From the NCBI GenBank assembly GCA_048886685.1, contig JBHLKM010000001.1:128001-192000 (forward strand): a stretch of 64,000 bases of DNA, in the 5' to 3' direction. Below the pieces are notes generated by a model. That model was not told the origin of the DNA, ran no database searches, and saw only the letters and a program-made list of their open reading frames with translations. How positions within the stretch are numbered: position 1 is the stretch's first letter; the number at the start of each line of letters is the position of its first letter. Shown piece by piece: positions 1 through 64,000 of this stretch. The position numbers and the translations under genes are program-made. This DNA comes from Candidatus Hodarchaeota archaeon (GTDB lineage Archaea; Asgardarchaeota; Lokiarchaeia; Sigyniarchaeales; SOKP01).

Positions 1-51
1 ATAAGTGATGGCGATGACATATTATTAATTCCAGCAAGTACAGCTGGTTAA
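1..51 (+). CDS. 3' end of a ubiquitin-like (beta-grasp) protein, partial at window edge; paralog of 1922..2254
   Basis: Frame 1 reads ISDGDDILLIPASTAG-stop; the last 14 residues are identical to the C-terminus of the Ubl at 1922..2254 (VNDGDDILLIPASTAG). Not in the ORF track. Confidence 0.85.
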   Translation: MSDGDDILLIPASTAG

Positions 52-95
52 AATTTTAGGAAATAGTAAATTGCTTTAAATATCATTTACTTTTT

Positions 96-890
96 TTATC
101 CTCTATCTTTTCTTGAGGGAATTAGAGCTATTTCATCATCATCTTCTAAATTAAAGTCTTTTATTTGTGAGGTTTCGTCTAATAATATCCCTCCTGAAGA
201 GAGTAGAAAACTTTCTAGATTATAATCAAATAACCTTCCAATTTTTTCTTTGATAATACCAACTAATTCACTAGTATCTATTATTATTATTTTTGTTTTA
301 TCACCTGCCTCAACTAATGATCTTATGTAAACACGGATTTGGTCTTCAGTATCAAAAGTGTTTATAATTGGTGGATAAGTAATGTTCTCATCAGTTATAT
401 CTCTATTTCTCAACATATTTTCAATTAATGTTTTTCTCTCATTTGAGTCAAAATAAAGCATTTCCCGAATAAAAAAAATCTTGTCCATTTTTGATAAATT
501 TAGTAGATTTATTTTATTTATTTCTTCTTGACTAAAAACTGAAAAAATGTACTTATCGATTATTGTCATATCCTTATAGGATTCATTGCTTTCAACATAT
601 TCTTTAATTTGAGGCATTGCATCAATATATTCTTCAATTATTTCAGATGATTTCATTTTAATTGATTTTGGTTCAGGTAAATATTTTTTTTTCTTAAATT
701 TATCATCCCAACTACCTTTAGAATGGATAACTGTATACACAGTACTAGTAGAAAGTACTGAAACACTACCTATTGATATAATAAAGAATAGGGAATAATT
801 TTCTATATGAAATAGGAAAAAAGAGGCATAAATCAAAATACAAACTGTATAAAGAGCAATAACAATTAAAATTCTATTTTTTTTCCTCAT
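96..890 (-). CDS. Membrane-anchored ubiquitin-like protein (2 N-terminal TM helices, helical linker, C-terminal beta-grasp ending in free Gly)
   Basis: Hydrophobic segments at about aa 7-28 and 33-56. Aa 184-258 align without gaps to the soluble Ubl (27/75 identical by hand, including F.LSSGG...DE.S...D.N..D.D.I.LIP). Ends ...RKDRG-stop. Confidence 0.8.
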   Translation of the reverse strand: MRKKNRILIVIALYTVCILIYASFFLFHIENYSLFFIISIGSVSVLSTSTVYTVIHSKGSWDDKFKKKKYLPEPKSIKMKSSEIIEEYIDAMPQIKEYVESNESYKDMTIIDKYIFSVFSQEEINKINLLNLSKMDKIFFIREMLYFDSNERKTLIENMLRNRDITDENITYPPIINTFDTEDQIRVYIRSLVEAGDKTKIIIIDTSELVGIIKEKIGRLFDYNLESFLLSSGGILLDETSQIKDFNLEDDDEIALIPSRKDRG

Positions 891-975
891 GATTTTTTAA
901 TTAGATTGTTTTCTGAATTTAAAATATATAATTTAAAATTTAAATGAGATTGGAATAAAATTGAAGTTTTTATCT

Positions 976-1647
976 TTAATCGCCTTGAATTAAATTTTTA
1001 ACCTTTATATAATTCTTTACATCAAATTTGAACAGTTTTCTTTTATTGTCTTTCTCAATATTTACTAATTTCAGATCTGTTAAGATACCTAAATATTTTT
1101 TAATTGTGTTATGATTTTTTTTCATCCCAGATGCAATTTCTGTAATTTTTAATGCTTTATTCTCTTGCCTCATAAAATCAATTATTTCTTGAAGAATTTG
1201 TTTCCGCAAATAATAGTATAGGTCATCATATTTAGGATTTGAATCAAATTTAAAGAAAATTCTATGATTGTTGATTTGCTTTGATCTTACGAATTGGAAT
1301 TTTTCTAAACATGATAAGTGCCATAAAGCTTGATTACTTCCGATTTGCAGAACTTTCATTATTTCATTAATATTTGATGGATTCTTTTTAATGTAATTAA
1401 AAATTTCATTTCTTTTAGGATGTTCTATAATGTTATTTTTCATTAATCTGGTACCAGGAAGAATAACTCTTCGTTTAATTAAATCTTTTAAGATAAGCTC
1501 TATTCTATTCTCGTTTATATTAGGATTATACCTTACCCTATTATTAATAAATGATATAATTTCTCTTAGGGAAAAGAAGGTCTTTTTCGCTAAATATTCT
1601 TCTACTAATTCAAGAACAACAGATTCAGCATTATCCAGAGAATTCAT
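976..1647 (-). CDS. Tandem winged helix-turn-helix (ArsR/MarR-like) transcriptional regulator
   Basis: Two wHTH-like repeats (RNEIFNYIKKNPSNINEIMKVLQIGSNQALWHLSCLEK; LKITEIASGMKKNHNTIKKYLGILTDLKLV) plus an N-terminal wHTH-like segment. Confidence 0.7.
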   Translation of the reverse strand: MNSLDNAESVVLELVEEYLAKKTFFSLREIISFINNRVRYNPNINENRIELILKDLIKRRVILPGTRLMKNNIIEHPKRNEIFNYIKKNPSNINEIMKVLQIGSNQALWHLSCLEKFQFVRSKQINNHRIFFKFDSNPKYDDLYYYLRKQILQEIIDFMRQENKALKITEIASGMKKNHNTIKKYLGILTDLKLVNIEKDNKRKLFKFDVKNYIKVKNLIQGD

Positions 1648-1921
1648 GAGCTTATAATTTTATTGTGTTAAAAATTTTGGTCTTGTAAATTTGTATTCTC
1701 TTTAAAGCAACATTTTATTGAATATATATAATAATAGGCATTCATACAATTTATAATATAATTTCTTATAAGTCTTAATTTGCTCCATCTCATTTTTGAT
1801 ATAACCGCAAAAAACTTCAAAATCATTCCAAAGGATTTTATATTATCTTTTTAATGCGATTTTATTAAGTTAATAAAAAATAACAAATAACAAAAAAAAA
1901 TAAAAAAAAGGAGTGTTTTAA

Positions 1922-2254
1922 ATGAGTTTTGATGAATTTGAGGAGGACTTAGGTGAGGAGGAACCTTTAAAATCTAAAACTCCCGCCACTAAAACCCCTT
2001 CCACAGGAAAAAAACTTACTTTATATTTCATGTCAACTATTGGTCCTGGTGAAAAGAAGGAAAAATTAACAGTAAATGACAGTAATCAAGTAAGAGATAT
2101 TAAGCGAACTTTAGGTAATCTATATGGACTTGATCCTAATGACTTTCATTTATCTTCAGGTGGAGTAACAATGGATGAAAATAGTTCTTTAAGAGACTAT
2201 AATGTAAACGATGGCGATGATATTCTTTTGATCCCTGCGAGTACTGCGGGGTAA
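1922..2254 (+). CDS. Ubiquitin-like modifier protein with acidic/disordered N-terminal extension, C-terminus ...STAG
   Basis: Beta-grasp pattern (strand-strand-helix VRDIKRTLGNLYGL, LSSGGVTMDENSSLRDYNVNDGDDILLI, compare ubiquitin [28 protein letters not shown]). Directly upstream of E1-E2-JAB-RING. SD-like GGAGTG upstream. Confidence 0.9.
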   Translation: MSFDEFEEDLGEEEPLKSKTPATKTPSTGKKLTLYFMSTIGPGEKKEKLTVNDSNQVRDIKRTLGNLYGLDPNDFHLSSGGVTMDENSSLRDYNVNDGDDILLIPASTAG

Positions 2255-2287
2255 ACTTATATAATTTTTTTCATAAAATATAATATG

Positions 2288-2316
2288 AGGGCTTTAAGCC
2301 CTTACCCTTTTTTATT
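2288..2316 (+). terminator. GC-containing hairpin followed by T-tract between the Ubl and E1 genes (putative terminator/attenuator)
   Basis: AGGGCT-TTA-AGCCCT inverted repeat (2288-2302), then TACCCTTTTTT, in an otherwise very AT-rich spacer. Confidence 0.4.
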
Positions 2317-2321
2317 TATTA

Positions 2322-3557
2322 TTGGTGATAATATTGAAAAAGAGTTCAGATTTTTTTAGTAAAGACCTAACATCGGAAGAAAGAAATTTATATGACCGAC
2401 AATTTAGACTTGAAGGATGGTCACAGAAACTAGTAAAAAATTCAAGAGTTTTAATGGTAGGGGTCGGGGGATTAGGGTGTGAAATTGCCAAGAACCTAGC
2501 AATGTTAGGTGTGGGCCATATAGATTTAGTAGATTTAGATATTATAGAACATTCAAATTTAAATCGTCAAATTTTATTCGCAGGTGCTAAGTTGGGAGAA
2601 CCTAAAGCGATAGTAGCAGCAAAAAAATTGATTGAAATTAATCCGAATATAATTATTAAAGGATATCATAGTTCCCTAGAAAGATTGGATCCAGCATTAT
2701 ATCAAGCTGCTGATGTCGTCGTAGGTGGTCTTGACTCCATGAACGCTCGGTTGAATTTAAATGCTCAATGTATAAGATTTAGAAAACCGTTAGTAGATGG
2801 AGGTGTATCAGGTTATCATGGTCACGTTTATACAGTTTTTCCTTACAAAAATGCGTGTTATGAATGCAATCCACTCCCAGTAGGAGAAAATGATGAGATG
2901 GCAGCATGTACAGTCGTAGGTGTGCCAAGAAAAAGAATCCATTGCGTTTTCAAAGGAGATATGGCCTTTAAGGAAGAATTTGACAGGGATCCTAATCCAA
3001 AGAATATTAGTGATATAAAATTTATTCAAAAAATTGCTAACGAACTAGTAGATAAACACAACTTTCCTCCTGAGTATACTGAAGATGATATAGTTAAAAT
3101 TATTGATAGGCATGATCCTGGAATTATAACCATCAATGCTGTCATTTCTGCATTACAATCACATGAAGTTGTAAAAATCCTTCATTGGAAAAAAGGTCAT
3201 AAGGGTTTAGGTGAACCAATTAAATCCTACGTTATTTTCAATGCTATAACAATGATGTTTTATCATATTGAAAAGAAAAGAAATCCAGAATGTTCTCAAT
3301 GCGGGAAAAATGTTCGAAGATTCGTAGTCAAGTTGAAAAGGAGTTCTCCATGTATTAATATAATAAAAACCTTAGAAAATTATGGCTTTAAATTAAACCC
3401 TGATCTGGAACCCGTTATAACATTACTGGATTTTAATGACGTCAAGATGATTGATTTAGAACAGAATCCAATTGACAATAATTTACGAAATTATGAATTT
3501 ATGACAATTGCAGGCTTTATAGAAGGAGAAATTTTTGTAACCTTAAAATTAAAATAA
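2322..3557 (+). CDS. Ubiquitin-activating enzyme E1 (ThiF/UBA family, eukaryote UBA3/UBA2-like); probable start TTG at 2334
   Basis: GVGGLGCE nucleotide-binding loop, DLDIIEHSNLNRQ, Zn motifs CYEC and CSQC, catalytic-Cys motif CTVVGVPRKRIHC (C196), PGIITINAVISA, and a C-terminal extension at the UFD position. Confidence 0.92.
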   Translation: MVIILKKSSDFFSKDLTSEERNLYDRQFRLEGWSQKLVKNSRVLMVGVGGLGCEIAKNLAMLGVGHIDLVDLDIIEHSNLNRQILFAGAKLGEPKAIVAAKKLIEINPNIIIKGYHSSLERLDPALYQAADVVVGGLDSMNARLNLNAQCIRFRKPLVDGGVSGYHGHVYTVFPYKNACYECNPLPVGENDEMAACTVVGVPRKRIHCVFKGDMAFKEEFDRDPNPKNISDIKFIQKIANELVDKHNFPPEYTEDDIVKIIDRHDPGIITINAVISALQSHEVVKILHWKKGHKGLGEPIKSYVIFNAITMMFYHIEKKRNPECSQCGKNVRRFVVKLKRSSPCINIIKTLENYGFKLNPDLEPVITLLDFNDVKMIDLEQNPIDNNLRNYEFMTIAGFIEGEIFVTLKLK

Positions 3558-3666
3558 ACGGTTTAGCAAAAATGTATTTTATAAAAATTTAATGAAATAA
3601 TTAAAAATATAACTATAAATTTAGATATTTAAAGTAAATAATAAGAAAATCTAAAGGGTTGAGAGT

Positions 3667-4194
3667 ATGAGTATAAGAAGTAGTCGAATCTCACAAGATT
3701 TTGCTGGATTAAAAAAATTATATAAACAAGGAACAATTGTTCAGTTAAAACCATTTAATCCTCAAAGAAAGAGTATTGATCATTTAGCAATAACTATTAA
3801 AGGACCTAAGGGTACCGCTTATGCAGGTGGTCTTTTTAAATTAGAAATGAAATTCCCTGCTCAGTATCCTAGGCAACCACCTTTTGTTAGATTACATACT
3901 CCAATTTGGCATCCAAATTTCTGGGCAAAACCGAATGAATATAAAGGACAGAGAAATATTTGTTTAGCGTTAGTAGATCCATCTTTAGTTGGAAAAAAAG
4001 GTGGGTGGAGTCCATCAAAAACAGCTGTTACTGTCGTTCAGGCTATAATTGCGATGTTAAATACACGAGGCAAGTATGTAAATCCAACTGATGTTTTCAA
4101 TAAGAAAGCAGCGATAGAGATGATGAAAAATCAGAAGTTTTTTGAGAAAAAAGTGAAAAATCTCGTTAAAAAGTATGCTAATAAGAAGTGGTGA
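3667..4194 (+). CDS. Ubiquitin-conjugating enzyme E2 (UBC fold)
   Basis: GPKGTAYAGGLFKLEMKFPAQYPRQPP, TPIWHPN, catalytic C99 (NICLAL), WSP motif, FNKKAA helix. Confidence 0.93.
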   Translation: MSIRSSRISQDFAGLKKLYKQGTIVQLKPFNPQRKSIDHLAITIKGPKGTAYAGGLFKLEMKFPAQYPRQPPFVRLHTPIWHPNFWAKPNEYKGQRNICLALVDPSLVGKKGGWSPSKTAVTVVQAIIAMLNTRGKYVNPTDVFNKKAAIEMMKNQKFFEKKVKNLVKKYANKKW

Positions 4195-5021
4195 AAAATA
4201 AAATGGGAGAAGAAAATTCACATATAGACTCTATTAAAGAAACAATAAAATTGAAAATTAAAGACATAATAAAGAAGGAGTTGTTAGAGGAAATTTATGA
4301 AGAATTAAAATTAGAAGAAAAAGAATTAGTTAATGAAATTAGTTCGATGATTTCTAAAAAAAGTCCTGAAAGACAAACGATTAAGCATTCAGCTACCATT
4401 CCCACCAAATCAGAGACAATAAAAGTAGAGGAAAAAAGTATTGATGAAGATAAAATAGAAAAAGAGGTATACATTTCTGTTAAAGCAATTCTAAAAGTGG
4501 CAAGTCATGCGCTTAAATATGCGAATCCTAAAATTCCTAGACAGAGTTGGGTAGAAGTAATAGGGTTACTTGCAGGAAAGGTAGATGATAAGAATGGCAT
4601 TTTACATATTGAGGATTACTATCCTATGGGTCATGGAACAGCAGTTTATGCCGAAATAAAAGATTATAGAAACTATGCTAGAGCTTTCCAAGATATTAAA
4701 AAACAAAAGTTATTTATCTGTGGTTGGGCTCATAGTCATCCTTCTTACGGATGCTTTATGTCTAGTGAAGATATTGGTACTCAATCAAGATATCAAAAAC
4801 TTTGGAACAAAGCTGTTGCCCTTGTTATCGATCCATACCTTATTGATGGAACATCAGCTGGTTTTGAGATTTATCGAGCGGATTTAACCACAAAGAGTTG
4901 GTACCCTTTAGTTTATGGCATTAAAGGGTCATTAGACATTCGCATGCTCCCAGAAATACTAAATTTTATGAATCCGATAATTGAAGGGAAAGCAATTTAT
5001 CTTGAATATGATGAAAATTGA
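4188..5021 (+). CDS. JAB1/MPN+ (JAMM) metallo-isopeptidase, Rpn11/CSN5-like, with charged N-terminal extension; probable start ATG at 4203
   Basis: EVIGLLAG catalytic Glu; GWAHSHPSYGCFMSSEDIGTQ fits E-xn-HxH-x7-S-x2-D; AVALVIDP. Overlaps the E2 stop. Confidence 0.92.
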   Translation: MVKNKMGEENSHIDSIKETIKLKIKDIIKKELLEEIYEELKLEEKELVNEISSMISKKSPERQTIKHSATIPTKSETIKVEEKSIDEDKIEKEVYISVKAILKVASHALKYANPKIPRQSWVEVIGLLAGKVDDKNGILHIEDYYPMGHGTAVYAEIKDYRNYARAFQDIKKQKLFICGWAHSHPSYGCFMSSEDIGTQSRYQKLWNKAVALVIDPYLIDGTSAGFEIYRADLTTKSWYPLVYGIKGSLDIRMLPEILNFMNPIIEGKAIYLEYDEN

Positions 5022-5050
5022 AACAGATAAATTTTGGTGATTCTTAAACT

Positions 5051-6256
5051 GTGGCAAAAATTAAATCTGTGGCAATTGTTTTGGTTATATTTCTATTAAT
5101 AGGCATAATACATGGTATTATTTCAGATTCATTAAATGTATTTGTAAGTTGGTTATTGATTGGAATCTGGTTGATATTTTCTTTTAAGGTTCTAAAAAAT
5201 ATTAAGCAGTATCGTGAATATAATTCACCTCATAATACTGCATTTTTTACAATTGCTCCTGTCTTTTTTGGAATTTTTTATTCAATCTGGGGAAATTTTA
5301 CAGGTTTATTAGGTGAAAATCTTCTAGAAGATACAGATTTATATTTAAGCTGGTGGAGTATTCTTTTTGGATTTCCATATATATTATATGGTTCTATTTC
5401 TCTGTATCGTTGTTTCAAAAAATTTAATGTGATTTATTTTGGAACTAAATCAGTAAATGCACGTAAATTTGGATACATTTTAGGCATCTCAATCCTATCT
5501 TTTATACTTATTTATTGGATAAGTTTTTATTCACTTATCGACTTCTATGATTCTTATTTAGTACCTCTTCACTTTTTAGTAGATCTAAATCTTTTAATCT
5601 TGCTTATCAGTACAATATTAATAATAATTATCCCGGGATTGTTTGGAGCCCAAACAAGATTACCCCAATTAACAAGAGATTATATAACACAAAGAACAAA
5701 TCGATTAAACCAATTAACCTCACCTACAAGCAATGGAACTCCTAGAAGATATAGAGAGAGCGTTCGGAAAACAACAAGAACATCTCCAACTCCCATAACC
5801 AGAACTGTTACGAGTAGATCAAGTTCAATTAGCCATTCTTCAAGAACAACACCCACAATGCACAGTCGATCTACAACTTCAAGGTCCAAAACAGCTACTC
5901 GAACTGTAAGCAGAGGTTCGGCAGGAACGCAAGTAAGAAGCAAACAAAGCACCAAAAAGATAAGTAATTTTAATCTGTATAAACCAAGAGCGGCACGTCT
6001 GTCAACAGAGGATTTTAAATGTATCTTTTGTTTTAAATTACCGAAATTTCCTGAAGATAGGGGAAGAGGAATAATTTTGTGTCCTAATTGTCGATATCCT
6101 GCTCATGCAGACGAATTTAAAGATTGGTTACGAAGTTCAAACCTCTGTTCTCGATGCAACGCGCCAATTCCAGCCAGTTACAGAAAAAATCCTAAAGTAT
6201 TGACTATCAAAAATTATATAGTCGTAGTCAAGCATTTTGTAAATAATAGGAAATAA
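5051..6256 (+). CDS. Six-TM membrane protein with Ser/Thr/Arg-rich linker and C-terminal RING-like zinc finger (putative membrane E3 ligase)
   Basis: Six hydrophobic segments in aa 7-198; low-complexity aa 201-305; C324xxC327...C344PNC347...H352xxE355...W359L...C366xxC369, with the RING-typical WL before the last CxxC. Last gene of the Ubl operon. Confidence 0.8.
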   Translation: MAKIKSVAIVLVIFLLIGIIHGIISDSLNVFVSWLLIGIWLIFSFKVLKNIKQYREYNSPHNTAFFTIAPVFFGIFYSIWGNFTGLLGENLLEDTDLYLSWWSILFGFPYILYGSISLYRCFKKFNVIYFGTKSVNARKFGYILGISILSFILIYWISFYSLIDFYDSYLVPLHFLVDLNLLILLISTILIIIIPGLFGAQTRLPQLTRDYITQRTNRLNQLTSPTSNGTPRRYRESVRKTTRTSPTPITRTVTSRSSSISHSSRTTPTMHSRSTTSRSKTATRTVSRGSAGTQVRSKQSTKKISNFNLYKPRAARLSTEDFKCIFCFKLPKFPEDRGRGIILCPNCRYPAHADEFKDWLRSSNLCSRCNAPIPASYRKNPKVLTIKNYIVVVKHFVNNRK

Positions 6257-6279
6257 GATTTAGGACAGTCCTAAATAGT

Positions 6280-7245
6280 TTAATTTTTCTTTTTTAGCTT
6301 TTCCTTTAAATCCCCTATTTTAGTTGTCAATTCCGCAAAAACATTATGCGGATGAATACTTTCTTGTGATAAAATTTTAAATTTTATTTCAAAATCATCT
6401 TCAAGATTTGGAAAATCTCTTAAAATGAAATTTCTTGCCATTTCTCTTATAACATCTTCAGAAAATAGGGGTTTTAAATGAGCGCTTCTTACTAATTCAG
6501 CTTCCTCAGGTCGCTTTAACACAGATTGTATTTTTCCGCTCATAGATTCTTCTATTACATCAATTATATCTAAGACATCAATTTTATGATTTGATAAATC
6601 TTTAATTTGAACAGTAATAGTGCCAATTGACCTCTGGTTATGTGATGAAAATGGGAGAATATTAATTAACTTTTTAAGGTCATCTTCTGAGACGTTAATA
6701 TCTTTTCTCGTTTTGATGATTTCTTCAGCATATTCCTGTGACATTTCTTTTGCACATGGACATACTGTCATTCCGACAGCGCTTGCTCCAATGAAATAGG
6801 TATAATCAATTTCACCTGATGATGATCTGTTTGCTTTAACATAAGAGCTAATATCGTATGATTTTTGGATATTTCTTGTATTATTTTCTCTAACTTGTAC
6901 AACTATTCTTCCCTCTAGCTTAACTTCCGCCTTTGAAGTATAGAGATGCCGTTCTAACAGTTTTCGAACTATTCTATCACCTACTAATTCAATTGTGGGC
7001 GTTGGTTTGAAAATTACCTCATTTATAACTTCTTCTATAGTTTCAGAAGTTCTTGACATATGAATGCCTCGTTGTTGAGCAGGAAGGTCGATTAATGCTG
7101 AAATTTTTGGATAAAATGAGTACTTCTTATTCTCTTGTACAATTTCAACTTTTTTCTCTAGTTCAACAATCCCAACTTTATCTATAGCGATATCGAATGC
7201 AGATCCCGAATCTTGAAGATCCATTTTAAATTTGTAAATTTTCAC
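6280..7245 (-). CDS. mptA: GTP cyclohydrolase IV MptA (FolE2/GCYH-IB family)
   Basis: RGIHMSR, GMTVCPCA, SHNQR, VLKRPEE, P.FSEDVIR and ESIHPHN motifs. Confidence 0.9.
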   Translation of the reverse strand: MKIYKFKMDLQDSGSAFDIAIDKVGIVELEKKVEIVQENKKYSFYPKISALIDLPAQQRGIHMSRTSETIEEVINEVIFKPTPTIELVGDRIVRKLLERHLYTSKAEVKLEGRIVVQVRENNTRNIQKSYDISSYVKANRSSSGEIDYTYFIGASAVGMTVCPCAKEMSQEYAEEIIKTRKDINVSEDDLKKLINILPFSSHNQRSIGTITVQIKDLSNHKIDVLDIIDVIEESMSGKIQSVLKRPEEAELVRSAHLKPLFSEDVIREMARNFILRDFPNLEDDFEIKFKILSQESIHPHNVFAELTTKIGDLKEKLKKKN

Positions 7246-7418
7246 TCACCAATATAAAATTTTTTTTTCTCTAATTTAGAAAAAGAAGAATCGATTTTAA
7301 TAGTTAATATAAAAAAAGGTAATCATTTCAACAAAAGAATTAGATAATTTGAAATAACTTAATGTTATAGTATAATATTAAAAATAACTTCAATCATTAT
7401 ATTCAAGCGAATTTAATA

Positions 7419-8588
7419 ATGCATAAAACAGTAATTAACAGCCCATATGCGTTGATTGGGGATAATCTAAATTTAAAGAAGAATGTTTCTGTAGAAATTG
7501 ATAATGGAGGGAAAATCACTAACATATCATATGAAGATCCTGAAGAAAACATTCAACCTTTAAAAAGTAACCAATCTAAATTAATAATCCCTGGCTTAAT
7601 TAACTCTCATGTGCATATCGGTGATAGCTTTGCAAAAGAATTAGGATTTAATAAAGAATTAAGTGAGATTGTAGCACCTCCATTTGGTTTAAAACATAAA
7701 TTGCTGAGACAAACCCCAAAAGAAGTTATAATTATGGGGATCAAAAACGCAGTTTTCGAGATGCTTTCGAACGGAATTACTTGCTTTATAGATTTTAGAG
7801 AAGGGGGTGTTGAAGGCTTAAAACTTCTGAAAAAAGCCTTAGATAATACACTAATAAGTTGTTTAATCTATGGTCGATTTATGGATGAGAGTGAAATAGA
7901 ATTAATTTTTGAGTTAGGTGATGGTGTTGGATTAGCTAGTTATGACCAGATTTCGACTAAGAATAAGGAATATGTTATTAAATCTAAGCATAGTTCAAAA
8001 AAAATGATCGCTTGTCATTGTGCAGAAAAAATTCATGATTCAAATTTATTAGATGATATGTTTAGTGATAAATTAGTTGATGTAATAATCCATGGAACTA
8101 AATTGATTAGAAAAGACCTTATCAAAATTCAAAAAGAGGGAAAGTCTTTAGTTTTATGTCCTCGCTGTAATGGATATTTTGGAGTTGGATTCCCTCCTAT
8201 TACGGAAATATTACAGTTTAAAATTCCTATATCATTAGGAACGGATAATATAATGGTGAATAATTCAGATTTATTTGAAGAAATGCGTTATTTATATCGA
8301 ATCTCGAGAGTATTGGGGAGCCATGATAAAACAATACAATTGACCTCAAGAGAACTCTTAAAAATGGTTACGGTTAATGCAGCCAGAAATTTCCGAATAG
8401 AAAACGAATTTGGATCAATCTCAGAAGGTAAAAGAGCCGATTTCTTTTTAATAGATTTAAAGGGACCAAATTATTATACCAATAACTTAAGTAAAAACAA
8501 TATTTATGATATCATCGTTCAAAGAACTAAATCGGAGAACATTATAAAAACATATATAAAAGGAGATGTCGTATTTGAGAGAAAATGA
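7419..8588 (+). CDS. Metal-dependent amidohydrolase/deaminase (TIM-barrel amidohydrolase superfamily)
   Basis: PGLINSHVHIGD, HCAE, IHGT, LGTDN, GSISEGKRADF. Overlaps the following reductase gene. Confidence 0.85.
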   Translation: MHKTVINSPYALIGDNLNLKKNVSVEIDNGGKITNISYEDPEENIQPLKSNQSKLIIPGLINSHVHIGDSFAKELGFNKELSEIVAPPFGLKHKLLRQTPKEVIIMGIKNAVFEMLSNGITCFIDFREGGVEGLKLLKKALDNTLISCLIYGRFMDESEIELIFELGDGVGLASYDQISTKNKEYVIKSKHSSKKMIACHCAEKIHDSNLLDDMFSDKLVDVIIHGTKLIRKDLIKIQKEGKSLVLCPRCNGYFGVGFPPITEILQFKIPISLGTDNIMVNNSDLFEEMRYLYRISRVLGSHDKTIQLTSRELLKMVTVNAARNFRIENEFGSISEGKRADFFLIDLKGPNYYTNNLSKNNIYDIIVQRTKSENIIKTYIKGDVVFERK

Positions 8589-9240
8589 AAAACCGTATAT
8601 TATATTAAACGCAGCTATGACGATAGATGGAAAAATTGCATCAAAATCGGGTGATCCTGAACTCTCAGATGAGGAAGATTGGAAGGAGGTTCATAAACTT
8701 CGGACTCAAGTTGATGCTATTATGGTCGGAAAGGGCACAATTTTAAAAGATAACCCAAAGCTGCATATTAAATTTTATGACCATACAGGATACTACAGAA
8801 TTGTCGTAGATAGTAATCTTACCATTCCAATTGAATCCAATGTCATTTCTTTTGAACCAGAAATATATCCTACTATTATATGTACAACAGAAAATACATC
8901 ACCTAAAAAAGTAAGGAAATATGAAGAAAAAAAAGTTAAAGTCATCCAATCGGGAAAAGGAGAACAAGTAGATTTGAGAAAACTCATGCCACTTCTAAAG
9001 GAATTTGGAATTAATACTATTTTACTAGAAGGAGGGGGAAATTTAAACTGGAGTTTTATTAAAAATGATTTGATTGATGAAATCAGGTTGACTGTGGCAC
9101 CGTGGATTGTTGGTGGGAAAGAAGCAACTAGCCTGGTGGAAGGAATAGGTTTTAATACAATGAAGGAAGCAAAAAGATTTGATTTAATTGAAGTGAGAAA
9201 GAGAAATAATTATATTAATTTATTTTATAGAAAGAATTAG
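8566..9240 (+). CDS. arfC: 2,5-diamino-6-(ribosylamino)-4(3H)-pyrimidinone 5'-phosphate reductase (RibD-C/Rib7 family)
   Basis: AMTIDGKIA, VHKLR..VDAIMVGKGTILKDNPKL, LLEGGG, LIDEIRLTVAP; no deaminase domain. Confidence 0.88.
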   Translation: MSYLRENEKPYIILNAAMTIDGKIASKSGDPELSDEEDWKEVHKLRTQVDAIMVGKGTILKDNPKLHIKFYDHTGYYRIVVDSNLTIPIESNVISFEPEIYPTIICTTENTSPKKVRKYEEKKVKVIQSGKGEQVDLRKLMPLLKEFGINTILLEGGGNLNWSFIKNDLIDEIRLTVAPWIVGGKEATSLVEGIGFNTMKEAKRFDLIEVRKRNNYINLFYRKN

Positions 9241-10361
9241 TGATGAGTCAAGAAGATATAAGAATTTTTAAAAATTTTACTCTAAGAAAATTAAGAGAAA
9301 AGGTTGGGGATATAAAATCTCAATTACCAGAAGATAATCGAAATCTAATTACATATTCAAAAAATTTCACATTGTCACTCTCAAATTATTGTCAAAATTT
9401 CTGTGGTTATTGTTTTTACAACTATCGAATTCCTAAAATTGGGAAAGGAAATGTTGTATTACTTGGAAGCGAGCAGATAAAAGAGTTAATTCAGATGAGC
9501 CTTCTTTATAAATGTAAAGAAGCCTTAATTATGTCAGGTGAAAAAGCAGATGAATTTAGAGAAGTTAAAGATGAATTAAAAAAGAGGGATTTTGATAATT
9601 TTATTGAATTTGTTACAGACATTTCTATTTATTTACTAGAATTTAACCTATTACCCCATACAAATATTGGAATCCTTAATTTTGACGAGTTAAAACACCT
9701 AAAGAATTATAACGCCAGTATGGGTCTAATGCTTGAGAGTACTAGTTTGAAATTATTCGAGAAAGGTGGTGTTCATGAGAGATCACCAGGGAAAATCCCT
9801 GAACTCCGAATACAACATATAAATAATGCAGGCAAATTAAAGATACCTTTTACTACGGGGTTACTTTTAGGAATTGGGGAGTCTTTAGATGATAGAATAA
9901 AAGATTTGTATTTAATTAAAGAAATCCACGACTCTTATGGCCACATTCAAGAGGTGATTATTCAGAATTTTATTGAAAAACCAGGAATTCCATATAACCC
10001 AAAAAAAGCAATTAAAATTGAAGATATTTTAAGAGTTGTTGGTATTGCGAAAATTATATTTAAAAATGAAATTGCTATTCAAGTTCCACCAAATCTAATA
10101 TCTGGATATGAAAAAGAATTTATTGAAATGGGGATAGATGATTTTGGTGGAATTTCACCAATTACTTTTGATTATATTAATCCAGAAAACCAATGGCCTC
10201 AAATTAATGAAATAAAGAATATTTGCGAGTCTAACGGTTATTTACTCAAAGAAAGGCTCCCAATTTATGATAAATATATTAAAAAAAAAGGTTTTTGCTC
10301 GGAAAATATTAAAAAAACTATAGATAATATAAATATTAATGATGGCTTCTCAGATGTTTAA
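9240..10361 (+). CDS. cofG: FO synthase subunit CofG (radical SAM)
   Basis: ITYSKN, CQNFCGYC, LPHTNIG, SMGLMLE, H..SPGK.P..R, PFTTGLLLGIGE, GHIQEVIIQNF, QVPPNL, DFGGISP..DYINPE..WP. Confidence 0.9.
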   Translation: MMSQEDIRIFKNFTLRKLREKVGDIKSQLPEDNRNLITYSKNFTLSLSNYCQNFCGYCFYNYRIPKIGKGNVVLLGSEQIKELIQMSLLYKCKEALIMSGEKADEFREVKDELKKRDFDNFIEFVTDISIYLLEFNLLPHTNIGILNFDELKHLKNYNASMGLMLESTSLKLFEKGGVHERSPGKIPELRIQHINNAGKLKIPFTTGLLLGIGESLDDRIKDLYLIKEIHDSYGHIQEVIIQNFIEKPGIPYNPKKAIKIEDILRVVGIAKIIFKNEIAIQVPPNLISGYEKEFIEMGIDDFGGISPITFDYINPENQWPQINEIKNICESNGYLLKERLPIYDKYIKKKGFCSENIKKTIDNININDGFSDV

Positions 10362-11469
10362 TGAGATAAAACGAGAAATAAAGGTAATTCTAGAGAAAGC
10401 ATTAAATAACACTGAAATTTCCTCTGAAGAAGCATTAAAACTATTAAATGTTCATGGGAAAGAATTTTTCGCATTACAATATACAGCAAATGAAATTTGT
10501 TTTAAAAAAAAAGAAGATATAGTAACGTTTGTTGTTAATCGAAATATTAATTTTACAAATGTATGCTTTCAAGGGTGCAAATTCTGCTCATTTAGTTTAC
10601 CAGCTAATCATGAAGATGCTTTCTTACTTACTTTAGGTGAGATTAGAGATCGAGTTATTGAAGCTAAAAAATCAAATTGTTCAGAAGTTTGCATACAGGG
10701 GGGAATAAATCCTGATTTAAAGTTTGACTTCTATTTAGATATTCTCAAGGTGGTAAAAGAAGTTGATAAAGATATGCATACTCATGCTTTTTCTCCACAA
10801 GAAATTTTCTTTATGTCAAAATTATATGGGACTTCAGTAGAGAACACTTTAAAGGAACTAAAAATGGCAGGATTAGATTCGATTCCTGGAACTGCGGCAG
10901 AAATTTTAGTTGATCATGTTCGCAAAGTTATTTGCCCCAACAAAGTTTCCACTCAACAATGGATTGATATCATCACTACGGCACATAATTTAGGTATTCC
11001 AACAACATCAACAATTATGTATGGGCACATTGAAGCTGATAAAGACAGAATTGAACACTTAAATGTTTTGAGAGAAATTCAGAAAGAAACAAAAGGCTTC
11101 ACAGAATTAGTACCTTTACCCTTTGTAAAAGAAAATCCTATTTTATCGAGGCTAGAAGCACATCCTTTGAAACCTAGTTATGGGATGGCAGATTTGAAAT
11201 TATTTTGCGTATCACGATTATTTTTAAATAATCATATAGACAATTTACAATGTTCTTGGCCAAAATTAGGTCCAAAATTTGCTCAAGTCTCTTTAAATTA
11301 CGGGGTAAACGATTTTGGTGGAACTTTGATTGAAGAAAATATATCTAAAAGTGCAGGAGCCGAATACGGTGAATATCTTCCTGCAGAAGAGATTATTAAA
11401 ATTATTCAAAATGCAGGAAAGCACCCTGCACGAAGAGATACCTTGTATAATATCATGAAATATTATTAG
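10339..11469 (+). CDS. cofH: FO synthase subunit CofH (radical SAM)
   Basis: VTFVVNRNINFTNVC...CKFC, HAFSPQEI, PGTAAEIL, TSTIMYGH, GFTELVPLPF, NDFGGTLIEENIS..AGA. Adjacent to cofG. Confidence 0.9.
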   Translation: MMASQMFNEIKREIKVILEKALNNTEISSEEALKLLNVHGKEFFALQYTANEICFKKKEDIVTFVVNRNINFTNVCFQGCKFCSFSLPANHEDAFLLTLGEIRDRVIEAKKSNCSEVCIQGGINPDLKFDFYLDILKVVKEVDKDMHTHAFSPQEIFFMSKLYGTSVENTLKELKMAGLDSIPGTAAEILVDHVRKVICPNKVSTQQWIDIITTAHNLGIPTTSTIMYGHIEADKDRIEHLNVLREIQKETKGFTELVPLPFVKENPILSRLEAHPLKPSYGMADLKLFCVSRLFLNNHIDNLQCSWPKLGPKFAQVSLNYGVNDFGGTLIEENISKSAGAEYGEYLPAEEIIKIIQNAGKHPARRDTLYNIMKYY

Positions 11470-11472
11470 GCA

Positions 11473-13329
11473 TTACTGAGTTTGTAAATAATCTAAAATA
11501 TAGCGTTGTGCAATCAGATCTGTATTAACCATGCCTAATACTTTTCCTTTTATTACTACTGGCATCGCAGAAATCTGATATTGCTCTAGTTCTCGAACAA
11601 TATCTACAATAGAAAAATCAGGAGATGCCGTAATAACATTCTTCGTCATAATTTTCTCAAGAATAACGTCACATTTATTAGATGCAACTGCTGCAGTTAT
11701 ATCCCAATCTGTCACAACTCCTACGAGTTTATCCTCGGAAAGGACTGCTATTATTCCACTGTTTTCTTGTATCATTAATTCAGCAGCTTCTTGGATACTG
11801 CTATCTACATTAATAGTTGGTATTGATATCATAATATCTTTTGCAGTACGTTCGCTTTCCTTTGCATTTAAACGTTGGAGACTAATACGTTCGGCTGCTG
11901 TGCTAGGAAGCATATCTGGATTTGCAGCTAACAAATCCACTAATTCAATCATATTATGATGAACTACATCTTCTCTATATTCTTCTCCCGCTAATAAACG
12001 ATGTTTTGAAAGTTCAGCAAAATTTTCTGAATGATCCTTCAGCCATTTTTCTACGGCATCAGGATTCCCTAACATTTCTTCAGGTATTTGTAATTGGTCA
12101 GGTGATTTGATGAGATGTTCTTGAGCTGCAAAAATAACACCCCCAGAATTAACTAAATAATCGTTAGCAATCATGACTCCCTTTTCTCTATACACTATTT
12201 GTTCCATTCTTGTTCGTGCTGCCTTTCTATTAGGATCTGGGCTATAAGTATTAGCGCCTTCTATTATCAATGACCATTTACCCATTCGATCAACAACCAT
12301 CGAAGGAGATTCAGAGGCACGAACTCCTAAATAATTAAAAATTGGTGCTGCAGGGATTAAACAAAAGGCATTTTCAAGAAGTAAATTATTTGCATTTGTT
12401 GAAAACTTAGTAGGATGTTTGTATCCCTCCGAAATTATTTCTTCTTTGAAAAAATTACTGGTTACTATGCTTTTTTCTTCCCATAATTTAAAAAGACTTC
12501 CAACCGGTAATCCAGATGCATTATACAAATAACCTTCTAAATCACTTATACCTATTACTTTTGCAGCAGGAATTCTTTCGTTTAATATCCGAGCAGCATG
12601 AGCCCCTACTGCTCCAAAACCTTGAATCAAAAGTTTTAGATCTTCAGCATCTGGAATTTCAAGATTAGCAAACTGAGGTAAGACTCTTAATCGGGGCATT
12701 ATTTCTAGTAATGTTTGAAGTGCAATTACAACACCACCAGCAGCAGCTCCTAATTCATCTATGCGATTTCCTCCCATTTCAACAGGTTTAGAGAGAGCAT
12801 TATCCAATCCATTTTCTATGGCAATAGTCTTCATATCTGCATCATTGGTACCCACATCAGGTCCAGGTAGATAGATATCTATATAACGACGAATTAATCG
12901 TGCAAAACCGCGTATTACTTGATTATGATCCTTTGGAGAGAGATCAATATCAGTAACTATCCCCGATTTCCCACCACCATAAGGTAAATTTGCGGCAGCA
13001 TTTTTTAAAGTCATACCCCGAGCTAAATTATGTATATCAGAAGGGTTTATATCAGGAAGCATTCTTATACCCCCCATACTTGGTTTTCCCATACTCAAAT
13101 TATCTACTATCAAATATCCACCAATTTCTAGAGGTGAATCTTCATCCCAAATACAAGAAACAATATATGGGCCTAATTTATCGGCAACTATTCCAAGTCG
13201 AGATAAAAGATGCTCATCTACGTTGCTGAATTCTAAATAACATTTCCCATTATCCTTTTTAAGCCTTGTTTTAAGAGTAGCTTCTGGTAACCTTTCTTTA
13301 AGAAATAAGTCCATTTTCTTTGGAATCAT
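11473..13329 (-). CDS. Glu/Leu/Phe/Val dehydrogenase fused to a C-terminal CBS-domain pair
   Basis: GGIRM, LARGMTLKNAAANLPYGGGKSG, PGPDVGT, IQGFGAVG, EGAN, DYLVNSGGV; C-terminal CBS repeats (TAKDIM...LVGVVTDWDI...IMTKNVITASPD...MPVV..GKVLGMV). Confidence 0.88.
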   Translation of the reverse strand: MIPKKMDLFLKERLPEATLKTRLKKDNGKCYLEFSNVDEHLLSRLGIVADKLGPYIVSCIWDEDSPLEIGGYLIVDNLSMGKPSMGGIRMLPDINPSDIHNLARGMTLKNAAANLPYGGGKSGIVTDIDLSPKDHNQVIRGFARLIRRYIDIYLPGPDVGTNDADMKTIAIENGLDNALSKPVEMGGNRIDELGAAAGGVVIALQTLLEIMPRLRVLPQFANLEIPDAEDLKLLIQGFGAVGAHAARILNERIPAAKVIGISDLEGYLYNASGLPVGSLFKLWEEKSIVTSNFFKEEIISEGYKHPTKFSTNANNLLLENAFCLIPAAPIFNYLGVRASESPSMVVDRMGKWSLIIEGANTYSPDPNRKAARTRMEQIVYREKGVMIANDYLVNSGGVIFAAQEHLIKSPDQLQIPEEMLGNPDAVEKWLKDHSENFAELSKHRLLAGEEYREDVVHHNMIELVDLLAANPDMLPSTAAERISLQRLNAKESERTAKDIMISIPTINVDSSIQEAAELMIQENSGIIAVLSEDKLVGVVTDWDITAAVASNKCDVILEKIMTKNVITASPDFSIVDIVRELEQYQISAMPVVIKGKVLGMVNTDLIAQRYILDYLQTQ

Positions 13330-13489
13330 AATTTCCTAGCCTTTAAGATATTTTAATTAGATAAACAATTAGAATATTTATCTTAGCATTTTTTTTTAAG
13401 AATTCATTATTAATTATATTTTCACTTTTCTTATGTTCATTTAGTAATTTTTATTAAAATCAAAACATTTTACCACTAAGAATTAACTA

Positions 13490-13792
13490 TTGGTGGTTAT
13501 TATCCCTATAAGTTTAATTGCAACAGTAAAAGTAAGAGAAGGAAATATGGAGAAAGCTAAAGAAGTTCTAAAGAAGTTAGTTCCTAAGATAAAAGAATCT
13601 GAGCCTGGAACATTAGAATATATTCCACACACAGTGAGACAGGATCCAAATATTATAATATTTTATGAGAAATATGCTGATGAGGAAGCACTGAAGACGC
13701 ACAGTGCTAATTTAGGTAAAAATATGGCGGAACTTGGCCCTTTATTAGTTCCTGAAAGACCAGATATAAAAAATCTCAAAGAAATTCTCTAA
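13490..13792 (+). CDS. ABM-domain (putative quinol monooxygenase-like) protein
   Basis: Dimeric alpha/beta barrel pattern: IATVKV.EG...EPGTLEY...DPN.IIFYEKYADEEAL..H. Confidence 0.8.
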   Translation: MVVIIPISLIATVKVREGNMEKAKEVLKKLVPKIKESEPGTLEYIPHTVRQDPNIIIFYEKYADEEALKTHSANLGKNMAELGPLLVPERPDIKNLKEIL

Positions 13793-13813
13793 CTCATATC
13801 TCTTTTTTTTTAT

Positions 13814-15385
13814 TTATTCATCCTGGATATATGGTTTTCCAAGGGATAAACAAATTTCGGCTTTTTTTAGTTCTCGTCCTAAATAAGTTAGATGATATAT
13901 ATCAGCAGTTAAATTACAATTAATAACTGTCTTATTAATAGTTTCAGCATTGTCTCCAATAATAGTCTCAAGTAACTCGTCTTCATTTGAATAAAAAAGG
14001 ACATAAATTTTTTTAGTATAACTATTTGTATAAATTCTAAAATAACCCCTATCGTCTGGAGAGTATTCAGGTATTAATTGCTCCATCAGAATTGATTTTG
14101 AAATGTCAATTTTAGGCATTTTTTGACTAGTCTTTCCTTTCGCTTTAAAAACTGAAATACCTTGATTTATGGGGGGAGTCTTTTTATGATTTGCTACATA
14201 GTTTAACTTGACACTTTCTTTCAATTCTCTAACGCCTCCTATTAATTTTGTACTATGTTCAACAGTAAAGAGGATCCCTATATCTAATTCAATTGCTATA
14301 CTTGCTAAAAGACCATTAATCCCTACAGAATCAATATCCATTAACTCAACTACATTTGAAACTCCAAAAAAAAGTGGAACTTCGAGTTTTTCATATTTTT
14401 CTTGTTTAATTTGCTTTTTATAAAGAAAATAGGTGTTCAATGAATTAGAAATACCTGGGTGAATAGGAGTTTCTAACAACGGATCAGCAATTAATTTCTT
14501 GAATCCATTATCTTGTAGAAGCTTTGTTAGTTTCAATAAATTTTTTACACGAATTTCTGGTTCTTTAGGAAAATAAGCTTTTTTTAAGTTAGTGGGAAGT
14601 ATAACAACTGGAATGTCCTTAGGAATATTTATAAATTCTTTATAGGTCCCCAAATCTAAACTTAAAATGAGATCAATATCCTTATCGATAGCCGTGTTGA
14701 TCTCTTTACTATCCATTGAGTCAATACTTAAGAGAACATCATATTTTGTTCTAATAAGATTGATTATATCTCTTACTCTTTCTGGATTGGGCTTATTCGA
14801 AACGCACCCGATGTCTATGATATCTGCTCCAGATTCGATATAGTATCCAACTTTTTTGAGTATGTTTTCATCATCTTTCGTCGTGCAATTAACTATTTCA
14901 GCAATAATAGGAGGGGGTAAATTTTTACCAATTATTAGATCTGATTTGTTCTTTCTAATGTAAAAAGTGTGATTTCCAATCTCATTTTTGCTTAACTCTA
15001 ATTGCTTCTTAACAGCTTCATGATATTCATTTTCACCCGATATTTCTAATAACCTATTTGCAGGTATACTATTAGAGAGATCTACTTTATCCAAATTATT
15101 TAAGCTTATAGGTAAATCAGAGGCAAATTCAGGTCCTTTTCTAATTTTAACTGAAAAACGTTTTTCTAAATTACCTGAATCCCATTGTATGAATCCAGGT
15201 AATAAAATCATATTGAAATTTGAAATTTCGGTACTTTCTAATATTTCGGAGGTAATAGTTTCAGTTAAAAAAGCAGATATCGTTACTGGTGCTTTTACAA
15301 TAGTGATATCATGTTCTTCTATAGTATTAACAATATTTTCTATTATTTCATAACTATTTTGACCAGTGATTATTAAAATTTTAAT
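13814..15385 (-). CDS. Dihydropteroate synthase-like protein (archaeal MJ0107/Orf20-type, DUF4346-like C-terminus); frame extends 58 codons upstream of the track start (15211) to an ATT
   Basis: PPPIIAEI, GADIIDIG, SIDS, ADPLL, FFGVSNVVELMDIDSVGIN, D..GYFRI, H..YLGRELKKAE...Y.QD. The upstream in-frame segment reads IKILIITGQNSYEIIENIV..., the family-like N-terminus. Confidence 0.8.
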   Translation of the reverse strand: MKILIITGQNSYEIIENIVNTIEEHDITIVKAPVTISAFLTETITSEILESTEISNFNMILLPGFIQWDSGNLEKRFSVKIRKGPEFASDLPISLNNLDKVDLSNSIPANRLLEISGENEYHEAVKKQLELSKNEIGNHTFYIRKNKSDLIIGKNLPPPIIAEIVNCTTKDDENILKKVGYYIESGADIIDIGCVSNKPNPERVRDIINLIRTKYDVLLSIDSMDSKEINTAIDKDIDLILSLDLGTYKEFINIPKDIPVVILPTNLKKAYFPKEPEIRVKNLLKLTKLLQDNGFKKLIADPLLETPIHPGISNSLNTYFLYKKQIKQEKYEKLEVPLFFGVSNVVELMDIDSVGINGLLASIAIELDIGILFTVEHSTKLIGGVRELKESVKLNYVANHKKTPPINQGISVFKAKGKTSQKMPKIDISKSILMEQLIPEYSPDDRGYFRIYTNSYTKKIYVLFYSNEDELLETIIGDNAETINKTVINCNLTADIYHLTYLGRELKKAEICLSLGKPYIQDE

Positions 15386-16472
15386 CTAGATCACGTATCC
15401 ACTTTTCTTTTTCAAATGGGATAAATATATCATCCAAAATTGAACCTGAAGCTTGCTTTATTTTTAAATTATCAATTACTGGTTCAAGTTCACCACCTGA
15501 TATTCCATTGGCAATAAAAGCAGCACCTTGAGCAGCACGTTTTGCTATTTGACTGTATGATCTCATTATTCTTACAGGAGCGACATCGTTTAATCCATGA
15601 ATCATTTTTTCTTTTAAATAAGATAAGTTTGCCCCTCTCCCCGCCAATAATACTTCATTAATTTTTTCTTTTTTTGAGAATGATGAGGAAATGCCAAAGA
15701 CAGCTTTTTTCACACTTGAGATATAGGCTTTAAGAGCTGTTTTAGTCTGCTCATCTTTTTCAGCTAAGAGTGCAATTTCCTTTAAACTCAAATTAGAATA
15801 GCCAGCAATAAAAGATACTCCACCTTTATAAATATTATTCTTATTAATATGTTTAATTAAATAAGCTAATTCACCATCAAGTGAACCACAAGCTCTAAAA
15901 CCCATTATATTACTTCCTCCAATGCCATCTATAATTTGACCATTTTCTATTGCAAGTACAGCAGTAAATCCATACCCAATTTCAACCATGATGAAGTTAG
16001 TATTTTCTGGAGCAATTTCAAATCGTTCCATTTGATCTTTGATTCCTGTTACTGCTGTACATATTTTATCTGCAGTACCCATATCAATCTTATTAATTTT
16101 ACGATATTTAGGAACGGTGGGGAGATGTTTAACCCCAGGAACAATGATTCCGGGCACTCTTTGGGCTTTTATTAAACGTAAAACCTCTCCAAGACCCAAA
16201 AGCTTATTTTTTTCTTTCTGTTCAAATTTTAATAATGTGAAAAAGATATCTTGCTCGGTTAATTCATGAACATTTTTTAATGGAAGTCCAAAACCACTTG
16301 GGGCGACCATCATATTTAAATTTTCGACAGAATCAATAATTGTCATTACTTTTTGAGGATCACTAATTACATCTTTCGTAGGCAATGAAGTATCCAGAAT
16401 AATCTCATTATCCTCCAAACCGAAAAAATCCCAACTCTTCGAACCAGGGTCTATCCCAAGAACTCTAAGCAA
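15381..16472 (-). CDS. DUF1464 family protein (ASKHA/acetate-butyrate-kinase-like fold)
   Basis: RVLGIDPGSKSWD, APSGFGLP, PGVKHLPTVP..RKINKIDMGTADK, GQIIDGIGG, G.LDGELAYL, AKRAAQGAA.IA. Confidence 0.85.
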   Translation of the reverse strand: MLRVLGIDPGSKSWDFFGLEDNEIILDTSLPTKDVISDPQKVMTIIDSVENLNMMVAPSGFGLPLKNVHELTEQDIFFTLLKFEQKEKNKLLGLGEVLRLIKAQRVPGIIVPGVKHLPTVPKYRKINKIDMGTADKICTAVTGIKDQMERFEIAPENTNFIMVEIGYGFTAVLAIENGQIIDGIGGSNIMGFRACGSLDGELAYLIKHINKNNIYKGGVSFIAGYSNLSLKEIALLAEKDEQTKTALKAYISSVKKAVFGISSSFSKKEKINEVLLAGRGANLSYLKEKMIHGLNDVAPVRIMRSYSQIAKRAAQGAAFIANGISGGELEPVIDNLKIKQASGSILDDIFIPFEKEKWIRDLD

Positions 16473-16703
16473 TGATGATCAGACTAAAATTATAAGTATA
16501 ATTTAAGAAGTCAATATTTCTTCTTATATTCTTTTTTTTTATTAATTGCATTTAAGGTGGAGTCATTTTAAATATTTATAATGAATCATATCTAATTTTA
16601 GGAATTAAGTTAAAAATATAAAAACTGTAAAATTTTTAATTATTAAGTCAACTTTTAAAAAATATAAAACAAGGGGTGAATAGAGATTTTTGTAAAGGTA
16701 TAT

Positions 16704-17216
16704 GTGTGTAAAATATGTGGAGAAGCTTATATTGGAGAGGAAGCACCAAGTCGCTGTCCATTTTGTGGAGCTTTCGAAAAATATTTTGTAGAATCAACAG
16801 AATATGATGATACAGGTGCTTGGGATGTAGAATTAAATGAAAAAGATAAAAAGAATGCTGAAAAAGCTTTAGAAGTAGAGATATCGAATAACATTTTTTA
16901 TAACTGTGCTAGTAAAAAGACTCCCGAATTAGATGGTCAGAAGTTATTTAAAATCCTTGCTAAAGTCGAAGCTGAACATGCATCAGTTTGGAAGAAAATA
17001 TTGAAGCTCGACAAGGTAGAATTCCCAAAATACGATGAATGTGCTGCTGAATATAAGCCGAATCTAGAGGAATCTCATAGTAGAGAAGATAGAGCTATAA
17101 AATTTTATGGTCAGGCAGCAGCGGAGGCTAAAAATCCACGAGTTAAGGAGATTTTTGAAGCTTTTGTTGAAGTTGAAACGGATCATTTACACCTTTCTGA
17201 GGAAAGACTCAAGTAA
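16704..17216 (+). CDS. Rubrerythrin-like protein (N-terminal rubredoxin-type CxxC/CPxC + ferritin-like di-iron domain); true start probably upstream near 16686
   Basis: CKICG...CPFCG; E..N..FY, E.EH, E..A..FY and E.DH di-iron motifs. Confidence 0.88.
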   Translation: MCKICGEAYIGEEAPSRCPFCGAFEKYFVESTEYDDTGAWDVELNEKDKKNAEKALEVEISNNIFYNCASKKTPELDGQKLFKILAKVEAEHASVWKKILKLDKVEFPKYDECAAEYKPNLEESHSREDRAIKFYGQAAAEAKNPRVKEIFEAFVEVETDHLHLSEERLK

Positions 17217-17476
17217 ACTAAATTTATTATTTTAAAAATTAAAGTAAGTTGTTCCAATACCAGATTAAGAATGAAAAACTCAAAAAAAATTTTTAGTTAT
17301 ATAAAATGTGAAAAATAAGGATGTCATTCTTTTTGTGATAGATCAGCATCACTTTTTTTTCACAGAAATTTTTATTAATAATTATTTCAAATTTTATAAT
17401 TGAATTTGCTTTACTTTAATTAGATTAATTATTAAAATATATTTTTAAATGGAAATATCATTTTGTGATCTTTTAA

Positions 17477-19981
17477 ATGCATAAAATTAATATAAGTCAA
17501 GATAGCAAAAAAGAAGGACCAAGATTTCCTATTGCAGAACCTCATGATCTCTCTCCTCGTTCGAAATGGCTTAGAGATTATTATTTTAAGGGAATCAAGC
17601 GAGAGTGGAATAACCAATTTATGCCATTTACAACAGGAACAGATTGGGATATTGTTTTCCATGAAGGAGATTTTTATGTAACACCTGAATTGTATTATTA
17701 TATCCAGATATTAGGAAAAAATGATAATGGTGTATTTGCTTCATCTTTTAGATCAATGGCTATACCAGTAGAATTATCAGATAACTTTTGGGAATTATCT
17801 CTTCCCGAACGGAGGGCCTTATTTTTCGAAAAAGTCATGCTTGATTATATTCCTCAAGAAATTATTTCTGAAAATGATTTAATCGCAGGCGGAAGATTTA
17901 ATACACAACTAAGCAAATGTTTTAGTAAAGAAGAAGCAAAAGAATATTGGAAAAAAAATATAAGAAATCGAGAAGCTATTTTTAATTTTCATAAATCTGG
18001 TTTCGGAAATCTGGGAGCAACTTCAGGTCATATTATTCCGGATTATGAGACTGTTGTTAAAGAAGGATTTAAATGTAGATGTCAAAAAGCTAAAAAAATA
18101 TATGACAATCTAAGTGAAGAGGAAAAAAATGGTTCAAAAGGAGAAGAACTTAGGGCAATGATGATATCGGTAGAAATTCCAAGAAAACTAGCAAAAAAGT
18201 ACTCTGAAGAATGTCGAAGATTGAAAGTAGAAGCCACTAAACCTGAAAGAATTGAAGAACTTGAACAAATGGCAAAAAATTTAGAGAGAGTACCATGGGA
18301 ACCTGCTGAAACTTTTTGGCAAGGAATTCAAGCAATTTGGCTTATTCATATGCTAGTAATGGCTGAAGAATCTTATCCTGGAGCAGGCCTTTCTTTTGGA
18401 AGAATTGATCAATACTTGTGGGATTTATATAAAAAAGATGTTATTGAGCAAAAGATAATTACAAAAGAGTTTGCAAAAGACATTTTAGGAAGTTTCTGGT
18501 TTCATTGTAATACTGTATATGACGCAATGATTAAAGCTGGCAAGCAAGGGATAACATCAGCATTTGGTCAAATTATAACACTCTCTGGTTGCGGTCCAAA
18601 TGGAGAGGACTTAACAAATGAACTAACATACCTTATGCTTGAAGTTATAGATTCTTGGTACCCAAGCCTCGAGCCCAAACCGAATGTAAGGATTCATAGA
18701 AATACTCCTGATAGGCTTTTAGATGTTTTAGTAGAAATGATTTCAAAAGCTCAGGGCTCTCCATTCATTCTAAATTTTGATGAGAGGAGTATTGCTGGTT
18801 TGATTAAAGAGGGCATACCCAAAGAAGAAGCATGGAATTATGGAGTAGTAGGCTGTTTAGAAAATACTATGCAAGGCAATGACAGAAGTGGGACTGTAAA
18901 TTGTAATCCTAATTTAACGAAATCTATAGAATTAACATTGTGGAATGGGCAAAATATGCCTGGAAGTAATATAACTACTAAAATTGGTGAACAAATTGGA
19001 CCAAAATCAGGAAATCCCGAAAAATTTCAAACATGGGAAGAATTTTATAATGCTTGGAAAAAACAAATCAAATTTATCATTAAATACACTGTAGATGTCA
19101 ATAATTTGTGTGAAGAACTTCGAGGAAATTATATTCGTACTCCATACTTGTCATCTATGGTGAGGGGATGTATAGAGCAAGGTTTGGATATTACAAATGG
19201 AGGTCCCGAATTGAGATATGTTACTGTTGAAGGTGTGGGATTTGCGACAACAGTAGATTCATTATTGTCAATTAAAAAGCTTGTTTATGAAGATAAGAAA
19301 TATACAATAGCACAGATTAAAAATGCTATTATTAATAATTTCAAAGGATACGAAATAATGCAAACTTACTTAAAGAATAAAGCCCCTAAGTATGGAAATG
19401 ATGAAGATGATGCAGATGCATTAGCTAGAATGGTAATGGAAATGTGGACAGAAGAATGTTGGAAATATAAAACACCAACCAATTACCAATATCGTCCGGG
19501 AATGTTATCATGGAACTATTGGGCAGGAGTTGATGCTAGTTATACAATAGCTACTCCAAATGGACGAAATAATGGATCATTTCTGTCAAATGCTATTTGT
19601 CCTACTGATGGAGCTGATATAAAAGGACCTACAGCAGTGACCAATTCTGTGGGTAAAGTATTAGGAGGCAAAACTGAATCCGGAGAATATATTAATTGTT
19701 TACCAAATGGCGCAAGTCATACTATAACATTTAATCCAGCCTTAATTAGAGATCCAGAGCATAAAAATAAATTAAAAGCTTATTTAAGAGGTTATATTGA
19801 AAATGGGGGTAGTGCTCTACAAATCAATATTCTAGATGCAGAGATGTTAAAAGATGCTCAAAAACATCCTGAGAATTATAAGAATCTTTTAGTTAGAGTT
19901 ACCGGTTACAATGCATATTTCACTACTATTGGTAGAGAATTACAAAATGAGATTATCGCAAGAGAATCTCATGGAATCTAG
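17477..19981 (+). CDS. Glycyl radical enzyme (PFL2/eliminase-like, substrate unknown)
   Basis: GHIIPDY, SFGRIDQYL, Cys loop VVGCLE, P.YGND, TPNGR, LQIN and C-terminal LLVRVTGYNAYF glycyl motif. Confidence 0.92.
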   Translation: MHKINISQDSKKEGPRFPIAEPHDLSPRSKWLRDYYFKGIKREWNNQFMPFTTGTDWDIVFHEGDFYVTPELYYYIQILGKNDNGVFASSFRSMAIPVELSDNFWELSLPERRALFFEKVMLDYIPQEIISENDLIAGGRFNTQLSKCFSKEEAKEYWKKNIRNREAIFNFHKSGFGNLGATSGHIIPDYETVVKEGFKCRCQKAKKIYDNLSEEEKNGSKGEELRAMMISVEIPRKLAKKYSEECRRLKVEATKPERIEELEQMAKNLERVPWEPAETFWQGIQAIWLIHMLVMAEESYPGAGLSFGRIDQYLWDLYKKDVIEQKIITKEFAKDILGSFWFHCNTVYDAMIKAGKQGITSAFGQIITLSGCGPNGEDLTNELTYLMLEVIDSWYPSLEPKPNVRIHRNTPDRLLDVLVEMISKAQGSPFILNFDERSIAGLIKEGIPKEEAWNYGVVGCLENTMQGNDRSGTVNCNPNLTKSIELTLWNGQNMPGSNITTKIGEQIGPKSGNPEKFQTWEEFYNAWKKQIKFIIKYTVDVNNLCEELRGNYIRTPYLSSMVRGCIEQGLDITNGGPELRYVTVEGVGFATTVDSLLSIKKLVYEDKKYTIAQIKNAIINNFKGYEIMQTYLKNKAPKYGNDEDDADALARMVMEMWTEECWKYKTPTNYQYRPGMLSWNYWAGVDASYTIATPNGRNNGSFLSNAICPTDGADIKGPTAVTNSVGKVLGGKTESGEYINCLPNGASHTITFNPALIRDPEHKNKLKAYLRGYIENGGSALQINILDAEMLKDAQKHPENYKNLLVRVTGYNAYFTTIGRELQNEIIARESHGI

Positions 19982-20029
19982 AAATTTTTATTAATTTTAT
20001 ATTAATACTTAAGTCTAAAAAAAATTTTA

Positions 20030-21019
20030 ATGATGACGACATCTGAAGCTTTAATTTTTCAAATTCAGAAATTCTCAACTGAAGATGGCCCAGGAATCAG
20101 AACAACTGTATTTTTTAAACATTGTCCCTTAAGGTGCATATGGTGTCATAATCCTGAATCCATACTTAAAAACCCTCAACTTGAGTGGTTTAAGCATAAA
20201 TGTATAGGATGCAAGACATGTTTAGAAACATGTCAACATGAAGCATTATCTTTTGATAAGAATGGGCTAAATATTGATAGAGATAGATGTACACAATGTG
20301 GAGAGTGTGTTGTAGAATGTCCCTCTACTGCATTAAATATGTTGGGTAGATGGTGGAAGTTAGAAGATCTTTTTTATGAAGTTGAAAAAGATAAGGTTTA
20401 TTATACTGAATCTAATGGAGGAATAACTGTTTCTGGTGGTGAACCCACCCAACAAGCTGAATTTGTCGCGGATTTTTTAAAAAAATGTAAGGAAAATGGA
20501 ATATCTACTGCTATAGATACATGTGGATATGCATCAAAAAGGATCTACGAATTAATTTTACCATATGTAGATTTAGTGCTTTTAGATATAAAACTTATAG
20601 ATTCTGATAGACATAAAGAATTTACAGGAGTTCCTAATGAAGTAATATTGGAAAATGCTATTTGGATTTCTAATTATTTAAAAGGAAAAGGCAAAAAAAT
20701 GTGGATAAGAACTCCAATTATCCCTCATTATACCGCTATTGATGATAATGTTAAAGGAATTGGAGACTTCATTGTAGAAAAATTACAAAATTTTCCTGAT
20801 AGATGGGATCTGCTGAGTTTTAATCGGTTGTGCACTGAAAAATACTCCAGATTAGATATAGATTGGATTCTTAAAGATGAACCATTACTGACAAAAGAAG
20901 AGATAGAACATTTTCTTAAAATTGCTGAATCTACAGGAGTTAAAAACCCTCGTTGGTCTGGATTAATAAGGAGTATTGAAAATAATCCAAATAAAGAATT
21001 AAAATCAACTTCTAAATGA
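20030..21019 (+). CDS. Glycyl-radical enzyme activating enzyme (radical SAM with ferredoxin insert)
   Basis: DGPGIRTTVFFKHCPLRCIWCHNPES, two CxxCxxCxxxC ferredoxin motifs, GGITVSGGEP, DTCG, LDIK. Confidence 0.93.
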   Translation: MMTTSEALIFQIQKFSTEDGPGIRTTVFFKHCPLRCIWCHNPESILKNPQLEWFKHKCIGCKTCLETCQHEALSFDKNGLNIDRDRCTQCGECVVECPSTALNMLGRWWKLEDLFYEVEKDKVYYTESNGGITVSGGEPTQQAEFVADFLKKCKENGISTAIDTCGYASKRIYELILPYVDLVLLDIKLIDSDRHKEFTGVPNEVILENAIWISNYLKGKGKKMWIRTPIIPHYTAIDDNVKGIGDFIVEKLQNFPDRWDLLSFNRLCTEKYSRLDIDWILKDEPLLTKEEIEHFLKIAESTGVKNPRWSGLIRSIENNPNKELKSTSK

Positions 21020-21063
21020 TGATATTTATTAAAAAAATGATTAAATAATTAACTTGAGGAATT

Positions 21064-21942
21064 ATGAGTGATAATATTGATAAATTTGGTTGGATTTCTG
21101 AATTTTCGGATAAACTTATAGAATTTACTCAACCAGATGTGATGGTAAAATTAATATCAACTATAGATTCACGTGATTGGCCCCATATTACAATTATTAC
21201 ATCAAATCGGGCTATAAGCAGAGATCAAATAGTATGGGGACAGTTCTTTATGGGTATTAGTAAGGAAAATGTGCAAACAAATCCAAAACAAGGAATGTTA
21301 TACATGACTGCAGAGCCTCCTTTCAAGTTCATCCAAGTAAAAGCTAAATTTGATCATTCGAAAACCGAAGGAGATGACCTTGAATATTTTAATCGATCAG
21401 AATTTATGCGGTATTTTACATATATAAACGTTTATAAAGTTTTTTATAACAAAGTTGTATCTGTGACTCCCATTAGAGATTTACCACCGGGTATTATACC
21501 AAAAAAAACGCTTAGAATCATTAAAAATGAAGCAAAAACCGGACTAGATGAGAAACGATTAAATGTTATAGGATACAAACTATTTACAAATCCTATAGGT
21601 ATTAGAGCGATTGCATATATTGATCCATCAGATGGTTATCCTATTATTCTCCCAAATCTTCAGCTCAATGCTGTTGATCATAATAGACTCTTTTTTCCTT
21701 TAACAGCTTTAAGAGAAGATTTGTTGCAGATTCCTGTTGATTCAAAAGTTGCGATAATTAGCGCTAACTTTGATATGGCTAGCCAAGTAGTAAAAGGAAC
21801 ATTTACTAGTATTCAAAAAGTCGAAGATATTGAATATGGATTAGTAGATATTGAAGAAATTTATAATAGTTCACCCCCTATTCCTGGTAAAATTTACCCT
21901 GAAACTGAAATAAGACCGAAAGTTACTAAATTTACTCTCTAG
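21064..21942 (+). CDS. Tandem pyridoxamine-5'-phosphate-oxidase-like (split-barrel flavin-binding) protein
   Basis: Two repeats: KLISTIDSRDWPHIT...SKENV..NPK...IEE and RAIAYIDPSDGYPII...IEEIYNS.PP. Confidence 0.65.
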   Translation: MSDNIDKFGWISEFSDKLIEFTQPDVMVKLISTIDSRDWPHITIITSNRAISRDQIVWGQFFMGISKENVQTNPKQGMLYMTAEPPFKFIQVKAKFDHSKTEGDDLEYFNRSEFMRYFTYINVYKVFYNKVVSVTPIRDLPPGIIPKKTLRIIKNEAKTGLDEKRLNVIGYKLFTNPIGIRAIAYIDPSDGYPIILPNLQLNAVDHNRLFFPLTALREDLLQIPVDSKVAIISANFDMASQVVKGTFTSIQKVEDIEYGLVDIEEIYNSSPPIPGKIYPETEIRPKVTKFTL

Positions 21943-22010
21943 CTTCTTTCTCTTTCATAGAGAAATTAAAAATGACAAAATGAAGAAAATAACAAAAGTA
22001 ATAATATTAA

Positions 22011-22715
22011 ATGAAAATGTTTGATTATCAAGATTTTGGGCTGAAGAAAGATAATTTATATGAAATTATTGCTACAACTTATTCAATAAATTCAGAAAAT
22101 AAAGCTATTAAGCCTAATGCTTCCTGTATGGGTATTAGAATGATAGAGGGAAATCAAATCCAGATATCGCCTTTCTATAGTACCGCAACCTATAAAAACC
22201 TTAAGGAATATGGTACGATTGCAATTAATTTCGTTGATGATGTTTATTTATATGCTCTAGCAGCTTTAAAAGAGCCATTTTCCCCTATTGGATTGACAGA
22301 TTTTCCTTCAAATTATTATGATTTTAAATATTTAGAATCTCGTATGAAGGATGTGCCTTATATTAAGAAGGCATGGGGAATTCTAATTGGTGAGGTTTCA
22401 CATGAATTTCAAAAAACTAAGTTAGATAAATTTGGAGAAGCTATAATACCAGTGTTTAAATTAAATGTTATTTATTCTGAAAAATTTCAAGAGTCGAGTA
22501 AATTATTCAATAGAGCTGAAAATCTAGCTTTAGAAACAATTATTTTAGCAACCCGTTTAAAAATTGCCAAAGAAAACAATAACCAACCTCTTCTTTCTAA
22601 AATCCATGAAAAAATAATCGATCATATGGAAAATATTGAAAGATTTGGAAAAAATAAAAATGCACTAAAAACTATAGAATTAGTGAATAAATATATAAGT
22701 AGAATAATAGGTTAA
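22011..22715 (+). CDS. DUF447 family protein (split-barrel, associated with methanopterin gene clusters)
   Basis: YEIIATT...PNASCMGI, S.TYKNL...G...INF.DD, FNRA...LE..ILATRL. Confidence 0.75.
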   Translation: MKMFDYQDFGLKKDNLYEIIATTYSINSENKAIKPNASCMGIRMIEGNQIQISPFYSTATYKNLKEYGTIAINFVDDVYLYALAALKEPFSPIGLTDFPSNYYDFKYLESRMKDVPYIKKAWGILIGEVSHEFQKTKLDKFGEAIIPVFKLNVIYSEKFQESSKLFNRAENLALETIILATRLKIAKENNNQPLLSKIHEKIIDHMENIERFGKNKNALKTIELVNKYISRIIG

Positions 22716-22728
22716 TCCGATTATTTGA

Positions 22729-23124
22729 CTATTGCATTTCTTTAATTTTTTCAATGTACATAAGAGGATACTGCATTTCTTCGATCCAATCAATTTTTGC
22801 ATTTACTTCAATATTCTCATATCTAAGGACTACTTCTGCGCGAATAATCTTTCCTGTAATCTCGTCATAATCGAATTCTGTGAATTTAGTTCCTACAATT
22901 TTATCTCGATCCAAAATTATTCGAACAGATTTAACGAATGGTTGACATGAAATAGCTGCTTCAAATCCTCTTTCTATGGAATCAATAATCTTTTCATCCG
23001 AACTTATAGGAATACCAGAGAGGATATGATAAAGGGCACCTAACTTAATACCTGTTTCAAAACAAGCCCTTTCTCTTGTACTTAAATCAGGGGAAAAATA
23101 TATTTTTTCATTGGATTTAGGCAT
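22729..23124 (-). CDS. mptD: Archaeal dihydroneopterin aldolase
   Basis: RERACFETGIKLGALYH...G.P, E.AI..QPFV..V, Y.E, YPLMYI. Confidence 0.88.
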   Translation of the reverse strand: MPKSNEKIYFSPDLSTRERACFETGIKLGALYHILSGIPISSDEKIIDSIERGFEAAISCQPFVKSVRIILDRDKIVGTKFTEFDYDEITGKIIRAEVVLRYENIEVNAKIDWIEEMQYPLMYIEKIKEMQ

Positions 23125-23129
23125 TTACA

Positions 23130-24140
23130 TCAGTCAATATATTCGATTTTTGCTCCACTATTATTCGGTTTACAGATATAGATATGACCTCCTCCATTTT
23201 TTTGGTTTTTTTGAACTGCTTTTAAGAGATCTTCTGCTTCTGTATCGGATTCCACGATTCCTACAACACTAGGTCCAAATGAGGACATCCCATATGCTTT
23301 TAAACCATAATCTTCAAAAAATTTCAAAAGATTTTTAACAACATCATGTTGAAGTTCAATTTCAATTTTTTTAAAACCTAAGCTCTGAATTCTTTTTAAA
23401 CCTTCTCCAAAGCCTTTTAAATTGTTTTTAATTAGATTTGGAATGATCTTCATTAATATCTGATGAGATACCTCATTTACCTCGTTTTTAGGAATTGGAG
23501 CATAATTTTGAAATACACTAATCTCCTCATCCCCATACGCTCCTTTCTTTACATTAGGGATTACTAAAATAAATCTCCAATTTTCAGGAATATCGTGTCT
23601 TGAAATAGTTAATGCTGGATTAGCAGAAGACGCAGCAGATGATGGTAAAAAAGTCTCTTTCTCTTTACCTTTACCAAAATCATGCCCACCATCTAAAATA
23701 AAACCTCCAGTTTCAAAACCCCTCCATCCAATCCCAGAAGTACCTCCTCGTTCTACTAGTTGTGTTAATTGTTCAGTAGTTAATCGATTAAGACTCTTTA
23801 ATTTTGTTATTGCACAGGCAATTGCCAAGGATAATTGAGTTTTTGAACCTAATCCTACGTGTGAGGGGAAGTACCTTTTTAGTTTGAAGTGAAAATTTTT
23901 GTTACTGATATTAAATGTTTTGAAGACTTTAGAAGCGATTTCATTTATTACTTCAATGGATTCTCGATAATATCTATGAGTTTCAATTTTAAATTCTCTT
24001 GCACTATTTGAAGCTTCAAGTACTACATTAGGACGGTCTAACATAAGTCCAATACCACCATCAACCCTGCCAGTATAACCATTCTCATCTATTAAAGAAA
24101 GGTGTATCCGACAGGGGGTTGTAATTCTTAAAGAAGTCAT
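23130..24140 (-). CDS. mptG: Beta-ribofuranosylaminobenzene 5'-phosphate (RFAP) synthase, GHMP family
   Basis: TPCRIHLSLID.NG..GRVDGG.G, HVGLGSKTQL.LA, RGGTSGIG..GF..GGFILDGGH, GFKKIE, GMSSFGP. Confidence 0.9.
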   Translation of the reverse strand: MTSLRITTPCRIHLSLIDENGYTGRVDGGIGLMLDRPNVVLEASNSAREFKIETHRYYRESIEVINEIASKVFKTFNISNKNFHFKLKRYFPSHVGLGSKTQLSLAIACAITKLKSLNRLTTEQLTQLVERGGTSGIGWRGFETGGFILDGGHDFGKGKEKETFLPSSAASSANPALTISRHDIPENWRFILVIPNVKKGAYGDEEISVFQNYAPIPKNEVNEVSHQILMKIIPNLIKNNLKGFGEGLKRIQSLGFKKIEIELQHDVVKNLLKFFEDYGLKAYGMSSFGPSVVGIVESDTEAEDLLKAVQKNQKNGGGHIYICKPNNSGAKIEYID

Positions 24141-24360
24141 ATTTTTTATTTTTAGAAAGGTTTGATCAACTATAATTATGAATTTTTAAAATAATTTAAA
24201 TCTTTGATATGTATTTATTGGCAGAAAAGTGAGTTAATAGGCTTCTAGGGATGAATTTCCTAATAAAATGAGACCACACAATTCCTTTCGTAGAAAAAAT
24301 TCAGAAAAAAATATTGGTTTCATTGAGCAAGATATTTTAAAACTTCTTAATTTAGTTTAA

Positions 24361-25782
24361 ATGAATATAGATTGTTTTAAATCTAAAAAGGTTATATTCT
24401 TGAGTGATTTAGAAGGTTTAACCAGAAGGTTAATGAATAAAGGGATAAAAAAGGAAGATATTGTAACACGCCTTGTAGATGAATATCTTGATTTTAAAGA
24501 TATTGAAAAAAAGTCCGCAATCCCACTTGCTGAGGCAATTTATGAGGAATGTAAAAATAGTGATATAAATTCTGTGTCAGATCCATTTATAAGATATCTT
24601 TTAGATATTAATAAAGCTAATGTAACTGTTGGTAAACAAGGTGTAGGATGCAGAGGAATAGGAGATTTTTTCGTTCATAAATTAATAGCAGGATTATCAG
24701 AGACAGAAACTAAAGCTTTCTTAGCACCAAGTTCGCTAGATGATGCAGGTGCAGTTCGCTTGAAAGACATCGTGGGTTTTAGTAATACAGAAGAAGGTTT
24801 AATAATTGTTTCCAAAATGGAGGGTGTTCATTCTCGTCTAAGTGATTTCCCTTTTGTTTGTGGATTTCATGTAACCCGTGCTTGCCTTAGGGATTTATAT
24901 GTCAAAGGAGCAAAACCTATTTCAATAATGGTTGATACTCATTTGGGAGATGATGCTGATGTCGGCAAGTTATTCGATTTTATGGCAGGAGTTTCTACAA
25001 TTTCAGATTTAGCTAATGTACCAATCACCGCAGGTTCAACACTTAGAATTGGGGGTGATATGGTAATAGGAGATCGCTTAGTTGGGGGGATTAGTGCTGT
25101 TGGAGTCTGTGATCGAATTCTCGCTAGGAGAAATATAAAATTGGGAGACAAAATACTAATGACTGAAGGTGCAGGAGGAGGGACAATAACTACGACAGCT
25201 ATATATTCCGGAAATCATAGTGTTGTTAAAGAGACGATGAACATTAAATTTCTTGAAGCTTGCGAAGTTTTATTAAATTCTGAATATCTAGATGAGATTC
25301 ATGCTATGTGTGATGTTACAAATGGTGGTCTAAGGGGAGATCTCTATGAAATTAATTATGAAGCCAATTGTGGGGTCACAATTTATGAAGAAAAAGTAAG
25401 AAAGCTTGTAAATCAGAATGTTCTGGATTTACTCAAGAAAGTAAATGTAGATTATTTAGGGGTTTCTTTAGATGCACTGCTTATTTATTGTTCTAAAAAT
25501 GTCTCAAATAAGATTATTTCAGATTTAAAGCAAGTTAATATTAAATGTGCAGAAATAGGATATGTGGATAACTCAAATAAAGTTAAGATGGTATATGCCA
25601 AACATAAACAAGAAAATATATTACCTCGTTTTCGAGAGTCAGCATATACAAAGATAAAGCAAGAAATTGGCGAAGAAACTCCTAATTCTATAGAAGATAT
25701 GGAAAAAAAAATTGAAGAAACTGCCTTAAACGCAATAGAGAAACGTAAAAGAATAATAGAATTTATAAAAACGACAAATTGA
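24361..25782 (+). CDS. AIR-synthase-related (PurM/HypE/ThiL-like) protein, archaeal uncharacterised subfamily; probable start TTG at 24400
   Basis: GVGCRG.GDFFVH, DDAGAV, GVHSRLSDFPF..GFHVTRA.LRD, GSTLRIGGDMVIGDR, MTEGAGGGTI, DVTNGGLRGD, PRFRESAYT. Confidence 0.85.
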   Translation: MNIDCFKSKKVIFLSDLEGLTRRLMNKGIKKEDIVTRLVDEYLDFKDIEKKSAIPLAEAIYEECKNSDINSVSDPFIRYLLDINKANVTVGKQGVGCRGIGDFFVHKLIAGLSETETKAFLAPSSLDDAGAVRLKDIVGFSNTEEGLIIVSKMEGVHSRLSDFPFVCGFHVTRACLRDLYVKGAKPISIMVDTHLGDDADVGKLFDFMAGVSTISDLANVPITAGSTLRIGGDMVIGDRLVGGISAVGVCDRILARRNIKLGDKILMTEGAGGGTITTTAIYSGNHSVVKETMNIKFLEACEVLLNSEYLDEIHAMCDVTNGGLRGDLYEINYEANCGVTIYEEKVRKLVNQNVLDLLKKVNVDYLGVSLDALLIYCSKNVSNKIISDLKQVNIKCAEIGYVDNSNKVKMVYAKHKQENILPRFRESAYTKIKQEIGEETPNSIEDMEKKIEETALNAIEKRKRIIEFIKTTN

Positions 25783-25791
25783 AGTCTATTA

Positions 25792-26655
25792 TTAGCTTAA
25801 GTCAAGGACTTCATTCATTGATCCAGAGCGAAAACCTTCTAGATCAACTGTTATATAAGTAAAGCCTAGGTCTTTTAACTTATTCTTAATTTTTTCCATA
25901 TTTTCCTTTGTTAAAACTCTTGGAAGATCAGCTGGCAATAATTCAATTCTTCCAAGATTATTTTCATGCAACCTGACTCTCAACTGTTTTAGATTGAAAG
26001 TAATTTTTAAATACTTTTCTGCTTCTCTTATCATTATTAACTTCTCTTTATTAATGATTTGCCCATAAGGAATCCGGGAAGAAAAACAAGCCATTGAAGG
26101 CTTAGATTGAACTGTTAAATCATAAAATTTACTGAGTTCTCTTATTTCATTTTTGTTTATATTATAATCTATATATGGTGTAGAAATCTGTAAATCTTTT
26201 AAAGCTTGCATACCTGGCCTAAAGTCTGAAAGATCATCTATATTAGAACCATCTAGAATTACATCAAAGAGTCTTGAGTTTTTTATTTCCATTATATCAT
26301 TATAAAGACCAGTTTTACAGAGATAACACCTATTTGTAGGGTTACATTGGAATTCTGAGTCTTCTAATGGATCTCTATCCATTATCATGTGTTGTATGTT
26401 ATATTTCTCAGCAAACTGTTTAGCCTCTTCGATTTCTTCATCGGGATAGAGTATAGATTTTTCTGTTATAAGCAAAGTTTCTTTAGCATATTTACTTGAA
26501 AGAAAAGCTAATAATGAACTATCAACTCCTCCAGAAAAAGCTACTATAACTTTTTTTCCTTTTAAAAAGGATATAACATTTTCAAGTTTAGTATATAGGT
26601 TCTTGGTTAAACCCATTTTTATTCTCTTTTTTTTTTTAAAAGTGTTATGGCCCAC
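25792..26655 (-). CDS. larE: ATP-dependent sulfur transferase LarE (TIGR00268 family)
   Basis: PP-loop AFSGGVDS, RCYLCK, DGSN.DD..D.RPG, ACFSSRIPYG, LRVRLH, DLEGFRSGSMN. Confidence 0.88.
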   Translation of the reverse strand: MGHNTFKKKKRIKMGLTKNLYTKLENVISFLKGKKVIVAFSGGVDSSLLAFLSSKYAKETLLITEKSILYPDEEIEEAKQFAEKYNIQHMIMDRDPLEDSEFQCNPTNRCYLCKTGLYNDIMEIKNSRLFDVILDGSNIDDLSDFRPGMQALKDLQISTPYIDYNINKNEIRELSKFYDLTVQSKPSMACFSSRIPYGQIINKEKLIMIREAEKYLKITFNLKQLRVRLHENNLGRIELLPADLPRVLTKENMEKIKNKLKDLGFTYITVDLEGFRSGSMNEVLDLS

Positions 26656-26708
26656 ATTTTTTTAAAAAATTGAAAAAAAAAAAGGTTTTTGATAATAGTT
26701 TAAAATTT

Positions 26709-27992
26709 TTAGTAGAAATCTGTTTTCAATTTTTGAAGTTTGCTTATCTTGTAAAAATTCACAATCATCGAACCTAGAATACCTATTATTATTCCAATAA
26801 TTACCCAGAAATAGACTATATAACTTACATTACTACCATCATAAGGAATTATACTGATAGTTCCTCCTGAAAAAAGAGAGATTGGAAATATTTCAGGATT
26901 ATTTAAAAGAATTAAAAAGACGGGGATATATGCTAGTGAATAAAGCGCTTCAATTACTAACATTACTTGTTGACCTGTGTGATTTCTCACTCCAACTGCT
27001 AATCGAATTAGATTAATTAATCCACTGATAACTATTAATAATCCAAATATTTTTAACCAGTCGAGGAATTCAGGAACGAATAAATCTGGAATTTCAGCGA
27101 AAGGTTGAATAATGATGAATAATCCAAATATTAATCCTCCAATAGCACCAAAAATTAATTCACCAATTGTAACTGGTTGTCTTTTTCTCACTTCTTTTTT
27201 TATTTTAGCCTCCTCTCGTCTTTCTTCTGTACGCTCTCTTGCTCTTTGCTGTCTTTCTTCTCTTCTTAATTTTGATTCTAGCAGTTTTTGCTCTCTCCGT
27301 AATTCTGCTACTTCTAATTTTTCTTGTCTGAGAGCTTTTATTTCCTCCAATTTTTCTTTGGTACGTAATCTTGCTTCTACTATTGTTTCTCTTGCTTTTT
27401 GACTAGCTTCTTCTAACTTAATTTTAGTATATTCTCTAGTTTCTTTTAATCCCTTTTCTGAGATATGGAATGGAAATAATGATGCTAATCGTGAGGGAAT
27501 CATACCAAAATCTTCAGGTAAAAAACCTTGCATTGAGAAATATACAAATACTATAGTAATTACAATAGCAGTAATTAAACAACCAATCCACACCCCTGTA
27601 AACATGCTACCTAGAACTTTCCACCAAGGTTCAAAAAAAAATTGAAAAGTTGACACAATTACAGTTATTGTAATGACGATTATAAAGAAAAAGAGCATTG
27701 ATCTCATGTAAAAATCAAAAAGCTCTTCCGTAATATACAATTTAGGCGTACCCCGTTGTTTATAAAATTTTGCAATGCTCTCAGGAGTACCAATTTGGTA
27801 TAAAGCTTGTTGTATATCAAAATCAGAGGGTTCTTGACCCTCTGCAATATTTCTTGCTTCATTTAAGATCTGGTTATTCAAATCATTTAAAATTTTATCA
27901 GCTTCTTCTTTTTTTAGTTTCAGCCACTCAGGAAATTTTTTATATACTTGAGTGAGAAAATCGTTAATCATTTGGTTTTCAGAATAGTTCAT
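26709..27992 (-). CDS. Membrane protein with N-terminal HAAS-like domain and internal charged coiled coil
   Basis: I.DFL..V...P...I...L...I......IGTPESIA.Y pattern; 2 TM, about 90-aa E/K/R-rich coil, then 4 TM. Confidence 0.65.
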   Translation of the reverse strand: MNYSENQMINDFLTQVYKKFPEWLKLKKEEADKILNDLNNQILNEARNIAEGQEPSDFDIQQALYQIGTPESIAKFYKQRGTPKLYITEELFDFYMRSMLFFFIIVITITVIVSTFQFFFEPWWKVLGSMFTGVWIGCLITAIVITIVFVYFSMQGFLPEDFGMIPSRLASLFPFHISEKGLKETREYTKIKLEEASQKARETIVEARLRTKEKLEEIKALRQEKLEVAELRREQKLLESKLRREERQQRARERTEERREEAKIKKEVRKRQPVTIGELIFGAIGGLIFGLFIIIQPFAEIPDLFVPEFLDWLKIFGLLIVISGLINLIRLAVGVRNHTGQQVMLVIEALYSLAYIPVFLILLNNPEIFPISLFSGGTISIIPYDGSNVSYIVYFWVIIGIIIGILGSMIVNFYKISKLQKLKTDFY

Positions 27993-28112
27993 TTTGAGCC
28001 TTTAAATTTATTTTTGTATTTGTCTAAAGAAATTTTTAAGGCTTATTAAAACTAATGGAGCCCATTTTTTCAGCAGTTACATTGGAAAATTCGAAAAAAG
28101 AGGAGACAATCC

Positions 28113-28916
28113 TTACCATTTAAAATTAGGATTGAAAAATAGTATGGAGTTAAGCTTTTGCAAAGTAATAAAAACGATAACATAGTACCACCCGAGCGCG
28201 CTAAACATCATTATCCATTCAAGGAACTGCCGTGTCAATGGCTCTGGACATATTAAAAAGATTATAGAAGCTGTTGATGGACCTAATATCATAAAGTAAC
28301 CAACTGCTTTAGGAAACAATCTTTTTTTAAGCACTATTGCTAAACCTGTAAAAAAAGCACCAAATGCAAAGCCTCCGAATGCTAATGTAGAAAAATAATA
28401 ATGAGCATTTAATGGGGAACGATCAAGACTAAATATTCCAACAAAAAACATCCCGAATACCCCTACAAAAAGAAAAACTACTCCCATATATCCAAAAATT
28501 CTTCTAAATTTATTAATATAATGGGTACGTTTCGAATTATCTATATTCTCGGTCATATCTGAACTGTATAACCGACTTAAGTTTAAAATTAAAGGAACAA
28601 TGAAAATTGCTGATAAAGCGCAAGTTATATCTAAAATAAATGGTGCTGGAGTATGCTTAAATGACCCTAAATCACTGATATAATTTAACCATAAACTATA
28701 TGGAAGATGACCAAAATTTATGGCAACAATTAATCCTATTATTATTCCTGGTAAAAATGTGGCCAAACTCACATAAATTGAAATTTTAACAATTTTCGGC
28801 TCAGTTACCTTATCATAAAACTTTCTACTGTTCTGTTTAACTTTCAAGAATTTCTGAGTCACAAAGTTAACATAAAATTTATTAAATCGCTGCAAATAAG
28901 AATTTTTTTCGCTCAT
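28113..28916 (-). CDS. DUF998-like multi-pass membrane protein
   Basis: YS...NYISDLG, GIFS....H...S..AF, EW motif, about six TMs. Confidence 0.7.
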   Translation of the reverse strand: MSEKNSYLQRFNKFYVNFVTQKFLKVKQNSRKFYDKVTEPKIVKISIYVSLATFLPGIIIGLIVAINFGHLPYSLWLNYISDLGSFKHTPAPFILDITCALSAIFIVPLILNLSRLYSSDMTENIDNSKRTHYINKFRRIFGYMGVVFLFVGVFGMFFVGIFSLDRSPLNAHYYFSTLAFGGFAFGAFFTGLAIVLKKRLFPKAVGYFMILGPSTASIIFLICPEPLTRQFLEWIMMFSALGWYYVIVFITLQKLNSILFFNPNFKW

Positions 28917-29164
28917 GTTGTTCCTCTATATTAATGTTATAAATATCCCAATAATAATAAATTTATTCCAAGGTTTAAATAGGATATAGATAATTCTTAA
29001 CCCGTTTTTCTTATTTAATTTATAAATTATATCTATATATTTTTTTTGATCTCAATAAATTAACTCTTATATAATTAAACGAAAAAATTAATATGATTTT
29101 AATAAATATGACCTATTAGTTCATGGCGAATTGTAAGTTTCAACCATTATAAGTAGGATTAAAA

Positions 29165-29773
29165 TTGAAGCCTTTGTCTTGTATATTTGGTATTTTAATT
29201 ATTGCAATCTCTTGGGGTTCAGTGTTAATTTCAACTACATTAGCTCCTCCTCCATTCAGTCCTTTAAATAATTACATGAGTAATTTAGGTAATTCGTCAT
29301 TTAACCCTGATGGGGCGATTATCTATAATACTTCAGTAATTATTTCTGGGATTTTATTTATAATTTTTTTCACTGGGCTTTATCAGTGGTATTCTAGTTC
29401 AATAATAGATAATATCTTATTGAAAATGACCCAAATATTAGGTTTTCTCTTATCAATTACTATTATTATGACTGGAATTTTTTCTGAAAATTTTAAACGA
29501 CAACATGTTTTTTGGTCGATTTTAGCTGGTATCTTGGGCTTTCTGGTTAATGTTTTTATGGCAATATATTTATTTAAACAAAGAGAATCCAATAAAAAAG
29601 TTAATTATTCTATATTTTTCCTAATTGGACTTTATATTATACTTTTATTTATAATAAGTCCTGAAAATGTATTAACAGAATGGGTTGTGAGAATTTTAGG
29701 AGATACAAGCTTAATCCTAATGATATATAATTTTAACCAAATATATCAAATTAGGACAAAAACTATGAAATAA
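29165..29773 (+). CDS. DUF998-like multi-pass membrane protein
   Basis: FSPLNNYMSNLGN...NP.GA..YN, GIFSE....H, TEW motif. Confidence 0.7.
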   Translation: MKPLSCIFGILIIAISWGSVLISTTLAPPPFSPLNNYMSNLGNSSFNPDGAIIYNTSVIISGILFIIFFTGLYQWYSSSIIDNILLKMTQILGFLLSITIIMTGIFSENFKRQHVFWSILAGILGFLVNVFMAIYLFKQRESNKKVNYSIFFLIGLYIILLFIISPENVLTEWVVRILGDTSLILMIYNFNQIYQIRTKTMK

Positions 29774-30470
29774 TTGGTTCTAATTGTAAAGACATATACT
29801 TACCTGCAAGACGGTATAATTTAGTTGACATAATAAATATCCATGATAGTGGAACAGCAAGGCCTAATCGTTGTATCAGCCCATCAACTAGAGAAAGGTC
29901 GATGAAAATTGCTATAGGAGAAAATATTATTAAAAATATCCCAATTTGTAAGAAAAAAAGCCACCAATAATTCCGCCAGTTATGATCCTTCCATATTGGG
30001 TATAATGAAAGAAGGATCGCGGTAGGCATAGCAACTGAAGGAAATTTTATTAGCAAATTATGCCCTATACCTGTAAATGTTAGACTTTTACATCCAGTAT
30101 CACAAGGAAATGCTGCAAGTGAAAAAATACATATCCCAGAGACGATAAATAGAATCATACTTATCGTAGTTAATATGTGTTTCTTAACGCTAAGATAAAA
30201 CCCTAATCCAAAAAAAATCAAATAGAGCCCAAATACATTGAAACCTAAAATATTCATGATAATATTATGTGGGGCTTCAGAAGTGGCTAACTCACTAATA
30301 AATTGACTAATTGGATTATACCCAGGATAAAGAGAACCTAAAACTGCAAATACAATGGTATTTATCACTGGTCCTACAATTCCAAAAAGCGCTGATGTCT
30401 TCTGAAGTCTACTAATGTGTATTATATCCATATCCCTTAACCTAATAATTAACCATAAAGATGAAAACAA
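29763..30470 (-). CDS. DUF998 family membrane protein
   Basis: PGYNPISQFISELA, FPCD.GC, H, GLIQRL motifs. Confidence 0.75.
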   Translation of the reverse strand: MFSSLWLIIRLRDMDIIHISRLQKTSALFGIVGPVINTIVFAVLGSLYPGYNPISQFISELATSEAPHNIIMNILGFNVFGLYLIFFGLGFYLSVKKHILTTISMILFIVSGICIFSLAAFPCDTGCKSLTFTGIGHNLLIKFPSVAMPTAILLSLYPIWKDHNWRNYWWLFFLQIGIFLIIFSPIAIFIDLSLVDGLIQRLGLAVPLSWIFIMSTKLYRLAGKYMSLQLEPIIS

Positions 30471-30616
30471 TTAAAATTTTACTAGTTCACTATTTAAATA
30501 GAGAGATTCATACTTTAATTAATTTCGGAAAGGGAAAACTTTAAATAGGGTTAATTTCGTTTCATTTGGTTATTATTTTTTCCTACTGTTTACTTTTTCC
30601 GGATTTTATACTGTGT

Positions 30617-32866
30617 TTAATGTGAAGCATGCGTACTGCTCACATTGACTAACTTTGGTAAAATTAGGCATGAAGGATGATCTGGACCAACTAATAGTGT
30701 ATTATTGGCTATATTATAATTCAAATAACTATGTGCTAATGGAGCACCAGTATTAGGGTTTGTTGCGAACCGAGGGAAGTTTGAACTCGAAATCGCGACT
30801 CTAATTTGATGACCTGGAGCAAAAACATATGCAGTTGACCAGCAGTCGACTAGCAATTCATAAACATTAATCTGATTTCCTGACATAAATACATCCATAG
30901 TGTAGTTATAACGTGACCTTGTGGTTAAGGATCCGTCGCAAATTAGCATAGAACGCCCATCAGGATAAACATCGGTCAGCTTTACGGTAAAATCTGTGTC
31001 TGTACAGTTCGAACTGACAAATAAATTTCCCCAGATTCTCCCAACAATCTCAACTGACTCACTGAGTATGGGTGTTTCGAATATCAAGACGTCGGATCTG
31101 TTTTCGATAGATTTTTGATCCATAGGGCCACAAAGATCGAATGGTTGGTTCTGTCCACCAAGATTTGGAACAGGATTTCTTGGATCGTATAAATATGAAA
31201 AGTTTTTATTTGTGGAAGGAATCGTATTGTTAATCAAACCACCCGTTGAAGTAAAGTACCATTTATCATCCACGTGATCAAGAGGCCAATCATATGCGTA
31301 CCTCCAGTAATTCCATTCATCTGAATGAGTATCAACATCTCCCATTAAATAATATGCTACTCTTGTACCATCCCAATTTGTGGATTTTCCTAAAAGAGCA
31401 GCATCAAAAACATCTCGATCCCAACCAGTAACCATATCGAATCCGTTTGAATTTCTTGGATAAATTAGATCTCCTTGTTCAGTTGTCATAAAATTTACGT
31501 GAGTCCACGGTCCTATAATTAATTTTTGATGACCTCTTGCCGTTATAGTCCCATGATCATCATAACCAATATAACCATCAATGGTACCTTGCAAAAAGTG
31601 GTCATACCAACCCCCAACATGAATCCCATATACTGAAACATTAGAGTATGTAGGACCAATCGGTATTGATAAAGATGTCGAGTTATACAATGTTTCATTC
31701 TTAGGATTTGAAAATTCAAAAATTCTATCTAATTGATATCGCCAATTATCTGGAGCGGTACTTTCAAGCCATGTTTCAACAGATGATTTATGATATGATC
31801 CTTGGTAGATTGCGTGATCGTATAATTCCGGTGTTCCAAACCATAATTGTTGAGCAATTAATCCTTGAGGTGCCATTCCTGCATAAAAGTATTGGTTTAT
31901 GCAAAGAGCCGATGGTCCAGCGCTAGCAATTTTGCCATTACACCAGCTTTGATCTAGGATCCAATTAAGAGTATCAACTCCATCTAGATATGAGTTTAAA
32001 AAAAGCAAGAATTGATCCCCACCCTCGGAATCATGCGTACCTCTTAAATCTTGAATTACAACATGATAATCTTGAGTTAAGTAGAGTAACATTGCAATAT
32101 CAACCACCCAACCGGATTTTCCATAAGGTGTTCTGTATAAAACAACAGGTCTTGGTGCTCCAAAAGAGCCAGGGGTCAAATATACGTCTGTCGCTAATTT
32201 GACTCCATCTCTCGTCTCAACCATATATGTTTTCTTTTCGGGTAAAGCATAAGCGGCTGAAAGGGAAAGAATAGTTGTCGGTGTTGCGATTAATAGAAAC
32301 AGGCCTAATATTTTAGCAACTTTTGGTATTTTGTTAGATCGTCTTTTGTCATATTTTTCAATTAATTTAGATAAAGAATGATCGCTAATTTTTAATCCAT
32401 AATGTAAATACGCCAAGAGACTTATTCCTATTGCTGCAATCGAGTAATAGTTACGCTCTATGAAAAGAAACCAAATTATTCCTCCTATCGGAATAAGGAT
32501 ATTGAAAATTCCAGCCACTAAATCAATATATTTGTATCTTATATTTTTACTAATGTGTTTAAGATAAGACAGGCTCATTAAAAGAGAATATATTGAGATA
32601 AATAGAGTAATAGGAAGGTATATCATCCCGAATAGAATTAAAGATATCTGTTTTATACTAAAATATATTTTCTCATTTTTACTGAATAATTTTACTCCCT
32701 TTTCTAATTCATTGTCATAATCTTTATAATACCTAAAGTAATATGTGATCACATATATTCCGCGGCAAATGATCAACAACGACAAATTTGTAAAAAAGAT
32801 TTGTTCGAGGTTTAGGTACCCCAAATTATATAATTGATAAAAAAACATTATAGTCCAATCAATCAT
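30617..32866 (-). CDS. CocE/NonD family serine hydrolase with N-terminal multi-TM region
   Basis: MVETRDGVKLATDVY, RTPYG, QDLRG...SEG, W.NGK...GPSAL, GGWYD.F, IGPWTH, YDP.NPVP..GG, DTDFTVKL.DVYPDG, SSNFPRF..NPNTG; aa 1-205 hydrophobic. Confidence 0.88.
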   Translation of the reverse strand: MIDWTIMFFYQLYNLGYLNLEQIFFTNLSLLIICRGIYVITYYFRYYKDYDNELEKGVKLFSKNEKIYFSIKQISLILFGMIYLPITLFISIYSLLMSLSYLKHISKNIRYKYIDLVAGIFNILIPIGGIIWFLFIERNYYSIAAIGISLLAYLHYGLKISDHSLSKLIEKYDKRRSNKIPKVAKILGLFLLIATPTTILSLSAAYALPEKKTYMVETRDGVKLATDVYLTPGSFGAPRPVVLYRTPYGKSGWVVDIAMLLYLTQDYHVVIQDLRGTHDSEGGDQFLLFLNSYLDGVDTLNWILDQSWCNGKIASAGPSALCINQYFYAGMAPQGLIAQQLWFGTPELYDHAIYQGSYHKSSVETWLESTAPDNWRYQLDRIFEFSNPKNETLYNSTSLSIPIGPTYSNVSVYGIHVGGWYDHFLQGTIDGYIGYDDHGTITARGHQKLIIGPWTHVNFMTTEQGDLIYPRNSNGFDMVTGWDRDVFDAALLGKSTNWDGTRVAYYLMGDVDTHSDEWNYWRYAYDWPLDHVDDKWYFTSTGGLINNTIPSTNKNFSYLYDPRNPVPNLGGQNQPFDLCGPMDQKSIENRSDVLIFETPILSESVEIVGRIWGNLFVSSNCTDTDFTVKLTDVYPDGRSMLICDGSLTTRSRYNYTMDVFMSGNQINVYELLVDCWSTAYVFAPGHQIRVAISSSNFPRFATNPNTGAPLAHSYLNYNIANNTLLVGPDHPSCLILPKLVNVSSTHASH

Positions 32867-32932
32867 ATCCTTATATGGAGATTAACTTATTAATAAAACT
32901 ATCTCTAGATCTTTAAGAAGCAATTTATTATA

Positions 32933-34384
32933 TTGCAGTTATATATGGGAAATACTAAAAACCAAACTGAGGAAAATGCATTTAGAAGATCGTATGGTAT
33001 CCATTTAACTTCACGTGATATTTTCTTAAATTATATATTTCCTGAAATAAAAGAGAAACTATGGAAATTTAGATGGATAGATTTATATGCAGGGGAAGGA
33101 AATTTAATTTTACCAGTATTGAACTCAATTCCTTCTGAAAAACGGGTAAAATTTTTTGAAAAACATATTTTTCTATTTGATATACACCCAGAAATGATAG
33201 ATAAATGTATAAAAAATGCGAAAAACTATGGAATCCCTCCAGATCTTGCATCTAACAACATTAAGCTTCGAAATAATTTAGAAAGTTTCCCTGTCTTTTT
33301 GAAAAATGAACAATTACCATTATATCACATTACAAATCCCCCATTTTTATATTTAGGATATATTAGAAAGCATAAAGAGACCGAGGAGTATTTAAAACTT
33401 TTTGAAGGAGAAAACAATGGATATCAGGATCTTTATCAAATCGCTATGATAAATGATTTAAGAAACTTTATTGAGAATTTAATATATATAATTCCTTCCA
33501 ATTTTCTATTTGGGGCTTCGGTTTCGAATAAATTTCGTTTAGATTTTTTGAAACACTATAAAATTAATAAGATATTTATCTTTGAAACTAAAATTTTTGA
33601 ATATACTGGAACAAATATCTGTATTGCATTTTTTAGTAAGAAATCAAACCCTAAATCTGAGATCTTAAAATTTAATGGTGTAAAGATTAAAAAGAAAGAT
33701 ATTCAAATGGAGAAGAGTTATTTTCTTAAACCAGAATTTAATTATCGTGCTGGTTCCGAATTTAATGAGTTTCTTGAAAAATATCAAGCTTCAAAACCAT
33801 TAACTATTAAGTTTTATCTATTAAAGAAAGATGTAGTGAATAATAAAGGAAGTAACAGATTAGAGGCGATTGATGCTAACAATTATCGTAATAATCAATA
33901 TGAGAAATTAGTGCTTCAAATAAATAGTAAATTAAAAAAAATAATCGAATCGAACATATTATATGTTCGAACAGTCGATACAGGCTCTTATAGTGGAAGG
34001 GTTGGGTTAGGAATAGTTTCAGAAGATTTTAATGTGAATGGAATTTATGTTTCTGGAAATACTTATAGAACTCATCCAATACAGATATTTTTTGAGCCTA
34101 TACTTACATCAAATAAACAAATTTTATTAAAGGATTATTTTAATTTCGTCTTAGAAACTTTTAGGGAGAAGTTAGACAGTGAATTTCTCACAACGTATAA
34201 ATATTCCAATGCTGAATATACTAGAAAATATTTAGGTTTAACTCAGACTAGAAAATTAATTCAAACCTTCCCGCATAAGGAAATGAGTCAAGAGATAAAG
34301 GAAAATTTAGTTTATTTAATTAGAGAGATGAATTTTGAAAAATTATTAGAAATATTAAAAACTTGCAAAAAGGAAAGCAATTAA
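32933..34384 (+). CDS. Adenine-specific DNA methyltransferase (gamma-type motif order), no adjacent nuclease
   Basis: Motif I DLYAGEGNL followed by motif IV TNPPF; DLYQ and YIIPSNFL. Confidence 0.75.
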   Translation: MQLYMGNTKNQTEENAFRRSYGIHLTSRDIFLNYIFPEIKEKLWKFRWIDLYAGEGNLILPVLNSIPSEKRVKFFEKHIFLFDIHPEMIDKCIKNAKNYGIPPDLASNNIKLRNNLESFPVFLKNEQLPLYHITNPPFLYLGYIRKHKETEEYLKLFEGENNGYQDLYQIAMINDLRNFIENLIYIIPSNFLFGASVSNKFRLDFLKHYKINKIFIFETKIFEYTGTNICIAFFSKKSNPKSEILKFNGVKIKKKDIQMEKSYFLKPEFNYRAGSEFNEFLEKYQASKPLTIKFYLLKKDVVNNKGSNRLEAIDANNYRNNQYEKLVLQINSKLKKIIESNILYVRTVDTGSYSGRVGLGIVSEDFNVNGIYVSGNTYRTHPIQIFFEPILTSNKQILLKDYFNFVLETFREKLDSEFLTTYKYSNAEYTRKYLGLTQTRKLIQTFPHKEMSQEIKENLVYLIREMNFEKLLEILKTCKKESN

Positions 34385-35227
34385 TCCTAGATACGCACCC
34401 AATTTTAAGATTAAGCTAGCTTTTTTAAAGTCATTTCTTGTTAAATTTCGTTTCATCATTATGATTACAGCATATATAACAGCTCCTAAGCCAAAAAACA
34501 TGGAAATTAAGAAGAATAGATGATTTATTATATTGGTAAATAAAGGCAATATAAAAAATATTATAGCTAATATTGCAAATATCATGGAAATCTTAGCAGA
34601 CTTTTCAACTCCTATCCTTATAGCAAGAGTTTTGACACCTTCTTTTTTGTCACCTTCAATGTCTTCACATCCTTTAATAATTTCTCGAGATAGTAAAAGG
34701 AAAAATGATGTTAAAAAGAAGAAATAGATATAAAAAGGTATATTCGAATTATTTAAGACAGCCCCATAGACAAGTCCAATAGAAAAGGATACACTGACAA
34801 TAATGTTCCCCATAAATCCGCTCTTTTTACCCCAAGCTGCATATAACCATCCAGTAAATCCCATAAATACCGCTATGATTATATTTAGATACCCGATTTG
34901 GAAGAGAAAACTATGAAGAACCGCTATAGTTATACCAACGAGAGCTGAAATTAACCATATTATCTTCGCTTGGTTTAAAGTTATTGATCCTCTTGGAATT
35001 GGCCTTTCTGGGCGATTTATTTTATCAATTTCTATATCATAGTAATCATTTATAACGTTTCCTGAACCTGCTAGAAAAAAATATGTAAAAATTCCTAAAA
35101 TTATATTAAAAATAATGGTAGATACGTTGATTCCAATCCTAGTATTCAAAATTCCAATAATAACAGTTAAACTCCCCATAAGGCAGTTAAGAGGACGTAG
35201 AATTTCAATTGCGTCTTTAATTTTCAT
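34355..35227 (-). CDS. Digeranylgeranylglyceryl phosphate synthase (UbiA prenyltransferase)
   Basis: RPLNC, NVINDYYDIEIDKINRPERPIPRG, REIIKGCEDIEGD...GVKTL; multi-TM; downstream of GGGPS. Confidence 0.9.
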   Translation of the reverse strand: MKIKDAIEILRPLNCLMGSLTVIIGILNTRIGINVSTIIFNIILGIFTYFFLAGSGNVINDYYDIEIDKINRPERPIPRGSITLNQAKIIWLISALVGITIAVLHSFLFQIGYLNIIIAVFMGFTGWLYAAWGKKSGFMGNIIVSVSFSIGLVYGAVLNNSNIPFYIYFFFLTSFFLLLSREIIKGCEDIEGDKKEGVKTLAIRIGVEKSAKISMIFAILAIIFFILPLFTNIINHLFFLISMFFGLGAVIYAVIIMMKRNLTRNDFKKASLILKLGAYLGLIAFLFASF

Positions 35228-35253
35228 TTATTAATTTCTCCGAAATAAGAATT

Positions 35254-36117
35254 TCACATTAAAGCATATTTCTTCTTTTGTGTTTTTCCAGCAATTTTTA
35301 TTTCTTCTATTATTTCTTTTAATGACATTCCGTTATCTTTTAAAAGGTTATTCTCAAGAAAAGTTCCCATTACAACAATATCAGCTCCTGCTTCTACAAA
35401 ACATCTCGCATCATCTTTGTTACTAACTCCTCCACCTACAATTAAAGGAATATTTAGAATTTTTGAACACATTTCAATATGTTCTTTTGGCATTCTTTCA
35501 CTACCTGAACCAGCTTCTAAATAAATAATTTTAAATCCAAACATTTCTGCTGCTAAAGCATAAGCGGTAGTTAATTTGGGTTTATTTCTGGGTAATAATT
35601 TTGCATTACCAATCCATCCTGCACTTGCACCTGGTTCTATGATTAAATATGCCATCGATATGGCTTCTAAATTAGCAGATTTTATTGTATATGAAGCTAA
35701 GGCTTGTTGACCTACAATAAAATAAGGATCTAACGAATTTAATAAAGACATGAAGAAAATAGCATCCGCATGTTGCGAAATATTACTTACTCCTCCTGGA
35801 AAAATGATTATAGGGATATTTACTTTCTCTTTTATTGCTAATATTGTCTTATCCACGAAGGTCTGGTCAACAATGGTACTTCCACCAATTAAAATAGCAT
35901 CAGTACCAGCTTCTTCAGCATATTTAGCCATTTTTGCTGCTTTATTTGGATCTTGTCTTAAAGGGTCTGGATCAATTAGTGAGAAATGTAAAGCGCCTTC
36001 CTCATTAACTTTCTTAATGATATATTCATAAGTGCTCTTCTCAATATATTCATCAATTAAAATATCAACCATATATAACACATCTTTATATTTGTTTACC
36101 TTTTTTAGTTTTAACAA
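35254..36117 (-). CDS. Geranylgeranylglyceryl phosphate synthase (PcrB family); probable start ATG at 36072
   Basis: HFSLIDPD, DAILIGGS, IIFPG, FFMSLLNS, YLEAGSG, VGGG, GAD.VV.G. Confidence 0.92.
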   Translation of the reverse strand: MLKLKKVNKYKDVLYMVDILIDEYIEKSTYEYIIKKVNEEGALHFSLIDPDPLRQDPNKAAKMAKYAEEAGTDAILIGGSTIVDQTFVDKTILAIKEKVNIPIIIFPGGVSNISQHADAIFFMSLLNSLDPYFIVGQQALASYTIKSANLEAISMAYLIIEPGASAGWIGNAKLLPRNKPKLTTAYALAAEMFGFKIIYLEAGSGSERMPKEHIEMCSKILNIPLIVGGGVSNKDDARCFVEAGADIVVMGTFLENNLLKDNGMSLKEIIEEIKIAGKTQKKKYALM

Positions 36118-37549
36118 TCATTCTTTCTATTTTATTATAAATTCCAATAACTTTTTCCTTCCATTCTGGAAAATTAGCTATTTTTTCCGGAAAAGTTTTA
36201 TAAAGTTTAGATATTTCGTTCATTCTTATCCTAAGATAATTTAAATCTAATAATAAATTTGGACGAGAAATTCCTCTAATTACTTTTACTGCCATGTTAA
36301 TTAAGGATAGGTTTAATCCGCCTTTAGAGGATATTTCTAAAATTTCTTCTCCACTAAGTAAATCACGCTCTAAACCAAAATTTAGGTCATTATTAGTGAG
36401 CTGTTGAAGAACTATTCTCAGTAAATCTAAAGCAGCAAATTCAGCACCAAAACTAGTCATAACGGAATGATTATAATCCCATAACATATCTATTGAATAA
36501 TCTTCTTTTTCAATAGCTTTAATAGCTGAATTAGCGGCATAGAATCCTGCTCTCATTGATGGATCAATTCCACCCCCATGAAGAGGATTCACTTGGCAAG
36601 CCGAATCCCCAACAAACATAATACCATTGTCGGCACAAGACCATAATGGTCTTCTTACTGGAACTACGCCACCTCCAGAAGAAATAATTTCATATTTAGA
36701 TGCTTTAATATACTCCTGAAACACATTTCTTTGGTAAAAATCCTTCACTTTTCCTTTATAATCCATAAAAGTTCCTAATCCAATATTAACCGAAGATTCA
36801 TTTTTTGGAAAATACCATATGTATCCTCCTGGAGCCTTTTCTTGATCAAGAATAATCGATATATATTCAGGATCTTGGACTTCTTGATCTTCTGGTGAAA
36901 ATTTAACTATTTCCCGATAACATAAAATACTATCTTCTTTTGAAATTTTTTTTTCAATTAGAGAACTCTTTATATTTTTTCTTATAGGAGAATAAAAGCC
37001 ACTAGCATCAATTATCAGTTTTGCTTTTAATTCACTTTTTTCTCCACTTTTTAATTTAACTTTTAAACCCTTAACAGTTCCATTATCATATATTAAATCT
37101 AAAGCCATAGTTTTATCTAAAAACTGTTTTATTCCTCCGTCAATAGCCTCGTTCAACAATCTTTGACCAAATTCCAATCTGTTTACAATATATCCTGCTT
37201 GTTTAGGGTCTAACAAAGTAAGGCATTTCTTTAGATTTGGAGAATAAAGTTTTGCCCCCTTAATATGACAAGATAATTCTTCATCTTTAGGATGATTTAT
37301 ATTTAAAAGCTTGAAAATTTCGTTTCCTACAGCATCACCACATATTTTATCTCCAATTTTATCCCTTGGTTTTCTATCAATCAAACATACATCTAAACCA
37401 TTTTTAGCAACAAACCTTGCAGCAGTGGTACCTCCTGTACCAGCTCCAATTACAATAACGTCAAACGATTTTTGTATGTTTTCCATGACAAGAGATCTTT
37501 TTTCTTCACATATTTTTATGAATATTATAAGCAAATTATAAATTTTCAA
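36086..37549 (-). CDS. Digeranylgeranylglycerophospholipid reductase (geranylgeranyl reductase family); probable start ATG at 37486
   Basis: DVIVIGAG.GG, K.CGDA, APGGYIWYFPK, NIGLG, VGDSA.QVNPLHGGGI; in an operon with GGGPS/DGGGPS. Confidence 0.88.
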   Translation of the reverse strand: MKIYNLLIIFIKICEEKRSLVMENIQKSFDVIVIGAGTGGTTAARFVAKNGLDVCLIDRKPRDKIGDKICGDAVGNEIFKLLNINHPKDEELSCHIKGAKLYSPNLKKCLTLLDPKQAGYIVNRLEFGQRLLNEAIDGGIKQFLDKTMALDLIYDNGTVKGLKVKLKSGEKSELKAKLIIDASGFYSPIRKNIKSSLIEKKISKEDSILCYREIVKFSPEDQEVQDPEYISIILDQEKAPGGYIWYFPKNESSVNIGLGTFMDYKGKVKDFYQRNVFQEYIKASKYEIISSGGGVVPVRRPLWSCADNGIMFVGDSACQVNPLHGGGIDPSMRAGFYAANSAIKAIEKEDYSIDMLWDYNHSVMTSFGAEFAALDLLRIVLQQLTNNDLNFGLERDLLSGEEILEISSKGGLNLSLINMAVKVIRGISRPNLLLDLNYLRIRMNEISKLYKTFPEKIANFPEWKEKVIGIYNKIERMIVKTKKGKQI

Positions 37550-37554
37550 ACAAA

Positions 37555-38316
37555 TTATAATAAAGTTAATAGATATATAATTAAGGTACTTCCTAAAGGA
37601 ACTGTTAAATCATCATAAGTGCTGGGAGAAATTAATTCGATTATTGTAGCAATTGCACCAGTGATTAGAGAATAAATTATGATAGTAGCAAAAGATAATG
37701 GTTCTTGCAAAGTTGGAATGAGTAATCCGTATAAGTAAAAAGCTATAAAACAAACCAAAAAAGCTGTTAAAAAGAATGTTGCAGATCCTTCAAGTGTTCT
37801 GTGTGAATTTGTCCACGGTAAACTTATTCCCATCTTACCCCATCGTTTTCCTATGACTGAAGCTAGTGTATCAGCAACTATCATTATCAATACTCCAGCG
37901 ATAGGAAAATAAAAGTTATCAGGTGCAACAATCCCAAAAATAAATACTAGAAAGGTAATTGAAAGACAGTAGAAAAAAGGCCCTTGAAGAAAAGCTCTAT
38001 TTAAACCTTCTTCTTGTTCTTCAGATATGGCATCATATAAATCTTTTAATTGTTTTATTTTAGATTCTTTTGAACTAAAATACACGAATATTGTTAAAGT
38101 TCCTGCTATAATGGATGGCCAAAATGGCCAAAAGTAAAACGGTGAACTTAAAATTGCTAATCCTGCGAACATGTGAACTGCTTTACGTGCAGAGAATTTG
38201 GAAATTTTTTCTTTTTTATATAGAGTTAATGGTATAAAGATTGTAAGAAGAATGTAAATATAAGCAATTAATACAACAAGTAAGTCCCATAAGAAATTAT
38301 AAGGCATAATGAACAT
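37555..38316 (-). CDS. CTP-dependent polyprenol/diacylglycerol kinase family protein (phytol/dolichol kinase-like)
   Basis: ARKAVH, GPFFY, ADTLASVIGKRWG, RTLEGS, ELISP..DDLTVPL; multi-TM. Confidence 0.85.
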   Translation of the reverse strand: MFIMPYNFLWDLLVVLIAYIYILLTIFIPLTLYKKEKISKFSARKAVHMFAGLAILSSPFYFWPFWPSIIAGTLTIFVYFSSKESKIKQLKDLYDAISEEQEEGLNRAFLQGPFFYCLSITFLVFIFGIVAPDNFYFPIAGVLIMIVADTLASVIGKRWGKMGISLPWTNSHRTLEGSATFFLTAFLVCFIAFYLYGLLIPTLQEPLSFATIIIYSLITGAIATIIELISPSTYDDLTVPLGSTLIIYLLTLL

Positions 38317-38450
38317 TTTAATCTATTAATAAACCAAAAAAGAATTCTTACCAATAAAATCTTACTACCAAATGAGAGTTTACGAATTCTCCGAATCTTA
38401 TTCGTATAAGAAAAGCAAAATATTCTAAGATAAAATTACAATGAAAATTA

Positions 38451-39644
38451 TTATAGATCGATTGGTGGTAAGGGGGGCACTATATCATATTTCCACTCAT
38501 CTACAATAGGATAAGTCCACCAATGTTTGGGAATTTCTGCATATACTCCATATTTCTTCAAACCTTCACTGAAGGCATTTATATTTGCTTCAGGAGCTTG
38601 AATATGATCTACTTGAGGGTAGAAATATGCACCAAATCCCCCTTTTCGAGTTCCCAGATTGCGAACCATATGCCACACTTCTCGTTCGCATTCTTCTGGT
38701 GTACCTAATGTATAAATCGATTGAATATTGATACATCCCCACATCATTATCTTTCCACGAAATTGACTCAATTCAGGGTATCCTGTCATCCGAGGACTGT
38801 CCAGTTCTAAAGCATCTAATCCCCAATCAATTAATAAAGAGATTATTGGATCTATTTTCCCACAACAATGAATATGAAAATCACATTCTAAATCGTGTGC
38901 TGTAGCAATGAGTCGTTTATAAACAGGTTTATAAAATTCTTCGAATAACTTCGGGCTAAAAAATGGTCCCTTTTGTTCTCCTAAATCGTCGTATAATACA
39001 AAACCATGAGGTTTTGCACCATATTTTACCCACATTTTTTCTTGATCCACGTAAATATCCGTTACATATTTTAGAAGTTTCTTGAGTTCAGTTTTATTCT
39101 TAAAATGATCCAGAAGAAATTTGGAAAATCCTACCATCTGACTGGCAATTTGAAATGGTCCAAGGCCCAAATTACACATACGATATTTATTTTTTGCTTG
39201 TTCCTTGCTTCTCTGAACCATGAAGGAATATCGATCTTCTTCATCAAAATTTGGTGTATTTTTCTCAAAATATTCATCCAATTTATTATAATCTGTCAGT
39301 GAAGGTCTTCCAGGATGTCCCATAGTATTAACGCCGCCCATTATCCATATTGTCCCAAACTCATCAATTTCTTCCCTTGGTAAACTAAACCAATCCTTAT
39401 ATTTTGGATCTTTTGCCCATTCTGGAGTATCCCATTTCCACAATCCGTATCTTATTAGGTATTCAGGGATGTGAGGAAACAAATCTTTTTCATTTTCACT
39501 ATGTCCAGGTCGCCAATTTTTGGAAGGCAAAGAAATAAGTGTATAAACATCACTTCCTTTAGTGAATTTCCAAACAGGAACTTTATCTGGACCTTTGAAA
39601 TTGAGAGCTGCTTTTATACGTTCTATCGAGTTTAAAGCTTCCAC
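38451..39644 (-). CDS. Uroporphyrinogen decarboxylase (URO-D/MtaA-like) family protein
   Basis: ERIKAAL....PDKVP, DEFG..W, YDDLG.Q..P.FSP, HIHCCGK, WGCINIQ, APEANINA. Confidence 0.8.
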   Translation of the reverse strand: MEALNSIERIKAALNFKGPDKVPVWKFTKGSDVYTLISLPSKNWRPGHSENEKDLFPHIPEYLIRYGLWKWDTPEWAKDPKYKDWFSLPREEIDEFGTIWIMGGVNTMGHPGRPSLTDYNKLDEYFEKNTPNFDEEDRYSFMVQRSKEQAKNKYRMCNLGLGPFQIASQMVGFSKFLLDHFKNKTELKKLLKYVTDIYVDQEKMWVKYGAKPHGFVLYDDLGEQKGPFFSPKLFEEFYKPVYKRLIATAHDLECDFHIHCCGKIDPIISLLIDWGLDALELDSPRMTGYPELSQFRGKIMMWGCINIQSIYTLGTPEECEREVWHMVRNLGTRKGGFGAYFYPQVDHIQAPEANINAFSEGLKKYGVYAEIPKHWWTYPIVDEWKYDIVPPLPPIDL

Positions 39645-39792
39645 CTTTAAAAAAAGATTTATATTTGACTGTATTAAATCAAAATTTCATTAAAACTTTT
39701 ATTAAGAGTAAAAGAATGACAAAAAAGTTATTTATTCCAGTGCGATTCATAAAGCTTTAAGATGGAAAAACACTCTATCACAAAATATTTAA

Positions 39793-41181
<1,389 letters not shown>

Positions 41182-41429
41182 GGATTAATGTCTCCTAATT
41201 ATTTATTACTCTTCATTTTTTACTGGATATGGTGTTTTTGAAGGCAAATCAATGTAATTTCCATTAGATCTAAAATCATTTTAACCTTTTCCCGAAAAGA
41301 TTTATCAAGAAACCAAGGATCTGGGTTTTCCAGAGAGATTTTTTAACTATTATAAACTATACAGTAAATAAATTATAGAAAAATAAAAAAAAAGAAAATT
41401 AATGGATGATTTTTCCAAAAAGAAAACAA

Positions 41430-41867
41430 CTATTCAAGAAATTCTTCTCCTAACTCCATAGCTAAGCTTAGAACCTCTCCATACGCAATTGCGTCCTGAA
41501 GATTTCCTTCAATAACAAGATCACCAGACATATATGCACTAGTTGAATCAATTTCACCTGAAGCTAATCCAGCCCAAGTAGCCTGGGTTGCCTTCATAGT
41601 AACACTTGCCTCATCACTTACGCCTTCTGCATAATCTACTACACCTTCACCAAAGCTTACCCAATATTTATAATCTATATCAGTTACTTCCATTTGGGCA
41701 ATTAATTTATCCATGTCTTCTAGTTCTTCTTTTAATTCTTCATTTTCTTGTCCAAGTTGCTTTATAAATTCATACATTTTAAGAGCATCAGAAGGTTCGC
41801 CTGGACCTTTTTCTCTCATATCTTTTAAATCTTTTATTAAACTTTCGTCAACCATTTTGTTTACCAA
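41430..41867 (-). CDS. SCP2 sterol/lipid-binding domain protein
   Basis: C-terminal TW..LASGEID...AYMSGDLVIEGNL..A pattern. Confidence 0.82.
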   Translation of the reverse strand: MVNKMVDESLIKDLKDMREKGPGEPSDALKMYEFIKQLGQENEELKEELEDMDKLIAQMEVTDIDYKYWVSFGEGVVDYAEGVSDEASVTMKATQATWAGLASGEIDSTSAYMSGDLVIEGNLQDAIAYGEVLSLAMELGEEFLE

Positions 41868-41997
41868 CCTTATTTTTTTTTTTTGAAAAAAAAGTTTGTT
41901 ATAGCATGCAATGTCAATTTATTTTAAAGTTTTATTTTAAAATTTTTATGGGAGGATAATGGGTAATTGTAGTAAGAGAGTAATCCAACAAGTTAAT

Positions 41998-43206
41998 TCA
42001 TCTTAGACAGCAATCTTTATACTTTTTTCCACTTCCACATGGACATGGTGAATTACGACCAATTTTTTTCGCTTTAATTTGATTAGATGAATTAATTTGA
42101 CTATTAGACTTTATCTTATTAGCTATAATTTTAAAACGAGGTAAAGTATTAGTATAAAACTTCTTCCACCCTCTACATAAAATACTTAATGCTTTCGGAA
42201 AATTTTTTCCATTGCTTCGAAATTTCTGACAATCTCCATGGCAAATATTAAGGAATGGACAACTGTTACATGTATTATTCCATTTTGCTTTTTGGGAACC
42301 AAAACTATGATATTTTGTTGAATTAATAAAATCATCCCATTTATTTGTTTTTACATTACCTAACAGTAGATCTTTACGTACAAAAAAATCACACGGGTAA
42401 ACGCTACCATCATATTCCACTACGAAATATTGACAACAATTATTTCCCATATAGCAAACACTATAATTTCCATGTACTAAATAATTTAAGATTGAATCAA
42501 ATAGGCGAATAGAGACTTTATTTATATCACTTTTTATCCACTGTTCAAATATTTCGCACAGAAAATCCCCCCATTCTTCGCCCGTAATTGAATAGGGTTC
42601 GAGATTACCATTTTGGTCAAATTCAACACAAGGTATATATTGATGGTAAAAAAATTCATTTCCTTTCAAATATTGATAAATCTCGGAAGCTTCCTTAACA
42701 GTTTTATTATTCACTAAAGTAAGTATGTTGAATTCAACTTTAAATTTTCTTAAACGTTCTATTCCTTGCATAACTAAGGAATGTGTAGGGGTATGACCAA
42801 TCGTCTTCCTATAGAAATCGTGGAGGCGAGGAGGACCATCAAGACTCACACCGAGAAGAAACCTATATTCAGCAAAAAATTTCGCCATTTCATCCGTAAT
42901 TAGAGTTCCATTTGTCTGGAGTCCATTGCTTATAACTGCTCCTGGGGGCGCATATTTAGTTTGAAGTTCTACGGCTTTTTCCCAAAATTTTAGTCCCAAT
43001 AGTGTGGGTTCACCTCCCTGCCAACCAAAAGCATATTGTTTGTTTTGATCGGTCTTCATATAACTTGCAATCATAGTTTCTAATGTACTTTCTGACATTC
43101 TAGGATTTTTTTCTACATTGTCTAGATGATCAATATAAAAACAATACTCACATCGCAGATTACAGTCTGCGGAGACAGGTTTTATCAATAAAGAAAAATT
43201 TTTCAT
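41998..43206 (-). CDS. Anaerobic sulfatase maturase (radical SAM/SPASM) with C-terminal SEC-C motif
   Basis: KPVSADCNLRCEYCFY, WQGGEPTL, QTNGTL, SLDGP..LHD.YR, YPCDFFV, CxxC...CHGDC; GRNSPCPCGSGKKYKDCC. Confidence 0.93.
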   Translation of the reverse strand: MKNFSLLIKPVSADCNLRCEYCFYIDHLDNVEKNPRMSESTLETMIASYMKTDQNKQYAFGWQGGEPTLLGLKFWEKAVELQTKYAPPGAVISNGLQTNGTLITDEMAKFFAEYRFLLGVSLDGPPRLHDFYRKTIGHTPTHSLVMQGIERLRKFKVEFNILTLVNNKTVKEASEIYQYLKGNEFFYHQYIPCVEFDQNGNLEPYSITGEEWGDFLCEIFEQWIKSDINKVSIRLFDSILNYLVHGNYSVCYMGNNCCQYFVVEYDGSVYPCDFFVRKDLLLGNVKTNKWDDFINSTKYHSFGSQKAKWNNTCNSCPFLNICHGDCQKFRSNGKNFPKALSILCRGWKKFYTNTLPRFKIIANKIKSNSQINSSNQIKAKKIGRNSPCPCGSGKKYKDCCLR

Positions 43207-43238
43207 TTTTATTTTGTTCTAAACACTTCATTTTAAAT

Positions 43239-45014
43239 TTATTTGCCCTTAGTTTTGACTAATTTTGACATATTTCTAAATAGTGAGATATATCTTTCTG
43301 GGAGGAGCTTCTCGATCATGTTAACTAATAAGTCCTCATCTATTTCAGTAATATCCTTATTCTTAATCTCTTTTTCTAATTGTAATATTATTTGTTTTTG
43401 GACAACAGAAGGAACAAAACCCATAATAAGAGAATACATACTATTTCCTTTTTCATTCCATACAATTTCAGTATTCCCGATCTTGTCTTTGATTCCTGAC
43501 CGATTTTCAATCAAATCTAAATGAATCGGTTTAATTTCATTATCATATGGAATTCCAAGACGTTCAAATTGTTCTACTGGTGAATCGTTCTTTTTCATAG
43601 CTTCAACCATAGCCTTGATCATCCTATTTTCGATTTCAGAATCAATTATTGGATTTTCTTGGTGAGGATCATTTTGAAGATCAAAAAGCAAACTACCAAA
43701 AATATAAGGATTTATATATCTATGTCTTGTCTTAGTTCTTATAAGCTTAGATCCCTTTGTAAAACTAAACTGATCAGCTAAAGTCATTGTCTTCAACTCA
43801 TTAATTGAAAAAAATCCACGCATGTGGGTAGGTATAAGTGTATATTCATAAAGTGGTTGATTTAGACCATTTATAGGGCCTCTCATGTAGACAAATCTCC
43901 CATCTGTAATGTTCACATGAGCACCGTGAGTTCCAAATAAGGCATAATCCCTTATCTTAGCATCTGAATTAATAGTTTCTTTTAGAACTTTACCTTGCAT
44001 ATCTTTTGTTCGTTCAATCCCAAAAAATTCCAGAATTGTGGGGACTATATCAGTTGTTTGTGCAAGAGCATTCCTTCTCTCATTCTTTTTCTTAGATCTC
44101 GGATCCCAAATAAATAAAGGTATATTAGCTATTTCATTATAGATCGGTTGTACTACCTTTGCCCACCAATCTTTTTCGCCTAGAAGAAAGCCATGATCGG
44201 TTGTAACTATAAGCATGGTATCTTTCCACATATCATTTTCATCCATTACATCCAGAATCTTGCCAAGGTAAGTATCACACATACTTATTGAGGCAGCATA
44301 TTCTTTACGAACATGTTGTACTTGTTCTTCAGTTTCTGTTACTATACCGTAATTGGGCCAATCGAAATGTGGTCCGTTATATTCATGTTTATATAAATCT
44401 TTATATTTCTGTTGGGTAAAGAAGGGTTCATGAGGATCAAATGTTTCGATATGGAGAAACCAATTATCTTCCATATGATTTTTTTTAATAAACTCCATTC
44501 CTAGTTTAAAAGTTACAGCTTGAGGTTGGTCTTCTTCTTTTTGCATATATTTTCTATTTACCCAATCCTGACGCCAATGAGGCCAATTTTGACGCATATT
44601 AGGTACAGAATCAGGGATATCAGGATTATGTACCTCTCCTTTCCAAGGATCCCCCTCATGTCCCCGAGCAATTTCCCATGAATTATACCTACTATGATAT
44701 GTTGCCCCTCCATCTTCCCAATAATGGTAGTGATCACTTATAAGATGGGAATACACACCATTATTCTTTAAAATCTCAGGCATTGAATCATCAAAGGGTT
44801 CTAAAGGCCCCCAACTTCTATGTAGAAAATTGTGCCTTCCAGTATGTAGTTCTCTTCTAGCAGGAATGCACATTAAACTACCAGAATAACAATTGTCAAA
44901 AATAACCGTTTTTTCTGCTAATCTTTTAAAATTTGGTGCATGAACCCAATTATTCCCATAAGGTGGTAAAAAACGCCTATTTAAGGTATCAAAAAGAATA
45001 AATATTACTTTCAT
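43239..45014 (-). CDS. Cys-type (formylglycine) sulfatase with extra C-terminal helical domain
   Basis: FDTL, CIPARRELHTGR (CxPxR), FDPHEPF, TTDHG, LFDL..DP.Q; adjacent to the maturase. Confidence 0.92.
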   Translation of the reverse strand: MKVIFILFDTLNRRFLPPYGNNWVHAPNFKRLAEKTVIFDNCYSGSLMCIPARRELHTGRHNFLHRSWGPLEPFDDSMPEILKNNGVYSHLISDHYHYWEDGGATYHSRYNSWEIARGHEGDPWKGEVHNPDIPDSVPNMRQNWPHWRQDWVNRKYMQKEEDQPQAVTFKLGMEFIKKNHMEDNWFLHIETFDPHEPFFTQQKYKDLYKHEYNGPHFDWPNYGIVTETEEQVQHVRKEYAASISMCDTYLGKILDVMDENDMWKDTMLIVTTDHGFLLGEKDWWAKVVQPIYNEIANIPLFIWDPRSKKKNERRNALAQTTDIVPTILEFFGIERTKDMQGKVLKETINSDAKIRDYALFGTHGAHVNITDGRFVYMRGPINGLNQPLYEYTLIPTHMRGFFSINELKTMTLADQFSFTKGSKLIRTKTRHRYINPYIFGSLLFDLQNDPHQENPIIDSEIENRMIKAMVEAMKKNDSPVEQFERLGIPYDNEIKPIHLDLIENRSGIKDKIGNTEIVWNEKGNSMYSLIMGFVPSVVQKQIILQLEKEIKNKDITEIDEDLLVNMIEKLLPERYISLFRNMSKLVKTKGK

Positions 45015-45186
45015 GTTTTTCTACGAAAAGTATTTGTTATTAGTAATGTTTAGCTTATTTTAATCTTATTTTTTAATATATATAATTTGAATTTATGAAA
45101 ATTTTTAATTTTAAGCTGACTTTCAAAATTAATAAAATTTGTTAGTAGAGATAATTGGGAATAACTAATTATTTTTCAATAAACCT

Positions 45187-45948
45187 ATGTTTAAGCATGC
45201 CATTGTGAGAAAAGTCTCAAAAAATTTTCAACAAGGTTTAAGTTCATCTAAACTAGGAAAGCCTAATTATAGAAAGACTATTATTCAGCATTCAAATTAT
45301 ATTAAAGCTTTAAACAAATGCGGTCTGAAGGTTTTGACATTAGAAGCAGATGATAGATTTCCAGACTCAACGTTTATTGAAGATACAGCAGTGATTAATG
45401 AGGATGTAGCAATTATTGCAAATTTAGGCGCAATAAGCAGGAAGGGTGAAGAAATAGAAATTAAAAATGTTCTGGATAGATTTTATGATAATGTTGAATC
45501 TATAGAAGAACCAGGAACTTTGGATGGAGGTGATGTTCTTAGAGTAGAGGATCAATATTTTGTTGGGATCTCTCAGCGAACAAATAAAGCAGGAGCATTA
45601 CGATTGAAAGATCTCTTAAAGAAATATGGATATTCTTGCTCATTAGTTAAATTAAAAGAGGTACTTCACTTAAAAACTGGATTAGCTTATATTGGAGACA
45701 ACAACTTGGTCAGTTCTGGGGAATTTATAGATAATCCTCTTTTTCAAGATTATAATATAATCAAAGTTGATGAGGATGAGAGTTATGCTGCTAATTGTAT
45801 AAGAGTTAATGATTATGTGTTAATTGCTGAAGGTTATAATAAGTTAATAGATTCAATTTCAAACCTAGGATATCAACTAATTAAACTTGATATGACTGAA
45901 TTTAGAAAGATGGATGGAGGACTTTCCTGTTTATCTTTAAGATTTTAG
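45187..45948 (+). CDS. Dimethylarginine dimethylaminohydrolase (amidinotransferase superfamily)
   Basis: FPDSTFIEDTA, SRKGE, LDGGDV, S.RTN..G, HLKT, F.KMDGGLSCLSLR. Confidence 0.9.
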   Translation: MFKHAIVRKVSKNFQQGLSSSKLGKPNYRKTIIQHSNYIKALNKCGLKVLTLEADDRFPDSTFIEDTAVINEDVAIIANLGAISRKGEEIEIKNVLDRFYDNVESIEEPGTLDGGDVLRVEDQYFVGISQRTNKAGALRLKDLLKKYGYSCSLVKLKEVLHLKTGLAYIGDNNLVSSGEFIDNPLFQDYNIIKVDEDESYAANCIRVNDYVLIAEGYNKLIDSISNLGYQLIKLDMTEFRKMDGGLSCLSLRF

Positions 45949-46039
45949 GATTTGTTAAACTATTCTAAATATTTTAATTTAATTTCCTAAATTGAATAAC
46001 ATAGCAAATTTGATTAATTAAATAAATTTATAATTCTCA

Positions 46040-47707
46040 ATGTCAGTAAATCAAGATGAATTAGATCTAAGAAAGGCATATGAGAGAGCATTATATTATG
46101 GATGTGGTTATTCTCCAGATGATCTAAAGAAACCCAGAATCGCAATAGTTAATTCATGGAATGAAATTAATCCAGGTCATATTCACCTACGGAAATTAGC
46201 TGAATTTGTTAAAGAAGGTGTTAGAGAAGCAGGTGGTACTCCTATGGAATTTAACACAATAGCTTCTTGTGATGGAATCGCTAATTCAAGTAATTTTTCT
46301 AAATTTATTTTACCCTCTCGAGAAGTAATAGCAGCTTCAGTTGAGTGCACTATTAAAGCATATGATTTTAATGGAATGGTAATGTTGAGTTCTTGCGATA
46401 AAATTATTCCAGGAATGTTATTAGCTGCTGCTAGATGTAATATCCCTACGGTATTTTTAACAGGAGGAATAATGGAAGCAAAATTTTTTGAAAATGGTCC
46501 TCTTAAAGGAAAAACTTATGTAACTTCTGATATAAAAGAGGCAATTGGTAAATATATGGCAGGTAAATTAACTAAAGATGAATTTTTCTTGATAGAATCT
46601 CAAACCTGCTGCTCTCCTGGAGCATGTAATATGATGGGTACTGCAAATACGATGGCCTGTATAGTAGAAGCAATGGGACTTTCATTGCCTGGTTGTGCTA
46701 CTATGAGTGCTATTAGTGAGGAAAGAGAAGATTTATCAAAAGCTTCCGGTAGAATCATTATGAATCTAGTTGAGGAAAATGTTAAAGCATTAGATTTTAT
46801 CACCCATGAATCTATTGAAAATGCAATAAAAGTCGCCTTATCTTTTGGAGGTTCTACAAATATGGTTTTACATATGTGTGCTTTATCCCATGAGATTGGA
46901 GGGTCCCTAAGTCATTTTGATTTTGATGAATTAAGTAAATCTGTTCCACTGTTGGCGAAATTCAAACCAAGCTCAGAATATAACCTCACTGAATTTCATG
47001 AAGCGGGTGGTGTCGGTGTTTTAATGAAGAAATTATCATATGTATTAGATTTGTCTACTAAAAATGTTTTAGGGAATACATTAAAAGAATACTTAGACTC
47101 CGTTGAGATTCATGATTATCATATAATTCGCAATTTTGAAGATCCTATAGATAGTAAAGGAGGTATAGCTGTTTTAAAAGGAAATTTAGCCCCAGAGGGT
47201 GCTCTTGTAAAACAAAGTGCTGTAAATGCCAAGATGAGATATCATAAAGGACCTGCTCGAGTATTTGAATGTGAAGAGGATCTTAGAGATGCTCTGATTT
47301 CGAACCAAGTGAAACCTGGAGATGTCTTAGTGATTCGTTATGAGGGTCCGAAAGGTTCTCCAGGAATGAGAGAATTATCTATACCCGCGGCTATGCTTGT
47401 AGGGATGGGATTAAGTGATTTTGTAGCGATGATTACTGACGGTCGATATTCGGGGGCTACGCGAGGACTCTGTATAGGGCATGTATGTCCTGAAGCATAT
47501 GTGGGGGGACCTATAGCTATAGTGGAAAATGGGGATGAAATTGAAATTGATTTTGATAATCGAAAATTAGACTTATTGATCCCTCATAAAGAAATGAAAA
47601 AGAGGTTAAAAGAATGGAAAAGACCTGAACCAAGATTTATAACAGGTTATTTAAACACTTATAGAAAAATAGTAAGCTCTGCGAAAAATGGAGCATATTT
47701 ACAATGA
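46040..47707 (+). CDS. ilvD: Dihydroxy-acid dehydratase (IlvD/Edd family)
   Basis: [72 protein letters not shown]. Confidence 0.9.
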
Positions 47708-47718
47708 ATAGTTGAACT

Positions 47719-48891
47719 ATGATTGATGAAAAACGTATATTAAAAAATCTAAATGATTTTTCTTTTCCAAGATTATCTGGAACCGAATTTGAGAGAGAAA
47801 GTTTCAACATTGCCAAACAAAAGATAGAAGATCTAAATCTTATTCCACAAATTCAAGAGTTCTCATTTCGCATATTCTATTCAAGAATCTATCCTAAAAT
47901 TTCTTTATCATTATTAAGTTGGCTCCTCGTAGTCTTATTTTTGAATATTCAACCGATTTTTAATATAGTAAATCTGTTTCTTATTTTGATATCAATACTA
48001 ATTCTTATTTTACTTACAAGATTTCCAGAAAAACTTAAAATAGGACAGGAATATAATTCCCAGAATTTATTTGTAAATTTACCATCGCAATTTAAGAATA
48101 AAATATCTGAGAATAATATTTTTTTGTTTTCACATTTAGATTCAAAAGGACAAGCTTTCTCAATAAAAACTCGTATCCAATTATATTATATCTGGATATT
48201 TTCTTTTCCTTTAAGCCTAATATTTAATATCTTCAAATTTTTTATCATTTTAGAAGATATCTTGTTATATCGTATTTTATCGTTTTTGATCTTAATTATC
48301 AATTGTTTAACGACTGTTATATTATGGTTGAATACCACAAATAATAATTCTAAAGGTGCTATAGATAACGCTTCTGGAATATCATGTGTGTTAGAAATTC
48401 TTCATTATTATTCGGATCCAGAAAATAGACTTAAAAATATTGATTTAAATTTTGTTTTTACGGGTGCAGAAGAATCGGGTACTATGGGAGTGAGAAACTT
48501 CTATAAAAAAATTCGAAATTTTGATAGAGATAAGACTTTTATAATCAACTTTGATTCAATCGCTAAAAGAGTATATTTATGGGATCATGGTCTCCTTAAT
48601 AATAAATATTTTAAATCTAACAATTTTATTTTAGAAAATAAAGATATAATGAGTTTAGAGAAAACGCGAAGAATATACATTGGTACATATAGCGACGGCT
48701 TATTTCTTCTCAGTAAGAAATTCCAAGGAATTGGTAATGGTGATAAAAGCTCTTATAATTATATACACTCTATCAATGATGATGTGGACAAAATAAAAAT
48801 AACTGCTTTGAAAAAACTCTCCCAGTTTTATACAATTCTTTTAAATGAAGTTGATATTGATTTAAATGAACAATCAAAGAGTGCTGATTAG
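47719..48891 (+). CDS. M28 family zinc peptidase with inserted TM hairpins
   Basis: FSFPRLSGT, SHLDSK, GAIDNASG, GAEESGT.G, NFDSI, YIHS..D; hydrophobic hairpins at about aa 58-100 and 153-205. Confidence 0.82.
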   Translation: MIDEKRILKNLNDFSFPRLSGTEFERESFNIAKQKIEDLNLIPQIQEFSFRIFYSRIYPKISLSLLSWLLVVLFLNIQPIFNIVNLFLILISILILILLTRFPEKLKIGQEYNSQNLFVNLPSQFKNKISENNIFLFSHLDSKGQAFSIKTRIQLYYIWIFSFPLSLIFNIFKFFIILEDILLYRILSFLILIINCLTTVILWLNTTNNNSKGAIDNASGISCVLEILHYYSDPENRLKNIDLNFVFTGAEESGTMGVRNFYKKIRNFDRDKTFIINFDSIAKRVYLWDHGLLNNKYFKSNNFILENKDIMSLEKTRRIYIGTYSDGLFLLSKKFQGIGNGDKSSYNYIHSINDDVDKIKITALKKLSQFYTILLNEVDIDLNEQSKSAD

Positions 48892-50428
48892 GAATCAAGT
48901 TAATAACAAGGAGTTAGGAGTAGTAATCACTCCCCCTTTAACAGTAGAATATATTATTTCTAGATTAGGGAAGATTGAGGAAGATCAAAAAATTTTAGAT
49001 CCATGCGTTGGGCCTGGTATATTCGTAAAGAAATTAATAGAATCTGGGATAAGAAAGGATCAAATATTTACGTATGATATAAATTCAAGTATTAAAGAAG
49101 AGATAGAAAAACTCGGAGTTTCTTTTAAAGCACAGGATACACTTATCGCTTTATATCCCGATTCTTACAATGAGTTCGACTTTATTATTGGCAATCCCCC
49201 ATATCTAAATAAAGCAAGTGCATATATTCGTAAAAATAAATTGAAACTCAAAAAAATTTACGGGAAAATACATGCTCATGAAACATATGCCATGTTTATT
49301 ATAAATAGCATTTGGCGTTTAAAAGAAGGTGGAAAATTGGGTTTTATTACCAGTGATTCGTTTTTAACTCTAAGTACACATAAAAATCTACGGAAGTTTA
49401 TCCTTAATAACTGTATAATTAATGAAATTCTTTTAGCACCAAAAAATCTGTTTTCTAAGCAGAATGTAAGCACAAGTCCAGCTATTATCATCTTAACAAA
49501 ATGCTCTGGTCAAAAAAGTAAAAGGATTAGAGAAAAAAATATAATGAGGATTATTCCAAGAGTAAATAACGAGGAAGATTACAGAGTTCCAAAAGTTGTC
49601 AATGATATAGAGCAAAAAAAATATAATTCCTTACCTTATAACATATTTTTTATTGATGTTGAAGAAGAAATTATCGATTTATTTGAAAGGGCACCTAAAT
49701 TAGATAAGTATCTGAAAGGATATATTGGAATGCATACCCATAATAATAGGAAATACATAGCGGCTATTGAAGATACAGAATTAGCTGAAGTTTTTGAGGG
49801 AAGAAATAAGAGAATATCCGGTCCGAATCGAAAATATCAAATTATTTCAAAGAAAAACATTGAATCAATAAGGTGGAAGCCTTATTTAAAGAGAGGTGGT
49901 GCAGAACAATATTACAGACCAATTATGGAAGCATTAGATTGGGATCAAGAATCTAAAAAAAAATATGATATCCCCACGAATGTACCCTTTGAACAAGAGG
50001 GTATTATTATAAGCGGTGTAAGCTCAAGATTAGCCGCACGCCATATGCCAAAAGGATGTTATTGGGACTCAAATAAGGCTATCGGATTTATAATTATAGA
50101 TAAAGCTTTTACAATCGCATATTTGTTAGGTTTGTTAAACAGTTCTTTATATAATTACTTAGCTAAAGGAATTATCAATAATACCAGCAGTATTCAAATA
50201 ACAGGAATCCACTCTTTACCTATTATTTCAGTGGATGATGAAACGAAAAAAAGGGTTGAGGATTTAGTCAATGAAATTATCAGAAATAAAGAAAATAATC
50301 CAAATTATGATTACACGGAAAATCAAAAGAAAATTGATAATTTAATTTTTAACTTGTATTCAAAAAGATTTCATTTCCCATTAAGCCTGAAAAAAAAAAT
50401 AGATAAACAATTTTCAATTTATAGATAG
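48866..50428 (+). CDS. N6-adenine DNA methyltransferase (TaqI/Eco57I-like) with C-terminal target-recognition region; no adjacent nuclease
   Basis: LGVVITP, ILDPCVGPGIF (motif I), IIGNPPY (motif IV), LK.GG.LGFI, YLLGLLNS.L. Confidence 0.88.
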   Translation: MNNQRVLIRNQVNNKELGVVITPPLTVEYIISRLGKIEEDQKILDPCVGPGIFVKKLIESGIRKDQIFTYDINSSIKEEIEKLGVSFKAQDTLIALYPDSYNEFDFIIGNPPYLNKASAYIRKNKLKLKKIYGKIHAHETYAMFIINSIWRLKEGGKLGFITSDSFLTLSTHKNLRKFILNNCIINEILLAPKNLFSKQNVSTSPAIIILTKCSGQKSKRIREKNIMRIIPRVNNEEDYRVPKVVNDIEQKKYNSLPYNIFFIDVEEEIIDLFERAPKLDKYLKGYIGMHTHNNRKYIAAIEDTELAEVFEGRNKRISGPNRKYQIISKKNIESIRWKPYLKRGGAEQYYRPIMEALDWDQESKKKYDIPTNVPFEQEGIIISGVSSRLAARHMPKGCYWDSNKAIGFIIIDKAFTIAYLLGLLNSSLYNYLAKGIINNTSSIQITGIHSLPIISVDDETKKRVEDLVNEIIRNKENNPNYDYTENQKKIDNLIFNLYSKRFHFPLSLKKKIDKQFSIYR

Positions 50429-50469
50429 TAATTAATGATAATGAATTATATAAATTCTAAACAAGAAAA

Positions 50470-51312
50470 ATGGAATACATTAAAAGATTAATTGAGATTA
50501 GACAAAAAGGCTCTGAAGCAATAAATATTGAGGATATTCCTGTTATCTTTCATGTACTCTGTGATTTTATCAATATTAATCCAGAAGTTCAAAAACTCCT
50601 TGAAGACTATAAGCTAAGGATGATGGTGAAAATTGAAAATGGTAACCCATATAATCTTACTATTGAAGATAAAAATGCCGAATTTAATGAAGGTGCTTTA
50701 AAATCTCCAGATTTTATTATAAAATCAAATCTAAAAACAATTTCTAAATTAATTCTTGGTGAAGTAGATCCTCTAGAAGCCTATTTTTCTGAGATTTTTA
50801 AAATTGAAGGGGATATGATTAAGGTAATTAAGTTTGTTGAAATTCTAGATTTAGCTTTTCAATTAGTAGAAGGTAACGACAACGAAACCAAAAGAGGGGT
50901 GATTGATGCCAATTCTTTGAAAGATCTCTTAAATGTGTATTTAGAGGGGATTTCTAATCTCAAAGCATCTCATGTTCCCCTTTTTTTAGAGATTTTAACA
51001 ACATTTGTAAACAATAATCCTGAAGCAAAAGAAGTAATCTCCGAAGAAGATCTCAATATTCAAATGAAAATCACTGATCTTGATAATTATATCATCCGTA
51101 TAACCAATAATAGAATGGAATGGTCTAAAGGGGAGATAGCCAACTCTGATTTAATTTTAGAAACAGATCTTGAAACTTCTGCAGCATTATTAATAGAAGG
51201 CAACCCTGTGTCTGCATATATGGCGGGAAAGATAAGAATAGAAGGAAATATCGCTAAAGCTTTAATTTTTCAAGATTTAATTGAAGTCTTTTTAGATTTC
51301 ATTAATTTATAA
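50470..51312 (+). CDS. Tandem SCP2 lipid-binding domain protein
   Basis: Two repeats ending GEVDPLEAYFS..FKIEGD and GNPVSAYMAGKIRIEGN; internal repeat P.....L..F.N.NPE. Confidence 0.82.
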   Translation: MEYIKRLIEIRQKGSEAINIEDIPVIFHVLCDFININPEVQKLLEDYKLRMMVKIENGNPYNLTIEDKNAEFNEGALKSPDFIIKSNLKTISKLILGEVDPLEAYFSEIFKIEGDMIKVIKFVEILDLAFQLVEGNDNETKRGVIDANSLKDLLNVYLEGISNLKASHVPLFLEILTTFVNNNPEAKEVISEEDLNIQMKITDLDNYIIRITNNRMEWSKGEIANSDLILETDLETSAALLIEGNPVSAYMAGKIRIEGNIAKALIFQDLIEVFLDFINL

Positions 51313-51326
51313 TGATTTTATTTAAA

Positions 51327-53150
51327 TCATAGTTTTTCTCCTTTAATCTCTTCTTCATATTTCTTTCTTCTTTCTTCTAAATATTCTGGTATTGGAACAT
51401 CCCACCAACCCCATGCTGGTGAACCTGTAAAAGGGAAAGTTGTATTAACTAGTGCTTCTATAACTATTGGTTTGTTTGATTTACTTGCTCTCTCTAATGC
51501 GGGTATAATCTCTTCTTTTTCAAAAATTTTTTCAGCATAACAACCAAAACCTTCAGCTATTTTGGTAAAATCAGGTGAATAAGGATTTCCCTCCTTATCT
51601 TCAAATACAGTACCATAACCTCGATCTTCGCCGAATGTGGCTTGTTGAAGGTCTTTGATTGCAATCCAGCCATAATTATTCAATACAATAAAGAATATAT
51701 TTTTCAATCCTAATTGAACAGCAACCGATAACTCTGAAATTGTCATCATGAAGTCTCCATCACCCACAAGCGATACTACTTTACGATCAGGTTTTCCAAT
51801 ATCTATTGAGCCTAATTTTGCTCCTATTCCCGCTGGAACACTGTATCCCATAGTTGAAAATCCACCTGCCGTGATACATGTTTTTGGTTCGTAAAATTCC
51901 AGTTCTTGTATCATTTGAGCTTGTACATTTCCAGAACTAGTAATGAAAATCGTATCTCTATCAAAAAACTGCCGAATTTCTTGTAAGACTGTTGAAATCA
52001 TAACATTTGGGAAATTTTTATCTTTATTTCTTTGATCCTTTAAAATTTCAAACCATTTTCTTTTTTCTTCTTGGATTTCTTTGAAATAATCAGTTTTTTT
52101 ATACTCTTGCTTGTAATCGCCGAGTTCGTCAATAATTTGTCTTAAACATGCTTTCGCATCACCTATTATTCCAAGGTCAACAGGATAATTTTTACCTATC
52201 TCATTTTGATCAATATCAATCTGTATTAACTTTGTAGGGGGAATTGAAAAACTTACTCCTTCTTTATACGAGCTTGCTGTTTCGTCAGCAAATCTACAAC
52301 CAATCGCAAGGATTAAATCGGCTGAGGAAGTAATTTTTAAGCCAACTGTAGTTCCCTTGCTTCCAGTAGCCCAACAAAAAAGAGGATGATCATTTGGAAA
52401 TGCGTCTTTTGCCATCATGGTAGCCACAACGCCAGCACCAATCTTTTCTGCTAGGATTTTAACCTCCTCAAATGCTTCAGATGAAACAACTCCACCACCT
52501 AATAATAATACAGGTCTTTGAGCCTCTTTTAAGAAGACTACGGCACGAGTTATTAATTCCGGATCACTATAAATTCTCCCTTGAAATTTATGTTTTATAG
52601 GATTAGGGATTTCGGTAGTTATAGCAGATGATTGTACATCCATAGGGAGATCTATATGAATTGGACCTTTTCGTCCTCTCATCATTTGATTAAAAGCTCG
52701 TTGCATTATTGAGGGTAACTGTCCTACTGTATCAACCTGAAAGCTGCGTTTAACGATTGGTTCAAGGATTCTTGGCATATCAGAATCCCTTTTTCTTTCA
52801 ATTTCTTGTAAAACACCTTTGCCTCTCATGTGAACATGTGTATCACCTGTGAGGACCAAAACAGGCATACTATCTACGTATGCATCCGCAATCCCGATGG
52901 CTGTATTAATGGCTCCGGGACCAATAGAAGTAAAGACTACTAAAGGTTTCCCTGTGATTCGATAATAACCTACAGCTAGATGTACTCCACTCATCTCTTG
53001 TTTCGGTTGAATTAAAGTAAGCTTATCTTGATCTTTGAAGAAAGCATCGACAAGAGGGAGATTTCCGTGTCCTGGGATCCCGATAACATATTTCACTCCT
53101 TCTTTAATCAGATACTTGGAGATTATTTCTCCACCTGTATATTTCCGCAT
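51327..53150 (-). CDS. Thiamine-diphosphate-dependent enzyme (acetolactate synthase large subunit / IolD-like)
   Basis: GIPGHGN, QE catalytic Glu, TSIGPGA.N, GP.HIDLP.D, STMGYSVP, GDGDF...NN ThDP motif. Confidence 0.88.
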   Translation of the reverse strand: MRKYTGGEIISKYLIKEGVKYVIGIPGHGNLPLVDAFFKDQDKLTLIQPKQEMSGVHLAVGYYRITGKPLVVFTSIGPGAINTAIGIADAYVDSMPVLVLTGDTHVHMRGKGVLQEIERKRDSDMPRILEPIVKRSFQVDTVGQLPSIMQRAFNQMMRGRKGPIHIDLPMDVQSSAITTEIPNPIKHKFQGRIYSDPELITRAVVFLKEAQRPVLLLGGGVVSSEAFEEVKILAEKIGAGVVATMMAKDAFPNDHPLFCWATGSKGTTVGLKITSSADLILAIGCRFADETASSYKEGVSFSIPPTKLIQIDIDQNEIGKNYPVDLGIIGDAKACLRQIIDELGDYKQEYKKTDYFKEIQEEKRKWFEILKDQRNKDKNFPNVMISTVLQEIRQFFDRDTIFITSSGNVQAQMIQELEFYEPKTCITAGGFSTMGYSVPAGIGAKLGSIDIGKPDRKVVSLVGDGDFMMTISELSVAVQLGLKNIFFIVLNNYGWIAIKDLQQATFGEDRGYGTVFEDKEGNPYSPDFTKIAEGFGCYAEKIFEKEEIIPALERASKSNKPIVIEALVNTTFPFTGSPAWGWWDVPIPEYLEERRKKYEEEIKGEKL

Positions 53151-53351
53151 CTTTAATCCAAAATTATCTATAAATTTTTAAGGAATATAATTTGATAAAC
53201 TAAAAATAGATTTAAGTTTGTTTATGAACAAGAAATTGGTTATATAAGTTATTTTGAAAATTCATTATGCCCCTTCTTTTTATAAGCTAATCATTAAAAA
53301 TTAATTTATACCCCTATTGATGAATACTATTTAACTTATCGGATAAAGAAA

Positions 53352-54680
53352 GTGCCGTCTACTTTAGAAAAAATACGTGTTTTGGGAGAAAATTCGAAAT
53401 ATGATATCTGTGCTAGTACGGCTTCTAGTCGTACTGATAAATATCCAAAACTTTTTGGAAATACAAAAAGATGGATTGGGAATACAGCAAGCGCGGGAAT
53501 TTGCCATAGTTATACCCCTGATGGACGGTGTATGAGTCTTTTCAAAACTCTATACACCAATAAGTGTATTTATAATTGTAAATACTGCTTTTCACATAGC
53601 TGTAAGCGAAAGATGAGCTTTACGCCGGAGGAATACGCTCGTACATTTATGAAACTTTATTCGATGAATATTGTAGAAGGTGTATTTATTTCATCCGCAG
53701 TTTGTGGAAGTGCCGATAAAACTACTGAAGAAATGTTAGAAGCAATTCGATTGCTTCGATTTAAATATAATTTTCAGGGATATGTACATTTTAAATGCTT
53801 ACCAGGAGTCAGTCAATATCTCCTTAAAGAAGCAATAGCTTTATCTGATCGTATCTCAATCAATACAGAAGCCTCTTCTAAAGATTATCTTGCAGAAATT
53901 GCAGATCAGAAAGACTTCAATAATGATATTATTACACGTCAACGATGGTTAAAGCAGATTAGAATCAAACAAAATGATGAAGCTCTTAAAGAAATGAGAG
54001 ATATTGAGCAAGATTGTAAGTTGAGATACCAAGAAAAAATGATTAAAGATCGAAGAGAAAATGGTTATAAAAAATTTCGATGGGATGGTGCACCAATATT
54101 AAATAGCGGTCAAACAACACAATTTGTTGTAGGGGCTGCTGAAAGTGAATCCGATTATGATCTTCTTAAAAGAATTGATTGGGGATATAAAGAGATTGAT
54201 TTAAGGCGAGCGTACTTTTCTTCGTTTATTCCAATCGAGGGAACACCACTAGCCGGTAAACAGGCAGCTTCACTAGCAAGAGAACATCGGTTATATCAAA
54301 GTGATTGGCTATTAAGAATATATCACTATAAACTGAAAGATTTAGAGAAAATTTTTGATGAAGAAGGCAATTTACCTAATGGAGACCCGAAAATTCATCT
54401 AGCAAGAGAATATTTTAAAGATCGTAATCTTGTAGACCCTAATCAAGCTTCTTACCAAAAGTTATTGCGTGTTCCTGGAATTGGACCCATATCTGCAAAA
54501 CGTATAATAAATCTACAGGCTAAAAAATTCATATTTAAAAGTAGACAAGACCTTAAATCTGTTGGAGTAATATTAAAGCGAGCTGAACCTTTCCTTCTGA
54601 TAGATGGGCATAATCAAATGACTTTGAACAAATATTTTGATATAGATAATGATAAAATTTCACAAAGGGAAATCGCTTGA
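53352..54680 (+). CDS. Putative DNA modification/repair radical SAM protein (TIGR03916-like) with HhH motif
   Basis: SKYD.CAS, GICHSYTPDGRC.SL.K, CIYNCKYC, GY.H.K, GQTTQ.VVGA, REHRLYQ.DWL.R.Y, LLRVPGIG..SA.RI. Confidence 0.9.
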   Translation: MPSTLEKIRVLGENSKYDICASTASSRTDKYPKLFGNTKRWIGNTASAGICHSYTPDGRCMSLFKTLYTNKCIYNCKYCFSHSCKRKMSFTPEEYARTFMKLYSMNIVEGVFISSAVCGSADKTTEEMLEAIRLLRFKYNFQGYVHFKCLPGVSQYLLKEAIALSDRISINTEASSKDYLAEIADQKDFNNDIITRQRWLKQIRIKQNDEALKEMRDIEQDCKLRYQEKMIKDRRENGYKKFRWDGAPILNSGQTTQFVVGAAESESDYDLLKRIDWGYKEIDLRRAYFSSFIPIEGTPLAGKQAASLAREHRLYQSDWLLRIYHYKLKDLEKIFDEEGNLPNGDPKIHLAREYFKDRNLVDPNQASYQKLLRVPGIGPISAKRIINLQAKKFIFKSRQDLKSVGVILKRAEPFLLIDGHNQMTLNKYFDIDNDKISQREIA

Positions 54681-55339
54681 GAAAAACGTTTGAAGAAAAG
54701 GATCCGTTGGAAGTCGTTGGGTGTGCTAAAGGTCATTCACATGAGGAATTAATACATAATCTTCCCCGTCATTATGATTATTATCCTGGTCTTATCCAAC
54801 AGATTAAAAAAATTCCAGAAGTTGTCTTACGTAATTCTGGTACTCCATTCGCAAAAAAAATTAACCGTATGATGCGTGAGATTTCTAAAGAAACTTATCG
54901 GGCTATACAATTCACACGTACTGAAATTAATAATAGGGGGGTATTATTTGGAGTAGTTTCTCTCAAACACAAGGTGATAGATCGTGTCTTAAGTTATTTC
55001 CATAAGAGATGGCCAGATTGTATAATCTGTCTATATAATGAACATACCCACAGAACTTCAACAATGGATGAAGAAGGGAAATTTTGTGGGTTTGACACTC
55101 CACTAAAAGCTGTTGTAGAAAATGTAAGTAAAAATCGTCCCCTTATTCCATATTTCGATGATATCCAATTTACTGGAGAGGAAATCTTCGAGACACTATA
55201 TAAATCACAGTTTATTGCCGAACGAGAGAATCCATCCTTTTATAAAAGGATGATTCCAGATAAGTGTTTTGAATTGCCTGGGATGAGAGGTGGAGTAGAA
55301 AAGCGTTTTCGAAATAAAAGGATTAATGACTATATATAA
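54677..55339 (+). CDS. DUF4130/TIGR03915-like partner of the radical SAM protein
   Basis: Start overlaps the radical SAM stop. E..R...F.R, H.V......YF..R, Y.SQFI.ER.N......MP-like pattern. Confidence 0.7.
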   Translation: MRKTFEEKDPLEVVGCAKGHSHEELIHNLPRHYDYYPGLIQQIKKIPEVVLRNSGTPFAKKINRMMREISKETYRAIQFTRTEINNRGVLFGVVSLKHKVIDRVLSYFHKRWPDCIICLYNEHTHRTSTMDEEGKFCGFDTPLKAVVENVSKNRPLIPYFDDIQFTGEEIFETLYKSQFIAERENPSFYKRMIPDKCFELPGMRGGVEKRFRNKRINDYI

Positions 55340-55341
55340 TA

Positions 55342-56118
55342 TTATATGATTTTTGCAAATATTTCTTTTGCTTCCCTGTAAGAAGAATTATCATGTGATA
55401 AATCTAGCAAATTTCCCCCAATTAAGTTAATTTCGCTGATTTCATCATTATTAGAGATAAATCCTAATAATTTTACATTTTGTTGATTGATTTTTTCAAT
55501 TTCCTTTATTAGAATATCTCTAAGGCTTTCTGGAAAACGATTTCCTAATACCCATATATTCTCAAATTGTAAATCTACTTCGTTGGCAATTTCCAGAATC
55601 CGTCTTAACGTATGGATACCCATTTTAGAAGGATCTGTGACAACTACTAAGTCAGTTACATTTCGACCTGTTTTTCGTGCGAAATGTTCTAATCCCGCAG
55701 GAGAATCTAATAAGGTGATATCATAATTTTTAGAAAGGGTATCAATCACATTCTTTAATACAGAATTAATATAACAATAGCATCCTTCTCCTTCTTGTCG
55801 ACCCATTTCTAAGAGATCAAAATCATTCATTTCTATCAAGCATTCGTAAACATCACCTTCAATAACTTGATTTTTAGGAACATCTAGAGGTAATTGTCTT
55901 TTTTGGATTTTATCTTTTAAAACTTTCATCTTTCCACCAATTGTATCGCAAAACTTTACTTCCTCTCCAATTACATCTGCAATATTAGCATCAGGATCAG
56001 AATCTATCACCAAAACATCCAGATTATTTTTATTTTCTAAGATATATTTTAAGAATAGTGCTAGAGAAGTTGTTTTTCCAACACCTCCTTTACCACTAAA
56101 TGCTATAATTTTTTTCAT
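55342..56118 (-). CDS. cooC: CooC/AcsF-type nickel-insertion ATPase (MinD/ParA family)
   Basis: SGKGGVGKTT, D.DPD.N, GCYC metal motif, D..AGLEH..R. Confidence 0.85.
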   Translation of the reverse strand: MKKIIAFSGKGGVGKTTSLALFLKYILENKNNLDVLVIDSDPDANIADVIGEEVKFCDTIGGKMKVLKDKIQKRQLPLDVPKNQVIEGDVYECLIEMNDFDLLEMGRQEGEGCYCYINSVLKNVIDTLSKNYDITLLDSPAGLEHFARKTGRNVTDLVVVTDPSKMGIHTLRRILEIANEVDLQFENIWVLGNRFPESLRDILIKEIEKINQQNVKLLGFISNNDEISEINLIGGNLLDLSHDNSSYREAKEIFAKII

Positions 56119-56268
56119 TACACTCCTCTCAATGCGAGTTTTTAATCTCTAATTAAAGATAATAGATTTAAGGTTAAAAATTTATTATAAATAATTAAAA
56201 AGATAAAACTGCTTTCTAATAGGAAAAATTAACTTGTTCAATAGAGAAATTAATAATAAATAGAACTT

Positions 56269-56973
56269 TTGATTTTTCGTAATAGGAGTGATGTAACTCT
56301 GGAAAAGATAAATGAAAAAATAGAAATTAAAGGAATTATATTTGATTTTGACTTTACATTAGCAGATTCATCTAAAGGAGTTCTAGAATGCATAAATTAT
56401 GCTTTACAGGAGATTGGGTTTAAAAAGTTCCCAGCAAAAGAGATTAATAAAACGATCGGTCTTACACTTGAACACACGTTAATCAACCTAGTAGGAGAGC
56501 AACATAGAGATAAGGCTGAAAAATTCAAGCATTTTTTCATTAAAAAAGCAGATGAAGTTATGGCAGATCTTACTATATTATTTTCAGAGACACCTGCCGT
56601 AATTCAATTTTTATTCGAGAAGGGAATTAAACTAGGTATTGTCTCTACGAAATTTCGTTATAGAATTGAAGCTATTTTGAGTAGAGAAAATCTTCTAAAT
56701 TTTTTTGAAGTTATTATTGGTGGAGAAGATATATCAACTCTTAAACCCAATCCATATGGTTTGTTGTTAGCAGCTAATAAATTAAATTTACAGCCCTCAG
56801 AAGTTATCTATGTAGGAGACAGTATAATTGATGCAGAAACGGCTAATAGGGCAGGTATCTCATTTATTGCTGCCCTTTCAGGAGTTGCTACCCGAGATAC
56901 CTTCAGTCAACTTCAAGTAAAAGATTTTATTAATAATATCTCTGAAATTCCAAGCAAATTGGGTATTAAATAA
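56269..56973 (+). CDS. HAD-superfamily phosphatase (phosphoglycolate phosphatase-like); possible CTG start at 56299
   Basis: FDFDFTLADS, STK, KPNP, YVGDS..D. Confidence 0.88.
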   Translation: MIFRNRSDVTLEKINEKIEIKGIIFDFDFTLADSSKGVLECINYALQEIGFKKFPAKEINKTIGLTLEHTLINLVGEQHRDKAEKFKHFFIKKADEVMADLTILFSETPAVIQFLFEKGIKLGIVSTKFRYRIEAILSRENLLNFFEVIIGGEDISTLKPNPYGLLLAANKLNLQPSEVIYVGDSIIDAETANRAGISFIAALSGVATRDTFSQLQVKDFINNISEIPSKLGIK

Positions 56974-56993
56974 AGAATAGAAATGAGATATTA

Positions 56994-57800
56994 TTATTGT
57001 TCCTGTCTATACACCGGAACAATTTTTGAGGTAAATTCCTCAAGTGCATAAGGAAACTCATCTTCACTAGCAATTTTCCCCAATTCTAACATTATTTGTC
57101 TGGCTAAGAGCCAAAATGCTAATCCCAATGCTTTCTTACCTCGATTGTTTGCGGGAATTGCCAGATCTATACCATCAAGGATGTCATCAGTATCAAAAAG
57201 AGCTACGACAGGAATTCGGGCTAATTTTGCTTCTCTTAAAATTACCTTATCAGCATGTGGATCAACAATTACCACAACGCTAGCATCCTTTATATAGGTT
57301 TCTATTAGCGGATTGGTTAAACTTCCTGGTATAAATCGATTTGTAACGGCTTTACACCCTAGAACTTCACAGAATCTTTTAACAGGCTCTTTTCCATATC
57401 TTCTAACAGAAGTAACTATCACTCTGTCGCTCCCTTCCTCAATATATTTGGATAAGAACTTCGCCGCAATTTTTAATCTCTCGTCTGTTTTAGTTAAGTC
57501 AATAACATATAAACCATAGTTAGTTTGTCTATAAATAAATCTTCGAGCGTCACCAGTTAATAATTTTGTACCAATATGTATACCACAACTTAAATAAAGT
57601 TGCTTTCTTTCCTCATCTTTATCAACTAATTCCTCTTTTAGTTCAATTCCAGCTTCGATGTCTTCAGCATCTAATAATTCAAGTTCTTCTTCAAGATCTA
57701 AATCTTCTTCAAAATCCACCTCTAACTCTTCTTCAAAGTCTTCTAAAGTCTCTTCGTTCTTTACGGTTTTTTCTTCAGTCTTTTTCTTCTTCTTAGCCAA
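56994..57800 (-). CDS. rps2: 30S ribosomal protein uS2 (archaeal type) with long acidic N-terminal extension
   Basis: YL..G.HIGT, G.YVIDL.KTDERL, RFIPG.LTNP, DP..D...EA...IPVVA..DTD, IPANNRG..AL....WLLAR. Confidence 0.95.
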   Translation of the reverse strand: MAKKKKKTEEKTVKNEETLEDFEEELEVDFEEDLDLEEELELLDAEDIEAGIELKEELVDKDEERKQLYLSCGIHIGTKLLTGDARRFIYRQTNYGLYVIDLTKTDERLKIAAKFLSKYIEEGSDRVIVTSVRRYGKEPVKRFCEVLGCKAVTNRFIPGSLTNPLIETYIKDASVVVIVDPHADKVILREAKLARIPVVALFDTDDILDGIDLAIPANNRGKKALGLAFWLLARQIMLELGKIASEDEFPYALEEFTSKIVPVYRQEQ

Positions 57801-58024
57801 TGTAGTAGCCTTATTTTTTTTATATTTTTATTCAATCTACTATTCAATAACAAAAATATCAAAGAGTTATGAATATTTGATTAAATACATCATAACTTTA
57901 ATATTTTATTGAGAGAAACTTTCTAATTATTTCAGAACTTAAGAATTAAAATAGCAAAAATGATTTTAATTATTATTCAATCATAATTATATCTTGATAA
58001 ATTAATTTTAAGCTGATATAAACA

Positions 58025-58513
58025 ATGGCTTCCTACCGTTTAATTTTTGGGATTCTTATAGGAATTATTTTGAGCTTTTTAACTGTGTTTTTCTTTAATA
58101 TGGAAAATATTTTTAACCAAATCCAAATTTATGCTGATACTGATATACTAAAAGCAATCGCATTGTTAATAGGAGCAAATTTTAAATTTGATATCATCGC
58201 TTTTTTTACTGGAACTTTAAGTGTCTCCGGTTTCTTTGCAGCCCAACTTTTAGCTTGGCTTTTTGTAGGATATATTAGCGGTACGATTGCAAAAGGCTTA
58301 CGAAGAGGGATAATTGCAGGTTTACTAGTTGTAGTTATTGATATTTTGTTATGGATAATTTTAAGCATTATTTCTGGTGAAGATTTGATGGCTTTATTCC
58401 AAGGAACACAATTATCAGAAACTTTAGGGGGAATTATAAGTGGTCTATTAGGAGCGTTTATAGGAGGTTCAATTGGAGGTTTAGTCAGCGGACCCTATGA
58501 AGAATTTTATTAG
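58025..58513 (+). CDS. Small four-TM, Gly-rich membrane protein of unknown function
   Basis: Hydrophobic helices with GxxxG motifs (GYISG, GLLGAFIGGSIGG). Confidence 0.7.
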   Translation: MASYRLIFGILIGIILSFLTVFFFNMENIFNQIQIYADTDILKAIALLIGANFKFDIIAFFTGTLSVSGFFAAQLLAWLFVGYISGTIAKGLRRGIIAGLLVVVIDILLWIILSIISGEDLMALFQGTQLSETLGGIISGLLGAFIGGSIGGLVSGPYEEFY

Positions 58514-58677
58514 GGTATGCTTAATTAAATAATCAAGAGTTCTTTCTCAAATTCTTATTCACTATTGGAATATATAGTTTAGTGATCTTGCATTTTCAAA
58601 TAGAGATTATAATTATTGGAACGTTAATATTTGTTGATACCTAAAATTTAAAGTTAATTAATTAATTATAAAAATTA

Positions 58678-59214
58678 ATGGCTAAGGAAGAAGAAATTTT
58701 ACCAGATCGTGAATACGCAATCGATTTACTTAGAAAGTTAAAAATTCCTTATTCAGTTAGGCGTCATTCTGAAAAAGTAGCAGATAAAGCTTTGGAAATA
58801 GCAAATAAAATAACTAAGGTTAAAGTAGATAAAAATCTAATTGAAATTGGGGCGCTTCTACATGATATTGGTAGAACGAAAACACATGGCTTCAAACACG
58901 CATTAATTGGAGGTAAAATTTTGAGAGAAAGAGGCTTTTCCGATAAACTTGCCAAAATTTGTGAAACTCACATACTAGGAGGATTGGATGTAGAGGATGC
59001 AAAGAGATTCAATCTACCTGAAAAAGATTTTTTGCCATTATCGCTAGAAGAGAAGATAATATGTTTAGCAGATAAACATATGGCTGGAACGAGGGAAGTT
59101 ACAATAACAGAAAGATTTAATCGTTGGTTTCAAAAGTATGGGAGAAGTCAAATTTTACTGAAGTCTAAAAAGCGTATTGAAAGAATACAAAAAGAAATAG
59201 AGAGTCTAATGTAA
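58678..59214 (+). CDS. HD-domain (HDIG, TIGR00295-like) metal-dependent phosphohydrolase
   Basis: H...V, GALLHDIGR, H...G, H..GG, P.SLEEKII..AD. Confidence 0.88.
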   Translation: MAKEEEILPDREYAIDLLRKLKIPYSVRRHSEKVADKALEIANKITKVKVDKNLIEIGALLHDIGRTKTHGFKHALIGGKILRERGFSDKLAKICETHILGGLDVEDAKRFNLPEKDFLPLSLEEKIICLADKHMAGTREVTITERFNRWFQKYGRSQILLKSKKRIERIQKEIESLM

Positions 59215-59219
59215 TTTGA

Positions 59220-59720
59220 TCATTTGAATAATTTCTTCTTTAATTGATTTAAAATACCTTTATCTTCTATTATTTGTGTTAGAAAATCTGGTAATTTCTT
59301 AAAACCTATTTCTTTATTTTTAGTCTTATTAAAAATAATGCCTTCATTTAATCTTATTTCTAAATAATCGTCATGAGAAAATTCCTTTTTATCCCAATTT
59401 AATTGAATTCCTGGAATACCCAGATTAATCAGATTTCTAAAATAAATTCGAGCAAAAGATTTTGCGATAATAGCTTTAACTCCAAGAATTTTAAATACAT
59501 TGACAGCTTCTTCTCTCGAACTACCTGTTCCAAAATTTTCACCAGCGATAATAATATTATTTTTTGTAACAATTTCTACAAAATTTGGGTAAAGATATCT
59601 AAGAGTTTGTTTAGCCATATCAGCGGCATCTCTAAGGGTTAATGCATTGCTTGGAACAATATAATCTGTGTTTATATCATCTCCTAATATATATGTATAA
59701 CCTCTGATTATATTAATCAA
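59220..59720 (-). CDS. leuD: 3-isopropylmalate dehydratase/homoaconitase small subunit
   Basis: GDDINTD.I.P, AGENFG.GSSRE.A, IAKSFARIYFRN.IN.G; substrate (Leu vs homoaconitate) not determinable. Confidence 0.85.
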   Translation of the reverse strand: MINIIRGYTYILGDDINTDYIVPSNALTLRDAADMAKQTLRYLYPNFVEIVTKNNIIIAGENFGTGSSREEAVNVFKILGVKAIIAKSFARIYFRNLINLGIPGIQLNWDKKEFSHDDYLEIRLNEGIIFNKTKNKEIGFKKLPDFLTQIIEDKGILNQLKKKLFK

Positions 59721-60980
59721 TTATAACACCCCTCTTGGATCTGTTATCTTTCCATTTATAGCTGAAGCTGCAACAGTGGCTGGAGAAGCCAAGTAAATTT
59801 GAGAACTAGGAGCCCCCATTCTTCCCACAAAATTACGATTTGAGCTACTAATACAAATTTCATCAGGTCCTAATACACCCATATGACCACCTACACATGG
59901 TCCACAGGTAGAATGCCCAACTATCGCCCCAACTTTTAAAAAAATATCAATTAATCCTTCTTTTAAAGCTTCTTTATATATTTCCGTAGAAGCTGGGATA
60001 ACAATTAATCGTGTTTTTGAATTAACTTTTTTTCCTTTGAGAATCTTTGCGGCTATACGGAAATCTTCCATTCTTCCATTTGTACAACTACCTATGAATG
60101 CTTGATCAATCTCAATACCCTCTACTTCCTCTACATTGGCTATATTACCTGGATTTGAAGGTTTCGCAACAATGGGAGTGATTTCCGAAAGGTTATAATT
60201 GAATTCTTTTTCATAAGTGGCATCGTTATCAGGATATACATACTTATAAGGTATGTCGGTTCTTTTTTCTAACCATCTCGTTAATTTATCATCTGCTAGA
60301 AATACCCCAAATTTAGCTCCTGCTTCTACTACCATATTTGTGATTGTCATCCTTCCATCAATAGAAATATCCCTTATAGCATTACCATGAAATTCCAATG
60401 ATTTATAAATTGCACCTTTAGTAGTTAAATCTCCTATTAGTTTCAATATAAAATCTTTAGACATTATACCTTTATCTAATACACCTTTAAGGTTTATTTT
60501 AAAAGATTCTGGTACTTTAAACCAGAGATTTCCTGTTGCGAAGGCAACAGATACATCAGTAGCACCAATACCCGTAGATAGACAATTAAAAGCGCCATAT
60601 GTAGTTGTATGACTATCAGAACCCACTATCAGCATTCCAGGCCTAGAAAAACCCATTTCTGGTAAGACTTGGTGACAAATCCCTTTATTCATTCCAACGT
60701 TATTTATAAATTTATATTTTTCAGCAAAAATTCGGCAATCTTGATGCATTTCTGCCGCAGAAATTGTAGGTGCAGGAACCCAGTGATCCAATATGAAAAA
60801 GATTTTATTTGGATCCCAAACATAATCTATTCCTAATTTTTCATACTCTTTATGAATTCTTCCTCCTAGTTGCTCGTGAACCATTATTAAATCAATGTTG
60901 CATTCAATAAATTGACCTGGAACCACTTTTTTAACATTTGAATGTTCTAACAATATTTTTTCAGCGATTGTATAACTCAT
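59721..60980 (-). CDS. leuC: 3-isopropylmalate dehydratase/homoaconitase large subunit
   Basis: TIAEKIL, DHWVP, GICHQV, DSHT.TYGA, IGSCTNGR.ED, CGPC.G, NRNF.GRMG, LASP...AASA. Confidence 0.9.
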   Translation of the reverse strand: MSYTIAEKILLEHSNVKKVVPGQFIECNIDLIMVHEQLGGRIHKEYEKLGIDYVWDPNKIFFILDHWVPAPTISAAEMHQDCRIFAEKYKFINNVGMNKGICHQVLPEMGFSRPGMLIVGSDSHTTTYGAFNCLSTGIGATDVSVAFATGNLWFKVPESFKINLKGVLDKGIMSKDFILKLIGDLTTKGAIYKSLEFHGNAIRDISIDGRMTITNMVVEAGAKFGVFLADDKLTRWLEKRTDIPYKYVYPDNDATYEKEFNYNLSEITPIVAKPSNPGNIANVEEVEGIEIDQAFIGSCTNGRMEDFRIAAKILKGKKVNSKTRLIVIPASTEIYKEALKEGLIDIFLKVGAIVGHSTCGPCVGGHMGVLGPDEICISSSNRNFVGRMGAPSSQIYLASPATVAASAINGKITDPRGVL

Positions 60981-62239
60981 CGTTCCTCACATAATAATTC
61001 TTTATTTTCACACAGAATTTCATAATCATTATCAAGCATTAATATTGATTTGCGAATAATTAAAAAGGCTTCGTATAAAACTTTAGGATCCACCTTATCT
61101 GGAGTATCAACCTTATTATGCGTGTATTTTCCAGCAACTCTAGTTACGATATCAATAGAATCGTATCCTTCTAGATGAAATGGAACAGAATCCGTATGTG
61201 CTCCAACAGATAAATGAAATCCACTTATTATTATATTTTCTTTAACTGCAGCTTCATCTAAATACTTACTAAGAAGTGGTGCTATTTTTTTTCTTGGCAA
61301 GACACCATATGATTCTAAATATTCTACTCTATTTCTCGAATTTCCTGCACACGAGATCATATCTAAATTAAAATGAAATGTCTTACCCTTTATGAATTGT
61401 TTTGTTCGTTTATTTACGAAATTCCGTGAGCCCATTGTCCCCAATTCTTCTGCGGAAAATTGACAGAACCAGAGATTAAAATTTGAAAGTGGATTTTCTT
61501 TAAAGTAATTACTTAAGACAAAAACAATTGCCATACCAGAAGCATTATCCAAAGCCCCCGGTGATTCATTTTGTGTATTTAGGAACAATAAAAATATATT
61601 TGATATAGAAATTATAATTGTACATACCCACATTCCAGTACCTACTACTGTTAAATTCAATTTTAGAGGTGAATAAGTCCGAATAAATAATGCAATTAAA
61701 AAACCACCTAGAAATATCCCAGTATAAAGCCAAATTCGATAAAAGACTACTCTCCAGGATGTTTTAAACGTTTGTGATTTAGAATCTAAATGAGCTGAGA
61801 TGACAATATTTCCTGCTTCAGCAGTATGCAATTTATTTGCGGGAATTTTTACAAATACATTTGTAGCTGAGAGTGTATTACCATAATATTCCCCCCAGAA
61901 ACCGGGAGTTTCCGGATGTTTCAGTCCTTTAATAATCAGGAAAATTAAGAAAATTCCAGTTCCAATAACAAATACTGAAAGAACTAAATTAACATAAGCG
62001 AACATTAGAATAAATAAGGAAAAAGTCAAATTAATCACCATAATAAGTTTAATTAATGTTGTTGAGTAAAAATCAGAGAATTCGAAAGGTTCTCTTTGTA
62101 TATTAGAATCCTCAAAACCAATTTTTCTAAATGCATCAATGGTAAGAGCAACTGCTTGTTTTTCTCCTTCAGTACCAACTAAACGGGGAAAACTAAACAT
62201 TTTGACATAATTATGAAGTTTATTTTTATGATTAGACAG
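60977..62239 (-). CDS. M28 family zinc peptidase with inserted TM hairpins (paralog of 47719..48891); probable CTG start at 62239 (track start 62200)
   Basis: FSFPRLVGT, SAHLDSK, GALDNASG, SAEELGT.G, NLDMI, TDS.PF, YTH...D. The upstream extension matches the paralog's N-terminal length. Confidence 0.82.
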   Translation of the reverse strand: MSNHKNKLHNYVKMFSFPRLVGTEGEKQAVALTIDAFRKIGFEDSNIQREPFEFSDFYSTTLIKLIMVINLTFSLFILMFAYVNLVLSVFVIGTGIFLIFLIIKGLKHPETPGFWGEYYGNTLSATNVFVKIPANKLHTAEAGNIVISAHLDSKSQTFKTSWRVVFYRIWLYTGIFLGGFLIALFIRTYSPLKLNLTVVGTGMWVCTIIISISNIFLLFLNTQNESPGALDNASGMAIVFVLSNYFKENPLSNFNLWFCQFSAEELGTMGSRNFVNKRTKQFIKGKTFHFNLDMISCAGNSRNRVEYLESYGVLPRKKIAPLLSKYLDEAAVKENIIISGFHLSVGAHTDSVPFHLEGYDSIDIVTRVAGKYTHNKVDTPDKVDPKVLYEAFLIIRKSILMLDNDYEILCENKELLCEER

Positions 62240-62360
62240 TTTATTAGTTCCCCCTTAATCTTCAATTTTAATCGAAATTCATATTTAAATTTTGTTTAAA
62301 TTCAGCCAAATTTTTAAAATAATAAGGATAATTTAGGTTTTATCATTATAAATTTTAATT

Positions 62361-62963
62361 TTACGTATTTAGCATATCCAAAACTAATTTTTGTATCTTC
62401 TCTTGGACAAATTCTATAATATCATCTGAACTAATTATATGATATCCTTCTTGTTTAGCTCGGGAAAGATATAGATTTCTCACTTTATCTAAAAAGGTAT
62501 TATTCTCAAATTTTTCTAAATATTCTCCGTTTTTCCGAGCTAATGCAATTTTAGGATCAATATCTAAAATTATGGTAATGTCAGGATGACCTATAAATTT
62601 ATTCAACTCTTTTACCCACTCAATTGTTATCCTATCAGATTGAATAGATTGGTATATTATAGATGATTCTATATAACGATCAGAGATTACCATGTATCCA
62701 TCATCCAGTTTTTTCTTTATTTCATTATGATAATGTAAATCTCTATCTGCTGCAAACAATAAAGCATCTGTCGTAGGGGGAATTTCCTTATTTTTCAAGA
62801 ATTTTCTCAATAATTTCCCTATATCGCTTTTAGATGGTTCTTGGGTTAGGTGAACTTTAAAACCCTTCTTATGCTCTAAGAATCCGGCAAGAAGTTGACT
62901 ATGAGTAGTGGTACCACATCCATCGATGCCATCTAAAACAATAAAGAGGGATTTTTGGGTCAA
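62361..62963 (-). CDS. tmk: Thymidylate (dTMP) kinase
   Basis: FIVLDGIDGCG.TT P-loop, T.EP, LLFAADR..H, ISDRY..SS..YQ, PD..I.LDI. Confidence 0.9.
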   Translation of the reverse strand: MTQKSLFIVLDGIDGCGTTTHSQLLAGFLEHKKGFKVHLTQEPSKSDIGKLLRKFLKNKEIPPTTDALLFAADRDLHYHNEIKKKLDDGYMVISDRYIESSIIYQSIQSDRITIEWVKELNKFIGHPDITIILDIDPKIALARKNGEYLEKFENNTFLDKVRNLYLSRAKQEGYHIISSDDIIEFVQEKIQKLVLDMLNT

Positions 62964-63173
62964 TATAATTTATGAAATGTAGTTTTCAATTGAAATTTTA
63001 AATGTATCTATTAATTAAATAATCAATAAGAACTTATTTGATTTAATCTTAATTAACTTAGATTATTAATTTTTTAACAAATTAAAGCATTTACAGTAAT
63101 GAAGTAAAGTGTTGTTCCAAAAAGATTAAATAGATTAAATATTACCTAAGAAAACAAAATATTATATTTCAAA

Positions 63174-63557
63174 ATGCAGACTCGTAATCCAACAGGATTT
63201 TGTCCAAGATGTAACCAAAATGTATTGTTAACCCGTAAAGATTTTGATACTTGTTTGGCAATAATTTTGTTAATTTTTACAGCGGGCATTGGTTTAATTA
63301 TTTATTTAGCCGTTTATTACAGTAGAGGTGAGGACAGATGTGTACATTGTGGTACTCAGATTACTCTTGCTCCATCTCAGAAATCCTATTCATACCAACC
63401 CCAAACGCAAACTCAATCCACATTATCTCCTACACCCGTCAGCATATCTGAAGAAATAAGAGGAGGAATACCAAATTTTTGTCCTTTATGTGGTGAAAAA
63501 TTAGAACTTGGAACAAAATTTTGTCCAAATTGTGGTAGTAAAACTACGGGAGAGTAA
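63174..63557 (+). CDS. LITAF-like zinc-ribbon membrane protein with C-terminal double zinc ribbon
   Basis: CPRC-hydrophobic hairpin (AIILLIFTAGIGLIIYLAVY)-CVHC, Q/S/T/P linker, then CPLCG...CPNCG. Confidence 0.75.
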   Translation: MQTRNPTGFCPRCNQNVLLTRKDFDTCLAIILLIFTAGIGLIIYLAVYYSRGEDRCVHCGTQITLAPSQKSYSYQPQTQTQSTLSPTPVSISEEIRGGIPNFCPLCGEKLELGTKFCPNCGSKTTGE

Positions 63558-63701
63558 ATTTATCGAATTTACTGATTAAATCTCCATTCCAATTTAATTT
63601 TGTCTTTTAATCCAATCAAATATTGGTCTAAAGATCATTAAAGAATCAAAATAATTTAGATATCATTAAAGAATTAAAAAAAATTGGAGGTAAAATAAAT
63701 A

Positions 63702-64000
63702 ATGTATTGTACTCATTGTAATAGGAATGTAGAGACAAAAAAGATGGAGTTCAATGTTGCATTAGCGATATTCTTAGCGATATTTACAGGTGGTATTGGC
63801 TTATTAATTTATGTTGCGATATTTCTGGATAGAGAAAAAAGACCTCGCTGTATTCATTGTAATTCGGTCTGTTATACTCAAAATATTACTCAACCAAGTT
63901 CAAATTACCAGTTAATTACTACACCCAATCAATATCAGAATCAGAAAGCTATTTTAGTATCTCAACAAGTTGAGGAAAAAGCAAAATTTTGTTACAACTG
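63702..64000 (+). CDS. Second LITAF-like zinc-ribbon membrane protein (tandem paralog), partial at window edge
   Basis: Own translation: MYCTHCNRNVETKKMEFNVALAIFLAIFTGGIGLLIYVAIFLDREKRPRCIHCNSVCYTQ...AKFCYN; SD GGAGGT at 63686-63691. Not in the ORF track. Confidence 0.8.
   Translation, partial: MYCTHCNRNVETKKMEFNVALAIFLAIFTGGIGLLIYVAIFLDREKRPRCIHCNSVCYTQNITQPSSNYQLITTPNQYQNQKAILVSQQVEEKAKFCYN

Follow-up and report, generated by a model that had tools for sequence, protein, structure and literature searches.

A conserved Asgard archaeal operon for a predicted ubiquitin-like pathway with an Ala-Gly tag and an integral-membrane RING protein

The closest described relatives of the locus discussed here are the operons of Candidatus Caldiarchaeum subterraneum and of Asgard Clusters I-II, in which genes for ubiquitin (Ub), an E1-like and an E2-like enzyme, a small RING protein (srfp) and Rpn11 stand together, and as of 2017 such srfps were the only RINGs known from archaea (Hennell James et al., 2017, PMC5654768). 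An Asgard ubiquitin-ESCRT system with GG-ubiquitin, a soluble RING and UEV-Vps23 has also been reported (Hatano et al., 2022, PMC9192718; Lu et al., 2024, bioRxiv 10.1101/2023.07.25.550441), and the ubiquitin cascades so far examined in archaea combine a GG tag with a small soluble RING. Within the window, the 64,000-nucleotide stretch of Asgard archaeal DNA that we analyzed, five co-oriented genes (1922-6256, + strand) encode a ubiquitin-like tag (Ubl), an E1, an E2, a JAMM protease and a transmembrane RING protein (TM-RING). Judged by its sequence, this operon is a variant of the known archaeal Ub-E1-E2-RING-JAMM kind with predicted activity: it shares with the Caldiarchaeum and Cluster I-II operons the same five clustered functions, a UBA2/3-like E1, and a JAMM protease with propeptides, but differs from them in an Ala-Gly tag end, an acidic arm with KTP motifs, poly-tag precursors, a KTP-bearing neighbour and, instead of an srfp, a RING protein of about 400 aa with six transmembrane helices and a Glu ligand. 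One copy was already catalogued in 2017, since the CR_4 E1 OLS16232 appears in Supplementary Table 2 of PMC5654768 beside the E2 OLS16231, and one of the operon loci analyzed here has OLS16231 as its E2; the same paper gave a C-terminal ubiquitin-fold domain on the CR_4 E1 at 10% confidence only. In the literature outside subscription journals, our search found no description of the Ala-Gly tail, the TM-RING or the KTP motif.

The first-pass annotation of this DNA had proposed a co-oriented Ubl-E1-E2-JAB-TM/RING run, and the open reading frame coordinates agree with it, as do matches above cut-off to Pfam ubiquitin, ThiF, UQ_con and JAB in a profile search of the window proteins. Synteny across Asgard archaea, the check it had suggested, turned out to be extensive: among loci chosen through a tag or RING match, where related genomes are non-independent samples, the five-gene order is unbroken in 36 genomes that we inspected, which represent 10 families from Lokiarchaeia, Borrarchaeum-like lineages and Heimdallarchaeia (Hodarchaeales among them), and five Heimdallarchaeaceae carry the same five genes split over two adjoining blocks. 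A survey of 300 Asgard genomes found the tag in 122, the RING in 113 (as a single-copy gene in each), both in 110 and neither in 175; the tag was not found in one 76-genome Asgard family, nor in G031 and G037, each a single-contig genome (92-93% complete) from the same order. A scan of the locus for promoters, using a bacterial consensus on an archaeal host, gave matches at chance level. On its catalytic residues and gene order, the five-gene operon is real, complete and conserved, a predicted Ubl cascade whose tag lacks GG and whose RING protein is integral to the membrane. The phylum-wide spread, the poly-tag precursors and the KTP-motif neighbour go beyond what the first-pass annotation had noticed.

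The operon opens with UblB (1922..2254, +), a free tag of 110 aa that passes the Pfam PF00240 cut-off, is modelled at pLDDT 92 and consists of an acidic disordered arm with KTP motifs at K19 and K24 (window 1976-1999), a ubiquitin fold and Ala-Gly as the mature C-terminus. The coding tail at 1..51 (+), previously read as belonging to a further Ubl gene, is indeed the 3' end of a second free tag, UblA (whole gene at genome C1:127668-128051, starting 332 nt before the window), whose 127 aa include an acidic arm with two KTP motifs and the C-terminus STAG and which is 72% identical to UblB. The final Gly of the tag aligns with ubiquitin G76, placing Ala-Gly at the Gly75-Gly76 position, and this ending is kept in 169/169 tags, free or C-terminally fused, in keeping with the earlier remark that the modifiers lack a GG motif; near the end of the tag there is no Lys or Arg. 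Many of the 169 continue into a short variable extension (propeptide), and other lineages, Hodarchaeales included, contain in-frame poly-tag genes of three and two units in which AG closes each unit, the three-unit gene being present in two independent assemblies; invariant Ala-Gly, propeptides and poly-tag precursors together indicate cleavage at Ala-Gly. Its nearest structural company is ubiquitin, ISG15 and Caldiarchaeum Ub (6fno), the last being the best natural Foldseek match of the tag (E 1.4e-7).

The E1 (2322..3557, +; ThiF 198 bits) is UBA2/UBA3-like, with GxGGxG at residue 47 and a catalytic C196 (codon at 2907); its best PDB matches are SAE2, UBA1 and UBA3, and in a PDB search it reaches E 1e-38 to 1e-35 against UBA2/UBA3 compared with 1e-14 against UBA5. 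The E2 (3667..4194, +; UQ_con 91.5 bits) has an HPN motif and a catalytic C99 (codon at 3961). Both cysteines had been named as the catalytic ones from the sequence, and they stand, C196 aligning to the region around the catalytic Cys in SAE2/UBA2 and C99 being invariant across homologues; GxGGxG and the catalytic Cys are retained in 85/85 E1 homologues, as are HPN and Cys in 85/85 E2 homologues. The E2 shows a mean column identity of 75% across the sampled Asgard families, with an unusually conserved surface. The JAMM/MPN+ metalloprotease (4188..5021, +; JAB 51 bits) has E123, H182, H184 and D195, and among its homologues the Glu motif is found in 79/80 and the H-x-H...D pattern is matched in 74/80, so that the catalytic motifs of E1, E2 and JAMM that mark the archaeal operon are all in place; it would be a putative maturase and deconjugase. 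In trees built without eukaryotic sequences the operon E1s form their own clade (support 96/97), the operon E1 and E2 clades are separate from those of the GG-ubiquitin system and family-level clades appear in both; the Borrarchaeum-like E1s fall among the Lokiarchaeia, which suggests one transfer. Identity to the canonical-type E1 and E2 of one GG cluster is 32-33%. The operon probably represents a second self-contained Asgard Ubl conjugation pathway, apart from the GG-ubiquitin/small-RING system.

The last gene encodes the TM-RING (5051..6256, +), for which the first-pass annotation had predicted six transmembrane segments and a RING; a structure model supports the former with six long helices within residues 2-198, followed by a basic, disordered linker rich in Ser/Thr/Arg (about aa 200-305) and a RING-type finger (6020-6157) that is cytoplasmic by the positive-inside rule, and the RING is atypical. 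Its ligands follow a C4-H-E-C2 pattern, that is, seven Cys/His plus an invariant Glu (E355) at the sixth position, which may still ligate zinc, and there is no Arg after the last Cys. The fold is nevertheless RING/U-box: profile searches match RNF24 (E 2e-4) and other RINGs, and most top rows of a structure search with aa 315-401 are RING/U-box (Z 6-7.5). The finger also resembles that of IFT144/WDR19, which is not known to us as a ligase. The Trp and loop hydrophobics through which RINGs contact an E2 are present (W359 invariant, I325 in >90% of homologues), and a docking model of E2 and RING scored 0.64, against 0.23 for the best of three controls and by a mark that 58/80 solved pairs and 2/110 mismatched pairs reach, its runs sharing at least 97% of contacts with a partner pLDDT of at least 87. 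The modelled interface is canonical (E2 helix 1, loops 4 and 7; RING I325/F326 and W359), and since RING-E2 is a textbook pair the score may owe to similarity with RING-E2 complexes already solved, possibly memorised by the predictor. On this modelling the TM-RING is a probable E3 ligase acting with the operon E2. In all families it is a protein of 350-420 aa with about six TM helices, not a small soluble RING of the srfp kind; an alignment search returned 383 matches, and of the 120 listed, those with a name are all archaeal or metagenomic 'hypothetical protein' entries.

What such a ligase would modify is suggested by a short motif, hydrophobic-x-Ser-Lys-Thr-Pro (KTP), found in the arm of the tag and at both ends of a neighbouring coiled-coil protein (genome C1:126315-127451), the sole conserved neighbour of the operon and a soluble one. 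KTP-type motifs, defined by Lys and Pro with a variable middle residue, occur 8.9 times per 1000 aa in tags and 8.7 in the neighbour, compared with 0.14 in other locus proteins (about 60-fold); genome-wide there is no enrichment (82 matches versus 67 in shuffles). A proline-directed phosphorylation site is disfavoured, the Thr often being Ile, Val or Lys in the coiled-coil neighbour, and the motif could alternatively be a docking site. The KTP lysines are the best candidate acceptor sites for the tag and may serve as such.

The following scheme takes its catalytic residues, five-gene order, Ala-Gly end and precursors from sequence, and its chemistry is inferred from the presence of E1, E2, RING and JAMM. 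JAMM would cut the precursors after Ala-Gly; the E1 would adenylate the terminal Gly of the tag, form a thioester on C196 and hand the tag on to E2 C99; and the charged E2 would dock on the RING, whose cytoplasmic position in the six-TM protein implies discharge at the inner membrane face. Less firmly, the acceptors may be KTP lysines, both those of the tag's own arm, building chains as at SUMO2/3 K11, and those at the two ends of the coiled-coil neighbour; the basic linker of the E3 may catch the acidic arm of the tag and JAMM would also strip the tag from conjugates. In eukaryotic cascades replacement of Gly75 is tolerated by the E1 and can block transfer by RING E3s (PMC3731359), which implies that the whole AG cascade would need co-adaptation. 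As a whole, an orthogonal Ala-Gly pathway of Lokiarchaeia and Heimdallarchaeia (including Hodarchaeales), in which a membrane RING ligase puts the tag on KTP motifs, those in its own arm as well as those in a filamentous protein encoded alongside, is a tentative proposal, and more doubtful than its acceptor sites taken singly.

Other readings give the same parts different tasks. The TM bundle might recognise or extract damaged membrane proteins that the tag then marks for degradation, an ERAD-like role which the Hrd1/gp78 topology (TM bundle, linker, cytoplasmic RING) invites, as does a RING-less TM-bundle paralogue adjoining the TM-RING in Heimdallarchaeia (hhalign 96.7%, E 4e-10) that could form a heterodimer with it; we consider this unlikely, however, because the match to the Hrd1 structure does not rise above noise (Z 6.1, rmsd 5.8 Å, 145 aligned, 7% identity, rank 22, amid unrelated helical bundles), the bundle has no PDB sequence or Pfam match and shows low conservation (34% column identity), the loci that we read have no conserved gene for Cdc48, the proteasome or a derlin next to the operon, and the one conserved neighbour is soluble. 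The likeness to ERAD or UFMylation drawn in the first-pass annotation reduces to layout, the tag grouping by structure with ubiquitin and not with UFM1 and the E1 being UBA2/UBA3-like. No more probable is an E3-independent route of the SUMO/Ubc9 kind, with the E2 reading KTP itself and the TM-RING doing no more than localising the E2, either as a scaffold or as a zinc finger that binds the tag: a short consensus in disordered tails (the tag's arm included), the conserved E2 surface, SAE2 as best E1 match and a non-canonical, IFT144-like finger all speak for it, yet the invariant E2-contact Trp and nearly invariant hydrophobic loop residue, the canonical docking in the model and the tight co-occurrence of tag and RING speak for a ligase. 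An antiviral cassette like Bil or CBASS Cap2/Cap3 would explain the patchy presence and the transfer suggested by the E1 tree, but it is very unlikely given a single-copy operon in a stable housekeeping neighbourhood, family-level E1/E2 clades, very slow E2 evolution and PADLOC matches to the E1 that are generic to ThiF domains only. Attachment to a lipid amine, as in ATG8 lipidation, or to another membrane component is slightly less probable still: a single-Gly end and a membrane E3 would suit it, but tag, E1 and E2 are of the ubiquitin, UBA2-3 and canonical UBC types and not of the ATG8/ATG7/ATG3 types (ATG7 E 1e-8 versus SAE2 1e-38 for the E1), and the conserved lysine motif indicates protein targets.

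Upstream of the operon lie the TM-Ubl gene (96..890, -), whose product has two N-terminal hydrophobic segments (hydropathy), a helical middle, a C-terminal divergent Ubl domain and a basic tail, and a divergently oriented gene for a double winged-HTH protein (976..1647, -; Pfam HTH matches), both as first annotated. A membrane-anchored third modifier that tethers substrates, as then proposed, would fit the Gly end seen in the window's genome at about the right position, but 46 of 48 distinct homologues lack it and end in basic Arg/Lys tails, the invariant Ala-Gly tail and KTP motif are missing, and the UblA-TMUbl-wHTH block was seen only in the window's own family, where TM-Ubl is patchy. We therefore reject TM-Ubl as a modifier and regard its terminal Gly (2/48 homologues) as incidental, which removes one of the 'three single-Gly Ubls' and makes a membrane modifier the most improbable reading of all. 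From its sequence TM-Ubl is probably a non-conjugatable accessory membrane Ubl-domain protein, one that, as a lineage-specific addition to the Ala-Gly cascade, may compete for or recruit its enzymes. For neither TM protein did a feature search of the ESM Atlas yield a usable match. The wHTH protein has several paralogues in the genome and is a possible local regulator outside the conserved core, its linkage to the operon being limited to the family of the window. Of the 'distinct membrane-centred Ubl pathway' of the first-pass annotation, the distinct conserved cascade, the non-GG tag and the membrane RING survive (the ligase being membrane-integral in the six-TM model), and the membrane-anchored modifier does not.

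If these readings are right, Asgard archaea run a second Ubl pathway in parallel, one that evolves slowly, uses a tail code of its own and has a membrane ligase, and the KTP motif offers a precise acceptor-site prediction for what an Asgard Ubl attaches to. Hodarchaeales are a proposed sister group of eukaryotes, and the reach of the pathway into them bears on whether Ubl pathways running in parallel, and E3s anchored in the membrane, arose before eukaryotes did. Were the membrane ligase to act on KTP motifs, prokaryotes would have E3s anchored in membranes, chain building directed by a motif and precursor genes in the style of polyubiquitin, and the cascade its first named natural substrate; an orthogonal AG cascade could also serve protein engineering.

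Compared with Asgard ubiquitin-ESCRT, the operon shares an E1-E2-RING cascade in membrane biology, but its E1 and E2 form separate clades and no ESCRT/UEV genes were noticed in the loci read, whose ORFs were inspected by eye. UFM1 has in common with the tag a single terminal Gly and an Ile-Pro four residues ahead of it; a UFM1 identity of the tag is disfavoured, since PF03671 matches none of 29 tag members (the model also matches nothing in 150 Asgard genomes), the 50 best structural matches do not include UFM1, and in place of a UBA5/UFC1/scaffold-E3 set there are a canonical HPN E2, a RING and an E1 whose UBA5 match is about 24 orders weaker. The Asgard 'Ufm1 homologues' described by Kostlbacher et al. 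(2026, PMC12962969) may overlap with the tags. Hrd1/gp78, MARCH6/Doa10 and Tul1 likewise join an N-terminal multi-TM bundle to a cytoplasmic C-terminal RING, and RING-CH has the same C4-H-x-C2 ligand order, but the TM-RING differs from these ligases in having no detectable TM-bundle homology, a Glu as its sixth ligand and a locus free of ERAD partners. A non-conjugatable Ubl domain at the membrane is also known from membrane-anchored ubiquitin-fold (MUB) proteins and integral proteins of the Herp type; TM-Ubl, by description, likewise holds one beside a conjugation cascade, but is anchored through N-terminal TM segments and was found in only one Lokiarchaeia family in our searches. SUMO2/3 build chains on K11, and SUMO acceptors follow the consensus psi-K-x-E; the SUMO pathway resembles the operon in a disordered N-terminal arm whose lysine consensus recurs in a candidate substrate and in SAE2 as the closest E1, whereas the tag core is nearer ubiquitin/ISG15 (Z 14.5-13 versus 12.4), its motif is psi-x-S-K-T-P, its end is not GG and a JAMM enzyme takes the place of a Ulp protease.

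Every gene of the cluster lies in the window where the first-pass annotation had placed it. On the forward strand of the source genome (4.4 Mb, GC 30%), the operon tag (1922-2254), E1 (2322-3557), E2 (3667-4194) and JAMM protease (4188-5021) match Pfam ubiquitin, ThiF, UQ_con and JAB over cut-off, and are followed by the TM-RING gene (5051-6256), which taken whole has no Pfam match; the successive intergenic gaps are 67, 109, -7 and 29 nt. Positions 1-51 hold the tail of UblA (127 aa), a paralogue that shares 72% identity with the operon tag. The E2 belongs to the canonical UBC type, and the E1 ATP motif, E1 Cys, E2 HPN and E2 Cys are retained in 85 of 85 homologues, the JAMM motif in nearly all. 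E1 C196, already proposed as catalytic, aligns onto the catalytic Cys segment of SAE2 and is probably that residue. Downstream (6280-9240), a folE2 GTP cyclohydrolase, an amidohydrolase and a RibD-like reductase form a housekeeping flank conserved within the genus, with no sign tying them to the operon.

That the locus is a conserved unit was borne out, since the order Ubl-E1-E2-JAB-TM/RING is kept in 36 inspected genomes from ten families (in two of them a contig end truncates the last gene); five Heimdallarchaeaceae have the operon genes split into two adjacent blocks. Named through cluster members, the groups with the operon are Sigynarchaeum, Lokiarchaeote CR_4, Borrarchaeum, Heimdallarchaeaceae and Hodarchaeales. 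Among 300 Asgard genomes, related and thus not independent, with loci selected by a match, the tag occurs in 122, the RING-type finger in 113, both in 110 and neither in 175; tag and finger are found in the same nine families, the finger nearly always once per genome. In the E1 tree the operon E1s form one clade (support 96/97), separate from the other E1s of this genome and from a canonical GG-cluster E1, and contain a Heimdallarchaeia subclade (98/96), while the Borrarchaeum-like E1s (L072-L074) nest within Lokiarchaeia, for which horizontal transfer is perhaps a candidate cause.

The modelled operon tag has a ubiquitin fold (pLDDT 92), closest in structure to ISG15, ubiquitin and Caldiarchaeum ubiquitin, and because its last Gly superposes on ubiquitin G76, Ala stands in place of G75; this Ala-Gly occurs in all 169 distinct family members, and in about a quarter of them it is followed by a short extension of variable sequence. 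The strongest case from sequence that the terminal Gly would be the processing and conjugation site comes from in-frame genes of three (P0056, L174:59-1177; identical translation from JGI and Logan assemblies) and two (P0062, L176:205-957) tandem units similar to Hodarchaeales tags, each unit closed by Ala-Gly, a layout shared with polyubiquitin precursors that makes them a prokaryotic analogue of polyubiquitin genes. The tag is also fused C-terminally, Ala-Gly end retained, to vWA, HerA and zinc-finger proteins adjoining the operon in different lineages (L027:9691-11448, L073:12072-13814, L088:13770-14660) and to a 277-aa protein, Roadblock-like as judged by eye, with a KTP (Lys-Thr-Pro-type) motif in its linker (contig C2:401620-402453, reverse strand), which could conceivably be conjugated entire.

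The predicted six-TM RING protein is recovered by the structure model, which shows six helices between residues 2 and 198, then a disordered linker (22 basic, 2 acidic residues) and a compact finger, and because basic residues sit on alternate loops, both termini and the finger are predicted to be cytoplasmic. The finger (6020-6157) matches RING/U-box domains in profile and structure searches; the second-best PDB profile match is the IFT144/WDR19 C-terminal zinc finger, and the human protein has Glu at the position equivalent to Glu355. Across 25-28 phylum-spanning sequences, seven Cys/His ligands, Glu355 (ligand 6), Trp359 and Arg368 do not vary. The E2-RING complex model (score 0.64 vs 0.23 for the best control; contact agreement at least 97%, partner pLDDT at least 87), at a mark that 58 of 80 solved pairs and 2 of 110 mismatched ones attained, supports E2 binding, but as RING-E2 is a textbook pair, the pass may reflect likeness to known pairs and is no demonstration of binding. 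In Heimdallarchaeia a RING-less 195-aa paralogue of the bundle (hhalign 96.7%, E 4e-10) directly adjoins TM-RING (L082:5186-5770, L077:6741-7328, L086:4259-4837), a possible heterodimer partner of the E3. Separately, two genomes of one genus carry a second linker-plus-RING copy without TM immediately 3' of a tag gene (L187:8634-9302, L188:6447-7109), adjoining wHTH and TM-Ubl, and CR_4 has an additional RING-only gene in tandem behind TM-RING (L028:6490-7916).

The best candidate substrate, judged from sequence, is a coiled-coil protein of 378 aa that bears KTP motifs at either end (contig C1:126315-127451, equal to L001:10315-11451; reverse strand, 549-1685 nt before the window). In most loci whose flank extends far enough, a counterpart adjoins the operon; it is a low-complexity protein in Heimdallarchaeia and a coiled-coil one in Lokiarchaeia and the Borrarchaeum-like genomes. 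The ends of this neighbour carry repeats of hydrophobic-x-[S/E/T]-K-[T/V/I]-P, also present in the tag arm (K19 and K24 of the operon tag, UblB), at 8.7 motifs per 1000 aa against 8.9 in tags, 0.14 in the remaining proteins of the loci and 0.06 across the genome. Of the neighbours, 25/25 contain the loose motif, as do 44/46 tags; because the motif is my own definition and the neighbours were chosen by eye, this enrichment is descriptive. Since the middle residue varies, a lysine acceptor or docking role is favoured over Thr-Pro phosphorylation, and that the lysines accept the tag is an almost even bet.

On balance the operon probably encodes a working E1-E2-RING-JAMM cascade, which would act on the inner face of the membrane; the rival readings overlap with it in part. 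ERAD-like quality control seems unlikely: neither structure nor sequence searches turn up a recognisable relative of the TM bundle, and Hrd1 (Z 6.1, rmsd 5.8 A) falls amid unrelated bundles. Equally doubtful is a SUMO-like mode independent of the E3. The closest solved structures to the E1 are SAE2/UBA2, UBA1 and UBA3 (E 1e-38 to 1e-35). UBA5 and ATG7 match at 1e-14 and 1e-8, and lipidation is quite improbable, a defence role scarcely less so. Least credible is TM-Ubl (96-890, reverse strand) as modifier: its Ubl domain stems from the tag family (35-41% identity), yet Gly ends only 2 of 48 homologues, which rules out a third tag, the tail is basic, it has no KTP motif, and close homologues are confined to some genera of the window's family, the UblA-TMUbl-wHTH block not being seen in loci read from any other family. 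I read it as a putative non-conjugatable accessory membrane protein with a Ubl domain. The gene layout and the conserved Ubl cascade with a membrane RING stand, whereas the membrane-anchored modifier does not.

The same genome holds a separate small operon (contig C11:510-2796 and 4399-5361) that encodes a Ubl ending in GG, an E2 of divergent sequence, an E1 of short length and a JAB; close to it lie a GTPase-like gene and a further multi-TM protein whose C-terminal finger is rich in Cys. An additional E1 (527 aa) and E2 (C13:88370-92732) have no Ubl that could be found adjoining them, and searching this genome with a canonical-type Asgard ubiquitin gave no match.

Eukaryotic E1s accept some position-75 substitutions, yet RING-dependent transfer can fail (PMC3731359), so the AG cascade should be co-adapted and is probably orthogonal. 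The GG/ESCRT system is the subject of Hatano 2022 (PMC9192718) and Lu 2024 (bioRxiv 10.1101/2023.07.25.550441), and Asgard Ufm1 homologues, some with several match regions, are reported by Kostlbacher 2026 (PMC12962969); the tests on the tag favour ubiquitin over UFM1, though it may overlap with that set. The Caldiarchaeum operon was reconstituted by Hennell James et al. (PMC5654768), who also drew up a catalogue of the Asgard clusters; their Suppl. Table 2 contains CR_4 E1 OLS16232, adjacent in accession to E2 OLS16231 of locus L028, so the E1 and E2 of that cluster are already on record; the supplement states that small RING proteins were the only ones then known from archaea. The window cascade would resemble that of Caldiarchaeum in its working, however two defining features, the GG end and the small soluble RING, are missing, which makes it a variant of the Caldiarchaeum-type cascade.

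Follow-up and report, generated by a model that had tools for sequence, protein, structure and literature searches.

Organisation of the locus

The window, a 64,000-nt stretch of a Candidatus Hodarchaeota genome (positions 128,001 to 192,000 of contig JBHLKM010000001.1, here C1), opens with two genes for small ubiquitin-like proteins (Ubls) that both end in Ala-Gly. The labels of homologues, mostly Promethearchaeota or Lokiarchaeota, likewise point to Asgard archaea. Ubl-A reaches into the window only with its 3' end (1-51, plus strand). Its full gene (C1:127668-128051) starts 332 nt before the window and, on retrieval of the upstream sequence as proposed in an earlier sequence-only reading of this DNA, was found to encode a soluble stand-alone Ubl of 127 aa with an acidic N-terminal arm of 45 aa, and not a fusion. 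Ubl-B (1922-2254, plus strand, 110 aa) leads a run of E1, E2, JAMM and RING genes and consists of a 28-aa disordered acidic arm followed by a beta-grasp domain with the Ala-Gly terminus. Between the two genes, a membrane-anchored Ubl paralogue (96-890) and a double winged-helix regulator (976-1647) are encoded on the minus strand. The paralogue comprises two predicted N-terminal TM segments and a C-terminal Ubl domain that is 35% identical to Ubl-B. Its final Gly is present in one of 19 orthologues, that of this genome, where it lies one residue out of register. The protein is probably a non-conjugated adaptor; since its terminal Gly is not conserved, it was dismissed as a candidate for a third single-Gly tag, one bound to the membrane.

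The first enzyme of the run is a single-chain E1 of the canonical type (2322-3557, plus strand), resembling UBA3 and UBA2. Its catalytic residue Cys196 (2907-2909) is invariant and part of a UBA2/UBA3-type motif, two CxxC pairs are present and the C-terminal domain matches UBA3. In profile comparison, UBA3 was the best match over the full length (residues 32-398, E 4e-51). The single sequence matched UBA2, UBA1 and UBA3 with E values of 1e-38 to 1e-35, compared to 1e-14 for UBA5, and its top match was SAE2. Ala72 of NEDD8 faces Arg190 of UBA3, which we take to be the Arg that gates residue 72. Tyr170 aligns to this gate position, and Tyr was found there in all 18 operon E1s; the two other canonical-type E1s of the genome carry Gln. 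The following genes, all on the plus strand, encode an E2 of the canonical UBC family (3667-4194; Pfam UQ_con) with an HPN motif and catalytic Cys, a JAMM/Rpn11-type metalloprotease (4188-5021) in which the Glu and the HxH-x7-S-x2-D motif are intact, and a candidate E3, a multi-TM protein (5051-6256) that carries a RING-like finger at its C-terminus. Within this finger, which shows a moderate profile match to RNF24 (E 1.7e-4), an invariant Glu replaces one of the ligands.

This cluster spans Loki- and Heimdall-type families with Ubl-E1-E2-JAMM-membrane RING as the usual set. Of 20 loci, 19 have the E1 gene adjoining a Ubl and 18 contain E1, E2, JAMM and RING together, counts that overstate independence in that the loci are related and Loki-type sequences dominate. 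A co-fold of E1 with Ubl-B scored 0.42 versus 0.00 for the best control (92% of contacts agreeing between runs, partner pLDDT 84). Passes at a score of 0.60 or lower comprised 7 of 80 solved complexes and also both mismatches that passed, and E1 with its Ubl is a textbook pair; the backing that the co-fold lends to the E1-Ubl-B pairing is weak and is given little weight here.

A terminator-like hairpin with a T run, a pattern match only, lies between Ubl-B and the E1 gene (2286-2304, plus strand) and could allow an excess of the tag over the enzymes. A sigma-70 promoter scan, with a consensus not suited to archaea, gave hits at chance level. Elsewhere in the genome, a Gly-Gly Ubl is encoded opposite in strand to E2, E1 and JAB genes in a second operon (C11:492-2850). 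Contig C13 (88289-92732) encodes an E1 of 527 aa that contains an insertion and, close by, an E2, with no Ubl seen adjoining. An orphan Ubl ending Gly-Gly-Ile (C5:78465-78743) may be the tag of this C13 pair. We infer the assignment of the three canonical E1s (C1, C11 and C13) to their Ubls from gene order and gate residue only.

The Ala-Gly family

Both Ubls terminate in the same 14 residues, DGDDILLIPASTAG, encoded on the plus strand at 7-48 in Ubl-A (stop 49-51) and at 2210-2251 in Ubl-B (stop 2252-2254; 2210-2254 in all). The sequence-only reading had noted that different codons are used for this tail and had argued for selection at the protein level and against a recent duplication. All three points stand. 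Ten of the 14 tail codons differ; over the 82-aa domain 62 residues are identical, 32 of them through different codons, and the copies are unlike at 13 of 20 four-fold sites. Among 22 genomes that have this tandem arrangement, the A and B copies split into two clades (100/100), nine positions are diagnostic for A versus B, and the identity between A and B copies is 72% both within and across genomes. It follows that the duplication is old and has not been converted; a recent duplication or gene conversion was ruled out by this equality of same-genome and cross-genome identity. Many related genomes contain one copy only.

The tail itself is not uniquely conserved: two other identical runs, of 12 aa in the beta1-beta2 loop and of 13 aa in beta3-beta4, are equally long. 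About half of its 14 residues form the core beta5 strand (100-105 in the model). Ala109-Gly110 of Ubl-B aligns without gaps to Gly75-Gly76 of ubiquitin, and 179 of 181 stand-alone homologues terminate in Ala-Gly in this register; the two exceptions have tails of the membrane-paralogue type. Since the same tail, with the family signature IPxSTAG, terminates nearly all stand-alone members, its identity between Ubl-A and Ubl-B is far beyond chance. It is a family trait and not peculiar to this pair, and the suggestion of a distinct single-Gly class of Ubls is upheld. A fifth "IPASTAG" in the genome (C1:51537-51557) was dismissed as chance, being an antisense frame fragment directly after a stop.

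Searching 300 Asgard genomes with a profile of the family gave matches in 122, including one Gly-Gly false positive. The family occurs in 59 of 67 genomes of the archaeal family to which the window belongs and in several distant families, and was not found by profile in other Asgard families (0 of 76, 0 of 19 and 0 of 11 genomes). Named records include Heimdallarchaeota AB_125. The members belong to the ubiquitin family of beta-grasp proteins (Pfam ubiquitin above cut-off), and the Ubl-B model (domain pLDDT about 90) gave a fold-search Z of 13.9 with an rmsd of 1.6 over 77 residues. Numbered as in ubiquitin, the tag carries Pro71, Ser73, Thr74 and Ala75, with Ala at residue 72 in 152 of 178 sequences, otherwise Val or His, and never Arg or Lys. 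The Ile44 position is Ser in 174 of 178, and Lys was never found at 48 or 63. Owing to this Ser and the missing equivalents of Lys48 and Lys63, the tag is predicted to be unable to build, or be read as, the usual ubiquitin chains.

Residues beyond the Gly, unconserved in sequence, are present in 44 of the 181 stand-alone domains. The earlier statement that no precursor processing is needed thus applies to Ubl-A and Ubl-B and fails for these relatives. Head-to-tail poly-Ubl precursors were also found, one of three units (P0123) in two independent assemblies (loci L150 and L151) and one of two units (P0126) in a single assembly (L152). In an organisation like that of polyubiquitin, the units join directly after Ala-Gly and every unit retains its acidic arm. 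Extensions and junctions placed exactly behind the Gly point to a processed and conjugated tag. The domain also occurs at the C-terminus of larger proteins: in this genome it is fused to a Roadblock/LC7 domain (C2:401620-402459, minus strand; L003:1477-2316), and elsewhere it follows HerA-like ATPases (L100, L105) or Zn-ribbon proteins (L112, L116). As these fusions mostly keep the tail, whole proteins might be conjugated.

The N-terminal arm of Ubl-B contains the motif psi-x-S-K-T-P (1967-1984, plus strand) with Lys19 (1976-1978) as candidate acceptor. Of 23 stand-alone Ubls, 20 have the form psi-x-[STED]-K-T-P in the arm; the motif is also present in all 11 coiled-coil neighbours (see below), compared to a single case among the 206 remaining ORFs of these loci. 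A Lys precedes the arm prolines by two residues in 64% of cases versus 8% proteome-wide. K-x-P is found in 21 of 27 arms, some distant arms being without the motif; the residue between Lys and Pro is more variable than these two, above all in Heimdall-type neighbours. The coiled-coil neighbour of the present locus is a 378-aa protein upstream of the window (C1:126315-127451, minus strand), divergently oriented to Ubl-A. It is conserved beside the operon in Loki-type genomes and carries psi-x-x-K-T-P at both ends; in Heimdall-type operons a Lys/Pro-rich protein with repeated K-x-P takes its place. The motif may mark acceptor lysines, both for chain growth and in the coiled-coil neighbour. Alternatively the motif, which sits in low-complexity arms, may be a kinase or a binding/docking site.

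Affiliation with known ubiquitin-like proteins

In the sequence-only reading, the I-P-x4-G spacing of the tail was taken to match UFM1, and the two Ubls to be possibly UFM1-related or of another single-Gly class. Membership in UFM1 is not supported. The ThiS/MoaD-family proteins of the same genome share the hydrophobic-P-x4-G tail, one of them ending IPAIAGG, and the tail of ubiquitin is equally long; the spacing thus reflects a universal Ubl tail length and carries no UFM1 information. The UFM1 tail (P-R-D-R-V-G) matches that of the family at Pro and Gly only. In a Pfam scan of 35 aligned members, 35 matched ubiquitin, none Ufm1 and one ThiS (E 0.14), with Rad60-SLD below cut-off in 28. A PDB profile search with the family returned ubiquitin, ubiquilin and ISG15. 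The best Foldseek match of the Ubl-B model was ubiquitin from Caldiarchaeum subterraneum (6fno, E 1.3e-8), and the fold-search lists were taken up by ubiquitin, ISG15, SUMO and NEDD8 entries. UFM1 was absent from the top 50 of either fold search, an absence not taken as proof.

A different Asgard family, with the ends RGIVG, RGVVG or RDLLG, served as positive control and retrieved UFM1 first in PDB (E 0.002). It is encoded in an operon (L173:1825-4769, on G251:C149; also in L086, L079 and L071-L075) that comprises a UBA5-like E1 (E 5e-49), a JAB-like protein, an 88-aa Ufm1-like protein and a UFC1-like E2 (Pfam E 1e-5), and the host genome of the L173 operon belongs to the same archaeal family as that of the window. 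Ufm1-like matches, some of them weak or fusions, were obtained in 44 of 300 genomes and coexist with the Ala-Gly family in at least 12. Searches of the window's genome found neither a Ufm1-like protein nor a match to the UFC1-like profile. With Pfam Ufm1, the 300 Asgard genomes gave nothing above cut-off and one real lead, from which this second family was reached; a match in the window's genome contained internal stops and was attributed to chance. The existence of this separate family agrees with the Ufm1 homologues reported from nine Asgard clades (PMC12962969). In trees of 82 columns, from which eukaryotic UFM1, NEDD8 and SUMO were left out, the UFM1-like rows formed a clade of their own (99/100; 100/100) with the Ala-Gly family outside, and the ThiS rows another (99/99). 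The trees set the UFM1-like proteins apart from the family and rejected no deep grouping.

Orthology with UFM1 is all but ruled out, the true UFM1 relatives forming a separate Asgard operon. The features in its favour are Pro71, the non-Gly residue 75 and the single terminal Gly, all as in human UFM1, together with the wide occurrence of Ufm1 homologues among Asgard clades; against the Pfam result, a second family with its own clade, UBA5-like E1 and UFC1, and the coexistence of both families, they leave this explanation hardly any credit. A closest sister lineage of UFM1, in which Pro and single Gly would be a shared inheritance, is less remote and still unlikely. Of the families compared with it, the Asgard UFM1-like profile matches the Ala-Gly family best (hhalign 86-89%, E 2e-6 to 6e-6, versus 15-29% for Gly-Gly ubiquitins), the beta1-beta2 loop of some Asgard UFM1-like proteins resembles that of the Ala-Gly family, and a tree joining both families gave an AU p of 0.256. 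Alternative groupings are equally unrejected (p 0.20 and 0.25), however, and seen from the Ala-Gly side the order changes: the UFM1-like profile is outscored by Asgard Gly-Gly ubiquitin (97%, E 1e-11) and by eukaryotic ubiquitin (95%), and is equalled by ThiS/MoaD. The E1 and E2 of the Ala-Gly locus are moreover canonical and not of the UBA5/UFC1 type.

The ubiquitin operon of C. subterraneum encodes ubiquitin, E1, E2, a small RING and Rpn11 (PMC5654768, PMC6043591), and an ESCRT-linked ubiquitin operon is known from Helarchaeia (bioRxiv 10.1101/2023.07.25.550441). The Ala-Gly locus contains the same enzyme set, and Asgard Gly-Gly ubiquitin is the closest profile to its tag. In contrast to these operons, its RING protein has multiple TM segments and a Glu at one ligand position, an ESCRT gene was not recognised next to the locus, and the tag has an Ala-Gly end, Pro71 and an acidic KTP arm. 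Gly-Gly, Arg72, the Ile44 patch, Lys48 and Lys63 of ubiquitin proper are all missing. The system shares with NEDD8/UBA3 the E1 profile (a best match, which need not mean orthology), the usual Ala at 72 and, at the position of the Arg190 gate, a bulky side chain; unlike NEDD8, the tag has no Gly-Gly and is about 20% identical to it, the gate residue is Tyr, and the locus encodes neither a cullin nor an APPBP1 partner. Similarities to SUMO/SAE2/Ubc9 are the flexible N-arm with a recurring lysine motif, the Rad60-SLD matches below cut-off and SAE2 as top E1 match, whereas QTGG and psi-K-x-E are absent, the arm motif is K-x-P (mostly K-T-P), a JAMM protease stands in place of Ulp, and identity to SUMO is 12-15%. 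With UFM1/UBA5/UFC1 it has in common the single terminal Gly after a non-Gly residue and Pro71, but neither the profile nor the E1 and E2 classes. From MoaD/ThiS/SAMP it differs by lacking the ThiS profile and a Gly-Gly end and by the presence of an E2. By this comparison, the system would work like an archaeal E1-E2-RING-JAMM cascade while its tag fails the tail and surface features that define ubiquitin, NEDD8, SUMO and UFM1.

Proposed pathway and its implications

Sequence comparison and modelling establish a beta-grasp fold, a free or releasable Gly in the register of Gly76, and a conserved E1/E2/JAMM/RING cluster with intact catalytic residues. Ubl-A and Ubl-B are thus considered, with good probability, to be old paralogues of a conserved Asgard modifier that has its own canonical-type cascade, distinct from those of Gly-Gly ubiquitin and UFM1. 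The terminal Gly would be adenylated by the UBA3-like E1 and form a thioester on Cys196, from where the tag would move to the E2 and then, with help of the membrane RING, to substrate lysines. The JAMM protease would strip the tag and, in relatives, also mature the precursors. Insulation from the Gly-Gly systems could be provided by Ala75, Pro71 and a non-basic residue 72 opposite the Tyr at the E1 gate, and for residues 72-76 the earlier proposal that the tail determines E1 specificity is plausible. A role of Ala75 in insulation is conceivable since Rpn11 of C. subterraneum processes Gly77Ala pro-ubiquitin, altered at the penultimate Gly, much more slowly (PMC6043591). As several cysteine DUBs tolerate a penultimate Ala, and not Val (PMC7391069), Ala75 can by analogy be compatible with the conjugation chemistry and yet discriminate. 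Two further steps are less certain: chains may be built via lysines of the psi-x-S-K-T-P arm, given that Lys48 and Lys63 equivalents are missing, and the divergent coiled-coil neighbour is proposed as a substrate because of the KTP motif at both its ends.

Alternatively, the Ubls could act as non-conjugated adaptors similar to Hub1 or UBL domains, or as sulfur carriers of the MoaD/ThiS type, with the E1 and E2 serving a Gly-Gly Ubl encoded elsewhere. The orphan Gly-Gly Ubl on C5 would be available for such a role, the tail resembles those of MoaD and SAMP, the domain is also found C-terminally in the Roadblock, HerA-like and Zn-ribbon fusions, and the membrane paralogue has lost its tail. This explanation is nevertheless improbable: the terminal Gly is invariant, free extensions and polyprotein junctions lie exactly behind it, a single one of the 35 members matched ThiS (E 0.14), and the genes keep a close, conserved linkage to those of E1, E2 and RING, for which a sulfur carrier has no need.

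A conjugated Ala-Gly modifier has consequences for its detection and for the evolution of such tags. Standard diGly proteomics would miss its conjugates, as the last Arg/Lys lies 19 residues from the tag end. A literature search of incomplete coverage found no paper on an Ala-Gly Asgard modifier, and the archaeal ubiquitin cascades tested in the cited papers use Gly-Gly tags. Given an Ala-Gly tag that has its own enzymes and is not UFM1, and a separate Asgard UFM1 operon, several tagging pathways appear to operate in parallel in Asgard archaea. As this tag and its UBA3-like E1 coexist with Gly-Gly systems in this genome, and with the UFM1 operon in genomes of relatives, the insulation of pathways can be tested directly in the archaea related to eukaryotes; five small proteins would suffice, and candidate acceptor lysines and a candidate substrate can be named. 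The split into ubiquitin, NEDD8, SUMO and UFM1 pathways is usually placed in early eukaryotes. Tentatively, and with the odds rather against it, Asgard archaea including Heimdallarchaeia might possess a third eukaryote-like pathway that combines NEDD8-like gating with psi-x-S-K-T-P-directed chains on the N-arm, as in SUMO, and that marks the coiled-coil neighbour. If true, consensus-directed, orthogonal tagging by Ubls would predate the eukaryotes.
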